A DNA stretch of 64,000 nucleotides from Paraphysomonas bandaiensis (GCA_965644295.1 CBFFRP010000133.1:62001-126000), one strand, 5' to 3'; positions 1-64,000 are shown, numbered from the stretch's first letter. The notes: generated by a model not told the origin, from the letters alone. A program made the numbers and translations.

Positions 1-211
1 GTAACATATATATATATATATGCATACATATTAACAAACCATACATATATATACATACACTCACCTACCTCCCAATGATTGTAGTTATTACTGCACCATG
101 AATGAGGGCTATAGCTCACAATAATTGCATATATATCTCATACTATATATCCCCCTCATAATATCAGTATACATAACAAGCCTCTTCATAGTGAAGTAGT
201 CAAGTAGCAGC

Positions 212-1540
212 ATGTCTATGTATTATCGTCCTTTCAACAATATTCCTCAACTTGCTAATATAATCGGTGGTAAGTTACATTCCAGTGATATTACAATCAA
301 GTGTTAATACTCTTAATAATAGCCATAATTGGAGGGCTCAGTTGTTTTATCATACTACTGAGTTGCATTCGATACAAACACTTAAACACCATATCAGGGA
401 AGCTTGTATTTTGGCAAAACTCTTATATCATACTAGAAAGTGTTGGGATACTGTTTTTATCGCCTAATATTTACGAGACGTGCGTTCTACAGGCCTTTTT
501 AATTGAATTTGCTACAATCGGTTCCATGCTATGGGCATGCATGATTGTGTATGTTCTTCTTCATATCACACAAGGTCGATTCAGTGCACTTGGATCATAT
601 AAGCCAGAAAACGATATGCCCACTTTTTCAGCTATTTGTTTTATTGGCTCCTTAATTGTTGGAATGGTACCTGTGGCTTCAAGTATGTTATCTTGACGTC
701 TTTTATGTTTGTAATTTATGTGTTCTGCTAGGGTCTTATGGACTGGTGAATGGAAAGTATTATTGCTATATTCACGACAGAACAACTACTTCTCGTGCCG
801 TTCTCTCCGCACATTACGGAATCATGTGGAGTCTAATAACATTCATTCTTATAGCCTCCGTACGAGTCTACTACCAAGTAATGCATTGTTCTGTGATTCA
901 ATTTGTACTTATACATTATGAATTATGCAGCTGAAAAACTTGAATACAACAAGACCGTTTATTACGTCAGAGTCGAAAATGATTCCTAGCACCACCACAG
1001 TGTCACTCATTGGCGACGCAGATTCCGTCAAATTGGTTCGACCTGCAGTTTCTTCGCGCTCATCAAATGCAACTATTAAGGCTGTATATGGAAGACTAAT
1101 ATACTATCCTCTCTTACTACTGGTATTGCCGTGTACATGTAACATTATTGTGTACTTGTCTGCAGCCCTGTTGTGAATGCCGTATACCTTTTCTAGAACT
1201 CATTTTGCAACTGTTTCAGATATGGGAGATACCGATATCTGTGTATCGTATTTGGCTCGCGGCTGAGCATACGAAGCCTCCTCTTGCTCTCTTTGTAGTG
1301 GCGGTGTTTTTAGTGAGATGTCATGTAAGTTACTGTGCTGGTTTTACTATTGAATCAACATATCTTTCCTTGTTACAGGGTATGTACAACCTCTTGGTGT
1401 TTGCAATGCAACCGACAACAAGAAGAGAGTGGCGACGAGATACCCATGCTTTAAGCTCCTATGTGAAGAATTGTTTCGATTGTAAATCATTCCACAACAC
1501 TCAAAACGATGAGCTGGACTGTTCTCAGGTAGATGTATAA
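212..1540 (+). CDS. Multi-exon 7TM GPCR, cAMP receptor-like (CAR/GCR1 type)
   Basis: ATG at 212; GT-AG intron ~270-322; successive hydrophobic helices in ORFs 301-696, 656-934, 925-1176 and 1148-1540; family-like motifs 'CVLQAFLIEF...SMLW', 'YCYI', 'RLIYYPLLL', 'QGMYNLLVF'. Confidence 0.7.
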
Positions 1541-1878
1541 ATGCCCTATAGGTCTATCGAACCAAGCGAAAACGCCAGTTTATATAAATTGGAGTTTGTA
1601 GCTTTTGAGTGTGCATGTAAGAACACTGCGTATAACACATCGTGGTGATATCCTCGACTAGTGGCACTTTTCCAGGCTTCATAGTAATAGCGTTGTATAT
1701 ATGACTTCATTTGGTTAAGTGTTACCATTGCTGTTTTCGTCATTAGTTAGCGGGTGTCGAATTATTCTTTTTAAAGTAATTTCATTTTCAAGAAATAGTA
1801 TTATAAATATCGATAATATTTCTAAAGACACGACACACTCAGTTTTGAGTTTCGTATAAATCCAATGCCAATAAGAAC

Positions 1879-1997
1879 TAGGGCTGCGTAGCAATTGTAA
1901 CAATTAATTTCAATTAATTTCAATTATTTGTCAAGTATTGAAATTGAAACAGCTAATAATAATTGACAATTAATCGTTACATTGTTACGCAGACTTG
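1879..1997. mobile_element. hAT-type MITE
   Basis: Imperfect TIRs TAGGGCTGCGTAGCAATTGTAAC / GTTACATTGTTACGCAGACTTG; 8-bp flanks ATAAGAAC vs ATACGAAC (7/8); TIR resembles that of element 42591-43639. Confidence 0.7.
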
Positions 1998-2304
1998 ATA
2001 CGAACATACAGCGAGAATGGTGCTTACGGCGACACACAAGTAAGATACTAGTTAGTAAATGGTAGATGCTTATCTAGCTTGACTAATTCGGACTCTTGAA
2101 GTCCTATTGCAAAATAAACTTCTTGTTTTGTTTTAAGTACTTAAAAAACATTTTAGTGGTATATATTAATCATTAAATACACAGTACTACAAGAATCAAA
2201 AATTTTACATAAAAGTATAACTATTAATTAAGAAACGGTGATTAAATATTATATCACATAGTACAATATACTGGATGAAGACTGTATAATATCTAGTAGT
2301 AGTG

Positions 2305-2560
2305 AATGTCTGATTCTTAGCAATAGGCGTTTAAGAGTCCGAAATAAAGTAGCAAAACAATTTAACTAACTAGTACTTAACTGTGACATCCTACTATTAT
2401 TTAACGCTACGAAAGCTGCTTGTGCGTCACCGCAAGCACTAAAGTGCAACCACTTTCGCTCTATCACGCGAAGAAAATGCAGTAAGCACAAGCAAATTGT
2501 TGATATACCTAAAATCTACTGACTTCAGGATTTTTGAGTCCTTAAGGTGAACACCCCGCA
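2305..2560 (-). repeat. Copy of dispersed LINE-tail/SINE-like repeat family
   Basis: Core TTTAACGCTACGAAAGCTGCTTGTGCGTCACCGCAAGCAC also seen near 14270, 19830, 20125, 33130 and, reverse-complemented, near 62000 and 62620. Confidence 0.8.
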
Positions 2561-3246
2561 TACATGTAATCTATGCACTCATGCAATCGTGTAATTAATA
2601 TAGTACCCTTATTTATGCTTTGTATACAATACAATATATATAGCACATAATGTTATCGAGTGTATATTTTACTTGCACACATATCATGAAATTATAGCAA
2701 ATAGTGACTCTCTGAATTGGTGTAACGAGAAGAATTCATGTACACGACATTGATACTGAGGATATAGATGTAACACAGGCTTAGCGTCCCTGGTCCCTGG
2801 ACAAGACTCCTCTCAGCAACTTAAGTGACGCTCATGTAGTAATCAAATAGTTTCATACATTGTAGATCATAGTGGGGATAGGTTAAAATGTATTCAGTAA
2901 CCGTCAATAATTAACAACCGATTCGCAATACTCAAGTCAATATATTGCTACAATTGTGACATGTATTAACACTTTGAAAATCTACTGCCCTTGTATTCAC
3001 ACCACTTTGACTAACTATACATTGCAATATATTAATCCATTCATGCTTTATAAGGCATAGACTATTCATAGAATATATATTGTTTATACAACCTATGACT
3101 TTAAAGCCATATCACGGTATGACTACAACCCACAGTAACTATAAAACAGCGAGAGAACTAGGAAGTGAATATATATAGACACATTTATTTTCTGCGCACA
3201 AACTTACTGCTTCGTATTCAATGTATTTGTCTCCCAATACGTTTAA

Positions 3247-4334
3247 CTATATCTGGTTATTTCTTGTACAGTTGTACACACCAAGCGAAGGTGGGGCCGG
3301 GTCAGTATCAGAAGGGAGTGGCTCGAAACTACACTCCAGCAGTGACTGGTATCTGGGAGGAACACTGTCCACTTCACTTGCCCAACGGAACCGAGAATCA
3401 CAAGGCACTCCCCATTCATCATTGAACTTACAACCGTGCCCACCAAACAAATGGTCATGCTGTTGAAGGGATGCGACCGCAGGGTTTATAAATACCATCA
3501 TTCTTTTAACTATCCGAAGGCCTAATGCTTGAACACAAGTCGCCGCCGCTGAATTACGTACTCTTTCCGTAAGGTCCTCCGAATATATGAACCCTGCCGC
3601 GGTTAAACGAGCTTTCCACCACCAGGCCTCTCGGGCTTCTACGTGATGCCATCCACCATTATTACTTGCTGTTACAAACAATAAAGCAGCTTGCTTAAAT
3701 GTTGCCATATAATTGGACATATACTGTCTCCCGACATGTTCCAGAAACTCTACACACCATACAGCATCATATGTCCTATCGGGCCACCAGGGACCTCTCG
3801 TATAATCGTGTTCAATGATATGATTCAATGGAAGCAATGAATGTTCGACTGCATCATGTGACCCCTCTATACATAACACGTCAGCTCCATATGATAAGAA
3901 GTAAGAGGATGATATCCCTCTACCGCATCCCACATCTATTAGACTCTTGACTGCAAGAGGACCCTGTGTATGATATGAGTGTATTGTATGTGTGGTTAGG
4001 TGCATAGTACCATCATATAGTTCCATGTGTTGTTAGATACACCCATACGATCATACTGAGTGAACCCTCCCAAGTGAAGCTTATCTCCTTTACCTCCATA
4101 GAATTTACGTATATGATTCGCATGTTTCTCTTGGTCTCCTGTGATACGTATAGAGGGTAGAGGAGGAGGGGAGGGAGGTGTGTGTGGATGAGGGGTGTGT
4201 GTGTGGAGGGGGGGAGAGAGTGATGCGGGAGATTCACTCACAGATGTATTCTGTAGTATTATCAGTATTATAACACTTATGAGAATACATGAAAGAAGAA
4301 GTGGGGATTGAAGTGATATTTTGGATCGAGACAT
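3247..4334 (-). CDS. Class I SAM-dependent methyltransferase with N-terminal membrane anchor and Pro-rich stem
   Basis: ATG at 4334 (MSRSK..), TM 'LLLSCILISVIILIIL', intron 3964-4010 joins WNYMM|GPLAV, motif I 'LIDVGCGRG', 'YDAVWCVEFLEHV'. Confidence 0.8.
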
Positions 4335-4388
4335 GCAATAAAAGAGACGAGAGCACCACCAAATGAAGTGAAGAGAGCATTGGAATGG

Positions 4389-4472
4389 ATGCATGTATGT
4401 ATGTATGTATGTATGTATGTATGTATGTATGTATGTATGTATGTATGTATGTATGTATGTATGTATGTATGT
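4389..4472. repeat. (ATGT)n tetranucleotide microsatellite
   Basis: About 20 tandem ATGT units in the intergenic region just upstream of the methyltransferase. Confidence 0.95.
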
Positions 4473-4708
4473 ACTGTACACGTATATGTATGTGCAGGTA
4501 TACCGCAGTATACTGGTATACTGTTAAGCGATAGCCAAAATTTGAGGCACAGATCACTCATTTCACTGCTGCTTGTTGCACTTGTTTGTGTGCTGTGCTG
4601 TTGTTCCAAGTGTGCTCTTACAGGAGGAGAATATCCGTCATCCAGACACGAATTACTTGGAACAAATTGACATATTTATAATATTTTGAAAGTGATATAT
4701 CGAGTATA

Positions 4709-6984
4709 ATGTCAAGTTTAAGTGAAGCAGAGAAAATGATGCAGCATAACATCGATATGATGTCTTGGGAATATGGATTTGATGTCGTTATTGTCTGCTG
4801 TAGCAGTGGTCAACAAGCTAGGTACTGGCAGCGCCGCCTGGATGATGGAAGGTAAGTGAGTACTCTGAACTATGTGTCTTCTGATATATATACACCAGAG
4901 GATCTTTGCTTCCTTCCAATTGTGTCGTGTTGGCTGTAAAAGAAGATTGGCCAGGTATTTTGCATCACTAAGTGTGAATAAATGTAATAATCTGAGACTC
5001 AGGTGGTGCTGGTAATGCCCTTGGCACTTTGTATGCCTACAAAAATGCTGTCCATCTGGCTAATGAACGATATGGGCTAAATATCAACAAGTCTCTGGAA
5101 GACGGCCTAATTAGCATCGGTCTTTACCACACAGCTGGTAAAGGTACTCGCCTTGCTCCACTTCCAGGTGCTGAAAACAATAATAAACCGGGGGTTAAAC
5201 TTCCTTCAACGATTAAGGCTGGAGGGCGCCTTGTACCCATGACTATCCTGGAAGCGGTGGTAAAGCAGACTAGTAGCTACGCCAAGAGCCGACCAGGACG
5301 TCTGTCTGTTTTCTGGGGAGATCAAGTGTTTCTCCCAACAGTTCCGGTGGAATACGATGTAACACATCATGTGGATATTCTCTGTTCTCTTGGGCCGATG
5401 CCCTCTGAGCAAGAATGGCAGGATAAGGGGATGGATAAGTATGGTCTTATTGCCAAAAGCACCAGTGGAGATGCTGCACAGGTACGTTAGTACACGTATA
5501 TTTTTGTATGAACAGCTCGTTACCATGTGATATCAGGTGGATAAAGTGGACCACTCCACTGCCGTGAATCTACTTTCCGGTCTGGGTGAGATAGAGGGTG
5601 TTGGTGTGTCCTTAGGATCCTTCAGTATCTCATCTTATATGCTATTTGCGCTACTCGAAGAATTCCAGACTGAGCTCGAGGCTCGGAAAGGAAAGCTGGA
5701 TTCCGATCCCCATCTCTGGATGCCCATGACCCTCCGAAAGGATGCCTATATTCAGTTGATGCAGCAGAAGGAAGTATCTACAGAAGTAGCAGGCCTCCAT
5801 TATGAACGCATTCGTGCTTTCCTGAAGAGATTCCATGCCGGAGAAGCTAGTTCAGGCACTTCGCTGGGATTGTTTGGGGCAGTGAATGTCGGCCAAGGTG
5901 TGTATTGGTGGGACTATGGACAGCTGAAGTTGTATCAGAGAAACGCGTTGCTAATGGCTGAAAGGTAATAATTCAGTTTTCGTATTCACGAGTGAATATT
6001 ACGAGGATGTCTTACCGTTATTTTATGGTATTTAGCACTACGGAATCCGCTCTCATGCGCCGTTTCTTTGGTCTTGCGGACACAAGCCGAGTGAGGGACT
6101 CGTCGATAATAAAAACTGCAGTGGACAGTTACTCCTGTGTTTCTTCCTGTCATCTGGGCACACAAAGTAGCAAAGTATCTTGTGGTTCCGTTAGAAGGAG
6201 TGTACTTTGCAATGTGCGGTGCAAATACATAGATGCAGAGGACTGTATCCTTATAAACGTTACGGCGGATAGGATATATGCAAGACCCGGATGTATTGTC
6301 TACAACATCATCGATGAAAGTGAGGACGGACTTGATCTGAACCATGGTCAGGTGCTCGCTGGCGTATTCTCTAATGATGGTAGTCAACTGGTTATGCGTA
6401 GTGCTACTACGATAGATGGAGGTATACACTTACCTATCTAACATATAGTACATTGTATAGTAGGATTGGTTTTGTCTACATTCATAGCCTGTAATAATTT
6501 CGTGTGAAGTATGTGCATTTTGTGGAGAGTATTTTCATGGAATTTTTCGTAGGCAAGGCGTGGAAGCAGGAACTTGAGTGGAATCCAAAGACATTTGAGG
6601 ATGTCTATGAGATGAATACTAATGCAGACCCCATCAACATCGAGAGACAGGCCACTACGGCCCATTCTTCTAAATGGAAGTCTCTCACGGAAGGACCTAA
6701 GAGCACAGTAAAAGAGGATGCTCCAGTCACTCAACCACCCGCCCAAACCGGACAGGTTTCAGAAGCTGCAGCCCTTGTGGCTGCTCGAGACCAGGAGCTT
6801 ATGAATACTGCGGTAAGAACTGTCAACACCACTAGGTATATGCACACTTAACTCGATGTGTTTTCAGAGAGCATACTCATCCTTCTGGACGGGATTTGCG
6901 ATAGGTGCGATGACTACAATGGCGAGTATGAGTGTCGGGGCTGTCATTGCATTATCGTTCTTCTTTCGACCACAGAAAAGATAG
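4709..6984 (+). CDS. Sugar-phosphate nucleotidyltransferase-like protein (GT-A fold plus beta-helix-like region) with C-terminal transmembrane anchor
   Basis: Multi-exon; 'HTAGKGTRLAPL..NNKP' signature, 'FWGDQVF', 'WWDYGQLK', hexapeptide-like 'IDAEDCILINV...PGCIVYNI'; last exon encodes TM 'FWTGFAIGAMTTMASMSVGAVIALSFFF' then RPQKR*. Confidence 0.65.
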
Positions 6985-7449
6985 GCAGTTAAATTTTCTT
7001 TGCTGATAGTGTGATACAATGCGCTGCAAGCTCGTTTTGTTTCCTTTTGTGCTAGTAGCTGACTACACCCGTGTTGAAAGGATGCTTTCATGATTAGCGA
7101 TATTATTGCGCCACATTAATTTTGACCTTGCTATTATAATCGGGTATGATATCCATGCGGCGTTAGTCTCTAGTAAGTGTAATCATGCATTGACTTTTGA
7201 TCTTTTGATTACTTCGATGCCACTCATAATTAGCGGCTCCTTTTTCGTGCGAAAAATACATAGCAATACACGACAGCAGTGTTATATCTAAAATACACAG
7301 CAGCAGTCTCTAAATATGACAGAACTGATTGATTATATCTTGTATAGACACATATTTATAAACACAAGTGCACCTTCAATTTTCTTAGCAACTATAATCC
7401 ATAAAATTCTTTGAATGTACTTTCATACTTGATGAGAACAACAGTCAAT

Positions 7450-8148
7450 CTACGATATTTTATTTTTTAAGTATGCTCTAATAGCATCACCTCCATCGCG
7501 CATAACACCAGCCGGAGGGTCAACTAAAACATCATCATGGCATATGAACTCTAAGGCACTGCAGCGGAACATGGATCGCGGAAGTGATGAAACATTTACA
7601 CGGCTCATTAAAATATGGTGCAAGTTTGAAAGATTTCCAAGTGATTCTGGTAATTTTGTTAACGCGGTATTGCCATCGAGATGCAGAAATATGAGACTGT
7701 TACAAGCTCCGATCTCATCTGGGATGGACTCTAGTCTGTTATTGTCCAAACGACATTCTTTTAAGTTCATAAGCGCTCCAATATCTTCAGGTAGAGAGGT
7801 GAGTAAATTATAATGCAAAGATAAACTATTCAACATTTTCAATAATGGAAACACGCCTGTGGGAAATTCTGTAAGCATGTTATGATCTAAGTGAAGCTCT
7901 GTGAGGCTATCTGCCACACGGGAGAACACAGTCTTATGCGAGATGACTTGGGTTGTTAATTTCAGCCCCTGTAAATCAAGAATTATGTTACCAGTACTAT
8001 GGTCGTGTCTCTTATGTGTTTGTATGAGGTCAACACACCTCTGTTGGGAGGCCTTATGAATACCCCGCTTACAGGCCATTTCAAAGAGTGATGGGAGGGT
8101 AGAGGGTACACACCCACAGCGGCAAGATATCTCATGGTGTGGTTGCAT
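7450..8148 (-). CDS. Leucine-rich repeat protein
   Basis: Intronless 232 aa; repeated LxxLxLxxNxLxxLP; C-terminal cap 'DPPAGVMRDGGDAIRAYL'. Confidence 0.85.
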   Translation of the reverse strand: MQPHHEISCRCGCVPSTLPSLFEMACKRGIHKASQQRCVDLIQTHKRHDHSTGNIILDLQGLKLTTQVISHKTVFSRVADSLTELHLDHNMLTEFPTGVFPLLKMLNSLSLHYNLLTSLPEDIGALMNLKECRLDNNRLESIPDEIGACNSLIFLHLDGNTALTKLPESLGNLSNLHHILMSRVNVSSLPRSMFRCSALEFICHDDVLVDPPAGVMRDGGDAIRAYLKNKIS

Positions 8149-9036
8149 TTAGCATGAGGTATATAGCGCAATGTTGATATGATTATGTATGATATGTGCT
8201 GGACTGTATATGGCCATTAATAACATATGAATACCAGTACCAGTCATACGCACGCACTTGCTTGGAATATCCATATTATCTCATCTAAAGAAAGGCTAAA
8301 AATATACTATTTTTTAAAATAAATACCTTTTTTATATCCCAGAAAAGCTATAAAACTTGCAATAATCGATACACCTGCTGACCACACTGGACTGTTTATA
8401 TACAGAGGACAGACATACTGTACGAAAGAGGACAGAGGACATATATATCTCACGTTGCAATATTGAGAGATGAGAGCAGATATCCCTATATGCTAATCAC
8501 TATGCAAACTTCCTGCGATATGAATGATCCTTAACCAGATTCCATCTTTGTTTATACGTGAGGATAGCCTCAGAAGCCCCTTGACGCATTGAGAGGAATC
8601 ACTTGTCGCCTTTGCCTTATATCACCTTCCAAAGACCAAGTGGGCACTGTTATCTTCTGACCCTCGTATCTCAAGATTGTTACTCTACGAGGGTCGTAGT
8701 ACTTTGAGGGTTGCGACCTCTTCTTTATGTCCTTCTAGGAGCCTTAAAGGTAGTTGAGCTGAAAATAGAGGTAAACAGCGGTCAATTTTTACTAACTTAG
8801 CAGTATGAATTTGAATGGACTTGGTGCTTATAAAGGTAGAACAAAACATAAGTGAATTGTGTTTTCTTCCCTATAACTAATACAGAATAGTATGCGTTGC
8901 TTTGTTTGTGTGTTTTGGTATGTGCATATATATAGGGGTGGGGGGGTGCAGTTAGTTAGTTGCAGGTGGAAGTCTATCTAGCTTGACTAGGTTTCATCTA
9001 GCTACTCATCAGGTGCTGATTCTCGATGCTAGTTGC

Positions 9037-9304
9037 TGACAGCGTAACTAATCACTGCGTGCGGCCCTCTTGCGGGTGCTGCTGAGTGCTGCGACCGCAC
9101 ACCTCTACCCATGTACACATTGCATAGTTCAGCGGTTCCCCACCCGGGTTCTCACTGCATATTCAGCGCTGAATACCGTGTGATAATGATGTATGTAGCT
9201 AGTTGGGTTCAGAAGGTAGCTAGCAAATAATATGGGGCTCCTTAATCAAGTATTAGTTAGGTACCCACCCGCCCCCCACCCGGATCTACCTAAGTACGCG
9301 CTCA
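9037..9304 (+). repeat. Dispersed ~265-bp repeat (TG...CA, solo-LTR-like), copy 1
   Basis: Colinear similarity with 49894-50160 from TGACAGCGTAACTAAT to AAGTACGCGCTCA; no clear TSD. Confidence 0.7.
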
Positions 9305-9421
9305 GAATGGAGCAGTATTGATTGATGAGGATGTATAATCGAAAGCAGATTGTCCTATATGCTAATCACTATGATGCAAACATGCAAACTTCCTGCGATA
9401 TTTTAAGTTATACTATATAGC

Positions 9422-9542
9422 TATATAGTGTTACTAAGTTGTTACTAAGTGTGAATAGAAGTAAGTGTTACTAAGAGTGTCGAAAGGTTATATAGTGTTA
9501 CTAAGTTGTTACTAAGTGTGAATAGAAGTAAGTGTTACTAAG
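9422..9542. repeat. Direct duplication of a ~53-bp unit built from GTTACTAAG motifs
   Basis: TATATAGTGTTACTAAGTTGTTACTAAGTGTGAATAGAAGTAAGTGTTACTAAG occurs twice. Confidence 0.85.
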
Positions 9543-9842
9543 TGAATCATCCTTGGTTACTAGAGAATTGTGACCGCCTCAATTATGATTATCATATATG
9601 GCAATTACTTTCGCGTACGGCTAATACTTCTGAAATTATGAAAGAAAGCGGTTTCTAGCTTATATATATGATATATGTAGTTCTTGTGCTGTGCTTCTAC
9701 GAAAAGGACATTCATACTGTGCAATTTTACTTTATTATTATTTCACTACTGTATGTGTGAGCATACTAACTGTGGAATTGTGTGCCAACAAGTAAAACTT
9801 CACTTAATTAAAACCCACAGTTATGTACTCATCCACAATACC

Positions 9843-11861
9843 TTACAGAGGCTGGAGTCCTTTCTTGAGGATCTCAAGTGCCTGGCTCAACTGCACAAAA
9901 CACGACATATTAGCCATTAGAAAAGAAAATACATACGTAATAAAGGCGGGTCAAAATAAGCCACAATAGTCGCAACACGCAATACACACAGTGCTATACC
10001 TCTGAGTCAGACATCACCAAAGGAGGAGTGAAGCGGATAATATCACCATGCGTAGGCTTAGCGAGCAGGCCTACGACGCACGCGTTAAGTCAGATTAGAT
10101 CACTCCAACATAAAAACATCATATCGGGACGATGCATATATTTAAAACGGGACAGTGTATAAGTAATGTTGGACATATAGGAGATAGAAGTAGCTGCAAC
10201 ACTTACCAAGCTGAGCGAGTTTGAGGCATATTTTCCATGCATATGTGCCGTCAGAAGAACGGTCATCAACGACCACTGCGTTCATAAGACCCTTTCCGCG
10301 TACCTGACAAACAAAATACAACCATTGATTCACCCATATTCAACATTATGGCATACATATCATCATACCTCTTTTATAATCGGGGAGCCGAAACCACGAA
10401 CTTCTTTGCGGAAAACTTCACCAAGTTTCTCAGATCGTTCCGCTAGTTTCTCGTCGACCAAAACCTTCAAAGCTTCTATCGCAACAGCGCAAGCAAGAGG
10501 GTTGCCACCGTAAGTGCTACCATGTTCCCCAGGCTTGATAGAGAGCATAACCTACAGGGCAGAAAAAAATAAGCAATGACACAATTCCAGCAAGAAACGC
10601 GTGTATATCTTAAAAAAAAGATATATACAACACATTGTAGATGAATATTCCAGTTACATGAATACTAGTGTATAGCTCAAAGTCGTGCAAGAACGAATGT
10701 ATTCATACCTCATCATCCGCAAGCACCGCTGACACAGGAAGCACTCCTCCCGAAAGAGCCTTACCAAGACAGATGACATCGGGGCGCACAGGCCCGTGGT
10801 CCACGGCGAGCATACGTCCGGTACGGCATAAGCCAGTTTGCACCTACTCATATAGTATGCAATAAGTAGAAAAAGACTACTGGTCTAAAAGCATAGAATG
10901 GACGGATTTCGAATAATGGAAACACAAGCAAGATACGAACCTCATCAGCTATAAAAAGGACATTGTACTTGTCACACAAAGCACGAACACCAGGCAAATA
11001 TCCTTCATCTGGTACGACTACCCCGGCTTCACCCTGAATTGGCTCCACCATGAAGGCTGCTGTATTGGGATCAGATATCGCTGCTTCAAGAGCAGAGAGG
11101 TTGTTGTAATCCACCTGCAGGAATACATGCCAGTTAACTACGAATAATGCACAAAAACGAACACAGAGCTCACAAAACATAAGTAGTATGACATACTTAC
11201 GATTTCAAAACCCGGCATATATGGCCCAAACCCAGTGTAGCTCGTAGGATCAGTTGACGAGGAGATTGCGGACATAGTACGCCCCCAGAAGTTATTGCGA
11301 GCAAAGACAACTTTCGCCTTCCCGTCTGGGACCCCCTTGACGGTGTAAGCCCACTTGCGAGCAAGCTTCACTGCGGTCTCACCAGCTTCTACGCCGGTGT
11401 TCATGGGAAGGACCTAAACTAGAATAAGCCCAAATCTCATGATACCGACGTCGAAAACAGATTATTCTCTCCTTCAATTCCACACTTACCTTATCATATT
11501 TGAACATATCCGTGACGAATTGTGTGTAGACAGACATCTGATCACTGTGGAAAGCTCGAGAGGTGAGGGTCAACACCTCAGCTTGTTTTTTTAAGGCCTC
11601 AACTATACGCGGGTGACAGTGGCCCTGATTAACAGCACTGTAGGCAGCCAGGAAGTCAAAGTACTTCTTTCCCTCAACATCCCACATGTAGATTCCTTCT
11701 CCACGATTTATGACGGCTGGAATAGGGCTATAATTATGGGCACTTGTGGCTCTTTCCAGGGCAATAATTTGCTCAGTTCTAGAGCCCGACGACAGGCATC
11801 TGACGCATCGAACAGGAGACGACAAGTCTCTTGTGAACCTTCGAATCATAGGCGAGAGCAT
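9843..11861 (-). CDS. OAT: Ornithine aminotransferase, mitochondrial (about 8 exons)
   Basis: Arg/Ser-rich presequence; 'AHNYSPIP', '[16 protein letters not shown]', '[11 protein letters not shown]', '[10 protein letters not shown]', 'DEVQTGL', PLP lysine 'LGKALSGG', '[13 protein letters not shown]', 'RGKGLMNA', '[15 protein letters not shown]'. Confidence 0.95.
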
Positions 11862-14165
11862 TTCTTTAGATATAAGTATATATAAAGCACTGAAATGGAA
11901 TATATATGCAGCTTAGTTATATGTGTGATCAGTGATGACAACAGCAGGGAGAACACGCAGGGATGAGCGATGCATGAAGGTGTAGTTCTTCCTGTGGATA
12001 CAGTCATATGGTAGATCAACAAACAAGTGGAATACATAAATGTATACGTATGTTCGGGTTAGCTACTTCTGTAGAAATCGCAAATATCTAGAGTACGGCA
12101 CTTTCAAACTTAGAAAGAGGCGATATTTCATATGGAAATATGGGATATTTTCCCAACATCACGATGTACTCCTGTACCAGGTGTACGGATAGGTATACTC
12201 TGTACTGCCTTACGTCAGCATATCATTCTTCGGAAATAAATTGAAGCAAAATTACTCTATAATACTGCAATACAACTACGGCTGTAATACATATAATTGT
12301 TGTCTCAATATTAGAGGCATCTTTGAACGAAAATATACAAAGGATGCCGATACGCATGGAGCTGCATAGATACGACGAGCGAACCCGATACAACAGCAGC
12401 ATTAATAACTTATAAGATAAATAAAGAAGAGGATAACCACATCATCCCATTAATAAACAGTTCCCTATTCTGAGGGGGTGCATTCTTCGTGTGTGTCATC
12501 ATATGACTATGGTTTGTGAAGATGAGCACTTCTGGGACGGTAGGGTGGCTCTATCCGAATCTGCGAGCGGATCCATATGGCTAGCCAAGAAAATGAGCAG
12601 TTGGAGGGTGAGTGACTGAAAAACCTTGGCGCTGTGTGTATGTATCAGCGAGCTTACACTATGGCCGCATATTCCTTACAGAAGGAGGCTCTTTACATTA
12701 CCGTTACATACACTGTTACTTGCGACTGCTCAACGGATATACTAATGTGACACTATTAACCCTGTGGTATAGCACTATTATGAATAATAGTTATATAACT
12801 CTGCCAAGCATTAATATAAGTAGATACGAAGGCTGTAGACTCTGTCTACAGAATCATATTCTCGCTGGCGGCATCGAATGTCGCCTGGTTTCTGGTTTTC
12901 AGGTACACTCTCTATATTATTCCTTATTTATCGTTTCCTACGGGCTGTTCTACACTGGATCACACAGCGCACAACTTCTGTGTTTATCTCCACTTTCAAC
13001 AACTAGTGAATGTACGGTGGATTCTGGAGAGTCACCGATAATAATTTACAACTTCATCACGTCCCACCCAGTTTCGAAGCTTTATAACTACATGTGAATA
13101 TAGTGAGAGTATAGCGCCAGAGCTCGATTTCAGCCCTCGTGGTAGTATGAACGAGAGTTGTAATATTATTGTTAGAGCCTAATTCAGCTACTGCTTTTAG
13201 CTACCAAAGCAAACCAAAATTTCAAAGTAAGGGATGTAAATATGATTTTGCTATGTATTTCTTATCGATCCCTGAAATCCATTGTTTAAAGGTGTGTATT
13301 CGTTCAGATTTATAATTTCATCTCTAGTTGTGGCCACAAGAAATTTTAGAGAATAGAGAGTAAGCAGAAAATAACAGCATTATCCTTTACTCTATTATAC
13401 AGTGTAGTGGTAGAAGTTTTAGAAAGTCTGCTGCTAAATCTGGAAAAAATACGAAGTTTATCAAATCCATCACTTATACACTTACACCTTTCGATTTCTA
13501 TTACTATTATTAGCAGTAGGCGTTGAAGAGTCAGAACTAATGTAGCATAGCAATTTAAGTTAATAGTACTATTATTTAACGCTACAAAATCTGTTTCCCA
13601 GAAATTTGTCCACTACTATACCCCAGAACACCACGAAAAGGCGGACTTTGTTAAGGGTCAATTTATACTTGCCCTAACAATATTTGATGCTCTTGTGATC
13701 AAATTGGACGGTACATTAGTAAAAACGAAGCCGTGCTTGTGCTATATATATGTGTATATGCATATGATAGTAATACGTATGTGGATACTTTTGGTACTAC
13801 TCTAGCGTAAATAATATAACAATCAAATTTATATTATGTTTATATGGTGTGTATTACATGTAATTTGGCGAAAGCGCGACCGTATAACAAGTTCTACGGC
13901 ATGAGATAGTTATATGATGCTAATTGTCCCTTGTCTTTAACGCCTATTGCTAAATAAAAAGACATTCAATATATGTCCCTTGTCTAAATTTTAAAACTCT
14001 GACTTATCCCTTATAATCACTCGGTTGTACCATAGCTTATCCTCTTATGATGTTGAAAACCTAATATATCTAGAATGTATATCCGTTTGCAGCTTGCTTG
14101 TAGCTAGGAGTTCCCTGCTTAAACTAAAATTATTGTTTATTATAAACTGGATCTATACCTTATAT

Positions 14166-14555
14166 TGAAAAAGTCTTTTATTTAGCAATATGCGTTAAAA
14201 ACCTGCGCTAACTTAGTAGCTAGACCTCTACCTGTAACTAATCAGTACAAACTCTATTATCCTACTATTTAACGCTACGAAAGCTGCTTGTGCGTCGCCG
14301 CAAACACCAAGGTGCGACCACTTCCGCTCTGAGTTCTTAAGGTGAACATCCCGGATGCTTGACTTCAGCAGGCAGCCCAATACCCCGGTTACCCTTCAGG
14401 TGGGCCCTGTCCCGGATGCCCTTGAGGTGGGCCCATTCCCTGATGCCTGTTTATTCGTCAGGACCCAAAGACGTCTACACAAGTGACACTTATTGATGTC
14501 CCTTGTACCACACAAGCATTCGGCAAATGAGTGGGCAGAAGAATATCTGCTGACA
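14166..14555 (-). repeat. ~390-bp SINE-like copy of the LINE-tail repeat family
   Basis: Near-identical over ~300 bp to 20106-20410; on the minus strand starts GTCAGCAGATATT and ends with AATAAA. Confidence 0.8.
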
Positions 14556-14992
14556 ATGTTTGCGGCTCACGTTAGTTTCCCAGAGAGAGAATATCTCCGG
14601 TACTTATCCCCCAGATCACCACGATAAGGTGCGAGTCCGACTTTGTTGTGGGTTTCAATCTTTTTTCTTGCAGAATATCTCTTTTATACACTCTACTCTG
14701 GTAAGCTGCTTTTGAAGTCCTGGATAAGAGATACGTCACTTACACAGTGACTGTCATCATTATGATCTTTTTTACAGCACACGAAGGATGGAAGATGACT
14801 TGGAGTGTTTGATGATCTACTTTTGAAAGTTGATTCATCATTGTGGCTTCTCTAAGATTGTGGTATCATGCTAAACACACAAATGAATGTAAATATAATA
14901 ATTAAGATAAACGGTAGGTTCTGTTTGAACCGAATAAGGAAGTTGATTGTTTATATGAGTGTTCTGTTGAAAACCAAATGGATGCCAAGAAC

Positions 14993-16193
14993 CAGGGATA
15001 GGGAACAATATATTGACTGGTGGATTGGTCAAATATTCCATTAATATTGTTTCTGTTGAAGTAGCCCACAATATATTGCAATCAATATTGCAATCATAAT
15101 ATATTAACTTATATATATATATAAGTCCATGTAAATAAATCTCCGTTCAGACTGTAATTATTGCAACATTACAGAGGATGATGAAGCTGAAGTTGGCTAT
15201 GCGGAGAAAATTCTTAAATCAGCTCAACAATTTAAGAAACGGAAAGTTGAACTATCTAAGTACTGGTGATGAGTCATGTAGTATGTACTTCCACGTGAAC
15301 GCCTGTTCAGCGCAGCAAAACTGATTATATCAGTGTTGCGCAAACGTATGCATCCTACTACACTTAATATGCTGTTGTTTCTGAAAGCTAACCGACAGTT
15401 GTGGCCGGATGCAAGCATATTTCAATTGATATTGGATGAATATGGTGATGATGATGTCACTGATGATGGCTCAGAGAATGAGTATGAGGAACCTTATAAT
15501 TAGTTAAGAGTAGTGGGTTTGATTATCAAGTGACCTTAGACCTTATAATACCTCAACTGGCATTTCATTCCAGAGGCGACGGTTCATGCGTAAAAATATA
15601 AGTAATACTCTTGCGCATATCAGTCATAACAATCTTAGCTCTACGGAACAACCTTTCAACCCTATTGGTTGTGGCATGCAAGTGCTTCATGCTGCAGTAA
15701 CGAGTTTGCTGATTAAGACGTGCTCGCTTCCGTTGCCTGCTACCATCAATCTAACGCTGCGCGGCGCTGTCATCATCTTCTTCATCCTCGTCGAGCAAAA
15801 ACTTTTGCTGCACCTCTACCGATCAACGATCACACCGAAATACTTTTAAAGCATTGCAACATCTTCGTTGTCATAATTTCTTTTCGCAAAGAACACTCGT
15901 GCATTGACTTCTGGTACAAGCTTCATCATTCATATCGTCAGTTATTTAAATGAATTATTTGAGATTATCCTATGGATAATATAGGATTATATCAATCTTC
16001 GATTTTTAAATTGGACTTTTGCAATAAAATTGTCGTTTTTATCAACTTTTCAGTATAAAAAGTTGGTATCATTTTTATGATCAATTAATTGCAATTACTT
16101 GAAGCTAGCTGGAGTCAGTTATAATTGCAAATATGATTTGATGTCAGCCCTGCTCTCTAACAATAGCATTGCAATATATTTTCCCTATCCCTG
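14993..16193. mobile_element. Defective hAT transposon with a nested second hAT remnant
   Basis: TIRs CAGGGATAGGGAACAATATATTG / CAATATATTTTCCCTATCCCTG; 8-bp flanks CCAAGAAC vs TCACGAAC (6/8); + strand 'ERLFSAAKLIISVLRKRMHPTTLNMLLFLKANRQLW' (~15297-15404) and - strand 'HLHATTNRVERLFRRAKIVMTDMRK' (~15610-15690), both hAT dimerisation-domain-like. Confidence 0.8.
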
Positions 16194-16443
16194 TCACGAA
16201 CACTGGTTTTGAGACGAAATGGGGATAATATTATACTTTATTCGACGCCACTTCGATCAATGTAAACTTATTACTTTAAAAGGCAAGAGTTAAGTCTTTA
16301 CCACAATTGAAGTCATGCTACAGTACTATTAACACTGATATTATTACGGACACAATAAAGCAAGGTGGTGCCGGATTAATCCCAAAAAGGCATGCTACAC
16401 ACTAACAATGCTGAATGTATCACAGATTGCGGTAATGAAGCCT

Positions 16444-17105
16444 CTATTCCGAAAGATTCTTGTACTTGCCATATAATGCGTCCATTTTTCCAGCCAAAAT
16501 GAAATCAAAGCGAGAGAGACCTCCCTCAGTGTGAGTGCTGAGCGCAACATCAACCTCATTGTACACATTGAACCATCCAGGGTAGTGGTCCATATCAGAT
16601 GCTACCTTCGCGGTTTCCTTCATGAACATCCTAAACAACATATCAGAAACCTGACTTAACAATACTTTTTACTATACCAAGCCTCATAGAAGTCACGGAA
16701 CATATACTTCTTACGAATAACATCTCTGCCATTTTGTGCTCCGAGAACCCATCCGTTTTCCTCAGACAGTTTAATCAACTCTTTGCGTTTAGAGTCTTCC
16801 AAAGGAAGCTGCAGAGGGTCATCAATCTCTTGTTTCATAAATTCAGCTCGAGCTTGTTTCTCTGCGTCGCGAATTTCTTCCTCGGTAGGCATATAAAAAA
16901 CAGCAGGGATCGGCGTCAAAATATCCTCGTCCTCAATAGGATAATACATATATCCAGGAGGAGCGGTGGGGGTATCCTCTCTCAGAGGGCGAGGAAGTTC
17001 AATATCCACTGTCGTCTTGTCACGAGTAATAATTCTTCTCGGTGAGGCACGTGCTGCCACAACGCGTGCTTGTCTAGTAAAGACGGATGCTGTACGAGAA
17101 AGCAT
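16444..17105 (-). CDS. Pterin-4a-carbinolamine dehydratase-like protein (divergent active site, N-terminal extension)
   Basis: Presequence-like MLSRTASVFTRQAR..; 'GRDVIRKKYMFRDFYEAW|MFMKETA..DHYPGWFNVYNEVDVALSTHTEGGLS'; one intron near 16631-16678. Confidence 0.85.
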
Positions 17106-17674
17106 GGTAATGTTTATTAACTCAATGAATAGTGAACAGTTATGCAATGAGTGCAACAGCACGGAAATGGAATGGTATGTGTGCAGTTGATGCCTGAATC
17201 TCCTCTGCATGCATGCTATTGCAGTAGATGTTATGGTAGCAGTTAATGTCTCAACACAAAAAACACTTCCCACTACGAATCTTGAATCGTCAAAGTTTCG
17301 AAACTGAAAGTTACTGTTGTGTGTTGTGTGGGGAAACAGGGGGTTTTCGGAGTTGAATTTTCGAAAATATGAATGAGAAAATATACTTGCATGTGGGAAA
17401 CTATATTTTTTCTGGCTTTCCTCTTGAAAAGATCTAAAATCCTTTGGTTTTAAGTTCTAAAAGCAGGGAGTATATACAAACTTGAGGTGGTGGGGTTGTG
17501 TGTGGCTTGTGTATGGTGTATGTCGCAGTGTTGCTTGCATGTATAGTTTGTACGCAGTGTTTGTAGATGTCTGCCTGTATATACATGCTCCTACGCATAT
17601 GTTCATACAATACTTTGCTTGACTCATATATTAATTAGCAACTAATATAACCCTCACATAACACATACTTCACG

Positions 17675-18170
17675 ATGTTTTCCCGTTCTATCGCCCTTCG
17701 CAAATGCGGTGTATCCGTATACCAATCAACCACCCGAATGGCAACTACCGCCGTTAGTCGTGCATTAATTGCAGGCTCTGAAAGAGATAACTGCCTAAAA
17801 GAGGCCTCATCTAGCGGATGGCAGGTCGTCAACGGAAGAGATGCAATTTCTAAACGCTTCAAATTTGTGAACTTTGAAGAAGCATGGTAACAAGTGCACT
17901 GTGTGAGTGATATCGTTTAACGCGCTGTTCCATAGGGAGTTTATGGATACTGTGGCTGTCTATGCTGGTAAGTGCTAATTATATACAATGGTTCTAGGTA
18001 TTAGTAATTATTCATGTTTAGACTCTGTTGATCATCATCCTGAGTGGTACAACGCCTATAATATCGTTGATATTACCCTTTCAACCCACGACGCTGGTGG
18101 ACTGTCGTTGATGGACTTCGCACTGGCTAAGCACGCGGATAAGAATTATATTTACAACAAGAATCATTGA
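17675..18170 (+). CDS. PCBD: Pterin-4a-carbinolamine dehydratase (PCD/DCoH), canonical
   Basis: Presequence-like MFSRSIALR..; '[18 protein letters not shown]|EFM..|[26 protein letters not shown]'; two short introns. Confidence 0.9.
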
Positions 18171-18679
18171 GCATCATTGCCTTCAACTGATGCCTAACAT
18201 CAGGTTCTTGTAGTAAGTGTAATGAAGTAAAAGTGGTAATTAGTAAGAAGGATTCTCTCATGATAACTTACGCTCTCTTAATAATAACTGCATAGATCAT
18301 GTTAGAAAATGAAGTGGGTTGCTGATGCCAGTCTATTTCGTAGATATTATCTTTCAACCCGTAGACGAGTAATGTTAAAAATTAGTGTCAGATATCGGGG
18401 CAAGAATTACTCGACACCTTCTCCCCAAGAATGCGCGGGATGTATGAACCGCGCAAGATGAAAGTATAGTGTATATTTAGCATCTAGCTGCCTGACGTCA
18501 CACACAAAGAATACGCCGGGATTTTAATAAAGATCTATTAATTCCTTTTCAAAAGAGTGCAACAGAAGGCTCATAGTAGGGCCGGGAAATGTAGACATTC
18601 AACTTCAGTATTCGGTGTTAGAAACTGTCTTCTATCTTAGTAATCATGCTGACTGAGATTTATATGTGATTTCATTATA

Positions 18680-19130
18680 TTACACAATTTTAGGGAAACC
18701 ACAATGATGAGTCAACATTCGGAAGCAGAGATCCAAGTTGTACTCTACCCTTCTTCTGCTGTAGAAGATCATAATTTGCTTTCAAACCCTGGACATCGAA
18801 ACAACTTCCAGAATATTGCTGGAGATTTTAATGGTCCATCTAATGCTAAAGGCGCTTTGGAGCATTCCAATGGTTTTACAACGTGCTGATCAGAATTCTA
18901 TGCGTCATATCATACACAGCACTCGAGTCAGGTGCATTAGCAGGGTCTAATGTGACGATGATGCCAGCGACAACAAGAAGCCTCTTGCGGCTACAATTTT
19001 CGCCTTCATCATCACAGTTATGTACGAATTTAAGTACCTCACAGTTGCTATTCCCTCAGCATCCTTCTGTGGTAAGGGTACAATTGTTGTATCTAATACT
19101 GAAATTGGGGATTTATTGGTTTGAGCTAAT
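18680..19130. repeat. Degenerate dispersed repeat (probably a decayed TE coding region)
   Basis: Colinear with 41915-42400 (AATTTTAGGGAAACCA.AATGATGAG..; CGACAACAAGAA.CCTC..CTACAA.TTTTC); partial inverted copy near 14700-14870. Confidence 0.6.
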
Positions 19131-19809
19131 CTAGAACAATTATTGCATTTTGCTAAGCTTATATATAGATTATATTGCTATAGTGTTACAGTAATCAGGG
19201 ATCATTTACTTTACAGCAAGCAAGCTGCAAACAGCAATACTATTTAACCTAGGAATAAGGAGTACCGTCCATTGTCAAATTTTAAAACTCGGGATTTTTG
19301 TACTTGTTTCAAGATTTTGAGCGCTGGGCGATATAACCTCCTTTTATTACCTGTGGTTAGATATAACTATATAGCGTAAACAACAGTAGCACTACACTTT
19401 TGCAGGCGCTCAGAAATTGGGAAGGTATCTTTATCATGACTAAGACATGCATCTATTCTATTCTCATTTTGCTAGTCATAAGGATCACACAATAACCAAA
19501 CCCACAACATGACATTATTGCCAAATGAAAAACAAGGGCAAAGACTACCTACTGCTTTGCTTCTTGGCTAATAACAACTTTCCTGATTCTCATCCTTCGA
19601 GACACCAGTGGTGACATAGCATATATAAGAATATCTGATTATTACATGAGAACGGTTGTGTTCAGAAACTAGTTTTACATCTATAGACTAACTAAGTGAC
19701 ATAGCATATACTATAATATATATATAATATATTGTGGGAAACATTATTCGCCTCGTCAATTTTGTAAAATTACCAAAAGTAGGAATATAGACGATTAAGA
19801 GGTAGCTTA

Positions 19810-20410
19810 ACTCTGATATCCTACTATTTAACGCTACAAAATCTGCTTGTTCGTCACCGTAAGCACCAAGGTGCAACCACTCCCGCTCTATCACTCAACA
19901 AAGCCAACACAGTGCGCAAGCAGAATGTTGATATACCTGACATCTGCTGACTTCAGGATTTTTGAGTCATCCCGGATACTTGACTTCAGCAGGCATCCCA
20001 ATACCCCGTGTGTGTTTATTCGTCAAGGCTCAAAGACGTCTACACAAGTGATATTAGTGTCCCTTGTACCTTGTACCACACCAGGATTTGGCTATGAGTG
20101 CGCCGAACTCTATTATCCTACTATTTAACTCTACGAAAGCTGCTTGTGCGTCGCCTCAAACACCAAGGTGCGACCACTTCCGCTCTGAGTTCTTAAGGTG
20201 AACATCCGGGATGCTTGACTTCAGCAGGCAGTCCAATACCCCGGTTACCCTTCAGGTGGGCCCTGTCCCGGATGCCCTTGAGGTGGGCCCATTCCCTGAT
20301 GCCTGTTTATTCGTCAGGACCCAAAGACGTCTACACAAGTGACACTTATTGGTGTCCCTTGTACCACACAAGCATTCGGCAAAGGAGTGGGCAGAAGAAT
20401 ATCTGCTGAC
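19810..20410 (-). repeat. Two tandem copies of the LINE-tail/SINE-like repeat
   Basis: Copies at ~19810-20085 and 20106-20410; bracketed by a ~65-bp direct repeat at ~19628-19697 and ~20416-20479. Confidence 0.8.
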
Positions 20411-20479
20411 TAGCAAGAATATCTGATTATTACATGAGAACAGAGTTCAGAACTAGTTTTACATCTATAGACTAACTAA

Positions 20480-20690
20480 TAACTGGGCTGCTATTTACGA
20501 CTAGTGGTGGGCAATCGTCTCGGGACTGCTTGTGCATCGCTGCGGGCACCATGATGCAACCGTCCCTTGTAGTGAGGTTAATCGGGGGGTCTTCCTTTGG
20601 GCAGTATGTCTTGCGGGCCTGTGTCTTGGGGGATGATTGGGGCTAGGTGTATATGAGAATGTAGGTCGGTTGTGGTGATGTTGCAGTGAT
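20480..20690 (-). mobile_element. 3' end of a non-LTR retrotransposon (ORF ending ...DILPKGRPPD*)
   Basis: Stop at 20578-20580 after PKGRPPD, the same C-terminal heptapeptide as ORF 33246-33605; followed by a diverged copy of the shared 3' tail. Confidence 0.55.
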
Positions 20691-20868
20691 ATTCTGCAAC
20701 AAAAAGAGATTGAAAGAAACTAACTGCAAGTATGTTTATACAATAGTATTTTCTTGCAATACATATCTGCCTAAAATTGCCATAATTATTTACACATCAT
20801 CAACAGCAACATCAAAGTATACGGGGAGCACACTACCACTTACACGCAACAAACTCGAGAAACGTATA

Positions 20869-23800
20869 TCACCCTATATTCCCCAACGAAGTGGATGTAC
20901 TGCTCGATGGAGAGAGACCAAGTAGATCATCTAAAGATGAATCATTCGCTGTATCTGCACCAGGAGTGCGCTGCGTTTCAAGGGTCATGCTCAGTAATCC
21001 TGGTGAATCCTGAGCAGGGCTTACTACACTCCCGCCCTCACGCATCCTGGATGAAGAAGTATTTACGATAGCATTGGTCTGTGACCGGATTCGAGCAGCA
21101 GGCTGGGCATCGTTTGACCGTAAAAATATGTCCAAATAGTCACTGCTACTACTACTATCGACACTAGGGCGAGCAGAAGAACTTTCTACACTGCTCTCGC
21201 TGGAAAATATATCTACTGGCTGGGATTCGTATAATCCAGTTCCCAAGCGGTTAATTCTGTCACTGATACCAATAGTATGCTCGGTTGATCGGTACGCACG
21301 AGAACTGTGTGTAGCCGAAAAAGAAGTACGTTGTGTAATGCTGGTCGTTGATGTCGCATGAAGACGAGAGGTACTGTAACGGGAATCCAATTCTTCCACA
21401 GCTTCTGAAAATGAATCTGATACACCCGAAGCAAACGACATCAGCGACTGTGATAATAGCATGTCGTGAGGGGGCACTCTGTCCGAGATTTCAGTTGAAG
21501 TTGGACTCTCTCTCGCACTGACCTGCCTACGGGACTGAGATCCCAGTGCAAAGGAAAGGGATGATGATGACGAAGCGGAAGTGCGAGTCGACTCTACTCT
21601 CTGTGGTGTCTGCATCATTGTTGTTGTGCCAAACAAGACTTTATCGCTCTCATCATCACTACTATCTATCGAAAACTGTTGCAAACCATATTTTTCTTCG
21701 AAACTCTGGTTGATGATACGCCCTGTCGATAAAATAGTATTTCTTTGGGTGGTGCGTAAAGCAGTATTGATAGAGGTGATTTGAGCTGAATCACGAGAAG
21801 TCGTAATGATTCCTTCTTCGTCCGTTCCACTGGCACTCGAGAAGGAAGTTTGGAAGATACTGGGTTCAGCTGAGGATCCGTGATATACATTCCTTTCATC
21901 AGATTTTATGTGCATTATACGGCCTTCTGATGGTTCTGAGGGGTGGATTGTGCCTGCAGTTAGTTGCGGAGACGAATCTATACTCCGTGTATTCATGAAA
22001 TCAGCATGCATATGTCCCGCAAGGGAGGCAGATTCAACCGAAGATTTAGATTCTTTTGACAAACGATTTGTTTCCTCCGGACCATGGTCAGAAGCTCTCA
22101 CAAGGGTCTCAGACTGCACTGATGCATTGCCCAAAACGTCAAATGATCCCGATGACGAAGCTAAGCTATGATGATCGACCTTGTGAGTACCGATGGTCTC
22201 GTACTCCCTAGTTAGTGTGTGTGAATACAGATCTCTGGCTCGGCCATCTTTCTCTTGGTCGGATGCATCGTATATAGTTGATTCCGTGTTCCCAGGAGGC
22301 GACGTAGAAGGCCACCCTGATAAATAATCGGAAACGTCATGTAGTGGTTCGGAAGAGTCCGAAGATTTACTGGTGTGCTGCATTTCATGTTCAGTAGCGT
22401 GTTTACCACCCTCTTGCCTGGATGTACCATTAAACGAAGATTCACTTTTCACTGTGGGTGACATAGAAGGCCACCCTGATATATAATCGGAAACATTATG
22501 AAACGGCTCAGAGGAGTCTGAAGATTTATTGCTATGCTGCGTTTCACGATCATAGGCCTGAGACGTTTCCCGGTTAACGAGAGGTGTAGTAGAAAATACT
22601 ACCTCCAGAGCAGCACGAAGGCCCACACTGTCCTCTCCACTTGACAATACGCTTTCTGTGAACGTACCTGCCGTACGCTCTTCCAAGGAGTTTATTGGAC
22701 TGCTGCTAGTGCCAGGGCCGGGGCGTTGTGGTGTCACTTCAATGGAAGAACCAAACGAAAAACTGATATCGTCAAAAAATTCTTTCTGCTGAATATGTCC
22801 ACCACTTCGGCCATGCTCAGAGCTGCCAGTATCACTGTGTGATGCGTTACCAGCTTCTGGGCCAATATCCGATGGTGATGAGTCAAGTAGCTCGGCTAAA
22901 GATAGCACAGGGGAAGGAGTGTGCCTACTCCTAACACGGGTGGGACTTCGATTTCCAGAGGGCGGAGATGATGGAGACTTCAAAAGCTCTTCCAGGCTTA
23001 TTTCACCGCTATCATTCGTGTCGTCTTTATTATGATAATCAACAGATGCAACGATATCATCTTCCGGTGTCATTTCCTGGCCTTTATTCTTGGTAATACT
23101 GGAGTCCATTCTTGTGGTCATTGAAACAGAAATTGCCTGCGCCGAGGAGTGGCTACTTACAGCACTTGAGCTAAATCGCTGTTCGTATCGTCCTTTTCTA
23201 TCCGGATGATTTTTTTCCAGCCCTTGGGACTCTTCCGTGCCTTCCCAGAGAAGTGAACTCCCACTAGATCCCAAACTAGCAAAGCGCTGCGCAGTGCCTC
23301 CGCCCTCCATACGAAAATATTCTGGCGAGTACTCCAGTGAACTTTGATCCCCTGTAGACACGATCGAGTTTATTATAAATGGCGTACGAGCACACATATT
23401 ACTAATGTATAAAGCTTACTGCCAAGTACAGTTTGGTAGTATACGCTCACCTGAGGAGTCGCTATTCACATAAACATCACCAAGTGCCAATTTCATTTCG
23501 TTTTCAGAATTTGTTTGTGAGAATACCCCACTTTCATCTTTCCCAATCACTGATTGATAGTGCACATCGGTGAATATGTCATCATTACCCTTGCCACTAC
23601 CGTCACCGAGTGAATCGTCCAAACGATAGGAAGTCCATTGAAGATCTCTGCCAGACCCTGATGTTGACGCAGACGACCCACTCTCGCTTATAGTACTCTC
23701 TACTCTTACCACGCTACTATCTAGAGTGCTGCTTCTGTTAGCACGCTGAAATGACGTCCGTAAATCGTGCCTTGCTGCTACAGTTGACAAATCAGAAAAA

Positions 23801-26427
23801 CTTTTATCTGCCTCATTGGGTTGATCTGATGGAGCCGACATGGTGCTCGTGAAGGAGAAGTCCTGTACGAAATGACGTTTAGAACTGAATCTCATCTTCT
23901 GCTGTTGGTGGCGAAGGTTCTATATAAAGTATATATCAGCCCTATATGCACAATAGTGATTCAATGTACCTCAGCACTGGAGCTTCCAGACGGAGGTGGG
24001 GATGTAGATATCAAGAGCTCCAATGGAGGCGAGGCCGGTGGGCGGGGGGGGATGTCAGGGCTATCTGGGAGTGACTGACGCGGCGTGTGTTCTAACGATG
24101 AGACACTATCCACGGCTAGTAAGCGTTCGGGAGTTGCACCAGAGGGTGCGCTGGAAGGAATGTGCAGATCTGTACTGAGAGACATGTCCACTTCTAAGAC
24201 GGGAGGCTTGTTTCCAGCATCACCAGTGATAGCACTGCTGGTTTCATAGCTGTCCTCATCACCAGCAATACTTCTTTCTGAGGAGGAATATGAAAATCCT
24301 TTAAGTGAGTTGGATTTACTGAGGCCGGAAGATGATGTTTTTCTGTCTGTGTCTTCAGAAGTGCTTATACTTGGCGATGAGACTTCCATGAGAAGCCTTT
24401 CAGCAGTATTCATTAACTCCCTGGCGTTTTCTTCAGAGTCTGTGGAGATCATAGATTCGTGTGGAACTGGCACCGGAGGGGTGGCTCGTGGTGGTGTCAA
24501 CGAAGGGACGTACTGAACATACCGACTCGGGTCCACCCTGTATCAACAAATAAATAAAATCGTTCATAATTCTATACTACTCCTATATATAAACTAGATA
24601 CACATATTAAATGCATGAGAAGATAATGCATGAGAAAGATGATGAGCGTTAAAGTAGAAAATATTGTATTAATACATGCTGCAATGAATCATACCGCAGT
24701 GAGTCATCTGACTGATCCATAACCTCAGCTGTGGCGACCTCTTTCTGACTGTCATCCGTTAGGTCTATACGACTGAACATACCTTCCACAGCTTCCGAGC
24801 TTCTCACAGAGGTACAAGAGCTTAGTAAGGAGGAGTCATTCTGCAAAGCATCCACATCATCGTCAATAGAATGAGAGATGTCACATTCTTCATCGCGGTG
24901 GAGATGTGAAAACCCTTCACTGGCATGGTGTGATGAACCATCTGTTCTCGGTTGGTCAAGGTGGGAGGAATCCCCATCGTTTACTTCGGTCTTTTCAATA
25001 GAACTCTCCTGTATATTTTGATGGTATGAGTGAAAGAGCTCGTCCAAACTATCTACGGTTGATATAGATGTGTCCACACCACTTGCTTCCGCTTCATGAA
25101 TCTCTTCAGTCGGCGAGCTGGGTAAAGTAGGAGACGGCTTCTCTCTGTGAGGGTAGTCAGTGTCAAAGGTAGAACGGTATAAGTCTTCTGCAGCCGCTAC
25201 AGCCGCTGTAGATTGTCTCAGATCCATCTGGCTGGATTCAAAATCTTCTTCATTACAGAATTCCTGGCCATACATGGTTTCTCCAGCTTCCCACATCAGT
25301 CCGGAGGGTACTTTGTTTGCGGTACCTTTAGTCGTCCGCGATTGCTGATCTCTGCGACTATTATCGTCATGCCACTCTAAACCTGGGGTAATGCCCCCTG
25401 CACTGCGGGGTCCAAATCGAACCTTTTTCCTTCCAAGAGCATCAGCGAATTCTTTCTCGAAGGCCACTTTAACCGCTTTATCAATTTGTTTCTCTCCAAG
25501 TTTAGTCCGTCCTTGGGATTGCAATCGCTCCAATGCTTGCTCTGCAGAACGCACACGTTCAGTGCGATCTCCAGATTTATCTACAGCTTCCAGGATATTG
25601 AAGGCATCTCCAATACCTGTGAGATCTTGCTTCTCTTTTTCTCTCTTACGGGCGACATTGTAGCGTTGCTTGGAACGCCATTTCTGTTTCAACTCAGCGA
25701 GCATACGAGCACGTATCGTGCGCGCTGTTCTAAAGTACTCTTCTTCCGAGGAATTGGTGACAACGCCAGGGTCGCGAGATGGGTCTGACCCATGACGAAC
25801 CACTCGTGCATGAACATATACTCCACCACGCTCTTGAACCGATACCGCGCTTTGCAAAACCGTGTTTTGTTGATGCTCTTTGGCTGCACCATGGAGGGCA
25901 CGGCGTTTCAAGCTGCGCGAAATTAGCGCCTGGCGAGCCTGTCTGCTCTCCAAATTTAATCGTGCAGTCTCTCTGTCCATAAGACCTTGCTCAGATCGTA
26001 CTTTGAAGTGGTGCTCGGCGTGGGTCTTGGCCCGAGAATTGAACGCAATTTGTTTCCGTCGAACCTCGAGGGCAACACGCTCTCGCTCAATTTGCCTGGA
26101 CAAATATACCTCCTGTTTGCGCTCTTTCTTCGCATCCATGTGTTTAATATCATGATCATGATCCACAGCCAACCTGTGGGCCTCACCAGTGGCGAGAAGG
26201 TTACTGCAAGTTGTCCCCTGTAGAGTATGTAATGCGCTGAGCTTCTTACGGGTCTTATTCTCCTGACAACTCTCAATTTTTCGTTGTTTTCTCATCTCTT
26301 TCAACTTATTATACGACTCACAGCGTGTCTGTGCAAGGAGCTTCTCTTGTTTCCTCACAGCTTTTAATCTTTCCATTTTTATTTGCTGTATAGCTGATTG
26401 TGTGGCATAATACTCTGTCTGAGGCAT
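20869..26427 (-). CDS. Large coiled-coil/Ser-rich protein with CEP295/Ana1-like N-terminal domain (about 4 exons)
   Basis: ORFs 24649-26502, 23961-24536, 23416-23895 and 20869-23397 linked by GT-AG introns; N-terminal motifs 'RLKAVRKQEK', 'GEAHRLA', 'RERVALE', 'AFEKEF' resemble recalled CEP295 motifs. Confidence 0.6.
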
Positions 26428-26955
26428 CACTGCACTTATGGACCTCTCCACACACTCAAGAATATACGAACTATACAGTTGGGATGTGTGGTAAACACCC
26501 AATGAATGTATGTGAGGTATGGAGGGCGATATGTGAATAATTGAGAGGAATCTTAACTCCAGTGTGTGTGTATGTGCTGTGTGTGTATATTCTCATACTT
26601 TTGAATTTAAATACGAGATGACGTAACCCGTGTGTTGTCTTGTGTAACCGGGTGAATACGTCAGTAACCCGTAAAAATCATGCTGTGCCCATTGTTACTT
26701 CTATAGATCGTTGCCTTCAACAGCCTTCCATTTGCCTTGTCGATTAGTAATAAAATCCATATTTTTTTACTCCAGCCGGTGCATAAAATCCCTTGTATAA
26801 TATCAAATCAGTAGTTTTTAGGCTTATCGAAGGGACCCTAAAAATTTCATCCTTCTGTATATATATCTGGATATATACTTCACTAATTATCATTGATATA
26901 TTCAATGAATTGACCCCTAGAGCAAGGGATCGGTGGTGAGGAAGGTACAGATATC

Positions 26956-29900
26956 ATGGCGTGGCAGACATCTTTTTCTGAGGGCGAATTGTATTATTTT
27001 AACACCACTACAGGAGAAGTAACGCACGAGTGTCCTGATGAGCTAATTGATGAAGATGGAGCATATCAATGGGCCAGTCACGAAGAAGATGTGTTTGTTC
27101 CTTGTAAAATTATTGAAATCGACGGTGATCGTGCCTATATTGAAATTCAGGGTGGAAAAACACTGCATGTGAACTCCTCCGCTCTGACTAATCAATCTAT
27201 ACCCAGCATGCAATCGCTATTAACTTTTCCGCACGATTTATTGGAGATGGACATAATCAATGAACCTTCTGTCTTGTATACTCTTAGGAATCGCTTCATG
27301 AAAGATGAAGTGTACACCTCTGTGGGAGATATTTTAGTTGTAGTAAATCCTTTCAAGACCCTCTCGACTCCTCCTTATGAAGAGTACTTGCAGACCAGTC
27401 GCTCTGAAATTCAGAAATTACGTCCTCATCCTTTCTTGACGGCTTCCAATGCGTATAATCTTATGAAGTCGACCAATGTAAACCAAACAATACTCATTGG
27501 AGGCGAATCCGGCTCCGGCAAGACGGAGACAACTAAAACGTGTCTGCGGTTCCTCTCATTGGCTGCAGGATCCTCGCAAAATGCCGATGTTGAAGGACGC
27601 ATTATGGCCGCTAATCCTATTCTAGAGGCGTTTGGAAATGCGAAGACTATTCGAAACGATAATTCAAGCAGGTTTGGAAAGTTTCTCGAACTATATTATT
27701 CCTCAGATGGAAGTATACATTCGTGCACTACCACGAACTACTTGCTGGAAAAATGTCGGGTCCACCGACAGAGTACAGGAGAAAGATCATTCCACATATT
27801 CTATCAGCTGTGTGAGGCTGCCCATTGGGCTGAAACCAGTATCGAAAGTGGACAATCTGTACTGGGTGATGATGAGTTCAGGAATTCTCTTCAGCTTCAA
27901 CCTATTGAATATTTTAGTTTTCTTTCTCAAAGTGGGTGCACTCATATCCCTGGCGTTATCGACCGCTTAGAATTTCTCTCCACTGAAAGTGCAGCTCGGA
28001 CACTGGGATTTCGTGAAAGTGATATATGTGAATTGTTCTCCCTTTGCGCAGCTGTTTTGCATTTAGGAAATTTGAGAGTCAGTGAAAGAGCATCTGATGA
28101 TGGCACCGATGGCTGTGTCATTGATGAACTAGATGAAACGTCGAAGTCTTCCCTATATGTAGCATCCTCAATACTAGGTGTATCAACAGAGCAGCTGTGT
28201 ACTGCTTTATGCAGTCGCTCGCTATTTATTCGAGGGGAGCGGACTGTGTCTGGCCTGTCCGCACAACAGGCCCTTGAATTCAGAGATGTGTTATGCAAAT
28301 ACCTGTATAGCGACGCGTTCGATTGGATAGTTCGAAGCGTAAATGTGACGTTTGAATCCGGTGGTTCTGTAGGGCAATCAGAGCAAAATTTATTTATAGG
28401 CATTCTGGACATATTTGGATTTGAAATATTTGACGTGAACTCTTTCGAACAGGTTAGAAAGCATTTGCTATTTCATTTATTTTTAAATTCTGGATACTAT
28501 TACCATTCTTTTACTTTGACTAACTATATATGAATATCCAGTTATGCATCAATTATGCCAACGAAAAGCTGCAACAGTTCTTCAACCGTCGTGTATTTAA
28601 AACTGAGGAGGCCCTGTATATTAACGAAGGCATTCCGCTTGATGGCTTCGAGTTTGTGGATAACCAGGTCGGTATTTTATCTGACATGAAGTGTATATGC
28701 TCTCAAAAAAGTGCCATGAGAGCGCATAGGAATACGAGTGCATGTGTGGTATTGACATCGTAGATCTTGTTTGGCATGCTCATGTGCGGTCAATAGGATG
28801 TGTTAGATTTGATAGAGTCAAAGCCAAGTGGAATTTTGTCTATTATCGACGATGAAGTTAGTATTCCTAGAGCAAATGACGTGACACTCCTTCGGAAACT
28901 TTATCAAGCCCATGGCGAATCCGGTGCTGAAAGGTCTACCGCTTCTGCGCGCTTCTTGAGCTCTGCATCGGCATCTGCCAATGACAGCTTTGTGATTTCG
29001 CACTATGCTGGCAGGTACAGTGCAGAAGATGATAGATATGTATAATACACATTTCCACTGCTGTGCTGCCGTTATTATAGAGTATTCTATATGATAGAAT
29101 AAAAAGGTGCTGCATTAGTTTCTGTGATTTGTGTTACAGTCGTGTACCGAATATTGCTATTATTTAATCATATCTTACTGAAAAATGTACAGCGTGGAGT
29201 ATCGGATTGACGGATTTCTGGATACCAGTAGGGACAAGCTAAATGATGACTTACGTGAATTTCTAGAGAAATGTACCTCAAAGCTGACACTGTTGAATGA
29301 CGCTTTTCTGAAGAACAGCTCCTCAAACATTACTCGTGCATCTTCTAAAGTGCAAACGCTGGGTAAGAAGTTTCGAATACAGTTAGAGCAGCTTCTTGGC
29401 ACCTTATCATCTACTACTACCCACTATATTAAGTGTATAAAACCCAATTGTCTGAAGGCCCCAAATTGTTTTCAGGGTACAACTTCGTTTAGCCAGTTAA
29501 AGGCATCGGGGGTATTTGAGGCTGTGGCGATTAGAAAACGGGGACTGACATTTCGTATGTCACATGAAATGTTCATCCGTGAGTACGGACCACTCCGTCG
29601 AGATTTCATCTGTGACAGTAGACGGAATAAGAAAGCTCGGTGTGAAGCGTTAGTTGGCTATTTGCAGTCACTCCCGAACGGCGAATTTGCGAAAGGATTT
29701 TTTATTGGGAAAACCCTTGTATTTTGGAGATATGATCAACAGAAACGTATATCAGACCTCATGTACCGGCTTAATCTTCTATGTTCTGTGCGCTTACAGA
29801 GTGTTATCAGGGGTTTTTGTTGCAGGCAAACGTATGCGCGAATGCTATCAGCTGTGTCCTGTGCGAGAAATGTTCTTGTGTTGCCAGACGTAGAATCCTC

Positions 29901-32181
29901 ACTCAATAGCATAGACCATGCTATCGATTTGTTAAGTAAATTTAAGTACAGACATTACCAATTGCTTCTGGTCAAGAAAGAAAGAATACTTGAGGTCAGG
30001 CGACTGACTGTTGCTCTTGAGGAAATGCAGCACATACCACTGCGTGATATTGATGAAAAGTGGATAGATAGTGCAAAAGCTGCAATGAAGATAGGCGTGA
30101 CAGGACCTGCAGCAGAGAAGGTTTTTGCGATGTATAAACTTGGTTCGGAAAAAGTAGAATGTATGCAGCGCCTGAAAAGTGTAATATCTTCCCCTACTTA
30201 TGATACCGAAGAAATTGAGAGTGTGCTGAGAGATTTGGGAAAGCTCAAACAATCTCTGGGATATGACTTTTGTGTGGAAGAGGAGGGCATCTGCAGAGAT
30301 ATTATGATATCTTTGCAAGGTACTAACGGCACCTATACTCCTGTCTATGATGGGGGTCGAATAGCTACTGCAGAAGTCGAAGGGAGGAATGTTTCCGTAC
30401 GTGACACACCAGCAGTTGCTTCATTACGCGACAGTTGTATTGTATGCAATGAAGTATTCGAGTACCCACCCCGCGCGCGCACGCCGAGAATGCTGTCTTG
30501 TCTACATTGTTGTTGTGCAAGGTGTCTTAATGACATACGGGATAGGTTGAAAGCGGGGATTACATGTCCTGTTCCCGGATGCCAAGCCTTTACAAAGTGT
30601 GCTTCCGTCACTGCTCTGAAAGTGAATACCCGCGTTCTGTCTCTACTTCCTCCACTGTGCGATAACTGTGAAGAGGAAGCCGCTACTCTGAAATGTCTCC
30701 ATTGTGCCACAGATTGTGCTAGACTCTGTCCGTCATGTTCGGATAAGCATCAGAAGATAAAAGCTTTTAGGAACCACCGAATGGTGAAGTTGCAGAACCT
30801 CAAACTCAGTTCGCTAGATACGGATGCGTCGAATTGCGTGAGACATCCTTCTAAGAAGTTAAATGCGTACTGCACGAACTGTGAAACTGTAGTTTGCTTA
30901 TCGTGTGCAGTTTTTGATCATCCCGATCACACCGTACTTCCCAGTTCAACGGCAGGGGGAAAAGAGCGAGATATAATTGCTTCCATGTGGACAGATTTAA
31001 AATCAGATATATCTGCTCTTAAAAATATTCACATGGAACTGAGCTCCACTCAACCGGCACTACAAGACCAACGCCGGATTATGCGTGAAATGACTTCAGT
31101 TGTTTTCAACTCAATCGAGTCACTGGTACGGAGTCGACATGCAGACCTTCTTTCTTCCCTGGAAGTGCTGTATTCGAAGAAACGCAGAGCATTAGTTGAC
31201 CAAATTGAAGCATTGACTTTCGAACTAGAATGTCATAACAGCGCGATATCGACTTGTAGTCAGATATGTGAAACTGGTAGTGCGACGGAGGTCTTGCAGA
31301 TGGTTCCCAATATGCGTAGTCATCTGACCGATTTGTTGGGCACGCCTCTCAGTACAAGTAATGTGGTCGATAGTGATCTTGCCTTTTCACCTGGACCTAA
31401 GGAGGAGGTACAAAATCTCATATCGTCTGTTGGTTTGTGCCGTGGCACACCCCAGTGTCCGGACCCAATGAAGTGCTCCCTAGAAGTTGTTCAATGCGGT
31501 CTGTTCTGTTCATCGTGGAGGTGTCTTCTGCTCTTGACTCTTCGGAATAACCAAGGCGAGAAATTAGGCAAAGGTGGGCAGCCAGTCGCATTTGAAGCCT
31601 ACTCCAACCTACCTCCATCTGTGCCTGTGGATGAAGTCCCTAATGTACCAAATGATAGTGACTCAAGCGTACGACCTACCACTGTACGAAAATACGTGTT
31701 GCCAAATTCTGATACAGGAGCTGCTTCTCAAACCAGTGAATCTACAACGGTTCCACTGGTCTCGCGGCGTACTACGACAAGAAGTAACGACCCTGTGTCT
31801 CATCGAAATAGCAAGAGTCCGTTCACCACAAGCGTAACGGACAACCATGATGGAACATACTTTTTGCTGCTGTCGTATTGCCCGTCTGAAGGCAGGGTCC
31901 CTGACATGTGTAGTCAGCCAGAACCAGAGGCTTATGTGACTGTGAAGCTCTTCGGACAGTCTGTGCGGGGTAGCCCATTGACACTCAACCCATATGCAAG
32001 CGGCGACATTGATGTGGCCACATTTGATGGTCATCTTCCGAGTAGTGTGGGGACGAATGACAACCGCGGGGTTAGTAGAAGCGTGTCTGATGACAATATC
32101 AGTCAAATGACCTTCGAAACTTCGAATTCTGGGAGAACTGTTGAGAGTTTCTTCAAGTACATCACGGGAGGTCTGATTTAG
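26956..32181 (+). CDS. Unconventional myosin: WW-like + SH3-like + motor + 1 IQ + RING/B-box/B-box/coiled coil/filamin tail (~1609 aa, 4 exons)
   Basis: Exons ~26956-28452, 28542-28667, 28797-29014, 29193-32181; P-loop GESGSGKTE, switch [10 protein letters not shown], switch [23 protein letters not shown] '[11 protein letters not shown]'; Cys/His patterns of RING and two B-boxes; filamin motifs 'DNHDGTY' and 'GSPL'. Confidence 0.92.
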
Positions 32182-32539
32182 ATGTTTTTGTATTGTAGTA
32201 TTACTCCCTGTTGTGTTAGTGTGTAATAGCGCTGTGTTGAGCGTATCAGCTCATATAGTTTAGGTTTTCGTTGTGGTCATTCTGATACTATTAATAGAAA
32301 ACTATGTTGGGCTTCATTTATAGGCTGCAGATAGGAAGCAGTAGTGTGGTGCAGGAATGATTCGTGGGAGTTGTATACAAATGTTTATGGTTTTAGATAA
32401 TATATAGTTTAGTGCAGTAGTATTACATGCAACATGGCGTGGTAAGCATTAACGGCCCATTCATGGTAGTCCAGTTCCCGGCAAGTATAATGGTCTCTTA
32501 AATACTAGTCCTAAATAACAATCCACGATTCGTAACGAC

Positions 32540-33020
32540 ACATCATCATTATTTTCGCTCTCCACTAACACATCAGGGTCTTCTTGCAGGGCTTCGTGGA
32601 GGGTGTTAGCAACAACCCATACCATTTAATTGGCTCGTAGGAATAGCAACGATTCTAGACGATATGGATTCATCTTTCTGCAGGTGTCATAATGTCATAT
32701 AATCAACTTTGCACGACTAAAGAGCCTCTAGGCATTGTATTTGTGCTTGAATAGAAAGCTAGCTGCGGTAGTTGAACTCGTAGGTACTAAGTCGAGCTCT
32801 CTTGGTGACCTCGGCACTGTCCAGAACACGCTGTGCGAAATCAGTTCCTTTACTTGTGTCGTTGATATTTTTGTTGCACCAACATGAATGGATGAATCCA
32901 GGTGCAGATGTCTAACTGCTCTTCCCTCATTGCCTGTCAACTCTCTTTCATATCGTTCCCTTGAATTTTAGCCTCTGCCTTCTCAAAATTTGCACTGGCA
33001 ACAATGGTTGTGTGTGAAGG
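32540..33020 (-). pseudogene. Decayed hAT-like transposase C-terminus, possibly interrupted by a copia RT fragment
   Basis: 'IVASANFEKAEAKIQG..LTGNEGRAVRHL' and 'RLFSRAKLII*..KMNPYRLESLLFLRAN'; intervening 'KELISHSVFWTV..FLFKHKYNA' resembles the start of copia RT. Confidence 0.55.
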
Positions 33021-33670
33021 TTATATTATTAGCAGTGTAGGCGTTAAAAATCTACACCAGAGAAGTAAGACTAGTCAAGCTGGATAGACTTCTAACTGTA
33101 ACTAACTAGTTCAAATTCTCATAACCTACTATTTAACGCTACAGAAGCTACTTGCGTCGCAGCAAGCACCAAGGTGCAACCACTTCCGTTCTTGTGTGTG
33201 AGGGAGAAGCTCTCTGTGGACATTAGTCCGTGATGTACAGAAGGATCAGTCAGGAGGACGCCCCTTAGGATAGGGCTCATCGGGACTTTGTGGAGGAAGA
33301 TTCTGTATCAGTGAGTCCAGTGTTCTTAACCTGCTGAGATACATGGATGAGGGGGTACGATGGGGCTCCTGCGTGATTTGAATGGCTTTTGCTGCGAGTT
33401 GGGCCTGGGGCAGAGGAGTAGCTGACGGAGTCGGCATCGTGACGTCTCTTGCTGAGGCGGGGGTGGTGGAAGAGGAAGGCGACCGGAGGGGCGCGTAGCA
33501 GTAAGCGTAGAACTTGTGGCTTTTGCTGGGAGTTGCTCGATTTAAATCGTGTATTGCTGCATTTTGAGCGCGAGGTGGGGGGAAAATGCCGACTCCGCCA
33601 TGCACTGCTTCGTATGTTGCTTCGGTCTAGTGAGGAGTCGCTGTGACCCCTTCTGGATGACAACATTGTA
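33020..33670 (-). mobile_element. 3' end of a non-LTR retrotransposon (ORF ending ...PYPKGRPPD*) plus shared 3' tail
   Basis: ORF 33246-33605 ends PKGRPPD; the repeat-family tail follows at ~33020-33190. Confidence 0.55.
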
Positions 33671-34121
33671 TAACGCCCACTACGACCTTGGTGAATTTGT
33701 TAAAGAAGTAATTGTTAATCTGTTAAAAGAAGTAATATCTTGTGAACTAGATCAGGGCCTGATAACTATTCATGATCCATTAAAGGGTGCCCAGTTCCCG
33801 GCAATTAAAATGCCATTAATATTTACAGCTTAGAGTCTTATGGATAAATAACAGCCGTCGATGGGTGTTTTCCTCCCGAGCTGTTAGGAAAATATTAACA
33901 ATCGATATCAATCACGCGATTCTTAAAGCAAAATACTTATTATATCGTTTCCAAAAGTGCAAATATAATAAGCTGGTTAATACATTTGAATTTATTAAAC
34001 AAACGCCAATAGACATACCAATTGTACTTGATTAGTATCACATGAAACAGACATAGATCGATTGCAGAATATAAATCCGCAAATGTAATGCAAACTTGAT
34101 AGCGGGTACCACGATTTCAAG

Positions 34122-35621
34122 TTAACAGAGCTGATCAGTCGCGCACATCCAGTCTATCGTGTGGTGGGTTGACAAAATTTTACCATTCTCAACAGTATGT
34201 ATGTCAATACTACTGATGGAGAATGACTTGTTCCCTGCCAAATCTGGTAAATGAAAGAAATCACCAACGGGTGATCCTGTAACAATGCATCTGACAACAA
34301 CCCTGTCGCCTTGGACAAGTACTTCCTCCACACTCCACCTGATATCCGGCACCATCCTCTGTAATCCTTGTACATACTCCTCAAATTCGCTCTTAGATAG
34401 AACAGTTTCACAAACACATATATAGTCCAAAGACAAAATGTCAACACGTTTACCCTCTAATTCGGCATTCGTGTTTAGAGGAGATGACACTGACAAATAC
34501 TCCAGGTATAACGGTCGTACTATGAACCTGAAGCTTTCCCTATTTAGGTCATACATAATTAGTAACGACACATTATTAAACAATCACACAATTAACTTTA
34601 TAGAAGCTGAACCCAAAGAATACAACAACACATTAGGTATTGACATCACCAGAGCTAGAGCATATAGAACATAAGGAACAGGCAATTCTTACTTCTGAGC
34701 ATCAGACAGTGCAATCTCCACACCAGATCCAATTAGTGGTGAAGTAGACAAAGGAGACGAACCTGTTAATTGCGCACAAGCACCAATCCAGTCTATCGTG
34801 TGGTGGGTTGACAAAATTTTACCATTCTCAACAGTATGTATGTCAATACTACTGATGGAGAATGACTTGTTCCCTGCCAAATCTGGTAAATGAAAGAAAT
34901 CACCAACGGGTGATCCTGTAACAATGCATCTGACAACAACCCTGTCGCCTTGAACAAGTACTTCCTCCACACTCCACCTGATATCCGGCACCATCCTCTG
35001 TAATCCTTGTACGTACTCCTCAAATTCGCGTTTCGATTTCACATTGTTGGTGATAAATCCATATGATTCTGACACCATATCGTTCAATAGATCGGTCACA
35101 CTTTCTGTACTCATATTAGACATATACTCCAAATATAGTGGTCGAATAGCATCTTCGGCACTTTCTTCATCGTTCTGCCCCTCCTCTTCCTCCTGTAGTC
35201 TCTGGATAATCCCTCGAATACCTTCCATCCACTTGGTTTTCTCCTCATTCGATGCAGCAGACATAAGCAAAAATTCTCTTTCATATCCCGGTGAAACCAA
35301 CGCAAATAAACACCCTTTATTACCACTAAATCCGTCTTCCAAACTCGTTACTTTAGAGGCGGGTAAGATCGGTATCTCCCCCTTAAGACGGCTTCTATTC
35401 TTATCAGTGTAATAACACAATGATGACGTAATAGCCGCGTTAGTGTTGTTGCTGCTGCTACTATGACTCTTTGATGTATTGTTAGATGTGTGTTTGTGTT
35501 TGTTTGGAGCATAGTCAGCTACAGATAGCACTATCCATCTGCGCTTCCATGTGCGTATGCTTCCCCCTTCTTTATATAGAAAACCTTCTAGGAGAATGTC
35601 TGGGGCAGAGGGGGTGGACAT
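34122..35621 (-). CDS. PH domain + two SnoaL-like (NTF2-fold ester cyclase) domains
   Basis: PH 'EGFLYKEGGSIRTWKRRW..EEKTKWMEGI'; SnoaL 'PDIRWSVEEVLVQGDRVVVR..TG..F..SIDIHTVENGKI..H..DW' twice; GTAAG donor at ~34692 and AG acceptor at ~34541 join ORFs 34689-35621 and 34122-34583. Confidence 0.85.
34147..35029. repeat. 244-bp near-identical direct repeat (34147-34390 and 34786-35029)
   Basis: Two substitutions seen between copies, both synonymous. Confidence 0.9.
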
Positions 35622-36187
35622 GAGTAAGGGATGGAAAGAGAGAGAGGTGGTGTATAATATATATTACTGTTGCTGGTTTATATGTGCGTGTACATCACAT
35701 CAGGCAGATATCTCATATGGATATTCTCCATATGCGTGTTCAGAGCAGCGTATCCATGCGGCATATCCGCCTACATGTATGTAGGATCCTGGTTTGTTGT
35801 GTGTAATACAGCAGTAGTATACCGGTATACCGCCTTATAAGGCACGTCAGACTGTATAGAATACAGCAGTATATCGCATGTGTATATCTGGATATGTCCT
35901 CTGGTCCTCTTGGTGCGTGTCAGTGTATGTAATACAGTCGTTACTCGAGCGAAGATACAGCCAGATATTTTGCAATTGCATTTCAAGAACGCGTACGTCA
36001 GGCAAGCATACATAGCAACGAGAATGCATTTTACGTAGTGGGATATATGGAGGTTGATATGTTTGCAAATGATAAGTATTGCATTATCGTGGACTATGCT
36101 CTGTAGCAATAGCTTGTCATTGCTACCTCTACTGTGAGATGCAGTACATTTTGTAAAACTAACACTCACCCTAATCCTTGTTGCAGC

Positions 36188-36958
36188 ATGCACAATTCTA
36201 AAAAAGACTCTTTACATAAGTCTCGAAGTGGTTGTTGCCGTAAGTACGGAGCTACGAGTGGTATATATGATGCACCGCTCATTGTAAGGGGCATAACGAC
36301 ACAGCAGCCGAAAGTAATAGCATCTCAGATGTGCGTTAGCACAGAAGCTAAACCATCACCGTTTTGCCGAGTAGGCTTAAGAGTATATCTTAATGACGGA
36401 AAGGTTCATTTCATTGAGTGGGGATCAGCCTCTCCTTCAGGGGAAGATGAAAGTGAGGGTATGTACCACATAACACCTGGATATTTCGGAAACCGGGGCG
36501 GAACACATTGGCAGGAGTGGGGTCCTATGTTTGAATGTAAACATTCTGTTGTCTTTAATGATTTGTATCTTTTGGTACAGCGTGGTGCAGCCAGACGCAA
36601 GTACAGTAAGTACTGCCTTGTTGAGTCACGTACAGTATGGAGTTGTCTCACGTTCGTGCAATGGCTGCTGCGCTCACTGGGAATTTCCGTAAAAGAAATA
36701 AACGCAGTAAATTTACAGCCTCCTATTGATATATCTGGAACATTCCAACTTAATTACTCTAAAGATAGCAGACCCTCTGGTTTTTTGAGCCCATCTGCTG
36801 TCGAGCTTCCTCCTCCAACTTTTATCGCCCCTCCTATGACAGCACCTATCCGCACTAAAAGTCATGTTTCCTTCGGTCTTGCTGCAAGTTCCGGTGGTAA
36901 GACAGTATTTAGTCCGCCGTCACACTATGTGCAATGTAAATCTATTGAAGAGGTATGA
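36188..36958 (+). CDS. Hypothetical protein, weakly PPPDE/permuted papain-like
   Basis: Long ORF; 'RVGLRVYL..FIEWG' and 'KYCLV..WSCLTFVQWLLRSLG' recall permuted NlpC/P60 motifs; start uncertain. Confidence 0.4.
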   Translation: MHNSKKDSLHKSRSGCCRKYGATSGIYDAPLIVRGITTQQPKVIASQMCVSTEAKPSPFCRVGLRVYLNDGKVHFIEWGSASPSGEDESEGMYHITPGYFGNRGGTHWQEWGPMFECKHSVVFNDLYLLVQRGAARRKYSKYCLVESRTVWSCLTFVQWLLRSLGISVKEINAVNLQPPIDISGTFQLNYSKDSRPSGFLSPSAVELPPPTFIAPPMTAPIRTKSHVSFGLAASSGGKTVFSPPSHYVQCKSIEEV

Positions 36959-38196
36959 CTTAATCTCATATCGCTCAGCTCACATATCAGTTGCTTCGTC
37001 CACGGCACATGAGAGTTTTTGTTTGATTTTAGTGCTACTTGGATACTTAAAATGAGTACATTTTGATTGTAGCAATAATTAGGAAATGCTTAAAACTTTT
37101 CTGATGATTTAATCGTTGTGAACATGCTAATTTTAGGATTATTTTTGATATTGTACCACTAATTGATTACTTAGTTTGCTATGGAGTATTCGATTCGGTT
37201 TTATGCATGGTAATTTGGATTGTTTCCACGTTACTAGAATAATATGTATCATTCACTGAACTACTACTCATAACTTTACCAATGAAATTTACTGCTATTA
37301 AAGAGTTGTTTAATGCACTTGTAGTATAGAACACCACGAAAAGGTGTGAGTACAGTGTTCAGTGTTGACACTGTTAAAGCTAGCTCGACATAGATGAAAA
37401 CTGAAAAGGATAGCTTTCATGAAACAAGTTGAACCCTTATAGATGATAGTTTTTATGCTCTATTAATCTTCTTGAATTTCGATTCTAGTTTGGCAATGAA
37501 AAGCTGTATTACTATATCTCAAGAAAATTGTTATACAGGGAAGAATAAAGACTACGAATGCGAATCTTCGAAACTACATCTGAAGAAGTTCCTTAGCAAG
37601 GAATTACGCTATACGTGATTCTCAGTAGTAACGGTGGAGTTGCCATAAACGTAGTGTTATATACGTATACTAAATTCGTAGTTACTTATCAATATTTACT
37701 TTCACCGCAACAACACATGGGCATCACTCTTAGATTCATGATATCATGATATAAACAATGTATTTGGTTTACTCTAAGTATACATCTCTAGCTACATATA
37801 TACAAATTGCAAAATAGTCCACTTCAATAGCTTAAGCAAAACCACCGACATATCCAGTACAACAAGCACAACTCATAGGGCAGTCGTAATACACACTATC
37901 ACGATAAACAGCAGGACACGGACATTACAAACTTACTGTAACACCAAATGTCTTCGAAATCCACTGAGTCACGATGGCACGGGATCATCAATAGTCACGA
38001 GGGACTGGTATTTGCGGTTCACTTTGTACAAATATATAATAAGATACATACGTTTAACCTGAGTATATGTGGCAATAGCCACACTTACATGCAGCTATAT
38101 TTCATTGAATGTAGATCCTGGCCAGTCTTCTCTATCGCTACGATTCAATACGGAGCACGCGTAATTCTCATAGTCTAGTGTAAGAAAAACAGGAGA

Positions 38197-38673
38197 TTAG
38201 AGAGTCCCATCATCATTGAAAAGCTCGCCGTAATCCTCGTTCGTAAGTTGGGGAAGAAAACTTCCGTAGAAGTTCAGATCACTGTAGTTTGGAGCCTCGT
38301 TTGTACTCGACAGAACCGCCTGATCAAGAGAATGTCTGGGAGTATTGTGCATATCCATAATTACTGAACTCGTGTTATGAGGGGCTGAAGGGCGTATCTT
38401 TGACCTCACTTGTTGGTTTCTGGGATCCTTCCGCCGCTTAGCAAATCGACTGTTTCTTTTCCTCTGTTTCCAGTCCTCTGCCAGTGACGATACCGATCGT
38501 TTACGGTACTTACGGGTCTCGGACTGGGACGTAAATGACCTCATCGACTTGTACTTGGGCATAGAATCAACAACAAACACTACTTTTCTAGATGCACGGT
38601 GCTTTACCATTTGTCCCTTTGGATTTGTCCGTGGCGTGAACCAATTATGTTTCAGAGGTGCTTGGCTGGTCAT
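38197..38673 (-). CDS. Small basic protein with HEXIM-like (PYNT-type) motif
   Basis: Intronless 158 aa; Arg/Lys-rich tract, then 'PSAPHNTSSVIMDMH', then acidic C-terminus. Confidence 0.65.
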   Translation of the reverse strand: MTSQAPLKHNWFTPRTNPKGQMVKHRASRKVVFVVDSMPKYKSMRSFTSQSETRKYRKRSVSSLAEDWKQRKRNSRFAKRRKDPRNQQVRSKIRPSAPHNTSSVIMDMHNTPRHSLDQAVLSSTNEAPNYSDLNFYGSFLPQLTNEDYGELFNDDGTL

Positions 38674-39239
38674 GGTATGTATATGAAGGTATGTAATGAG
38701 GTTGGGAATAATGTTCCTGCATTTATAATTATGACATTTAGGTCGAAACAGACCGTGAATATACAGTATTTTAGTTAAAGTATAGAAACAGCCGTATAAA
38801 TACTGTATATGATAAATTTATGTACTCTGTATAGAGTTCCTGTATTGCTGTAGTTCAATGTTCTGATGACGTTATGAAGTGTCATCTTGAACCGACACTC
38901 ACACTGAAAAGGCGAGAAAGGGAGAAAACATCGATGAGGTGCAAATTTTATACTGTACAGTATATCCGTAATACTTACATAAAAAGCCTGATATTTATGC
39001 ACAAAACAGGGTTTTATTCAAAAAACAACTTTTCAGGTTTTTGTAATCCACTTTTCCATATTTCCATATCATACACTGCTGTATTGTGTTGGGTGTGTAG
39101 ACGAAGATGCTCCTCTATCCTCTACACTGCTGCTGTATGTATACTTCACTCATCATAGAGCAGTGCAGTGGTAGGTATATATATAGTTAACAGACACAGT
39201 ATATAGTAACAAGTGAGCCGCCACACCTCCTCATCCATT

Positions 39240-41597
39240 ATGGCTGCCTCAAAAATCTTCCACTCCCTCCCATCCACCTATGAACAGAGCGCATGGTCCG
39301 TTAAGCGAGTTCGTACCGATAACTCCGAAAAACTTGTAGATTATATTGTATTAGCTGAGTTTGATATAGACACAGGTAGCACCTCATATTGCTCTCTATA
39401 TGGCCCATAATGATGATATAGGAAGCACTGTTCGTCACCAATACCCGTGTGCTATTACGGGGTATAAAGAGGACTGGTTTGCTGAGAACATGTTACCTGA
39501 AGGGGCCCATAAGCATGAACAGGACTGGACCTATATGTTCCTTAACCGTATGGAGAAGCAATTAGATGAGGTATCTGCAGGATACTGTGTACTTGAACCG
39601 CTTGCTTGTCTTTTCTGGTGCGCATCATGCATACATGTACCTCTATATTGGGTATTGTACATGATTCTTGTGAACTTTCTTGTAATACCAGGATTTTTAT
39701 ATTTACCCTTCGTCGGTAGAGCAGAATGCATGTGATGACCCCAACAAGCGTTTTTTATATGGTATCAATCTAGTTCGAAATAAGGCTGACAGCAGTGTCC
39801 GAAGGGGTGCTGTTGTGAAGGCAATGGCCCTCTTTTCACGTTATCATTTCTGTGAGGTGAGAATACATACTACCAACGATACCTCTCGTTATTATCGACT
39901 AAACTCCTCAGATATTTCGCCAACCTTTAGTTCTGGCGCTTGATAAATACTACTCAAACCCCTCTATAGACGTGCTCGAAGAACTGTATAACTGCCTAAA
40001 TGACCTGTCCCTCCAGAATTGCCCTCGTCCTACAATTATAGAGCAGAGTCTTATGTGTCGAGGTATATCTGCATCAGCCCCTGTGTCATGTCTTTCTTCA
40101 GAGTGCTCAAGTGCATGCAATTCGGACTATGTACTTCGAGATTACACGCCCTCGAGGTCCTAATATACATCACGCATATTCTCACCACCTTATTCTGTAC
40201 CAATTTGCAGGTGGGTGAATTCGTTATCGGTTTCACTATTCAACAAAGAGGTACCACTAAATATATCTCTACACACTTCCCCTGACGACATCGGCGTTGC
40301 CAACCTTTCGTACTTTCTGAAAATATTTCGAGAATCTTCTATGAAAATATTTAATGGTGTGTTGACGAAAAAACGCGTCCTGTTTGTTGGTTATGACCAT
40401 GCCGCCGGTGATGTGTGTCAAATGGTACTATCTGCTGTTAGTATGGTGGCACCTCCTCTTGCAAACGTTATCAAGAGAGCCTTCCCGTATGCCAACCTAT
40501 CCGATTTAAGTTTTCTTGAGGTGAAATTTTGTAGCTGCTGTATTGGTACGATAGTAGTTGGCATGTCCTTGATAGTTTGCGGCGATGAAAGACGTGTAGT
40601 GCGCTGATTGCTGACATAAGTGTTCAGGTGGATGGATTTATTGCAGGTGTCACAAACCCCATGTTCCAGCAGCATAGTGAATGGTGGGATTTGTTGTGCG
40701 TTTTGGACCTTTCCAATGGTCGAGGTACAGTCCAGACCGCAGAAGAGGTTCGAGTGGAGGAGGCAGCGCAAAAGGGGAAACAGTATGTTCCCACCCCTCG
40801 GCCAGCATCCGAGAGCGCACATGAAGGGATGGATGCAAAGTTTATTGCGAGGGTTCTCTCCGGTATGGACGACAGATTTTGGTGGTAGTTAATGCACGAT
40901 TATTATAATTATTCGGTTTGACTGATGTGTTCGTTTAGCACCCAACTATCTGCACTCATGTTACTATACAGGTCTGGAGGCTCACTTGTGCGAGGACTGG
41001 GTAAAACTACAGTTCCACGAGTATACACAGGATATATTATTACAAGCCCTGGATTCGAAGCATAACGATCTAATAGGATATAGTGGTGGTAATAGCAGCA
41101 GTATTCGTCTTTCAGAAAGTGTACATAAGAGTATGGAGGCAAACAGCCATAGAGTAAATATCCTTAGGAATGAAAGTGAGTTTAAGGCTCTTCCTGGAAA
41201 TCCATGGACATGGTGCTCGTCCGATGGCGGCGAATCCGACAGCGAAAAAGTGGATGGGGAAGTCTTGTTATCGCAATTGAGACGTCTACAGATTGAGCAA
41301 GATTTGGATGACATGGAGGTTGAGGCCATATTTTCTCTGTTGGATCGAGGTCTTGTCTCAGAGATCTCTTTACAATGTGCCCTTTATTTGTTGCCTGTGT
41401 CTCAAGGGAGTATTCAAACCATTGCTTGCGGTCTTCTGCATAGAAACTCACGAGTGCGTAACTATACTGTACGAATACTGAAGCGCTTTGAAAAGTACCC
41501 ATCCACTGCTCCCGCTTTCACCGCACTGAATACATTTTATAAGTCTGCCCTAACACGACAAATTCAACTAATGAGTGTTGATGCTTACTCTACGTAA
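39240..41597 (+). CDS. Afi1/mesA-type DENN-related protein (multi-exon)
   Basis: '[20 protein letters not shown]', 'MLPEGAH..DWTYMFL', '[10 protein letters not shown]', '[17 protein letters not shown]', 'FPYANLS', '[17 protein letters not shown]'. Confidence 0.85.
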
Positions 41598-41914
41598 CTG
41601 ACGTATGGATTATACCATGCGTTTATATATATACGTACATATCATCCATACTAGTTGTGATATGACTTAGTTTTTCTATAATAAGGTACTTGTATTTTAT
41701 CTCTATATATTGAGTTTGGAATTACGTAGTCAAGTACCCCGTAGTATAGTATAAATTGTACGACTGAATTATCTGTAATAATATGAAATCTTCTAAAATA
41801 TTAGGAAATTGATGAGCAGAATTCAACTCAAAATTTGTTCGAAAAAAATCTATCCTACTTAGTTTTATCATTATTGGCAGCAATTTTGAAAGCGACTTCA
41901 TTATTTTTAGGGAT

Positions 41915-42400
41915 ATTGCATAATTTTAGGGAAACCAAAATGATGAGCCAACTTTCAAAGAGCAGAGTATCATCACCACCCCAAGTTGTATTAAATCTTT
42001 CGCCTAGTGTGAAGATCAAAATGTTGTGTGTATGAAACCAGGACATCGCAACAATACTTCGATCATTTTCTTGCTGGAGAGTTTATGTGCCACATCTGAT
42101 ACTGACGGCGATTTGCAGCAGTTTCACCCAGTAGTCCATTCAGGATTAGGGCTATGTCGTGCTTCTCAGGATTGTGTGCGTCATATCATACACATTCATG
42201 TCAGTTGTACTGGCAGAGGTTAAAAGCGTGTTGTACATTACTATATGTGATTATGATGCTAACAACGACAACAAGAAACCTCGTGTGACTACAACTTTTC
42301 ACTGTCTGTATCAAATTTATGTCTGAATTTCATGTCATAGTTGCTATAAGCTTCCTATCCTTCTGGGGTAGGGGTAGTTTTGTTGTAGCTATTATTGAGA
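41915..42400. repeat. Degenerate dispersed repeat homologous to 18680-19130
   Basis: Shared blocks in the same order and orientation. Confidence 0.6.
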
Positions 42401-42590
42401 TCCAAAGTTTTGAGAAATAATCTGGTCAAAATGTCATTGATTAGAAACAATACATTGATTTTTTGCTTCTTAATTTTACATAGAAAACAACTTTTTTTCC
42501 AGGCTTTGTATTACCTCGACTTTAGTTATTAGTTAACTAGTTAAGATAGTATTGATGGGCTTATTCACTGTTGTAATCGAAGCAATATGC

Positions 42591-43639
42591 CAGGCTTGCG
42601 TAACAATTCATTGGTTTTCAATTTATTGGCAATAATTTCCAACAATTAATTGGTTTTAAAAGTGATAATTTCAATTATTAGTATTGATAAATGGTGCCAA
42701 TGAATTGCCAATAATTTCAATTAATTGGCTGGCTAAACTATATATAGCATCTTAAGATGTATAGCTACTGATCATAGGTACAAACCCATATTCTGTAAGC
42801 ATAGAAGTTTGAATGTATGTGTACAGTCATGTTATCATTATATTAATCATAATTCTGAGACAGTCAGTATACGGGTTAGTATACACTTTAACCTCAGCAC
42901 GCAAGAGAGTAATATTGCATGTCCAAGATCGTTGGAAATGAACAAACTGAGCACCTCCACAACAAAGATCGTCTAGATACATAGCACAGAAGGTGATTGC
43001 AGATATTCAACTGCTTCGAAATATTCAAGCATAGTAGTGTAAAATTAAATGACGTTATAAGTGTATCCGCTAGGTATCACTATTATCAAAGGAAGCGAAG
43101 TATGTGTGTGTGCAAGAATACACTCATACAGAGAAACCGTAGTGTGTGTGTACAACAATAATAGACTAGAATGTTTATCATTATCATTTATTCAGCAAGA
43201 TGGCATGTATGAACAAACATCACGAGTATCTTTCAAGAGAAAGATGAAGAGCAGGAAGACGAGGCCATTCGTTTACATAAAGACAACCGAAAGCGCAAAA
43301 AAGCACGCATCAAACTGCCAACACGATATCGTTGCATGAAGCACTTGTATAGCACTACCAATGTTTGTATGAAGTTGTTTAGCAGAGCTAAGATTGTTAT
43401 GACTGATTTTTGCAAACGAATGACACCACCTAGACGCCTAGAAATTTTAAAGTTTCTGCGTGAAAAATGGCATCTTTGGGATCAGATTATAATTCTAAAA
43501 TTTAGCAATAGAATTAAAGGCAATTAATTGGCAATTATTGCCAATTTATTGCACAGCCAATTATTGCATGCTTTACTACTGTAACAATTGCAATTATTAT
43601 TGTTGGTCATCTGTCACTAATTCTTGCTACGCAAGCCTG
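42591..43639 (+). mobile_element. Defective hAT transposon
   Basis: TIRs CAGGCTTGCGTAACAA / TTGCTACGCAAGCCTG; 8-bp TSD CAATATGC vs CTATATGC (7/8); internal 'HLYSTTNVCMKLFSRAKIVMTD..RMTP.RLEILKFLR'. Confidence 0.85.
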
Positions 43640-43958
43640 CTATATGCTATATAGTGGCAATACAATGAGTAATTTTAGAAAATCATAATTACTCTTATAT
43701 TCCTGTTCCAATTTCAAAATCAAATACTATTGTGCAGAAAAAAACTCTATACTCTACAGATGTCACAAACGTAGAATTCTCACTGACATTGAAAGATGAG
43801 TTTCGCGTCTGCACAGTAGTAGAGAGAAACACATTCGATGACTACAGACTTCTAGTTACACCATAAATACAATTCAAAAGAATATTATATATATAAAGTA
43901 TATTGACCTTATATCTCCACAACATGCACCACATTATGACAGTGTCAGGCAACGCATA

Positions 43959-45767
43959 CTAAAAGATTATCAAAGCCACATTTCCAGATATTTCTGGAAC
44001 CCACTTATCACGATAGGGATAAGCCACGAGAATATCGGGTGAGTTCATTACTTTGGCACCCAGTGAATAGTATAGAATGGACTTCGCTACTTCATCTGAA
44101 TAAAAAAAACAATTAAGCTTCGAACAGAAAAATAGATTAAATTTAAAATCAACACCAAATATTACGAAGGTGTATGCTAACCTTCAAAAGCCACACCATC
44201 AATGGCATCCATTTCATAATTAATAGACCAAAATTTAAAATTGCCTAATTTAGCCCCATCCAACTCCACCAATTGTGTCCAGCTATGTTGCCCTGCACCC
44301 AAATTAACACTCACTATCATATATTCAACATACAGAACGTACATCCATAGCAATCGTTTCTAGATGGGTCTTGTTGATACAGTAGAACAGACCCGTTACC
44401 ACTTATATCTACATTCGTAATTGCGAGCTTCCATGTAGCAACAGGCAGGGTGTAGTATCGTACCCTCCCTATATCATCTAGAAGAAAAAAAGTTACTTCT
44501 AGTCTACATAACACAGCACACTTATAGTCACACACCCTATATAGATTCACAATAGTATATACATCATGTCGTCTTACCTAAGCTGTAATGAACAAAAATC
44601 GATTCGCCAGAGGTGGAGTTCACAAGGGCATAGCTTACATACCGGCATAAGGAAGTGGGGGCGATTGTAGGCTCCGATTCTGTGGGTAACAATGTGGGAT
44701 GTACTGTTGGTGAAGAAGTGGGAGATATTGTTGGTAACGACGTTGGAAATAGAGTTGGTGAAGAAGTGGGAGATATTGTTGGTAACGACGTTGGAAATAG
44801 AGTTGGTGAAGAAGTGGGAGATATTGTTGGTAACGACGTTGGAAATAGAGTTGGTGAAGAAGTGGGAGATATTGTTGGTAGCAATGTAGGAATTGACGTT
44901 GGTGAAGAAGTGGGAGATACTGTTGGTAACAGTGTCGGAAGTGGAGTTGGTGAAGAAGTGGGAGATTTCGTTGGTAACGATGTCGGATGTGCTGTTGGCA
45001 AAGAAGTGGGAGCTCTCGTTGGTAACAATGTAGGAATTGAAGTTGGAGAAGAAGTGGGAGATTTCGTTGGTAACGACGTCGGTGATCGTGTAGGTGATGT
45101 TGTCGGAAAATGTGTAGGATTATCTGAATTATAAAAATATTAATTACTTCAAATATTTCTCATTTCTTATTTATTGCTTACCAGTTGGAATTGCCTGGGT
45201 GTACAGTGAGCGCACTCTTATTGTGTTTCTATGTGGTCGATAACCAATGACACTTATGCTTTTGTCGTAATATTCACTAAATATGAGGTCACCATCCACC
45301 CGGAATTGCATAATATTACTAGTGCGAACAATTTCTACATCGACATAGACATTCGCTGGAGGACTCGGTGCACCATACCGAAGTGAAAAACTTGCTCCTT
45401 CTAAGAAGTATCGTGCGCCTACACCGTTATCTCCATCGAATCCAAAGTGTTCTAATCCAGAGTTCGTATTAATAAATATAAACGTAGCGGCTGTAAAATC
45501 AATTGTCTCCAAAAGTACTTCAGATTTAATGATAAAATCTCCAGTGAATGTTACTGGAAGGCTCCATTCGAGAAACTCTCCAACAGTTGATATGGAGTAG
45601 TAGCCTCCTGAGGAGTAGAATCCGGATGTTGCCGTACAGCCCGGTTGGAGCACGCCGTCTAATACACCTGCATGCTCATAGGTTGTCTGGGGCTGGAAGG
45701 AGACTGTATGTACTCCGCATATGATGGAGAGCACAAGGAGGGTGAAGTGTGTGGGGTTGGTCCACAT
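43959..45767 (-). CDS. Secreted protein: signal peptide, beta-rich (ConA/LamG-like) domain, Pro/Thr-repeat stalk, C-terminal domain (multi-exon)
   Basis: Signal-like MWTNPTHFTLLVLSIICG; intron 45124-45181; (PTxx)n array; downstream exons end ..VALIIF* at 43959; internal junctions uncertain. Confidence 0.7.
44700..45085 (-). repeat. Coding tandem repeat, 48-bp unit (PTSLPTISPTSSPTLF)
   Basis: GTTGGTGAAGAAGTGGGAGATATTGTTGGTAACGACGTTGGAAATAGA occurs three times perfectly, plus diverged copies. Confidence 0.95.
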
Positions 45768-46049
45768 GGGCTATGTGAGCAAGATACAAGTGACTAGATG
45801 AGAGGGAGCGTGCGATATGATAATATCTCCATATGTATACAACTGAGCTTGAAACTATCGATTTTAATTCACCTGACAGCTGGACATTACATTATCGGCA
45901 TCCTTGGTATTATTTGTTCAAAGAAGCCTCTAATATTGAGTCGACAATCCAGCCGTAGTTGTGTAGCAGTAAAGTAGAGGAGTTTTGCTTCAATCTATAC
46001 GCATATGTACATAGAGGGGGGTGAGCACAGATCAGAAAAATTGATTTGG

Positions 46050-47620
46050 CCGTCCCCGAAGGGGAGGGCCCGTCCCTCAAATAATACTGCCACCCCGTCC
46101 CTGAGGGACGGGCACCACGACGCCCTCAGTTTTTAGTTCCGTAAAACCCCCATTTTTATATATGAGATGATGTGTACATGATATGAGTGTGTTTGTACTG
46201 CTGTACATATAGGAGTGTGTGTACTGCTGCATGTAATATAGCAGTACTCAGCAGAGCCCACTCATACAGTATGATGGAGTGAGCATATATATCTATTAAT
46301 AGTATTGTGGTTCGTTGCTTCGGTTAGCATCCATTGATCGAAATGAGGAATCAAGCTTCGAACAGATAGCTCTGTGTTTATACGCAGACGAGCTGTTATC
46401 ACACTGTCATGTCCCAATGAAGTTGTTATTATTAATATTATTATATATAAGATAATTATTATAGAGTAAAAAGGAAGAGTAATAAAACGAATGTTTTATT
46501 ACGATAGGAGGGCCCTTCTGGCCCAGGAAGAATGCCTAAGCGGCTTAGAGCGTCCCTCGGCCCTTCTTCCTCGCTGTGTGTGAGTGTGTGTACTGCTGCA
46601 TGTAATATAGCAGTACTCAGCAGAGCAGGGCACTCAGTATGTTGGACAAAGCATATATTACTATTAATAGTATTGTGGTTTGCGTTGCTTCGGTTAACAT
46701 CCACTGATTGAAATAAGGAACCAAGCTTCGAACAGATAGCGGTTGTTCTCATCTTTGAGATGAATGTCTGGAGTTCTGGAGTGGTGTGTATGGTAGTATA
46801 TGGTTATATAGTGTAGTGCTTCACGTATTGGACCAGAAGTGGATGAGTGATATTAGGGACGCCTTGGTGAAGCTTATCACAAGGAGATGCCAGGAAGCTG
46901 GAGTTCCAGTTGCAGAGAAAGTCAGTGGAATCGGTCGTGAGGTTGTGACGGGCGTAATTGATAATGACAGCTTGATAACAGCTCCTCTGCGTATAAACAC
47001 AGAGCTTATTGTACACTACTATGTACACAGACATACAATACTCATCTCAAATGTGATGTATACATGAATCGAGTCAAATATTAATACGTCCGGCTTAATA
47101 TGAGCTCCAAGAGTCTTCGATATCTGATACTGTATGAGGGGCTGTGAGGAAGGTGTGATCTACTACACCCTCTATGATTAGGAAATCGTTTCTGCAATAC
47201 AGTGTACGTATCCGAAAAATACTGTTTCGCAGATCCTAAAGAGAGAAATTCTCCTTTGTTCCTGCCTCTCTTATTACGGGCTTCATTTATTAAATACCCG
47301 CTAAAGAACTGGAACAGTTCGACAGTTATGTCCTCCGCTCTCAAAGTTTCGAAATTCAATGTTCGGGCCTGCAAGAAGTCCTTGAAGTATGACGGACCAT
47401 AGGCCTTCTGTGCCTGATTACCACCGTTACCTATATTTGCATATTTGGAATCAATCTTATGTATGTATCTTAAGTATCGCTTTTACTGCCTTCAATACAT
47501 ACTGTACACAGTCTTCACTGCCCTTCACTTGTAGTATCAGACTACAGTTGTATAATGCGTACCGTCCTACAATTGTATTATGCAGCGTATTATGAGGGAC
47601 GGTGGTAGGGACGGGGAGTT
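46050..47620. mobile_element. Rearranged Crypton-like (tyrosine-recombinase) element remnant
   Basis: Inverted ends CCGTCCCTCAAATAATACTGC (46070) / GCAGCGTATTATGAGGGACGG (47582); - strand 'FQFFSGYLINEAR..LSLGSAKQYFSD..KRFPNH' and + strand 'KWMSDIRDALVKLITRRCQEAGVPVAEK'; internal ~155-bp direct repeat near 46215 and 46585. Confidence 0.45.
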
Positions 47621-47884
47621 GACCTTATACGAGAAAAAGTACAGTATGTAAATACAGTGTATATTTACATGACCAAAACTCTAAATATCCCTGATTTCTA
47701 CTGCAGAAAACAGTAAAAAGTCCTGATAATACCACTGTATACATACCGCTGTACATCCGGGTGTGCAATCAGTATTGATTCGCGTTTGTTGTTTCAATCA
47801 CAGATGGTACCACAATAAATAATTTAATTATAACAATTTGCAGCTTCGATTTAACCTGAGCTTTATTAACCTTTGTCAAAGTAA

Positions 47885-48346
47885 ATGTCAGCATTAAATA
47901 ATACAGTTAATTCCTCATTCCCTAATTCTCCACCGGAAAAAAATCCAGACAAATGTCAGATGATATATTGGAATATACTGTGCTGTATTGAAGCGGGAGC
48001 TCCTGCAGAAACATTAATTCATGAGTTAGCGGAAACCTCAGGATGCGATCATATTCAAGATTTGTCCAATGTACGCAATGCAGTTGAATCAAAAGCATCA
48101 TCTCAGGTTATCGGTGAAATATTAAATAATACGATGGATCCCAAACCCATTAAAGTTGTTGAAAGAGTTGTTGGCCATTATTCCGCCTGGGCAGACAATG
48201 AGGTGTACAAGGGTCTTACTTTTCTCAATCAGGTTTATTATCACACATATTTTCGCTGGGATAAGTGGGCCAGTGGGGTCGCTCTTTTTGGAGGAACAGT
48301 GGGAGGACTTTTCAAGGTGTATCGTCGCCGTGCTGGTAAGTTTTGA
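47885..48346 (+). CDS. Hypothetical protein with C-terminal hydrophobic segment
   Basis: 153-aa ATG-initiated ORF; ends 'WASGVALFGGTVGGLFKVYRRR'. Confidence 0.45.
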   Translation: MSALNNTVNSSFPNSPPEKNPDKCQMIYWNILCCIEAGAPAETLIHELAETSGCDHIQDLSNVRNAVESKASSQVIGEILNNTMDPKPIKVVERVVGHYSAWADNEVYKGLTFLNQVYYHTYFRWDKWASGVALFGGTVGGLFKVYRRRAGKF

Positions 48347-48476
48347 TTTATTTGCGAATACTAATATATTTGGGAATAAGTTAGTGGAAGGATTTCTGAG
48401 GCATTTTGTTTCATCATCCCTCTCCACCCCTAGCAGTGGCTTTGCTTTAAGAGAAAAGTGTGATTTTAGTTTAAAC

Positions 48477-48720
48477 CAGGGCTAGGAAACAATATATTGA
48501 ATTGCAATACAATGTACAATATATTGCAATATATTGTAAAATATATTGATTTTTCGACCGGCCAAAAATCCCATCAATATTGTTTCTGTTAAAGTGGCTC
48601 ACAATATATTGCAATATATTGCAATCAATATTATCATAGTCATATAAGAGAAGATCCTTAACTGTAGGGTAAAAAATACAAGTCCATGTATATAAATATC
48701 CGGAAAATAAGAAAAAAGCC
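48477..48720. mobile_element. hAT terminal fragment related to the left end of 14993-16193
   Basis: CAGGGCTAGGAAACAATATATTG...AATATTGTTTCTGTT.AAGT.GC.CACAATATATTGCAAT matches 14993-15100; another inverted fragment near 57420-57500. Confidence 0.65.
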
Positions 48721-48748
48721 TATTTTTTATGTTATTTTCTGTTTTTTA

Positions 48749-49200
48749 TGTATCGCCAGCTCAAACAGTACTCTACACCTCTCCACATGTATGTACAGTA
48801 CTTCTCTTAATATAGTATATATATCCTATAGTGATATAAACATAAGAAATGTACATAATCAGTTTAATCTGTGACTTTTTATCAAATGAAGCAATCGCCT
48901 CTTTTTCTTTCACACAACAATACAAACATTCAATTTTGTTTGTCCTATATACAGCCGTACACAAAACACTGCATAATATAACACCATACACCTCTATGTG
49001 CCCTATGCATATCTTATACAGTCACTTCAAGTACTAAACTGAAAATAACATCCTCTCATTTCTCTACGCACCCCTGTGATCTGTCTACTCGTTCCCAACG
49101 ATCAGACATATCAAATGGCGAAACAAATTGCCCTGCAGGGGTTTAGTCATAACATCGGCAACATTGTTGGCAGAATCAACATACTGTAGGACTATCCACC
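48749..49200 (-). mobile_element. Ty1/copia 3' fragment: RNase H C-terminus, PPT and 3' LTR
   Basis: Minus strand 'WIVLQYVDSANNVADVMTKPLQGNLFRHL..*', then purine tract ACAGGGG, then ~320 bp beginning (C/T)GTAG and ending ..GATACA at 48749. Confidence 0.8.
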
Positions 49201-49893
49201 TAAATATATATATGTATATGTCCTGTATTATATATTAAGTGTAGTACGGTATATACTTGTAGTAAGGAATACAATGTACAATGTAGGGAAATGTGATCGT
49301 TGGGTTTAAGTTTAGAGCCGTTGATATTGTATAGATGTGTATTATTCATAATTCAGTTTCATATAATAATCTGCCCCATTCTGAGAGCGTACCCTAGTGA
49401 AGTGCTAGTGTTGACTAAGCTAAGTAACGTATAGATTATTAATAAAAATCTCAGCGTATTATTCGTGTGTTGGCATCAAGAAAGCTCTAGCTAGATCTAC
49501 ACTATACCTGCATAGCCTATATGAGATTACGAGAAACCCCGCGCATTCTAGGGGAGGGAGGGGGGCGGCCAATGTCACACTAGACCTATACTGAGTCATG
49601 CATGGTCACGAGAATCCCCGCGTAATCTTTGTTAGGTAATGATGGAAAGGTACACATGGTCCTAATAGAATCTGCGCGAATTACATATATAAAAGTCATG
49701 CATAATTATGAGAAATCCCGCGTAATCTCAGCAAAGGTTAACACAGGTGGGGGGAACAACAGAATCTGCGCGTGATCTATATGGTCAGCTAAGCTAGCAC
49801 ACGGGTGGGTGGGTAGTAGAATTTGTGCTATATCTTGGTGTTATAGGTGGGGCACCAGCCAGCCTACATTATGGCCACGCCCTTGCCCCATAT

Positions 49894-50160
49894 TGACAGC
49901 GTAACTAATTACTGCGTGCGGCCCCCTAGTGGGTGCGGCTGAGTGCTGCTGCGATTGATCGCCTCTACCTATGTACACATTGCTCAGTTCAGCACTACCC
50001 CACCCGGGGTCTCACTGCATATTCAGCGCTGAATACCATGTGATAATGATGTAGCTAGTTGGGTTCAGTAGGTAGCTAGCAAATAACGTATGGGACTTAA
50101 ATCAAATATTAGTTAGGTACCCACCCGCCCCCCATCCGAATCTACCTAAGTACGCGCTCA
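49894..50160 (+). repeat. Dispersed ~265-bp repeat, copy 2
   Basis: Homologous to 9037-9304. Confidence 0.7.
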
Positions 50161-50589
50161 GACTGGGGCACCCCCCACCCGTATTCCTAAATACAACTGT
50201 AGTACAGTATTCCCATATGTGATCAACTTGGCCACTGGGACTAAGGAGAGTGTCCCACACAACTCATTTGACCACCATCCTTTTCTTACCCTAAGTCGCC
50301 GTGGACCAGGCCGCATGGTTACAGGTAGACTATTGGCATCTATTTATCGGGTATAGTACTGTGCTTATAAGTACTGTAGATCAATTACTTTCATTTATTT
50401 TATAATGGCACATAATTTTTAATGCACTATACTTTGTACTTCTTTGGTCACGGGCTAATTTGTTACACTAGATAAAATGTGTCAATTTAGAGGTAGTTAT
50501 TAAAGTATTATCAAGTATCATTTTATTATGATGTAGCAATAACCTTTGGCACATCATATAAATATATGTAGTATATTCGAATGATTTGC

Positions 50590-52554
50590 TTAATCTCTAT
50601 GGCCATTATCGTTTAATATACGAACGATAGATCTATAAACTTCGTCGTCATAACTCTGCGACAATGCGCTTTCATTAACAAGGTTCCCAGTCATAAATTC
50701 TACTAAACGTGGTGAAACTTGTTCTAATTCTGTTAAGGTCTCAAACATTTTTTCTGTGATTCTGCCGTGAATGCTGCCGTGAGCATCCATATCATCGTTC
50801 GCGCTATCAGAAGAATCGTCAAACTCAAAAGCGCAGAGTTTAAACAATCGCTGTACATCATTTCCTGGCGTATGTAATAAAGATTTTCCAACAGACATTG
50901 CAGTGAAAAACCTAAGTACCAGCTGAGCCTTGGCCTCGGAGTGTAAATATGCATCAACAGTTCCAAATGAAGTTATGAGACGTAGTAACTCAGGATGCGC
51001 CATATAATGCAGATCACAAAAATTCAGATGATCTGACCCTTTGACGGTTGCGTTAAACACCGTGACATCAGAAGAACGCTCCACCAGATCCTTACGAAAC
51101 AGAGCCTGATACTTAGAAAAAGCCCACAACTCACTTGACACCATAAGTGTAGGGCACTTCAAACCAGCGACACGATCGGCATCGGGGACGGGATACATCC
51201 AAGAGTCCACTAAAACAAAAAGTAAGGGAAGTTGAACTTACTAAGGAACATAAATGCATTTGATTCGAAAGAGTCAGAACAGTGACTGTTGTGACATGTA
51301 GCTACAAGTATTATAGCAGCAACTTACAATACAACACACATGTGTATGACAATAAGTTTCCGACATCTATCAAACGAGCTGTGGACAGAAGTATATGTAT
51401 GCACACTTACATAAAACGCAACTCGTAACGCGTTTGTCTCTACAGGCTACAGTGGCACATGTGCCACCGCCAAACGAATGTCCAAATAAATTCACCTGCT
51501 TCATGTCGATTGCATACTCCTTAGATATTTCGGGTCGCGACAAATGGTCGATGAGAGTGATAACTTCTTTGGCTCGGCGATCCATTCCACCCATGTAATA
51601 CATCCGTTCATCACGACTACCAGGTTTGATACTTTCCGGCAGTAGGTAGTCATAAACAATACTGTCTGCGGGAGAGTTGTATGGCCGTGCCATCATAGCG
51701 GATGGTAAATGGTCGACCGCGTAGACAATGTAACCGTTAGAGGCTAATTTCTCACAAATAGAAGAAGAAAGTTGGCGCCAAGAGTACATTCCATGCGAGT
51801 ATATTGCTATCGGGAAACCCCTCGTAGTACGTTTATCAGGCTGCTCAGCAAGAATAGATTGAAAATCTACCTTATGGATATCCTGAATGTGCTCAGAATT
51901 TGTCCGCGCGAGTGAAATATGAGAAAACAAGAACGATGGCAGCTTAGAATCACTCGCAGTTTGCTCCATCAGGTCCAAGCACTCCTGTGTTTGGTGTAGT
52001 GGGTGACCAGATGACCATATTACACTATGCGGAGAATAAACAATGGAATAATACAGTTGTTGCAAAAAAGTTGGAGGCTTTGTGCTTAACGGAAACCAAC
52101 ACTGGGCGAACAACTCATACGATGTTTGACCTTTGTAAAGTTGAGAGCCTTCAGGTAACGTAATAGGAATATGAAATGAATGCGTGCCAATTCGTTTGTA
52201 GCATCCGGTTAGTCCCGTGGGGCTGGGTACAGGTACTAGTGCTATTAACACTCCTGTAGTGAGGGCCACTAGACTCAAAATCCAACCAGCTAAATGATAC
52301 TCAAACCACAAACCCCTTCCCGAATAATTCCATAAATAAGAGACAGAAATAATAAAATTAATGGAAAAAAGAGGGAGAGTTCTCCAGTGGGGCTTGAGAC
52401 TGAGGGATGGAGACATGAGGTAGTTGTGGATGGCCATAGTACTGCATAAGCAGGATAAACTCCCATATGATATCCCCTCAGGCCACTGCAGGCCAATCAG
52501 CAATCCCACTGCAAGGTGAGCCACCACTATGCAGCGAATATAGAGTTCCCACAT
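50590..52554 (-). CDS. PAF-acetylhydrolase-like alpha/beta hydrolase with N-terminal TM helices
   Basis: 'FPIAIYSHG', 'LASNGYIVYAVDH', nucleophile 'GHSFGG', 'DSWM', 'GSDHLNFCD'; one intron near 51213-51410. Confidence 0.85.
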
Positions 52555-52793
52555 TATGATATTGATGGTTTGAATGATGAAGAGTTGCAGTGCTGTAAAA
52601 TATGATGATGATGCTATGCATGCGGTCTATACGTATTCTATTCTGGATGTCCTGTAGGGTGATTTATATGTGTGTAATTTCATGTCAATATCTGGAGCAT
52701 ATGATTGGACAAGGCGGTGGTGTTGACAATGTCCATCATATTCCGGAATGATTCTGTGTATCTGAACCATTCGCTGGCTAGCTATACGGTATA

Positions 52794-55340
52794 CCTACAA
52801 ACCTGGTAAATCGGGGCCCCCAGAAAAATCGGGGCCCCCACAAACCAAAAAACAGTCCCATATGACCGTCAATAAACCACCTTAACAAACACTAATTCCT
52901 TCAATAACTACACACCCAATCAACTAACACATACAACGCCATGTCCCTCGTATGCACGAGTGTTCATATCATAAGGACACCTCTCAGCTCATCCATACTA
53001 CTGCTGCTTTCAACCAGCAATATGAGGTGAACAACTGTGTCTGCAGTGTTCCTGGTGTCCATCCGCTGTGCTCCGTAAAGCCTTCATTTACACTTTACAC
53101 TGGTAAGAATGGAGATAATTAGAGACATTGACTCTATGTGATGTGGTGTGTGTTTTCATATGAAGGCTCGGGAATCTTAATGCTCTGTCTATAATGTATA
53201 TATTATATATGTGGCCTCATACTAGCGGACTGATTCCTTATGCCATAGAGTGACTCTGGGTAGAGAATCTACATTGAAGATTATTTACTTTCCTCCAATA
53301 CAGCTTGAGTAATCTCTCTGGCTTGTTAAAAGTAACCTATTGGCGTAGGTTTGTTTCGTTACGTGCTCTACGTGGAGTGTAGATATCACTCCACTATCGC
53401 CCTATAGGAATTGCCATTTGATCTCCCTGGCTTTTCCGGAACGCAACACCTCTCACAGAGATCACCACGTTTGCTTGATGACTACGTACCATGTACAGTA
53501 GGTTCACGATGCAACTTGTATTTATGTTAGTCCTGCCTTGTATAATATAGGTCCTTGACTGATTGTGTAACATTTCCGTGTGCCTTATATGTAATATCTA
53601 ATTAAGATAGTTTCATCCTGCCTTTGTTTGTATTTAGAAATCAGATATCCACGAATTGAAGAAGAAACGCACTATATTCTACCATATTATTATACCATTA
53701 TTTGCTTCATACTGCAACACGTGTATTACATTACATACCACTGAGAGTATTAATGTACAATATAGTAGAAAAGCAAATGATCATTAAGTTAAAGAATAAC
53801 TAGTCTATAAAGCAGGAAAGTAATCAACAAAACTGTAATGAACGTATAATATAACAAGATATTTCGAATGTTAAATCATAAGCTACCTCGTAATTGTTAG
53901 ATTTGATAGTACATTAGGCGCATCATTCACTTGCTAAATGCAAACTTCTTCCTTTTCTGCTCTCAAAGATGTCTTCAGCTACCTTTTCTGCCGCGGATAA
54001 TTAGGCCAACTTTATCAATGATATTGGCCGCTTTCTTTCTTCTTGTACTCTTACGGCTTTAGCACAGCGGTCCTCTTCTCTCATAAGCGTGAGCTCTGCT
54101 GCAGGCCGTTTTCTTTCAGCAGGATCTCTTGAAGCCATTTCCTCCCGATATTGGCAACTACGCTCTCGTGACTCACTATTTCAGACCAATGACAGATATG
54201 GGTCAGTTCATCTATGTTGATGTTCGTATGTCCCGGTGATATGCCCGAAACAATAATCTCAGGGTAAGTAACAGTTCCACGAAGTTTTACATAGGACACC
54301 GTCGGAAGAAAACGTTTCCTGCTTTATAGACTAGTTATTCTTTAACTTAATGATCATTTGCTTTTCTACTATATTGTACATTAATACTCTCAGTGGTATG
54401 TAATGTAATACACGTGTTGCAGTATGAAGCAAATAATGGTATAATAATATGGTAGAATATAGTGCGTTTCTTCTTCAATTCGTGGATATCTGATTTCTAA
54501 ATACAAACAAAGGCAGGATGAAACTATCTTAATTAGATATTACATATAAGGCACACGGAAACGTTACACAATCAGTCAAGGACCTATATTATACAAGGCA
54601 GGACTAACATAAATACAAGTTGCATCGTGAACCTACTGTAAATGGTACGTAGTCATCAAGCAAACGTGGTGATCTCTGTGAGAGGTGTTGCGTTCCGGAA
54701 AAGCCAGGGAGATCAAATGGCAATTCCTATAGGGCGATAGTGGAGTGATATCTACACTCCACGTAGAGCACGTAACGAAACAAACCTACGCCAATAGGTT
54801 ACTTTTAACAAGCCAGAGAGATTACTCAAGCTGTATTGGAGGAAAGTAAATAATCTTCAATGTAGATTCTCTACCCAGAGTCACTCTATGGCATAAGGAA
54901 TCAGTCCGCTAGTATGAGGCCACATATATAATATATACATTATAGACAGAGCATTAAGATTCCCGAGCCTTCATATGAAAACACACACCACATCACATAG
55001 AGTCAATGTCTCTAATTATCTCCATTCTTACCAGTGTAAAGTGTAAATGAAGGCTTTACGGAGCACAGCGGATGGACACCAGGAACACTGCAGACACAGT
55101 TGTTCACCTCATATTGCTGGTTGAAAGCAGCAGTAGTATGGATGAGCTGAGAGGTGTCCTTATGATATGAACACTCGTGCATACGAGGGACATGGCGTTG
55201 TATGTGTTAGTTGATTGGGTGTGTAGTTATTGAAGGAATTAGTGTTTGTTAAGGTGGTTTATTGACGGTCATATGGGACTGTTTTTTGGTTTGTGGGGGC
55301 CCCGATTTTTCTGGGGGCCCCGATTTACCAGGTTTGTAGG
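52794..55340. mobile_element. DNA element with ~1.03-kb near-perfect terminal inverted repeats and a ~0.5-kb spacer
   Basis: Arms ~52794-53819 and ~54314-55340 are reverse complements (two mismatches noticed); CCTACAAACC..GGTTTGTAGG flanked by TATA on both sides; spacer encodes 'IIVSGISPGHTNINIDE'. Confidence 0.85.
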
Positions 55341-55344
55341 TATA

Positions 55345-55525
55345 CAGGGGGTGGTTGTGCATATCGATTTCATCGATTTCATCAATATTTTGTTCATCAT
55401 ATATTTCATTGAAAAGTCATCGTTTTTTCATTAAAAAAGTCACTTTTTTTCACTTTTCACTGAAAAAACGGTGACTTTTCAATGAAATAAATGATGAACA
55501 AATCGATATGCACAACCACCCCCAG
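55345..55525. mobile_element. Tc1/mariner-type MITE
   Basis: TIR C(A/T)GGGGGTGGTTGTGCATATCGATTT at both ends; TA on both flanks. Confidence 0.8.
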
Positions 55526-55693
55526 TATCCTACACAATGCTGTGTAGTACAAGTGCGGTAGACTGAAATACTGCTGTATATAATTTTCTAGGCATTGTCA
55601 TGTAGAGTATAGTCGATACAGCAGCTCATAGTGTCTGAGAGTGACAGATATATATATATAATTCTCCCATGAGCTAGTACACCCCGATAACCT

Positions 55694-56899
55694 ATGGCCT
55701 CTATGACGAACAAGGATATGTTGGCATTTTTTCTCGCTGGACTGTTGAATAACAGCAGCTATGTGATTATGATAGCAGGGGCTAAAGACATCTCGCCTGA
55801 GATGGTGGGACTAGTGTATGTCTCCGCTATGATCCCCTCATTCGTTATCAAAGTATCTGGGCCTTATTGGTATCATTTGCTAAACTATCGGACGCGTATG
55901 CTTTTAGCTTCCTGGCTTATGACTGGCTGCTTCATCACAGTGGCTGTGGGCGGTATCTTTCAGATGATCGAAGTGCAGCTATTTGGTGTTGTGTTAGGAT
56001 CCACGCAACAGGGTTTCGGAGAAGCATCCTTTTTAGCTTATACTGCATTCTTCAATAGCAGACAGGCACTAACGGCATGGTCAAGTGGCACAGGCATTGC
56101 AGGTATATTTGGTTATGCTTGGGTCGTGGTATTCACCATGGGTCTCGGTGCGAGCTATGAATTCACGTTGTTTTGTGCGGTGGTACTACCTGTAGTATTT
56201 TGGTTGAACTATATATATCTCTTTACTCCGCCAACTATTGCGAGAGAAACAAACCACAAATCCATTGACAAGGGGGGTGTATATTCCCCACTTGCAGACA
56301 CAGAAGACTCTGAAATCACAGACCGGAAGAGTACTGGCGAACTTGATTTGTCCGCCGCAGCGTACGAGATGTCTATGAAAGATAGGATTGACAATACCCT
56401 TGCACTGTGGCCATTTATGGTTCCCCTTTTTGTTGTATACTTTGCCGAGTATGCGATGCAATCGGGTGTTTGGGCCGCTATTGGGTTTCCAGTTGATAGT
56501 GATCACGCAAGGGACCAGTTTTACATATACAGCAATTGGATGTATCAATTAGGGGTTTTCGTGAGTAGATCGAGTGGTATGTTGTGGAAGGCAGACATGC
56601 TTTCACTATGGATGATGCCGACACTGCAGCTTTTCCTTCTTGTGTTCTTCATACTCGATGCATATTTCATGTGGTGGTACGATTGGTCACTACTACTTCT
56701 GTGTTTTGTTGTGGGTTTATTCGGGGGTGCTGTCTATGTTGGTGGGTATGCATTGATGGCTGAAACCGTGCCCCCACATCTGAAAGAGTTTTCACTCTCC
56801 GCGTCCGGTGTATCGGTTGATATTGGGGTCGCTCTGGCAGATGTGGCCGGAATACTTATTCAACAAGCTCTATATGATCACCATGATTTGTCAGACTGA
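55694..56899 (+). CDS. CLN3: Battenin (CLN3/Btn1 family)
   Basis: Intronless 401 aa multi-TM; 'AFFLAGLLNNSSYVIMIAGAKDI', 'GFGEASFL', 'AWSSGTGIAG', 'PLFVVYFAEY', 'YQLGVFVSRSS', 'GLFGGAVYV'. Confidence 0.95.
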   Translation: MASMTNKDMLAFFLAGLLNNSSYVIMIAGAKDISPEMVGLVYVSAMIPSFVIKVSGPYWYHLLNYRTRMLLASWLMTGCFITVAVGGIFQMIEVQLFGVVLGSTQQGFGEASFLAYTAFFNSRQALTAWSSGTGIAGIFGYAWVVVFTMGLGASYEFTLFCAVVLPVVFWLNYIYLFTPPTIARETNHKSIDKGGVYSPLADTEDSEITDRKSTGELDLSAAAYEMSMKDRIDNTLALWPFMVPLFVVYFAEYAMQSGVWAAIGFPVDSDHARDQFYIYSNWMYQLGVFVSRSSGMLWKADMLSLWMMPTLQLFLLVFFILDAYFMWWYDWSLLLLCFVVGLFGGAVYVGGYALMAETVPPHLKEFSLSASGVSVDIGVALADVAGILIQQALYDHHDLSD

Positions 56900-57037
56900 T
56901 AACATACCGTTTAATGGTCTTTTGGTTTTCCGTAGTTGCAACAGAGGGTTTTGTGTCGATGTTTCAATTGGTTAGTATTCTAATAGAAGTCGTGTGGCAT
57001 AGTACTTCGTTAATAGAGCAAATTTGTGTTATGATAT

Positions 57038-58309
57038 GGGATCTATTATTGGACCTAGTCAAAATTAGTGTAATTTCCTAGTCACACCAGAAATAGTGTA
57101 AAACTTAGTCAAGGGGTAGAAAATCTAGTCTATAAATAATTAATATTTCAGTTTATAATAATCTTCTGGTTGACTATGAAAATAAGGTATTTTATGGTAT
57201 TTACCTAGTCATCAATTAATGAAGGCAGATATTGCATTAATGCTTGCTTTGACTAGAGTTTTACACTTAATTGAACCTTGGGCTACAATATACATACGTA
57301 ACAGGGATCGGTAACAACATATTGCAATACTATTGTTAGATATTAGATAGCATTCCGTCAATAGTAATGATGGAGCTTTTAAACCGGCCCAACTACACAC
57401 TACACTATTGTAATATACTGTGAGCTGTGAGCTACCCTAACAGAAACAATATTGATGGCATATTTGGCCACCAATCAATATATTGTTCCCTATCTCTGAT
57501 ATGTACCATTTGAAATATTTAGATTGTAAAAGAACTTAAGTAACTGAACGTTGAACTCACACATTTATCAGTAAATTTAGAATCAATGTCCTATCATTCA
57601 ATAATATTCGCAACAATTATATTCTCTCAACTACCAATCAATGTTATTATATCTTATATAGACACAATCTTATACCGTAAAAATTTTTCAGTTTTACTAC
57701 AAGTATTCCTGCATTATCTATAGTTTAGGTAATACTGTTTATTTAATTACTAATATATTCTTCAACTATCGGTATATCGAACGCACTGCAAAATCCTTTC
57801 AAGATGCCTTTTGGTTTCGAAACCAATCATTTGAGTATGTTGTTTTGTGTGAGAGGTCGCTGCATGTTGTTGTCATATCTGTGCATTGTAATTGATATAA
57901 ATATAAGTGACACTGATAACCCCCCTGACGGCAAGATTTCATGACGTTTGATTCGAAGGGATCTTGAACAAATATATGAATATTGAATATTCTGTTCAGA
58001 AAACAAAAAGGAGTGGATTCCTGTCTATGCTACTTGAGTTGTGCAGTCCTGCCTATGATACTATGAATAATCTCTTTTTCTATACTCTAACTTTTCTTTG
58101 ATCTGATCTACGCTGCGTTGGTTTCACTTTACCTGCTGAGTGACTTCATCGTTCTGTAATGCGTAGTTATATGCGAGTACATTTTATGACTAGGTTAAGA
58201 ACTAAAAAATGACTAGGTTGAATTATTTATTACTTTGACTAGGTTATTCCACCAAAAATAGTGTGACTAGGAAATTACACCAATTTGGCTAGGTCGAATA
58301 ATATTTCCC
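57038..58309. mobile_element. Degenerate TIR element with CTAGTCA subterminal motifs
   Basis: GGGATCTATTATTGGACCTAGTCAAAATTAGTGTAATTTCCTAGTCACAC is inverted-similar to 58261-58309; no clear TSD. Confidence 0.6.
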
Positions 58310-58609
58310 TTTGCAATACAACTTTCAATTGCTCACAAATAGCAAACCTCAAACACATATAACATATATGATCGAGTGGAAGTGAAAGACGTATATGTTA
58401 TAGGTGTCGTGCTATCAGATCATTTGAATAGATCTTATATTGTTTATTATTATATTGTAAAATAAGTAACCGCAAGAAATAATATATTAGTTACTTAGTA
58501 ATAAGCTATTGTACAGTAAATATATGAACGGCATCTATACATCTCTACTTCTGAATTAATGTTGCATATTATCTATGACACTTCACTACCCTACTAATAT
58601 TTGCAGTTC

Positions 58610-59269
58610 TTATCGTCGTCTTGACGCAGAAGGGGTAGTGTGAGTCCACTTCTTCAATAACTCAACATTCACACTGTCGTGGCCCTCTAATACCGCTTCA
58701 ATATGAGCCATTGTGTCTGATTCTGAGCCCCAAAACAATTCATTGTTAACATATATTGTTGGGACTCCGAACGCCCCAATACTAAGGGCTTCCTCAGTTT
58801 GAAACTTTAATCGTTTCTTTATATCATTCCTATCTCTCGCTTCCGTAATACATTCACTTCCATTCAGCCCGCACTCATAGACAATATCTGACACAACACC
58901 ACAGTTACTGATATCTTTGCCATGAAGCCATGCGGCATCAAGAAGTTTTCCTGTTAGCTGCCGTCGTGTGGGTGCACTCATATCTAAACTCGCCACACGC
59001 AGCGCGAGCAGAGGATTAAAAGGGTGATAAGGGGGAATAGACATGCTTAACCCATGAGAAGCAGCCCGCCGCATGACATCTTTGATTAGCCAAAGCCGTT
59101 TATTGGGTATTTCAGCCGGACCGAGCTGTCCATTGGCGTGCAAGAGTCCAGCGAAGAGTGTGGGGACTGGAACCAGATCTGCATTGTGCCGCTCGGCAAT
59201 AGAAAGAAGAGGTCTCCAAGCTAACCATGCATACGGAGATATGACATCGAAGTAGAACTTAATTTGCAT
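58610..59269 (-). CDS. DsbA-family 2-hydroxychromene-2-carboxylate isomerase / kappa-class GST-like protein
   Basis: MQIKFYFDVISPYAWL, 'GPAEIPNKR', 'HPFNPLLALR', 'GAFGVPTIYVNNELFWG'; intronless; upstream ORF extension probably non-coding. Confidence 0.9.
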   Translation of the reverse strand: MQIKFYFDVISPYAWLAWRPLLSIAERHNADLVPVPTLFAGLLHANGQLGPAEIPNKRLWLIKDVMRRAASHGLSMSIPPYHPFNPLLALRVASLDMSAPTRRQLTGKLLDAAWLHGKDISNCGVVSDIVYECGLNGSECITEARDRNDIKKRLKFQTEEALSIGAFGVPTIYVNNELFWGSESDTMAHIEAVLEGHDSVNVELLKKWTHTTPSASRRR

Positions 59270-59671
59270 GGTCAGTGTGATGTCAGTTGAATAGTATCGA
59301 TGTTGTAATAGTTTCGATTCATGATACCCAGATGGCATATAGAGAGAGACATGCATCTGCCAGTATCGCACTCTGGTCCGGTTTTTTGACTGTTGGACAA
59401 AATATACGTAATAAAACCAGAGATTTATAGAATGCACTCCCGAATTTGTTGCTCCTGGTTGTCCTGCACACCTTCGCTCTTGTAGCATTCCATGGAGTAA
59501 CATATCACTATATATCACTGCATGACAGCATTTCATTACATCCACTTACTTCTCTTATCACTCCGCACCCCACACTGCCATTGTTCAGTTAAATAGTGGA
59601 CTCTTAAGGCAGCTTGTAGAGGACCTTGTATTGGTTTCGTTTGCTGGTAATAAACACACCCCACAGCTCAT

Positions 59672-61365
59672 ATGATCAAACCAGTCCTCTCACGACCACA
59701 GACATTTTTTATTCGCCCTGCTCCAGGATGGCTGGATCTTGTTCTAGAAGAGGTTAAGGGTTTGGTATCTAGAACAAGTTCGAAGTATATGTATGGACCT
59801 AAAGTGTACATCCGTAATAATGGTGTCATGCTCAGTAACTGCGACTACAGACAATGTGTGTCAATAGTTTCAAATATTCTATGTGCGCATGATGTCGAGT
59901 GGATCATAGCGAGTAGTTCTTGCAAGTCTAGAAAGCATCTTCATAAGGTGATTGGCAATATTGATTTCAGTCTTTTCGTAGACCATAATATATCACATGG
60001 AGCGATTGTGGATAGTATTTCATTGCAATGCTATGCCAACCGAAGTTTTGTAAATTCTTCATCTCTTTTGAAAGAGTTGTTTTACAAGCACTTGCATAAA
60101 TACATGGGATGCGAGCGGAAAATAGCATCACAGTGGTTGTCCAGGGAAGCGTCTGACCCGTCTACTCGAGTACGCTTACATCTTGAACGTAACACCATTA
60201 CTTGTCATGTTAGCATGTCAGGTGCTGATATGCCAATATACAAGAGACGTTATAAGTCCCAGCTATGTAAAGAAGACATGAAGAATTCTGAGTCTGTCGC
60301 CGTTGCTCCCCTTCCTGAACACCATGCAGCCGCATGTTTCATGTGGATGATGAAGGAATGCAAACGATCTAGTGACAACGCTGTCGCAGAATGCGATATA
60401 AATCAGTCTGAAGAGAGGATACAGAATAAGTATAATAGAATCATTGTACCTTTTGCTGGAACAGGTATGCATTTGTTTCGTGAGTGTATGCAATACCTTC
60501 AGTGTCCCTGCAACAGTTATCTTTGATGTACACTTTGTAGAGTATATCACGTATTGCATGTATGCGCTGAGTTACTGAATCAGTATTACACTTATGGTTT
60601 ATTTGTACGTGCTCAGGAACGCTCGGTTTCGAGGCTATGTTATGTACTTGGGGTGTGGGTGGAGGGACTTTTTCGACACGAACTTTCTCCTGTGAGAAAT
60701 TTCTAGCTACTTCCGACGACAGCATGTTAAACGCACGACGAGTCTGTCGGGAACGTGTGGCTACTGCGGTTGGTGAGATGTATAATTCTGTTGGACCTAC
60801 AGGCTTTGCGACACCACAGCCAGTCGTGTATTTCTCCGACATAAACTCGCGAGCAGTGAAAACCGTGGAAGATAACATAAATTCGTTTGCGTCCTCCATG
60901 ACCGATTCGATTCATAGGATGAATTCTGGTTCTGATCCAATGTTTGACAATATGGATATCCAATTAGGTTGCGTTAAGAAACTGTTCGATGTTCCAAAAG
61001 TACTAGACTTTTTGCTATGCCCTGTTGAAGAAACTATTAACCCTTGTGTTCCTATTGGCAAGCCACTACATGTTGCAGTCCTACTTAATCCACCTTTTGG
61101 TACACGACTTGCAAAGAAATCATCTGCTTTAGGCTTATACCGAAAGTTGTCCCTCCGACTAACTGAAATGTGCATGTATCTACAAATGATTAAGGAGGAA
61201 AAAGTTAACGACGTATCTCTTTCGGGGTACTGTCTGTGTCCAGATGAGCAAACATGGTCAGTATTTGTATCTCATTTGTCTCAGCATTGCAGAAAAGTTA
61301 GCACTAAACATTTCAGTCATGGAGGAAAGGATATGAGAGTTGTTGCTTTTCAATACAATATATAG
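59672..61365 (+). CDS. THUMP/RlmL-like RNA guanine-N2 methyltransferase
   Basis: 'YKRRYK', 'APLPEHHAAA', 'VPFAGT|GTLGFEA' across an intron near 60465-60617, 'SDINSRAV', 'LNPPFGTRL'. Confidence 0.75.
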
Positions 61366-61996
61366 TGAACACGAAATAACACCTGTCAGCTTGAAGATGA
61401 CATTCAGATCTACCTGAAAAGATAACACAAGCATATTCCGTGTGCGTGATTGTGTTTGTTTGTTTATATTACAGCTTTTCAAGGTGTATTGAGAGCTGTA
61501 ATCAATTCTTAGTTTCGTTTTTTTCTGAGTTTAGCTTTCCTAGTATGTTCTTGTAACTATAACATATGTTTTTATTAATATAAGCAATCTAAAATTAAAT
61601 ATTTCAAGTCTATATTATGTAATGCATTCATGTGCATGTAATGTATATAACATATATACTGGTAGATAGCAGTATATATAGGGCTCGGACTCCTCAGCAA
61701 GTACCCCCAATTCCAACTTCACATCCATAAGCTAGGACATCATCGCAGGATCCAACAGCTGCTCCCCCTCATGTCGTATCCAGCCCCCATGTCTCACGTC
61801 ACGCTAACATATATATATATATAAGAATGTCTGATATCTCACGCTCACATATAGCAATGCCCCACTCCTACATCACGGAACCGCAGAGTCGGCGTCTTCA
61901 CTACTTCTTTCTCTGCCGCAGGTCCAAATTGCGTACTACACTTCAACCATTCAATGTCTCTCACGCTCGATACGCTCACTATATACCCTAATACAG

Positions 61997-62762
61997 AACG
62001 GAAGTGGTTGCACTTTGGTGCTTGCGGCGACGCACAAGCAGCTTTCGTAGTGTTAAATAGTAATAGGATAATAGAGTTTGTACTGATTAGTTACAGGTAC
62101 AGGTCTAACTATGTTGACTAGCATTCATCTAGCTACTAAATCGGTGCAGGCTTTTAACGCCTATTATTGCTATAAATAAAAGACTTTCAATATCTATAAT
62201 AACGAAAACTTCACAATCTGATTTTCTCCTGCTGTCTGTTAGGTACACAAATTATACACCTCTTTCAGTTCACTTACTCGTACTTCCCAAGTATTATGAA
62301 TGTAAGCCTCCTCAACAAAGTCGGACTCGCACTTTTTTGTGGTGTGTTGTGGGAGATAAGCACCAGAGATGTTTCTCGGGAAACTATCGTGAGGCGCATA
62401 ATATATAGTCAGCAGATATTGTTATTGACGAATAAACAAGCACCCGGGAATTGGCCCACCGCAAGGGCATCCTGGGTATTGGGCTGCCTGCTGAAGTCAA
62501 GCATCCAGGAATAGACCAACCTTCAGGACTCAAACATCTTGAAGTCAGCAGATGTCAGGTACATCAACATTCTGCTTGCTCACTGCGTTTAGTTTGAGTA
62601 ATAGAGCGAAAGTATTTGCACCTTGGTGCTTGCGGTGACGCACAAGCAGCTTTCGTAGCTTTAAATAGTAGGATATCAGAGTTAGGCACTAGATACTTCA
62701 ATTGTTTTGCTACAATAGTTTTGACTCTTACACGCCTCTATTGCTAATAATAATCAGACATA
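61997..62762 (+). repeat. Two copies of the LINE-tail/SINE-like repeat (~61997-62192 and ~62408-62762)
   Basis: GGAAGTGGTTGCAC.TTGGTGCTTGCGG.GACGCACAAGCAGCTTTCGTAG core, followed by an AT-rich 3' end. Confidence 0.8.
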
Positions 62763-63425
62763 CACTACTGCGATATATAACTTCACTTTTCTGTACTCTT
62801 TCTGTTATTGCGGAATGTCCCACCTCTGCTCTGTGCTGCATTGACATTTACCTCTTGTCATCAATTAAAGAATGCAAATATTGAATTGTTTATCGCTTTG
62901 ACTCGATATTAACACCAAACTTAGTGTGACTAGGTAATACAACCCAGGGCCCTGCTGATACAACCACTTTGCCTAGGCTAGTAATATGATACGATCTTAA
63001 ACGGTTATAATGTAAAAATTATAATATCATACATTGCTTAAATATAAGCAAAATTTCATACATACTTTGACTAGAAATTGAAATATTTGAACTTTGTCGA
63101 CGCTAATCCCATAAAACTATAGTATTATTCAAAATATATTACCAATATCCCTGACACACAAAACGTTGTGTGTATGTCCCTGTGTATATTGGTAGACTTC
63201 GGCATATTTATTTTGGGTCAATCACGTCCCTCTGAAGTAACGTTACTTCTTTATATCTTTCAATGCAAGAAAATATATAAGTTGGATATTTGAACAATTA
63301 ATTAATACCTCAGGTTGTCATCATATATTATATTGATGTTTATGATTACAAGTAAACTCATTCAACTATGCTAAAGTAAAATTATCTACAGCAGAGCACA
63401 TCTGGAGAATCTTGGAAAAGCTAAA

Positions 63426-63999
63426 TCAGTCAACTTCGCTGGTAATAAATGTAAGATTTCCTCCGCTTAATGTGACATCATCTGTTGATATTACTGCTCG
63501 TCTCGCTCGCATTGACTGAGAAGAAGTTGGGGCCATATTGGGTGCTCTAGGAGTTGCTTGAAGCAGCGAAAGTTGCCGATCTTGCAGTGACGTTGACTTA
63601 TTATAAGATTGACGACTATACAATGTGCTTGCATCTCGAAGCTGGGTGTTGGTGCGCATCAATTCTTCACAAGTCTTAGTGAGTTCCTTGACAGCAAGTA
63701 GCTACTCATGTCACAGTTAGAATTGTAGTAACATTTCTGATCGGACATACCTGAACTTTCATTTCTTTTTCCCGTCGTTTCAATTCTGCTTCTAATTCTT
63801 TTCGCTTTTGTAAGCTCTTTTCCAGTCGTGTCTGAAGTGTAGTGAGTTGTTGTTTATAGGATGACCGCTGATTGGATATAACTGTCTTCAATTTCCTTAT
63901 TTCAGAGTGAAGTTTCTCCATATCTACTACTTCATTCGACACAATGCTACCATTCTCTATCTCTTCACTCATGTGTACAGATGGTAGCTCCATGCTCAT
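63426..63999 (-). CDS. Coiled-coil protein (2 exons; may extend beyond the window)
   Basis: Heptad-rich ORF 63706-63999 with GTATG donor near 63750 spliced to ORF 63426-63662. Confidence 0.65.
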
Positions 64000-64000
64000 A

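What the first reader, a model, noticed from the sequence alone, without database searches (positions are those of the whole stretch)
26956..32181. Myosin motor fused to a complete TRIM/RBCC-filamin E3 ligase module
Seen in sequence: the last exon runs without a stop from the motor C-terminus and IQ motif into a RING-HC ([19 protein letters not shown], ~30436-30582), B-box1 (CDNC..CLHC..CPSC..H..H), B-box2 (CVRH..CTNC..CLSC..H..H), a coiled coil and a split filamin/Ig repeat (PDPMKC..LRNNQGE..GG..DNHDGTY..GSPL). The N-terminus carries a WW-like segment ([16 protein letters not shown]). Established: RING-BB-CC-filamin is the TRIM45 / TRIM2-3 architecture, and mammalian TRIM2/TRIM3 bind myosin V. 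Inference: a Rosetta-stone fusion producing an actin-walking ubiquitin ligase that may dimerise through an antiparallel TRIM coiled coil. I know of no described myosin class with this tail.
Basis: partly seen in the sequence, partly recalled or inferred. Interest (0 to 1): 0.9.

Follow-up and report, generated by a model that had tools for sequence, protein, structure and literature searches.

The report
Diatom myosin with TRIM-type ligase tail
A marine diatom makes one 1609-residue protein that joins a working-looking actin motor (myosin) to a complete TRIM-type RING/B-box/coiled-coil/filamin module. I found this combination in no myosin catalogue or paper, and it would put a ubiquitin-ligase-like machine directly on an actin motor.

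Summary
A four-exon gene (26956-32181, + strand; three GT..AG introns) encodes 1609 residues in this order:
- a WW-like start and an SH3-like domain
- a complete myosin motor and one IQ motif
- an unassigned linker of about 190 residues
- RING, B-box 1, B-box 2 and a coiled coil of about 130 residues
- a filamin-type Ig domain split by a 62-residue disordered insert
- a conserved C-terminal motif

Evidence that it is real:
- One spliced transcript-like contig covers the whole gene, with all three introns removed.
- Eight environmental orthologues (33-42% identical) carry the motor end and the RBCC-filamin tail in one reading frame, and every zinc ligand is invariant.
- The family profile matches TRIM3, TRIM28 and TRIM2.
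- The folded C-terminus matches the TRIM45, TRIM3 and Lin-41 filamin domains.
- The coiled coil is modelled as an antiparallel homodimer (0.56 against 0.01 in controls).

The motor is closest to WW-motor-MyTH4 (class IV-like) myosins. The most likely history is therefore a class-IV-type motor whose MyTH4 tail was exchanged for a TRIM module.

Ligase activity is inferred, not shown. The window's RING scores below the Pfam cut-off, ends in CX4C, and lacks the linchpin arginine. The myosin V "Rosetta stone" link is weak.

I rate it a new variant of known kinds.

The parts
26956..28452 (+). Exon 1 (499 codons): WW-like start, SH3-like Myosin_N, and the N-terminal two thirds of the motor
   Evidence: Pfam Myosin_head 1.5e-113, profile positions 3-385. 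The donor at 28452|28453 is confirmed by the joint in the X8 contig.
26962..27036 (+). WW-like segment (first Trp and final Pro kept; second Trp replaced by His)
   Evidence: Pfam WW 16.3 bits and WW_2 16.4 bits, below the cut-offs of about 27. Conserved in L001 and L009; L001 has the canonical second Trp.
27070..27180 (+). Myosin N-terminal SH3-like domain
   Evidence: Pfam Myosin_N: 26.2 bits in the window, 30 bits in the L001 orthologue, cut-off 27.
27235..29730 (+). Myosin motor domain, interrupted by three introns. P-loop GESGSGKT at 27502-27525; switch I (NSSRFGK) and switch II (DIFGFE) are intact.
   Evidence: Myosin_head is contiguous over the four exons. The motifs are invariant in three orthologues. 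The closest solved structures are myosin Vc, VIIa and Va at about 1e-78.
28453..28541 (+). Intron 1 (89 nt, GT..AG)
   Evidence: Skipped in X8 record 18 (table 5).
28542..28667 (+). Exon 2 (42 codons)
   Evidence: Myosin_head profile positions 384-429; X8 contig.
28668..28796 (+). Intron 2 (129 nt, GT..AG)
   Evidence: Skipped in X8 record 18.
28797..29014 (+). Exon 3 (218 nt; ends in phase 2, and the split codon AG|C encodes Ser)
   Evidence: Myosin_head profile positions 430-493. An X14 contig ends exactly at 29014 (table 8).
29015..29192 (+). Intron 3 (178 nt, GT..AG)
   Evidence: Skipped in X8 record 18.
29193..32181 (+). Exon 4 (2989 nt including the stop): motor end, IQ, linker, RING, B-box 1, B-box 2, coiled coil, filamin, C-terminal motif, all in one open frame
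   Evidence: ORF list. Eight orthologues have the same single frame. RNA-derived contigs of X8, X14 and X15 lie on it.
29794..29835 (+). Single IQ motif (LQxxxRGxxxR)
   Evidence: Read from the sequence. Q and G are invariant in 9 orthologues.
29836..30405 (+). Post-IQ linker of about 190 residues. Its first half is conserved; its second half is deleted in the second orthologue clade. Unassigned.
   Evidence: No Pfam match (protein 10). The Atlas feature search stayed below 0.9. Alignment.
30436..30582 (+). RING finger, C3HC4, last ligand pair CX4C (CPVPGC)
   Evidence: All eight ligands are invariant in 9 sequences. zf-C3HC4 passes in P0001 (27.7 bits) and P0002 (22.9 bits) against a cut-off of 21; the window scores only 17-18 bits on zf-RING_UBOX. 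The family profile matches the TRIM2, TRIM32, TRIM56 and TRIM28 RINGs.
30658..30777 (+). B-box 1 (C-x2-C-x8-C-x2-C-x7-C-x2-C-x3-H-x8-H)
   Evidence: Ligands invariant. ANCHR-like_BBOX 16.6-19.8 bits, below the cut-off. The profile aligns through RING, B1 and B2 of TRIM28 (6h3a, 5e-24).
30835..30930 (+). B-box 2 (CxxH...CxxC...CxxC...HxxH)
   Evidence: Pfam zf-B_box 36.4 bits against a cut-off of 24.1. Foldseek matches the MuRF1, TRIM54 and TRIM5alpha B-box 2 at rmsd about 1 A.
30943..31341 (+). Coiled coil of about 130 residues, modelled as an antiparallel homodimer
   Evidence: AF2 helices 180-312 of alignment A4. Profile match to TRIM3 B-box 2 plus coiled coil (8amr, 2.6e-24). Homodimer model 0.56 against a best control of 0.01, with contacts at i+j of about 478.
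31456..31995 (+). Filamin-type Ig domain (7 strands), split by a 62-residue disordered insert (31627-31812) after the third strand
   Evidence: AF2 pLDDT is about 90 in the strands and below 50 in the insert. Top Foldseek matches are the Dictyostelium filamin rod, the TRIM45 filamin domain (TMt 0.68), the TRIM3 filamin domain (0.72) and Lin-41. The family profile's best match among solved structures is the TRIM45 filamin domain, 1.6e-4. Pfam Filamin scores 14-21 bits, below the 26.9 cut-off.
32143..32178 (+). Conserved C-terminal motif [12 protein letters not shown] (family pattern SF[FL]K[YF]I[ST]GG[LF][LI]) after a disordered Ser-rich stretch. Function unknown.
   Evidence: F, K and I are invariant in 9 orthologues. 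Low-confidence short helix in the model.

Best explanation
**Shown.** This is one expressed diatom gene for a 1609-residue unconventional myosin. Its N-terminal half is a catalytically intact motor of the WW-motor-MyTH4 (class IV-like) lineage with one IQ motif. Its tail is not MyTH4. It is a complete TRIM-type module: RING, B-box 1, B-box 2, a long coiled coil, and one filamin-type Ig domain carrying a disordered insert.

**Inferred mechanism.**
- The coiled coil pairs two chains antiparallel, as in TRIM proteins. A RING/B-box pair and a motor head would then sit at each end of a rod, and the two filamin domains would fold back towards its middle.
- The heads bind and move on actin.
- The filamin domain, and perhaps the C-terminal motif, binds a partner or substrate.
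- The RING recruits a ubiquitin-loaded E2, so proteins met on or along actin filaments are ubiquitinated.
- With heads at opposite ends, the dimer is better suited to bridging or sliding two filaments, or moving on bundles, than to hand-over-hand walking on one filament.

**Likely origin.** Exchange of the MyTH4 tail of a class-IV-type myosin for one of the diatom's own RBCC genes.
For: - **One gene, one mRNA.** A 5153-nt contig of run X8 covers 26945 to beyond 32400 with the three predicted GT..AG introns removed. A DNA contig of the same organism label (X5) keeps them. Contigs from X14 and from a poly-A marine metatranscriptome (X15) lie on the tail.
- **Conservation.** Eight orthologues in two clades carry the motor end and the RBCC-filamin tail in one frame. 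L001 and L009 also hold the upstream motor exons.
- **Motor integrity.** The P-loop, switch I and switch II are invariant.
- **TRIM module.**
  - All RING, B-box 1 and B-box 2 ligands are invariant.
  - The family profile matches TRIM3 at 2.6e-24, the TRIM28 RBCC at 5e-24, and the TRIM2, TRIM32 and TRIM56 RINGs.
  - The closest named relatives are amphioxus TRIM2/3-like proteins and fish TRIM3.
  - The filamin fold is supported.
- **Dimer.** The model scores 0.56 against a best control of 0.01. This mark was reached by 21 of 30 proteins solved as pairs of one chain and by 0 of 23 solved as single chains. The runs agree in at least 94% of their contacts, and pLDDT is 86. Contacts are at i+j of about 478, which means antiparallel.
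- **Motor lineage.**
  - The next-best database hits all have the WW + Myosin_head + MyTH4 architecture.
  - The closest paralogues in the same genome (51% and 50% identity) have MyTH4 matches about 4 kb downstream on the same strand.
  - In the tree, the RBCC myosins form one clade (SH-aLRT 100) inside an unresolved group of MyTH4 myosins.
- **Possible donors.** The genome has RBCC paralogues that do not lie next to any myosin match.
Against: - Ligase activity is untested.
- The window's RING scores below the Pfam cut-offs.
- The last RING knuckle is CX4C in 7 of 9 family members.
- The residue after the last RING ligand is Gln here and Ser or Glu in the two nearest orthologues. Many active RINGs have the linchpin Arg there; the other clade has Arg in 5 of 6 and His in 1.
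- Some TRIM RINGs are inactive as monomers, for example TRIM3 (PMC9732051).
- The dimer model may score well from memory of solved TRIM coiled coils.
- The tree uses only 210 motor columns and a quick search, and the RBCC clade sits on a long stem. Class IV ancestry is therefore likely, not proven.
- No substrate, localisation or motility data exist.
Confidence: 0.6

Rival explanations
1. The fusion is the same, but the RBCC-filamin tail is not an enzyme. It would serve as an antiparallel dimerisation and assembly scaffold plus cargo-binding module, with a RING that is inactive or only structural. This resembles the tandem-B-box coiled-coil proteins Pcr4 and Pcr5, which build the preconoidal rings of Toxoplasma.
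For: - The best Foldseek matches of the RBCC model are the Toxoplasma preconoidal-ring chains of entry 9ya0, at about 1e-5.
- The family profile also hits PCR4 and PCR5 by sequence, at 4e-5 and 2e-4.
- Pcr4/Pcr5 are described as an antiparallel coiled-coil heterodimer with B-boxes at the ends. They are structural and sit at an actin and myosin H hub (bioRxiv 10.1101/2022.06.06.494926).
- The window's clade lacks the linchpin Arg and has a non-canonical last RING knuckle.
- TRIM3 RING alone is inactive.
Against: - All eight RING ligands, the hydrophobic residue before the second Cys and the Pro after the seventh ligand are kept in nine sequences that are only 33-42% identical. This argues for selection on a working RING.
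- Five of the six sequences in the other clade keep Arg after the last ligand.
- The Pfam scans found RING matches in this family's closest unnamed relatives. I recorded no RING in the matches to PCR4 and PCR5, and the preprint passages read name only B-boxes and a coiled coil.
Confidence: 0.3
2. The architecture is an artefact: a misassembly, two adjacent genes read together, or a read-through transcript.
For: None found. The only weak points are that run X8 is labelled RNA by guess, and that contigs cannot prove a single molecule from end to end.
Against: - The junction lies inside one 998-codon open frame.
- The same frame, from motor end to RBCC, is present in eight independent assemblies from other organisms.
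- An independent DNA contig (X5, 12 kb) is colinear with the window.
- The X8 contig has lost exactly the three introns, so it derives from spliced RNA.
Confidence: 0.02
3. The protein is real but already catalogued: a known stramenopile class IV or 'orphan' myosin whose tail domains are recorded in a specialist database (such as CyMoBase) or a figure. In that case nothing here is new.
For: - Kollmar and Muehlhausen 2017 state that class-4 tails changed several times in stramenopiles and haptophytes, and that dozens of stramenopile orphans are unclassified.
- Figures and databases are not searchable here.
Against: - RING, B-box, filamin and TRIM do not occur in the main texts of Odronitz 2007, Sebe-Pedros 2014 or Kollmar 2017, nor in the supplements held as text.
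- Full-text searches gave nothing.
- In the 5.8-billion-protein collection all eight orthologues are unnamed environmental sequences. None comes from NCBI, UniRef, MMETSP or EukProt.
Confidence: 0.1

Closest known systems
TRIM45 (TRIM class X: RING, B-box 1, B-box 2, coiled coil, filamin)
   Same: The tail has the same domain order and number, with two B-boxes and one filamin-type Ig domain as the last folded domain. The TRIM45 filamin domain (2ds4) is the best sequence match of the family's C-terminal profile among solved structures (1.6e-4) and a top structural match (TMt 0.68).
   Different: - Here the module is the tail of a myosin.
- The filamin domain carries a disordered insert after its third strand, 62 residues in the window and longer in several orthologues.
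- The RING ends in CX4C.
- A conserved C-terminal motif follows.
- The organism is a diatom, not an animal.
TRIM2 / TRIM3 / TRIM71 (class VII: RBCC, filamin, NHL)
   Same: They are the closest named sequence relatives: fish TRIM3 at 1e-9, amphioxus TRIM2/3-like at 1e-22, and TRIM3 B-box 2 plus coiled coil 8amr at 2.6e-24. TRIM3 filamin is matched at TMt 0.72. TRIM2 and TRIM3 are functionally linked to myosin V and actin (PMC9732051).
   Different: - There is no NHL propeller here.
- TRIM2 and TRIM3 have a single B-box, while this protein has two.
- TRIM2 is reported to bind myosin V through its NHL domain, which is absent here.
- The fused motor is class-IV-like, not class V.
Class IV (class-4) myosins: WW, motor, MyTH4 (with or without SH3), in stramenopiles, rhizarians and haptophytes
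   Same: The motor's nearest relatives in the database and in the same genome have this architecture. An N-terminal WW-like segment and an SH3-like domain are shared.
   Different: - There is no MyTH4 domain.
- The tail is RBCC-filamin.
- The nine sequences form their own long-stemmed clade.
- The WW segment has lost its second Trp in two of three orthologues.
Myosins whose tails are enzymes or signalling modules: class III (kinase), class IX (RhoGAP), class XVII (chitin synthase)
   Same: The same design principle: a motor fused to a catalytic or regulatory module (my own knowledge of these classes). Other readers of this scan report a myosin with a phospholipase-C-like tail in this same genome, which I did not check.
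   Different: None of these tails is a ubiquitin ligase module. I found no myosin with a RING or B-box in the literature searched.
Toxoplasma Pcr4 / Pcr5 (tandem B-box, antiparallel coiled coil; preconoidal rings)
   Same: They come from the wider group that also holds diatoms (stramenopiles, alveolates, rhizarians). They have two B-boxes followed by an antiparallel coiled coil and are associated with an actin and myosin hub. They are the best structural match of the RBCC model.
   Different: - They are not fused to a motor.
- The passages read describe no RING in them.
- Their role is structural.
- Sequence similarity is weak (about 1e-4).

Membership tests
Myosin superfamily | Complete motor domain (Pfam Myosin_head) with P-loop, switch I and switch II | tested here: met
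   Myosin_head profile positions 3-679 are contiguous over four exons. [15 protein letters not shown] and DIFGFE are present and invariant in orthologues.
Myosin superfamily | Light-chain-binding neck (IQ motif) after the converter | tested here: met
   One IQ (LQxxxRGxxxR) at 29794-29835, with Q and G invariant. Read by eye; no Pfam IQ hit was reported.
Class IV myosin (sensu Sebe-Pedros 2014 and Kollmar 2017) | MyTH4 domain in the tail | tested here: not met
   No MyTH4 hit in exon 4, although MyTH4 is easily found elsewhere in the genome.
Class IV myosin (sensu Sebe-Pedros 2014 and Kollmar 2017) | WW domain N- or C-terminal to the head | tested here: inconclusive
   WW 16-19 bits against a cut-off of 26.9. 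The segment is conserved, but the second Trp is kept in only 1 of 3 orthologues.
Class IV myosin (sensu Sebe-Pedros 2014 and Kollmar 2017) | Motor domain groups with class IV motors in a phylogeny | tested here: inconclusive
   The tree uses 210 columns of the motor's C-terminal part. The RBCC clade (SH-aLRT 100, stem 1.22) lies in a polytomy with MyTH4 myosins (SH-aLRT 92). It was a quick search, with no curated class references.
TRIM / RBCC family | N-terminal-most RING finger with eight zinc ligands (C3HC4) | tested here: met
   The eight ligands are invariant in 9 sequences. zf-C3HC4 passes in P0001 and P0002. The window itself is below the cut-off and its last pair is CX4C. The profile matches TRIM RINGs.
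TRIM / RBCC family | One or two B-boxes directly after the RING, B-box 2 always present | tested here: met
   B-box 2 scores 36.4 bits against 24.1. The B-box 1 ligand pattern is invariant and aligns to TRIM28 B-box 1, but it is sub-threshold in Pfam.
TRIM / RBCC family | Coiled coil after the B-boxes that forms an antiparallel homodimer | tested here: met
   This is a model, not a measurement. Helices span about 130 residues. The homodimer model scores 0.56 against a best control of 0.01, with antiparallel contacts. The pass may reflect memory of solved TRIM coiled coils.
TRIM / RBCC family | E3 ubiquitin ligase activity of the RING | not testable with these tools
   Only sequence features are available. 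The hydrophobic residue before Cys2 and the Pro after Cys7 are kept. The linchpin position is Gln in the window and Arg in 5 of 6 members of the other clade.
TRIM class X (TRIM45-like) | Filamin-type Ig domain as the C-terminal domain | tested here: met
   Met by fold and by family profile. Pfam Filamin on single sequences is below the cut-off, at 14-21 bits against 26.9.
TRIM class VII (TRIM2/3/71-like) | NHL beta-propeller after the filamin domain | tested here: not met
   No NHL hit. Only about 60 residues follow the filamin domain, almost all modelled below pLDDT 50.

The most novel reading that the evidence does not exclude
The nine sequences found a new diatom-restricted myosin class whose tail is an active TRIM-type E3 ligase. 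An antiparallel dimer would carry a motor head and a RING at each end and ubiquitinate proteins on actin filaments or bundles. This would be the first motor protein that is itself a ubiquitin ligase. It would also show that a complete two-B-box RBCC-filamin module exists outside animals.
Probability: 0.35. Interest if true: 0.85.

Novelty: new variant of a known kind. Interest (0 to 1): 0.7.

Why it matters
- **For motor biology.** Known myosin tails bind cargo or carry kinase, GAP or synthase modules. A tail that is a full TRIM-type ligase module would add protein ubiquitination to what a cytoskeletal motor can do on its track. It would also give a natural test of how an antiparallel coiled coil arranges two heads.
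- **For ubiquitin biology.** The tripartite motif was described as exclusive to animals (PMC2533329), and later only TRIM37-like genes were reported outside them (PMC3503706). Here a RING / B-box 1 / B-box 2 / coiled coil / filamin module is found in a silicifying alga, both fused to a motor and as separate paralogues. This bears on where TRIM architectures arose.
- **For testing.** The gene is expressed in culture-derived and open-ocean RNA data, so it is open to experiment.

Tried and rejected
- **Post-IQ linker (29836-30405).** No Pfam match. The Atlas feature search gave a best score of 0.85, below the usable level. It stays unassigned.
- **C-terminal motif as an Atg8-binding (LIR) motif.** Rejected. 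The aromatic-x-x-aliphatic spacing seen in the window is not kept in the second clade.
- **Rosetta-stone reading with myosin V.** Considered and downgraded. The motor is class-IV-like, and the NHL domain reported to bind myosin V is absent.
- **P0109 (576 aa).** It has the same RBCC plus split filamin. I could not tell whether it is a stand-alone protein or the last exon of another fusion, because the contig ends 86 nt upstream, with stops but also a possible acceptor site there.
- **Origin of the RBCC module.** Gene transfer from animals, or independent assembly, cannot be judged, because most close relatives are unnamed environmental sequences.
- **Literature.** Searches for any myosin with RING, B-box or filamin found nothing.
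- **Joined product.** Following the operators' note, the joined (spliced) 1609-residue product was never sent to a search, a fold or a family scan. All searches were done exon by exon by reference. A local script only counted its length and stops, without printing it.
- **Numbering.** The tool shows 'M' for the GTG codon at 29194. In the spliced protein that residue is Val 615.

Full report
**1. What is there**

The region holds four coding pieces on the + strand. Reading the junctions gives this model:

| Part | Coordinates | Note |
|---|---|---|
| Exon 1 | 26956-28452 | 499 codons |
| Intron 1 | 28453-28541 | 89 nt, GT..AG |
| Exon 2 | 28542-28667 | 42 codons |
| Intron 2 | 28668-28796 | 129 nt, GT..AG |
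| Exon 3 | 28797-29014 | 218 nt, ends in phase 2 |
| Intron 3 | 29015-29192 | 178 nt, GT..AG |
| Exon 4 | 29193-32181 | includes the stop |

The coding sequence is 4830 nt, giving 1609 residues with no internal stop. Pfam Myosin_head runs in register through all four pieces, at profile positions 3-385, 384-429, 430-493 and 492-679. The splice model is therefore also the one that restores an unbroken motor.

The joined product was never searched or folded. A local script only counted its length and stops.

**2. Is it one transcript?**

I laid four public runs on 26800-32400.
- Run X8 holds one 5153-nt contig from 26945 to beyond 32400. It skips exactly the three introns at GT..AG.
- Run X5, with the same organism label, holds a 12-kb unspliced contig that is colinear with the window (19 differences in 5601 bases). 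The spliced form therefore comes from RNA and the locus is not a misassembly.
- Run X14 tiles 29388-32175 almost without gaps (two of about 3 and 135 bases), including the stretch from the linker into the RING. One of its contigs ends exactly at the exon 3 border.
- A poly-A marine metatranscriptome (X15) covers 30885-32275 in one contig.

**3. Conservation**

Searches with the tail, with the motor end and with a family profile find the same eight proteins: P0001, P0002 and P0016-P0021. They are 33-42% identical to the window over exon 4.
- All are unnamed sequences from metagenomes or run assemblies.
- Each carries the motor's C-terminal part and the whole tail in one open frame.
- Two loci also show the upstream motor exons: L001 and L009.
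- In L001 the upstream divergent neighbour gene is also shared with the window.

The nine sequences fall into two clades.

**4. The tail, domain by domain**

- **Zinc ligands.** In the nine-way alignment the eight RING ligands, the B-box 1 ligands and the B-box 2 ligands are all invariant.
- **RING.** The window scores below the Pfam cut-offs (17-18 bits), while P0001 and P0002 pass zf-C3HC4. The last RING pair is CPxPxC (CX4C) in seven of nine sequences and CX2C in two.
- **B-box 2.** It passes its cut-off (36.4 bits against 24.1).
- **Family profile against solved structures.** It matches TRIM3 B-box 2 plus coiled coil (2.6e-24), the TRIM28 RBCC over RING, B1, B2 and coiled coil (5e-24), and the TRIM2, TRIM32 and TRIM56 RINGs.
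- **Closest named relatives.** Fish TRIM3 and amphioxus TRIM2/3-like proteins.
- **RBCC model.** Confidence is moderate, with about 130 residues of helix after B-box 2. Foldseek returns the Toxoplasma preconoidal-ring B-box proteins, TRIM28, TRIM72 and TRIM5alpha.
- **Coiled coil.** Two copies of B-box 2 plus coiled coil are modelled as a homodimer.
  - The score is 0.56 against a best control of 0.01.
  - This mark was reached by 21 of 30 proteins solved as pairs of one chain and by 0 of 23 solved as single chains.
  - The runs agree in at least 94% of their contacts, and pLDDT is 86.
  - The best-defined contacts obey i+j of about 478, which means antiparallel, as in TRIM proteins.
  - Because TRIM coiled coils are solved, the pass shows likeness rather than proof.

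**5. The filamin claim**

On single sequences Pfam Filamin stays below its cut-off (14-21 bits against 26.9). It is nevertheless the only or joint-top family matched in all three orthologues tested.

The family profile's best match among solved structures is the TRIM45 filamin domain (1.6e-4). Both halves align in order, and the insert falls at one point of that domain.

The AF2 model has seven strands with pLDDT about 90, and residues 73-134 are disordered. Foldseek ranks these first:
- the Dictyostelium filamin rod
- the TRIM45 filamin domain (TMt 0.68)
- the TRIM3 filamin domain (TMt 0.72)
- Lin-41 filamin

The 'split filamin repeat' is therefore real, with three strands before the insert and four after it. 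No NHL propeller follows. The architecture is that of TRIM45, not TRIM2/3.

After a disordered Ser-rich stretch, all nine proteins end in a conserved motif, SF[FL]K[YF]I[ST]GG[LF][LI]. Its role is unknown.

**6. The motor**

The P-loop, switch I and switch II are intact and invariant. There is one IQ motif. The N-terminus has a conserved WW-like segment, sub-threshold and with its second Trp kept in only one orthologue, followed by an SH3-like domain.

After the eight orthologues, the next-best database hits are almost all WW + Myosin_head + MyTH4 proteins of rhizarians, haptophytes and unnamed marine eukaryotes.

In the same genome, the closest motors (51% and 50% identity, contigs C578 and C238) have MyTH4 matches about 4 kb downstream on the same strand.

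A tree of 210 motor columns puts the nine RBCC myosins in one clade (SH-aLRT 100) on a long stem. That clade sits inside an unresolved group dominated by MyTH4 myosins. This points to a class-IV-type ancestor with a swapped tail, but the tree is short and quick.

**7. Context**

- The genome has at least seven silicon-transporter loci above the Pfam cut-off. This fits the 'diatom' label used by other readers of this scan.
- It has RBCC paralogues on contigs C125 and C365 that are not next to any myosin match. These are possible donors of the tail.

**8. Literature**

- RING, B-box, filamin and TRIM do not occur in the text of Odronitz and Kollmar 2007, Sebe-Pedros et al. 2014 or Kollmar and Muehlhausen 2017, nor in their supplements held as text. 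Figures and CyMoBase could not be searched.
- Class IV is defined there by WW plus MyTH4. Class-4 tails are said to have changed in stramenopiles.
- Sardiello et al. 2008 call the tripartite motif exclusive to metazoans.
- Marin 2012 found only TRIM37-like genes outside animals.
- TRIM2 is reported to bind myosin V through its NHL domain. TRIM3 sits in a myosin V complex and ubiquitinates gamma-actin. TRIM3 RING is inactive alone (PMC9732051).

**9. Mechanism**

*Shown:* one expressed, conserved polypeptide with an intact motor and a complete TRIM45-like module.

*Modelled:* antiparallel dimerisation.

*Inferred:*
- E2 recruitment by the RING
- partner binding by the filamin domain
- action on or along actin
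- a geometry with the heads at opposite ends, which suits bridging or sliding filaments or moving on bundles

The main rival keeps the architecture but makes the tail a non-catalytic scaffold. It is supported by:
- the Pcr4/Pcr5 likeness
- the missing linchpin Arg in the window's clade
- the unusual last RING knuckle

**10. Verdict**

It is a new variant of known kinds, a myosin with a previously undescribed TRIM-type tail, and probably a new diatom-restricted class.

Noticed in passing
window 32143-32178 (and the last 12-14 residues of P0001, P0002, P0016-P0021): All nine family members end in a conserved motif SF[FL]K[YF]I[ST]GG[LF][LI], after a disordered Ser-rich stretch. F, K and I are invariant. 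It matches no family and its role is unknown.
   Followed up: partly
window 24649-26502 (- strand); L001 5993-7735 (- strand): The divergently oriented upstream neighbour (617-aa open frame, no Pfam match) is also the upstream neighbour of the orthologous myosin in L001, so the gene pair is syntenic in that relative. It is not in L009. Another reader flagged it as CEP295/Ana1-like; I did not check that.
   Followed up: partly
G000 contig C125:166628-170452 (L004) and C365:142799-147047 (L005, L006): The same genome has RING / B-box / coiled-coil paralogues that are not next to any myosin match. L004 has about 480 residues of unassigned sequence before its RING. Tripartite-motif proteins therefore exist in this alga apart from the fusion.
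   Followed up: partly
L022 87-1817 (P0119 is a different protein; this is P0109, 576 aa, from a public run assembly): An RBCC protein with the same split filamin domain (27% identical to the window's tail, 1e-50). It may be a stand-alone relative or the last exon of another fusion. The contig is too short to tell.
   Followed up: partly
solved structure 9ya0 (Toxoplasma preconoidal ring), against models mf10e4362b5a8 and m4bfdcf339565: The best structural matches of the B-box plus coiled-coil model are the Toxoplasma PCR4/PCR5 chains. Other chains of the same ring match the filamin-like model. This hints that B-box / coiled-coil / Ig proteins tied to actin and myosin structures may be an older feature of this wider group of eukaryotes.
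   Followed up: partly
G000, whole genome: The genome gives about 60 exon-level matches to the myosin head, at roughly 40 separate loci, and at least 12 MyTH4 matches. That is many more myosin loci than the 10-11 per diatom cited in PMC11420354. Some may be allelic contigs (for example C578 and C238).
   Followed up: no
window 34689-35621 (- strand): A 310-aa open frame joins a PH domain (4e-12) to a SnoaL-like polyketide-cyclase fold (1.5e-16), which is an unusual pairing.
   Followed up: no
window 55694-56899 (+ strand): A single-exon CLN3 (Batten-disease protein family) homologue, Pfam CLN3 1.2e-78 over the full profile.
   Followed up: no
window 26800-32400 against runs X5 and X8: Runs filed under a second organism label differ from the window at only 19 of 5601 bases. 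The two labels are the same or very closely related strains.
   Followed up: no
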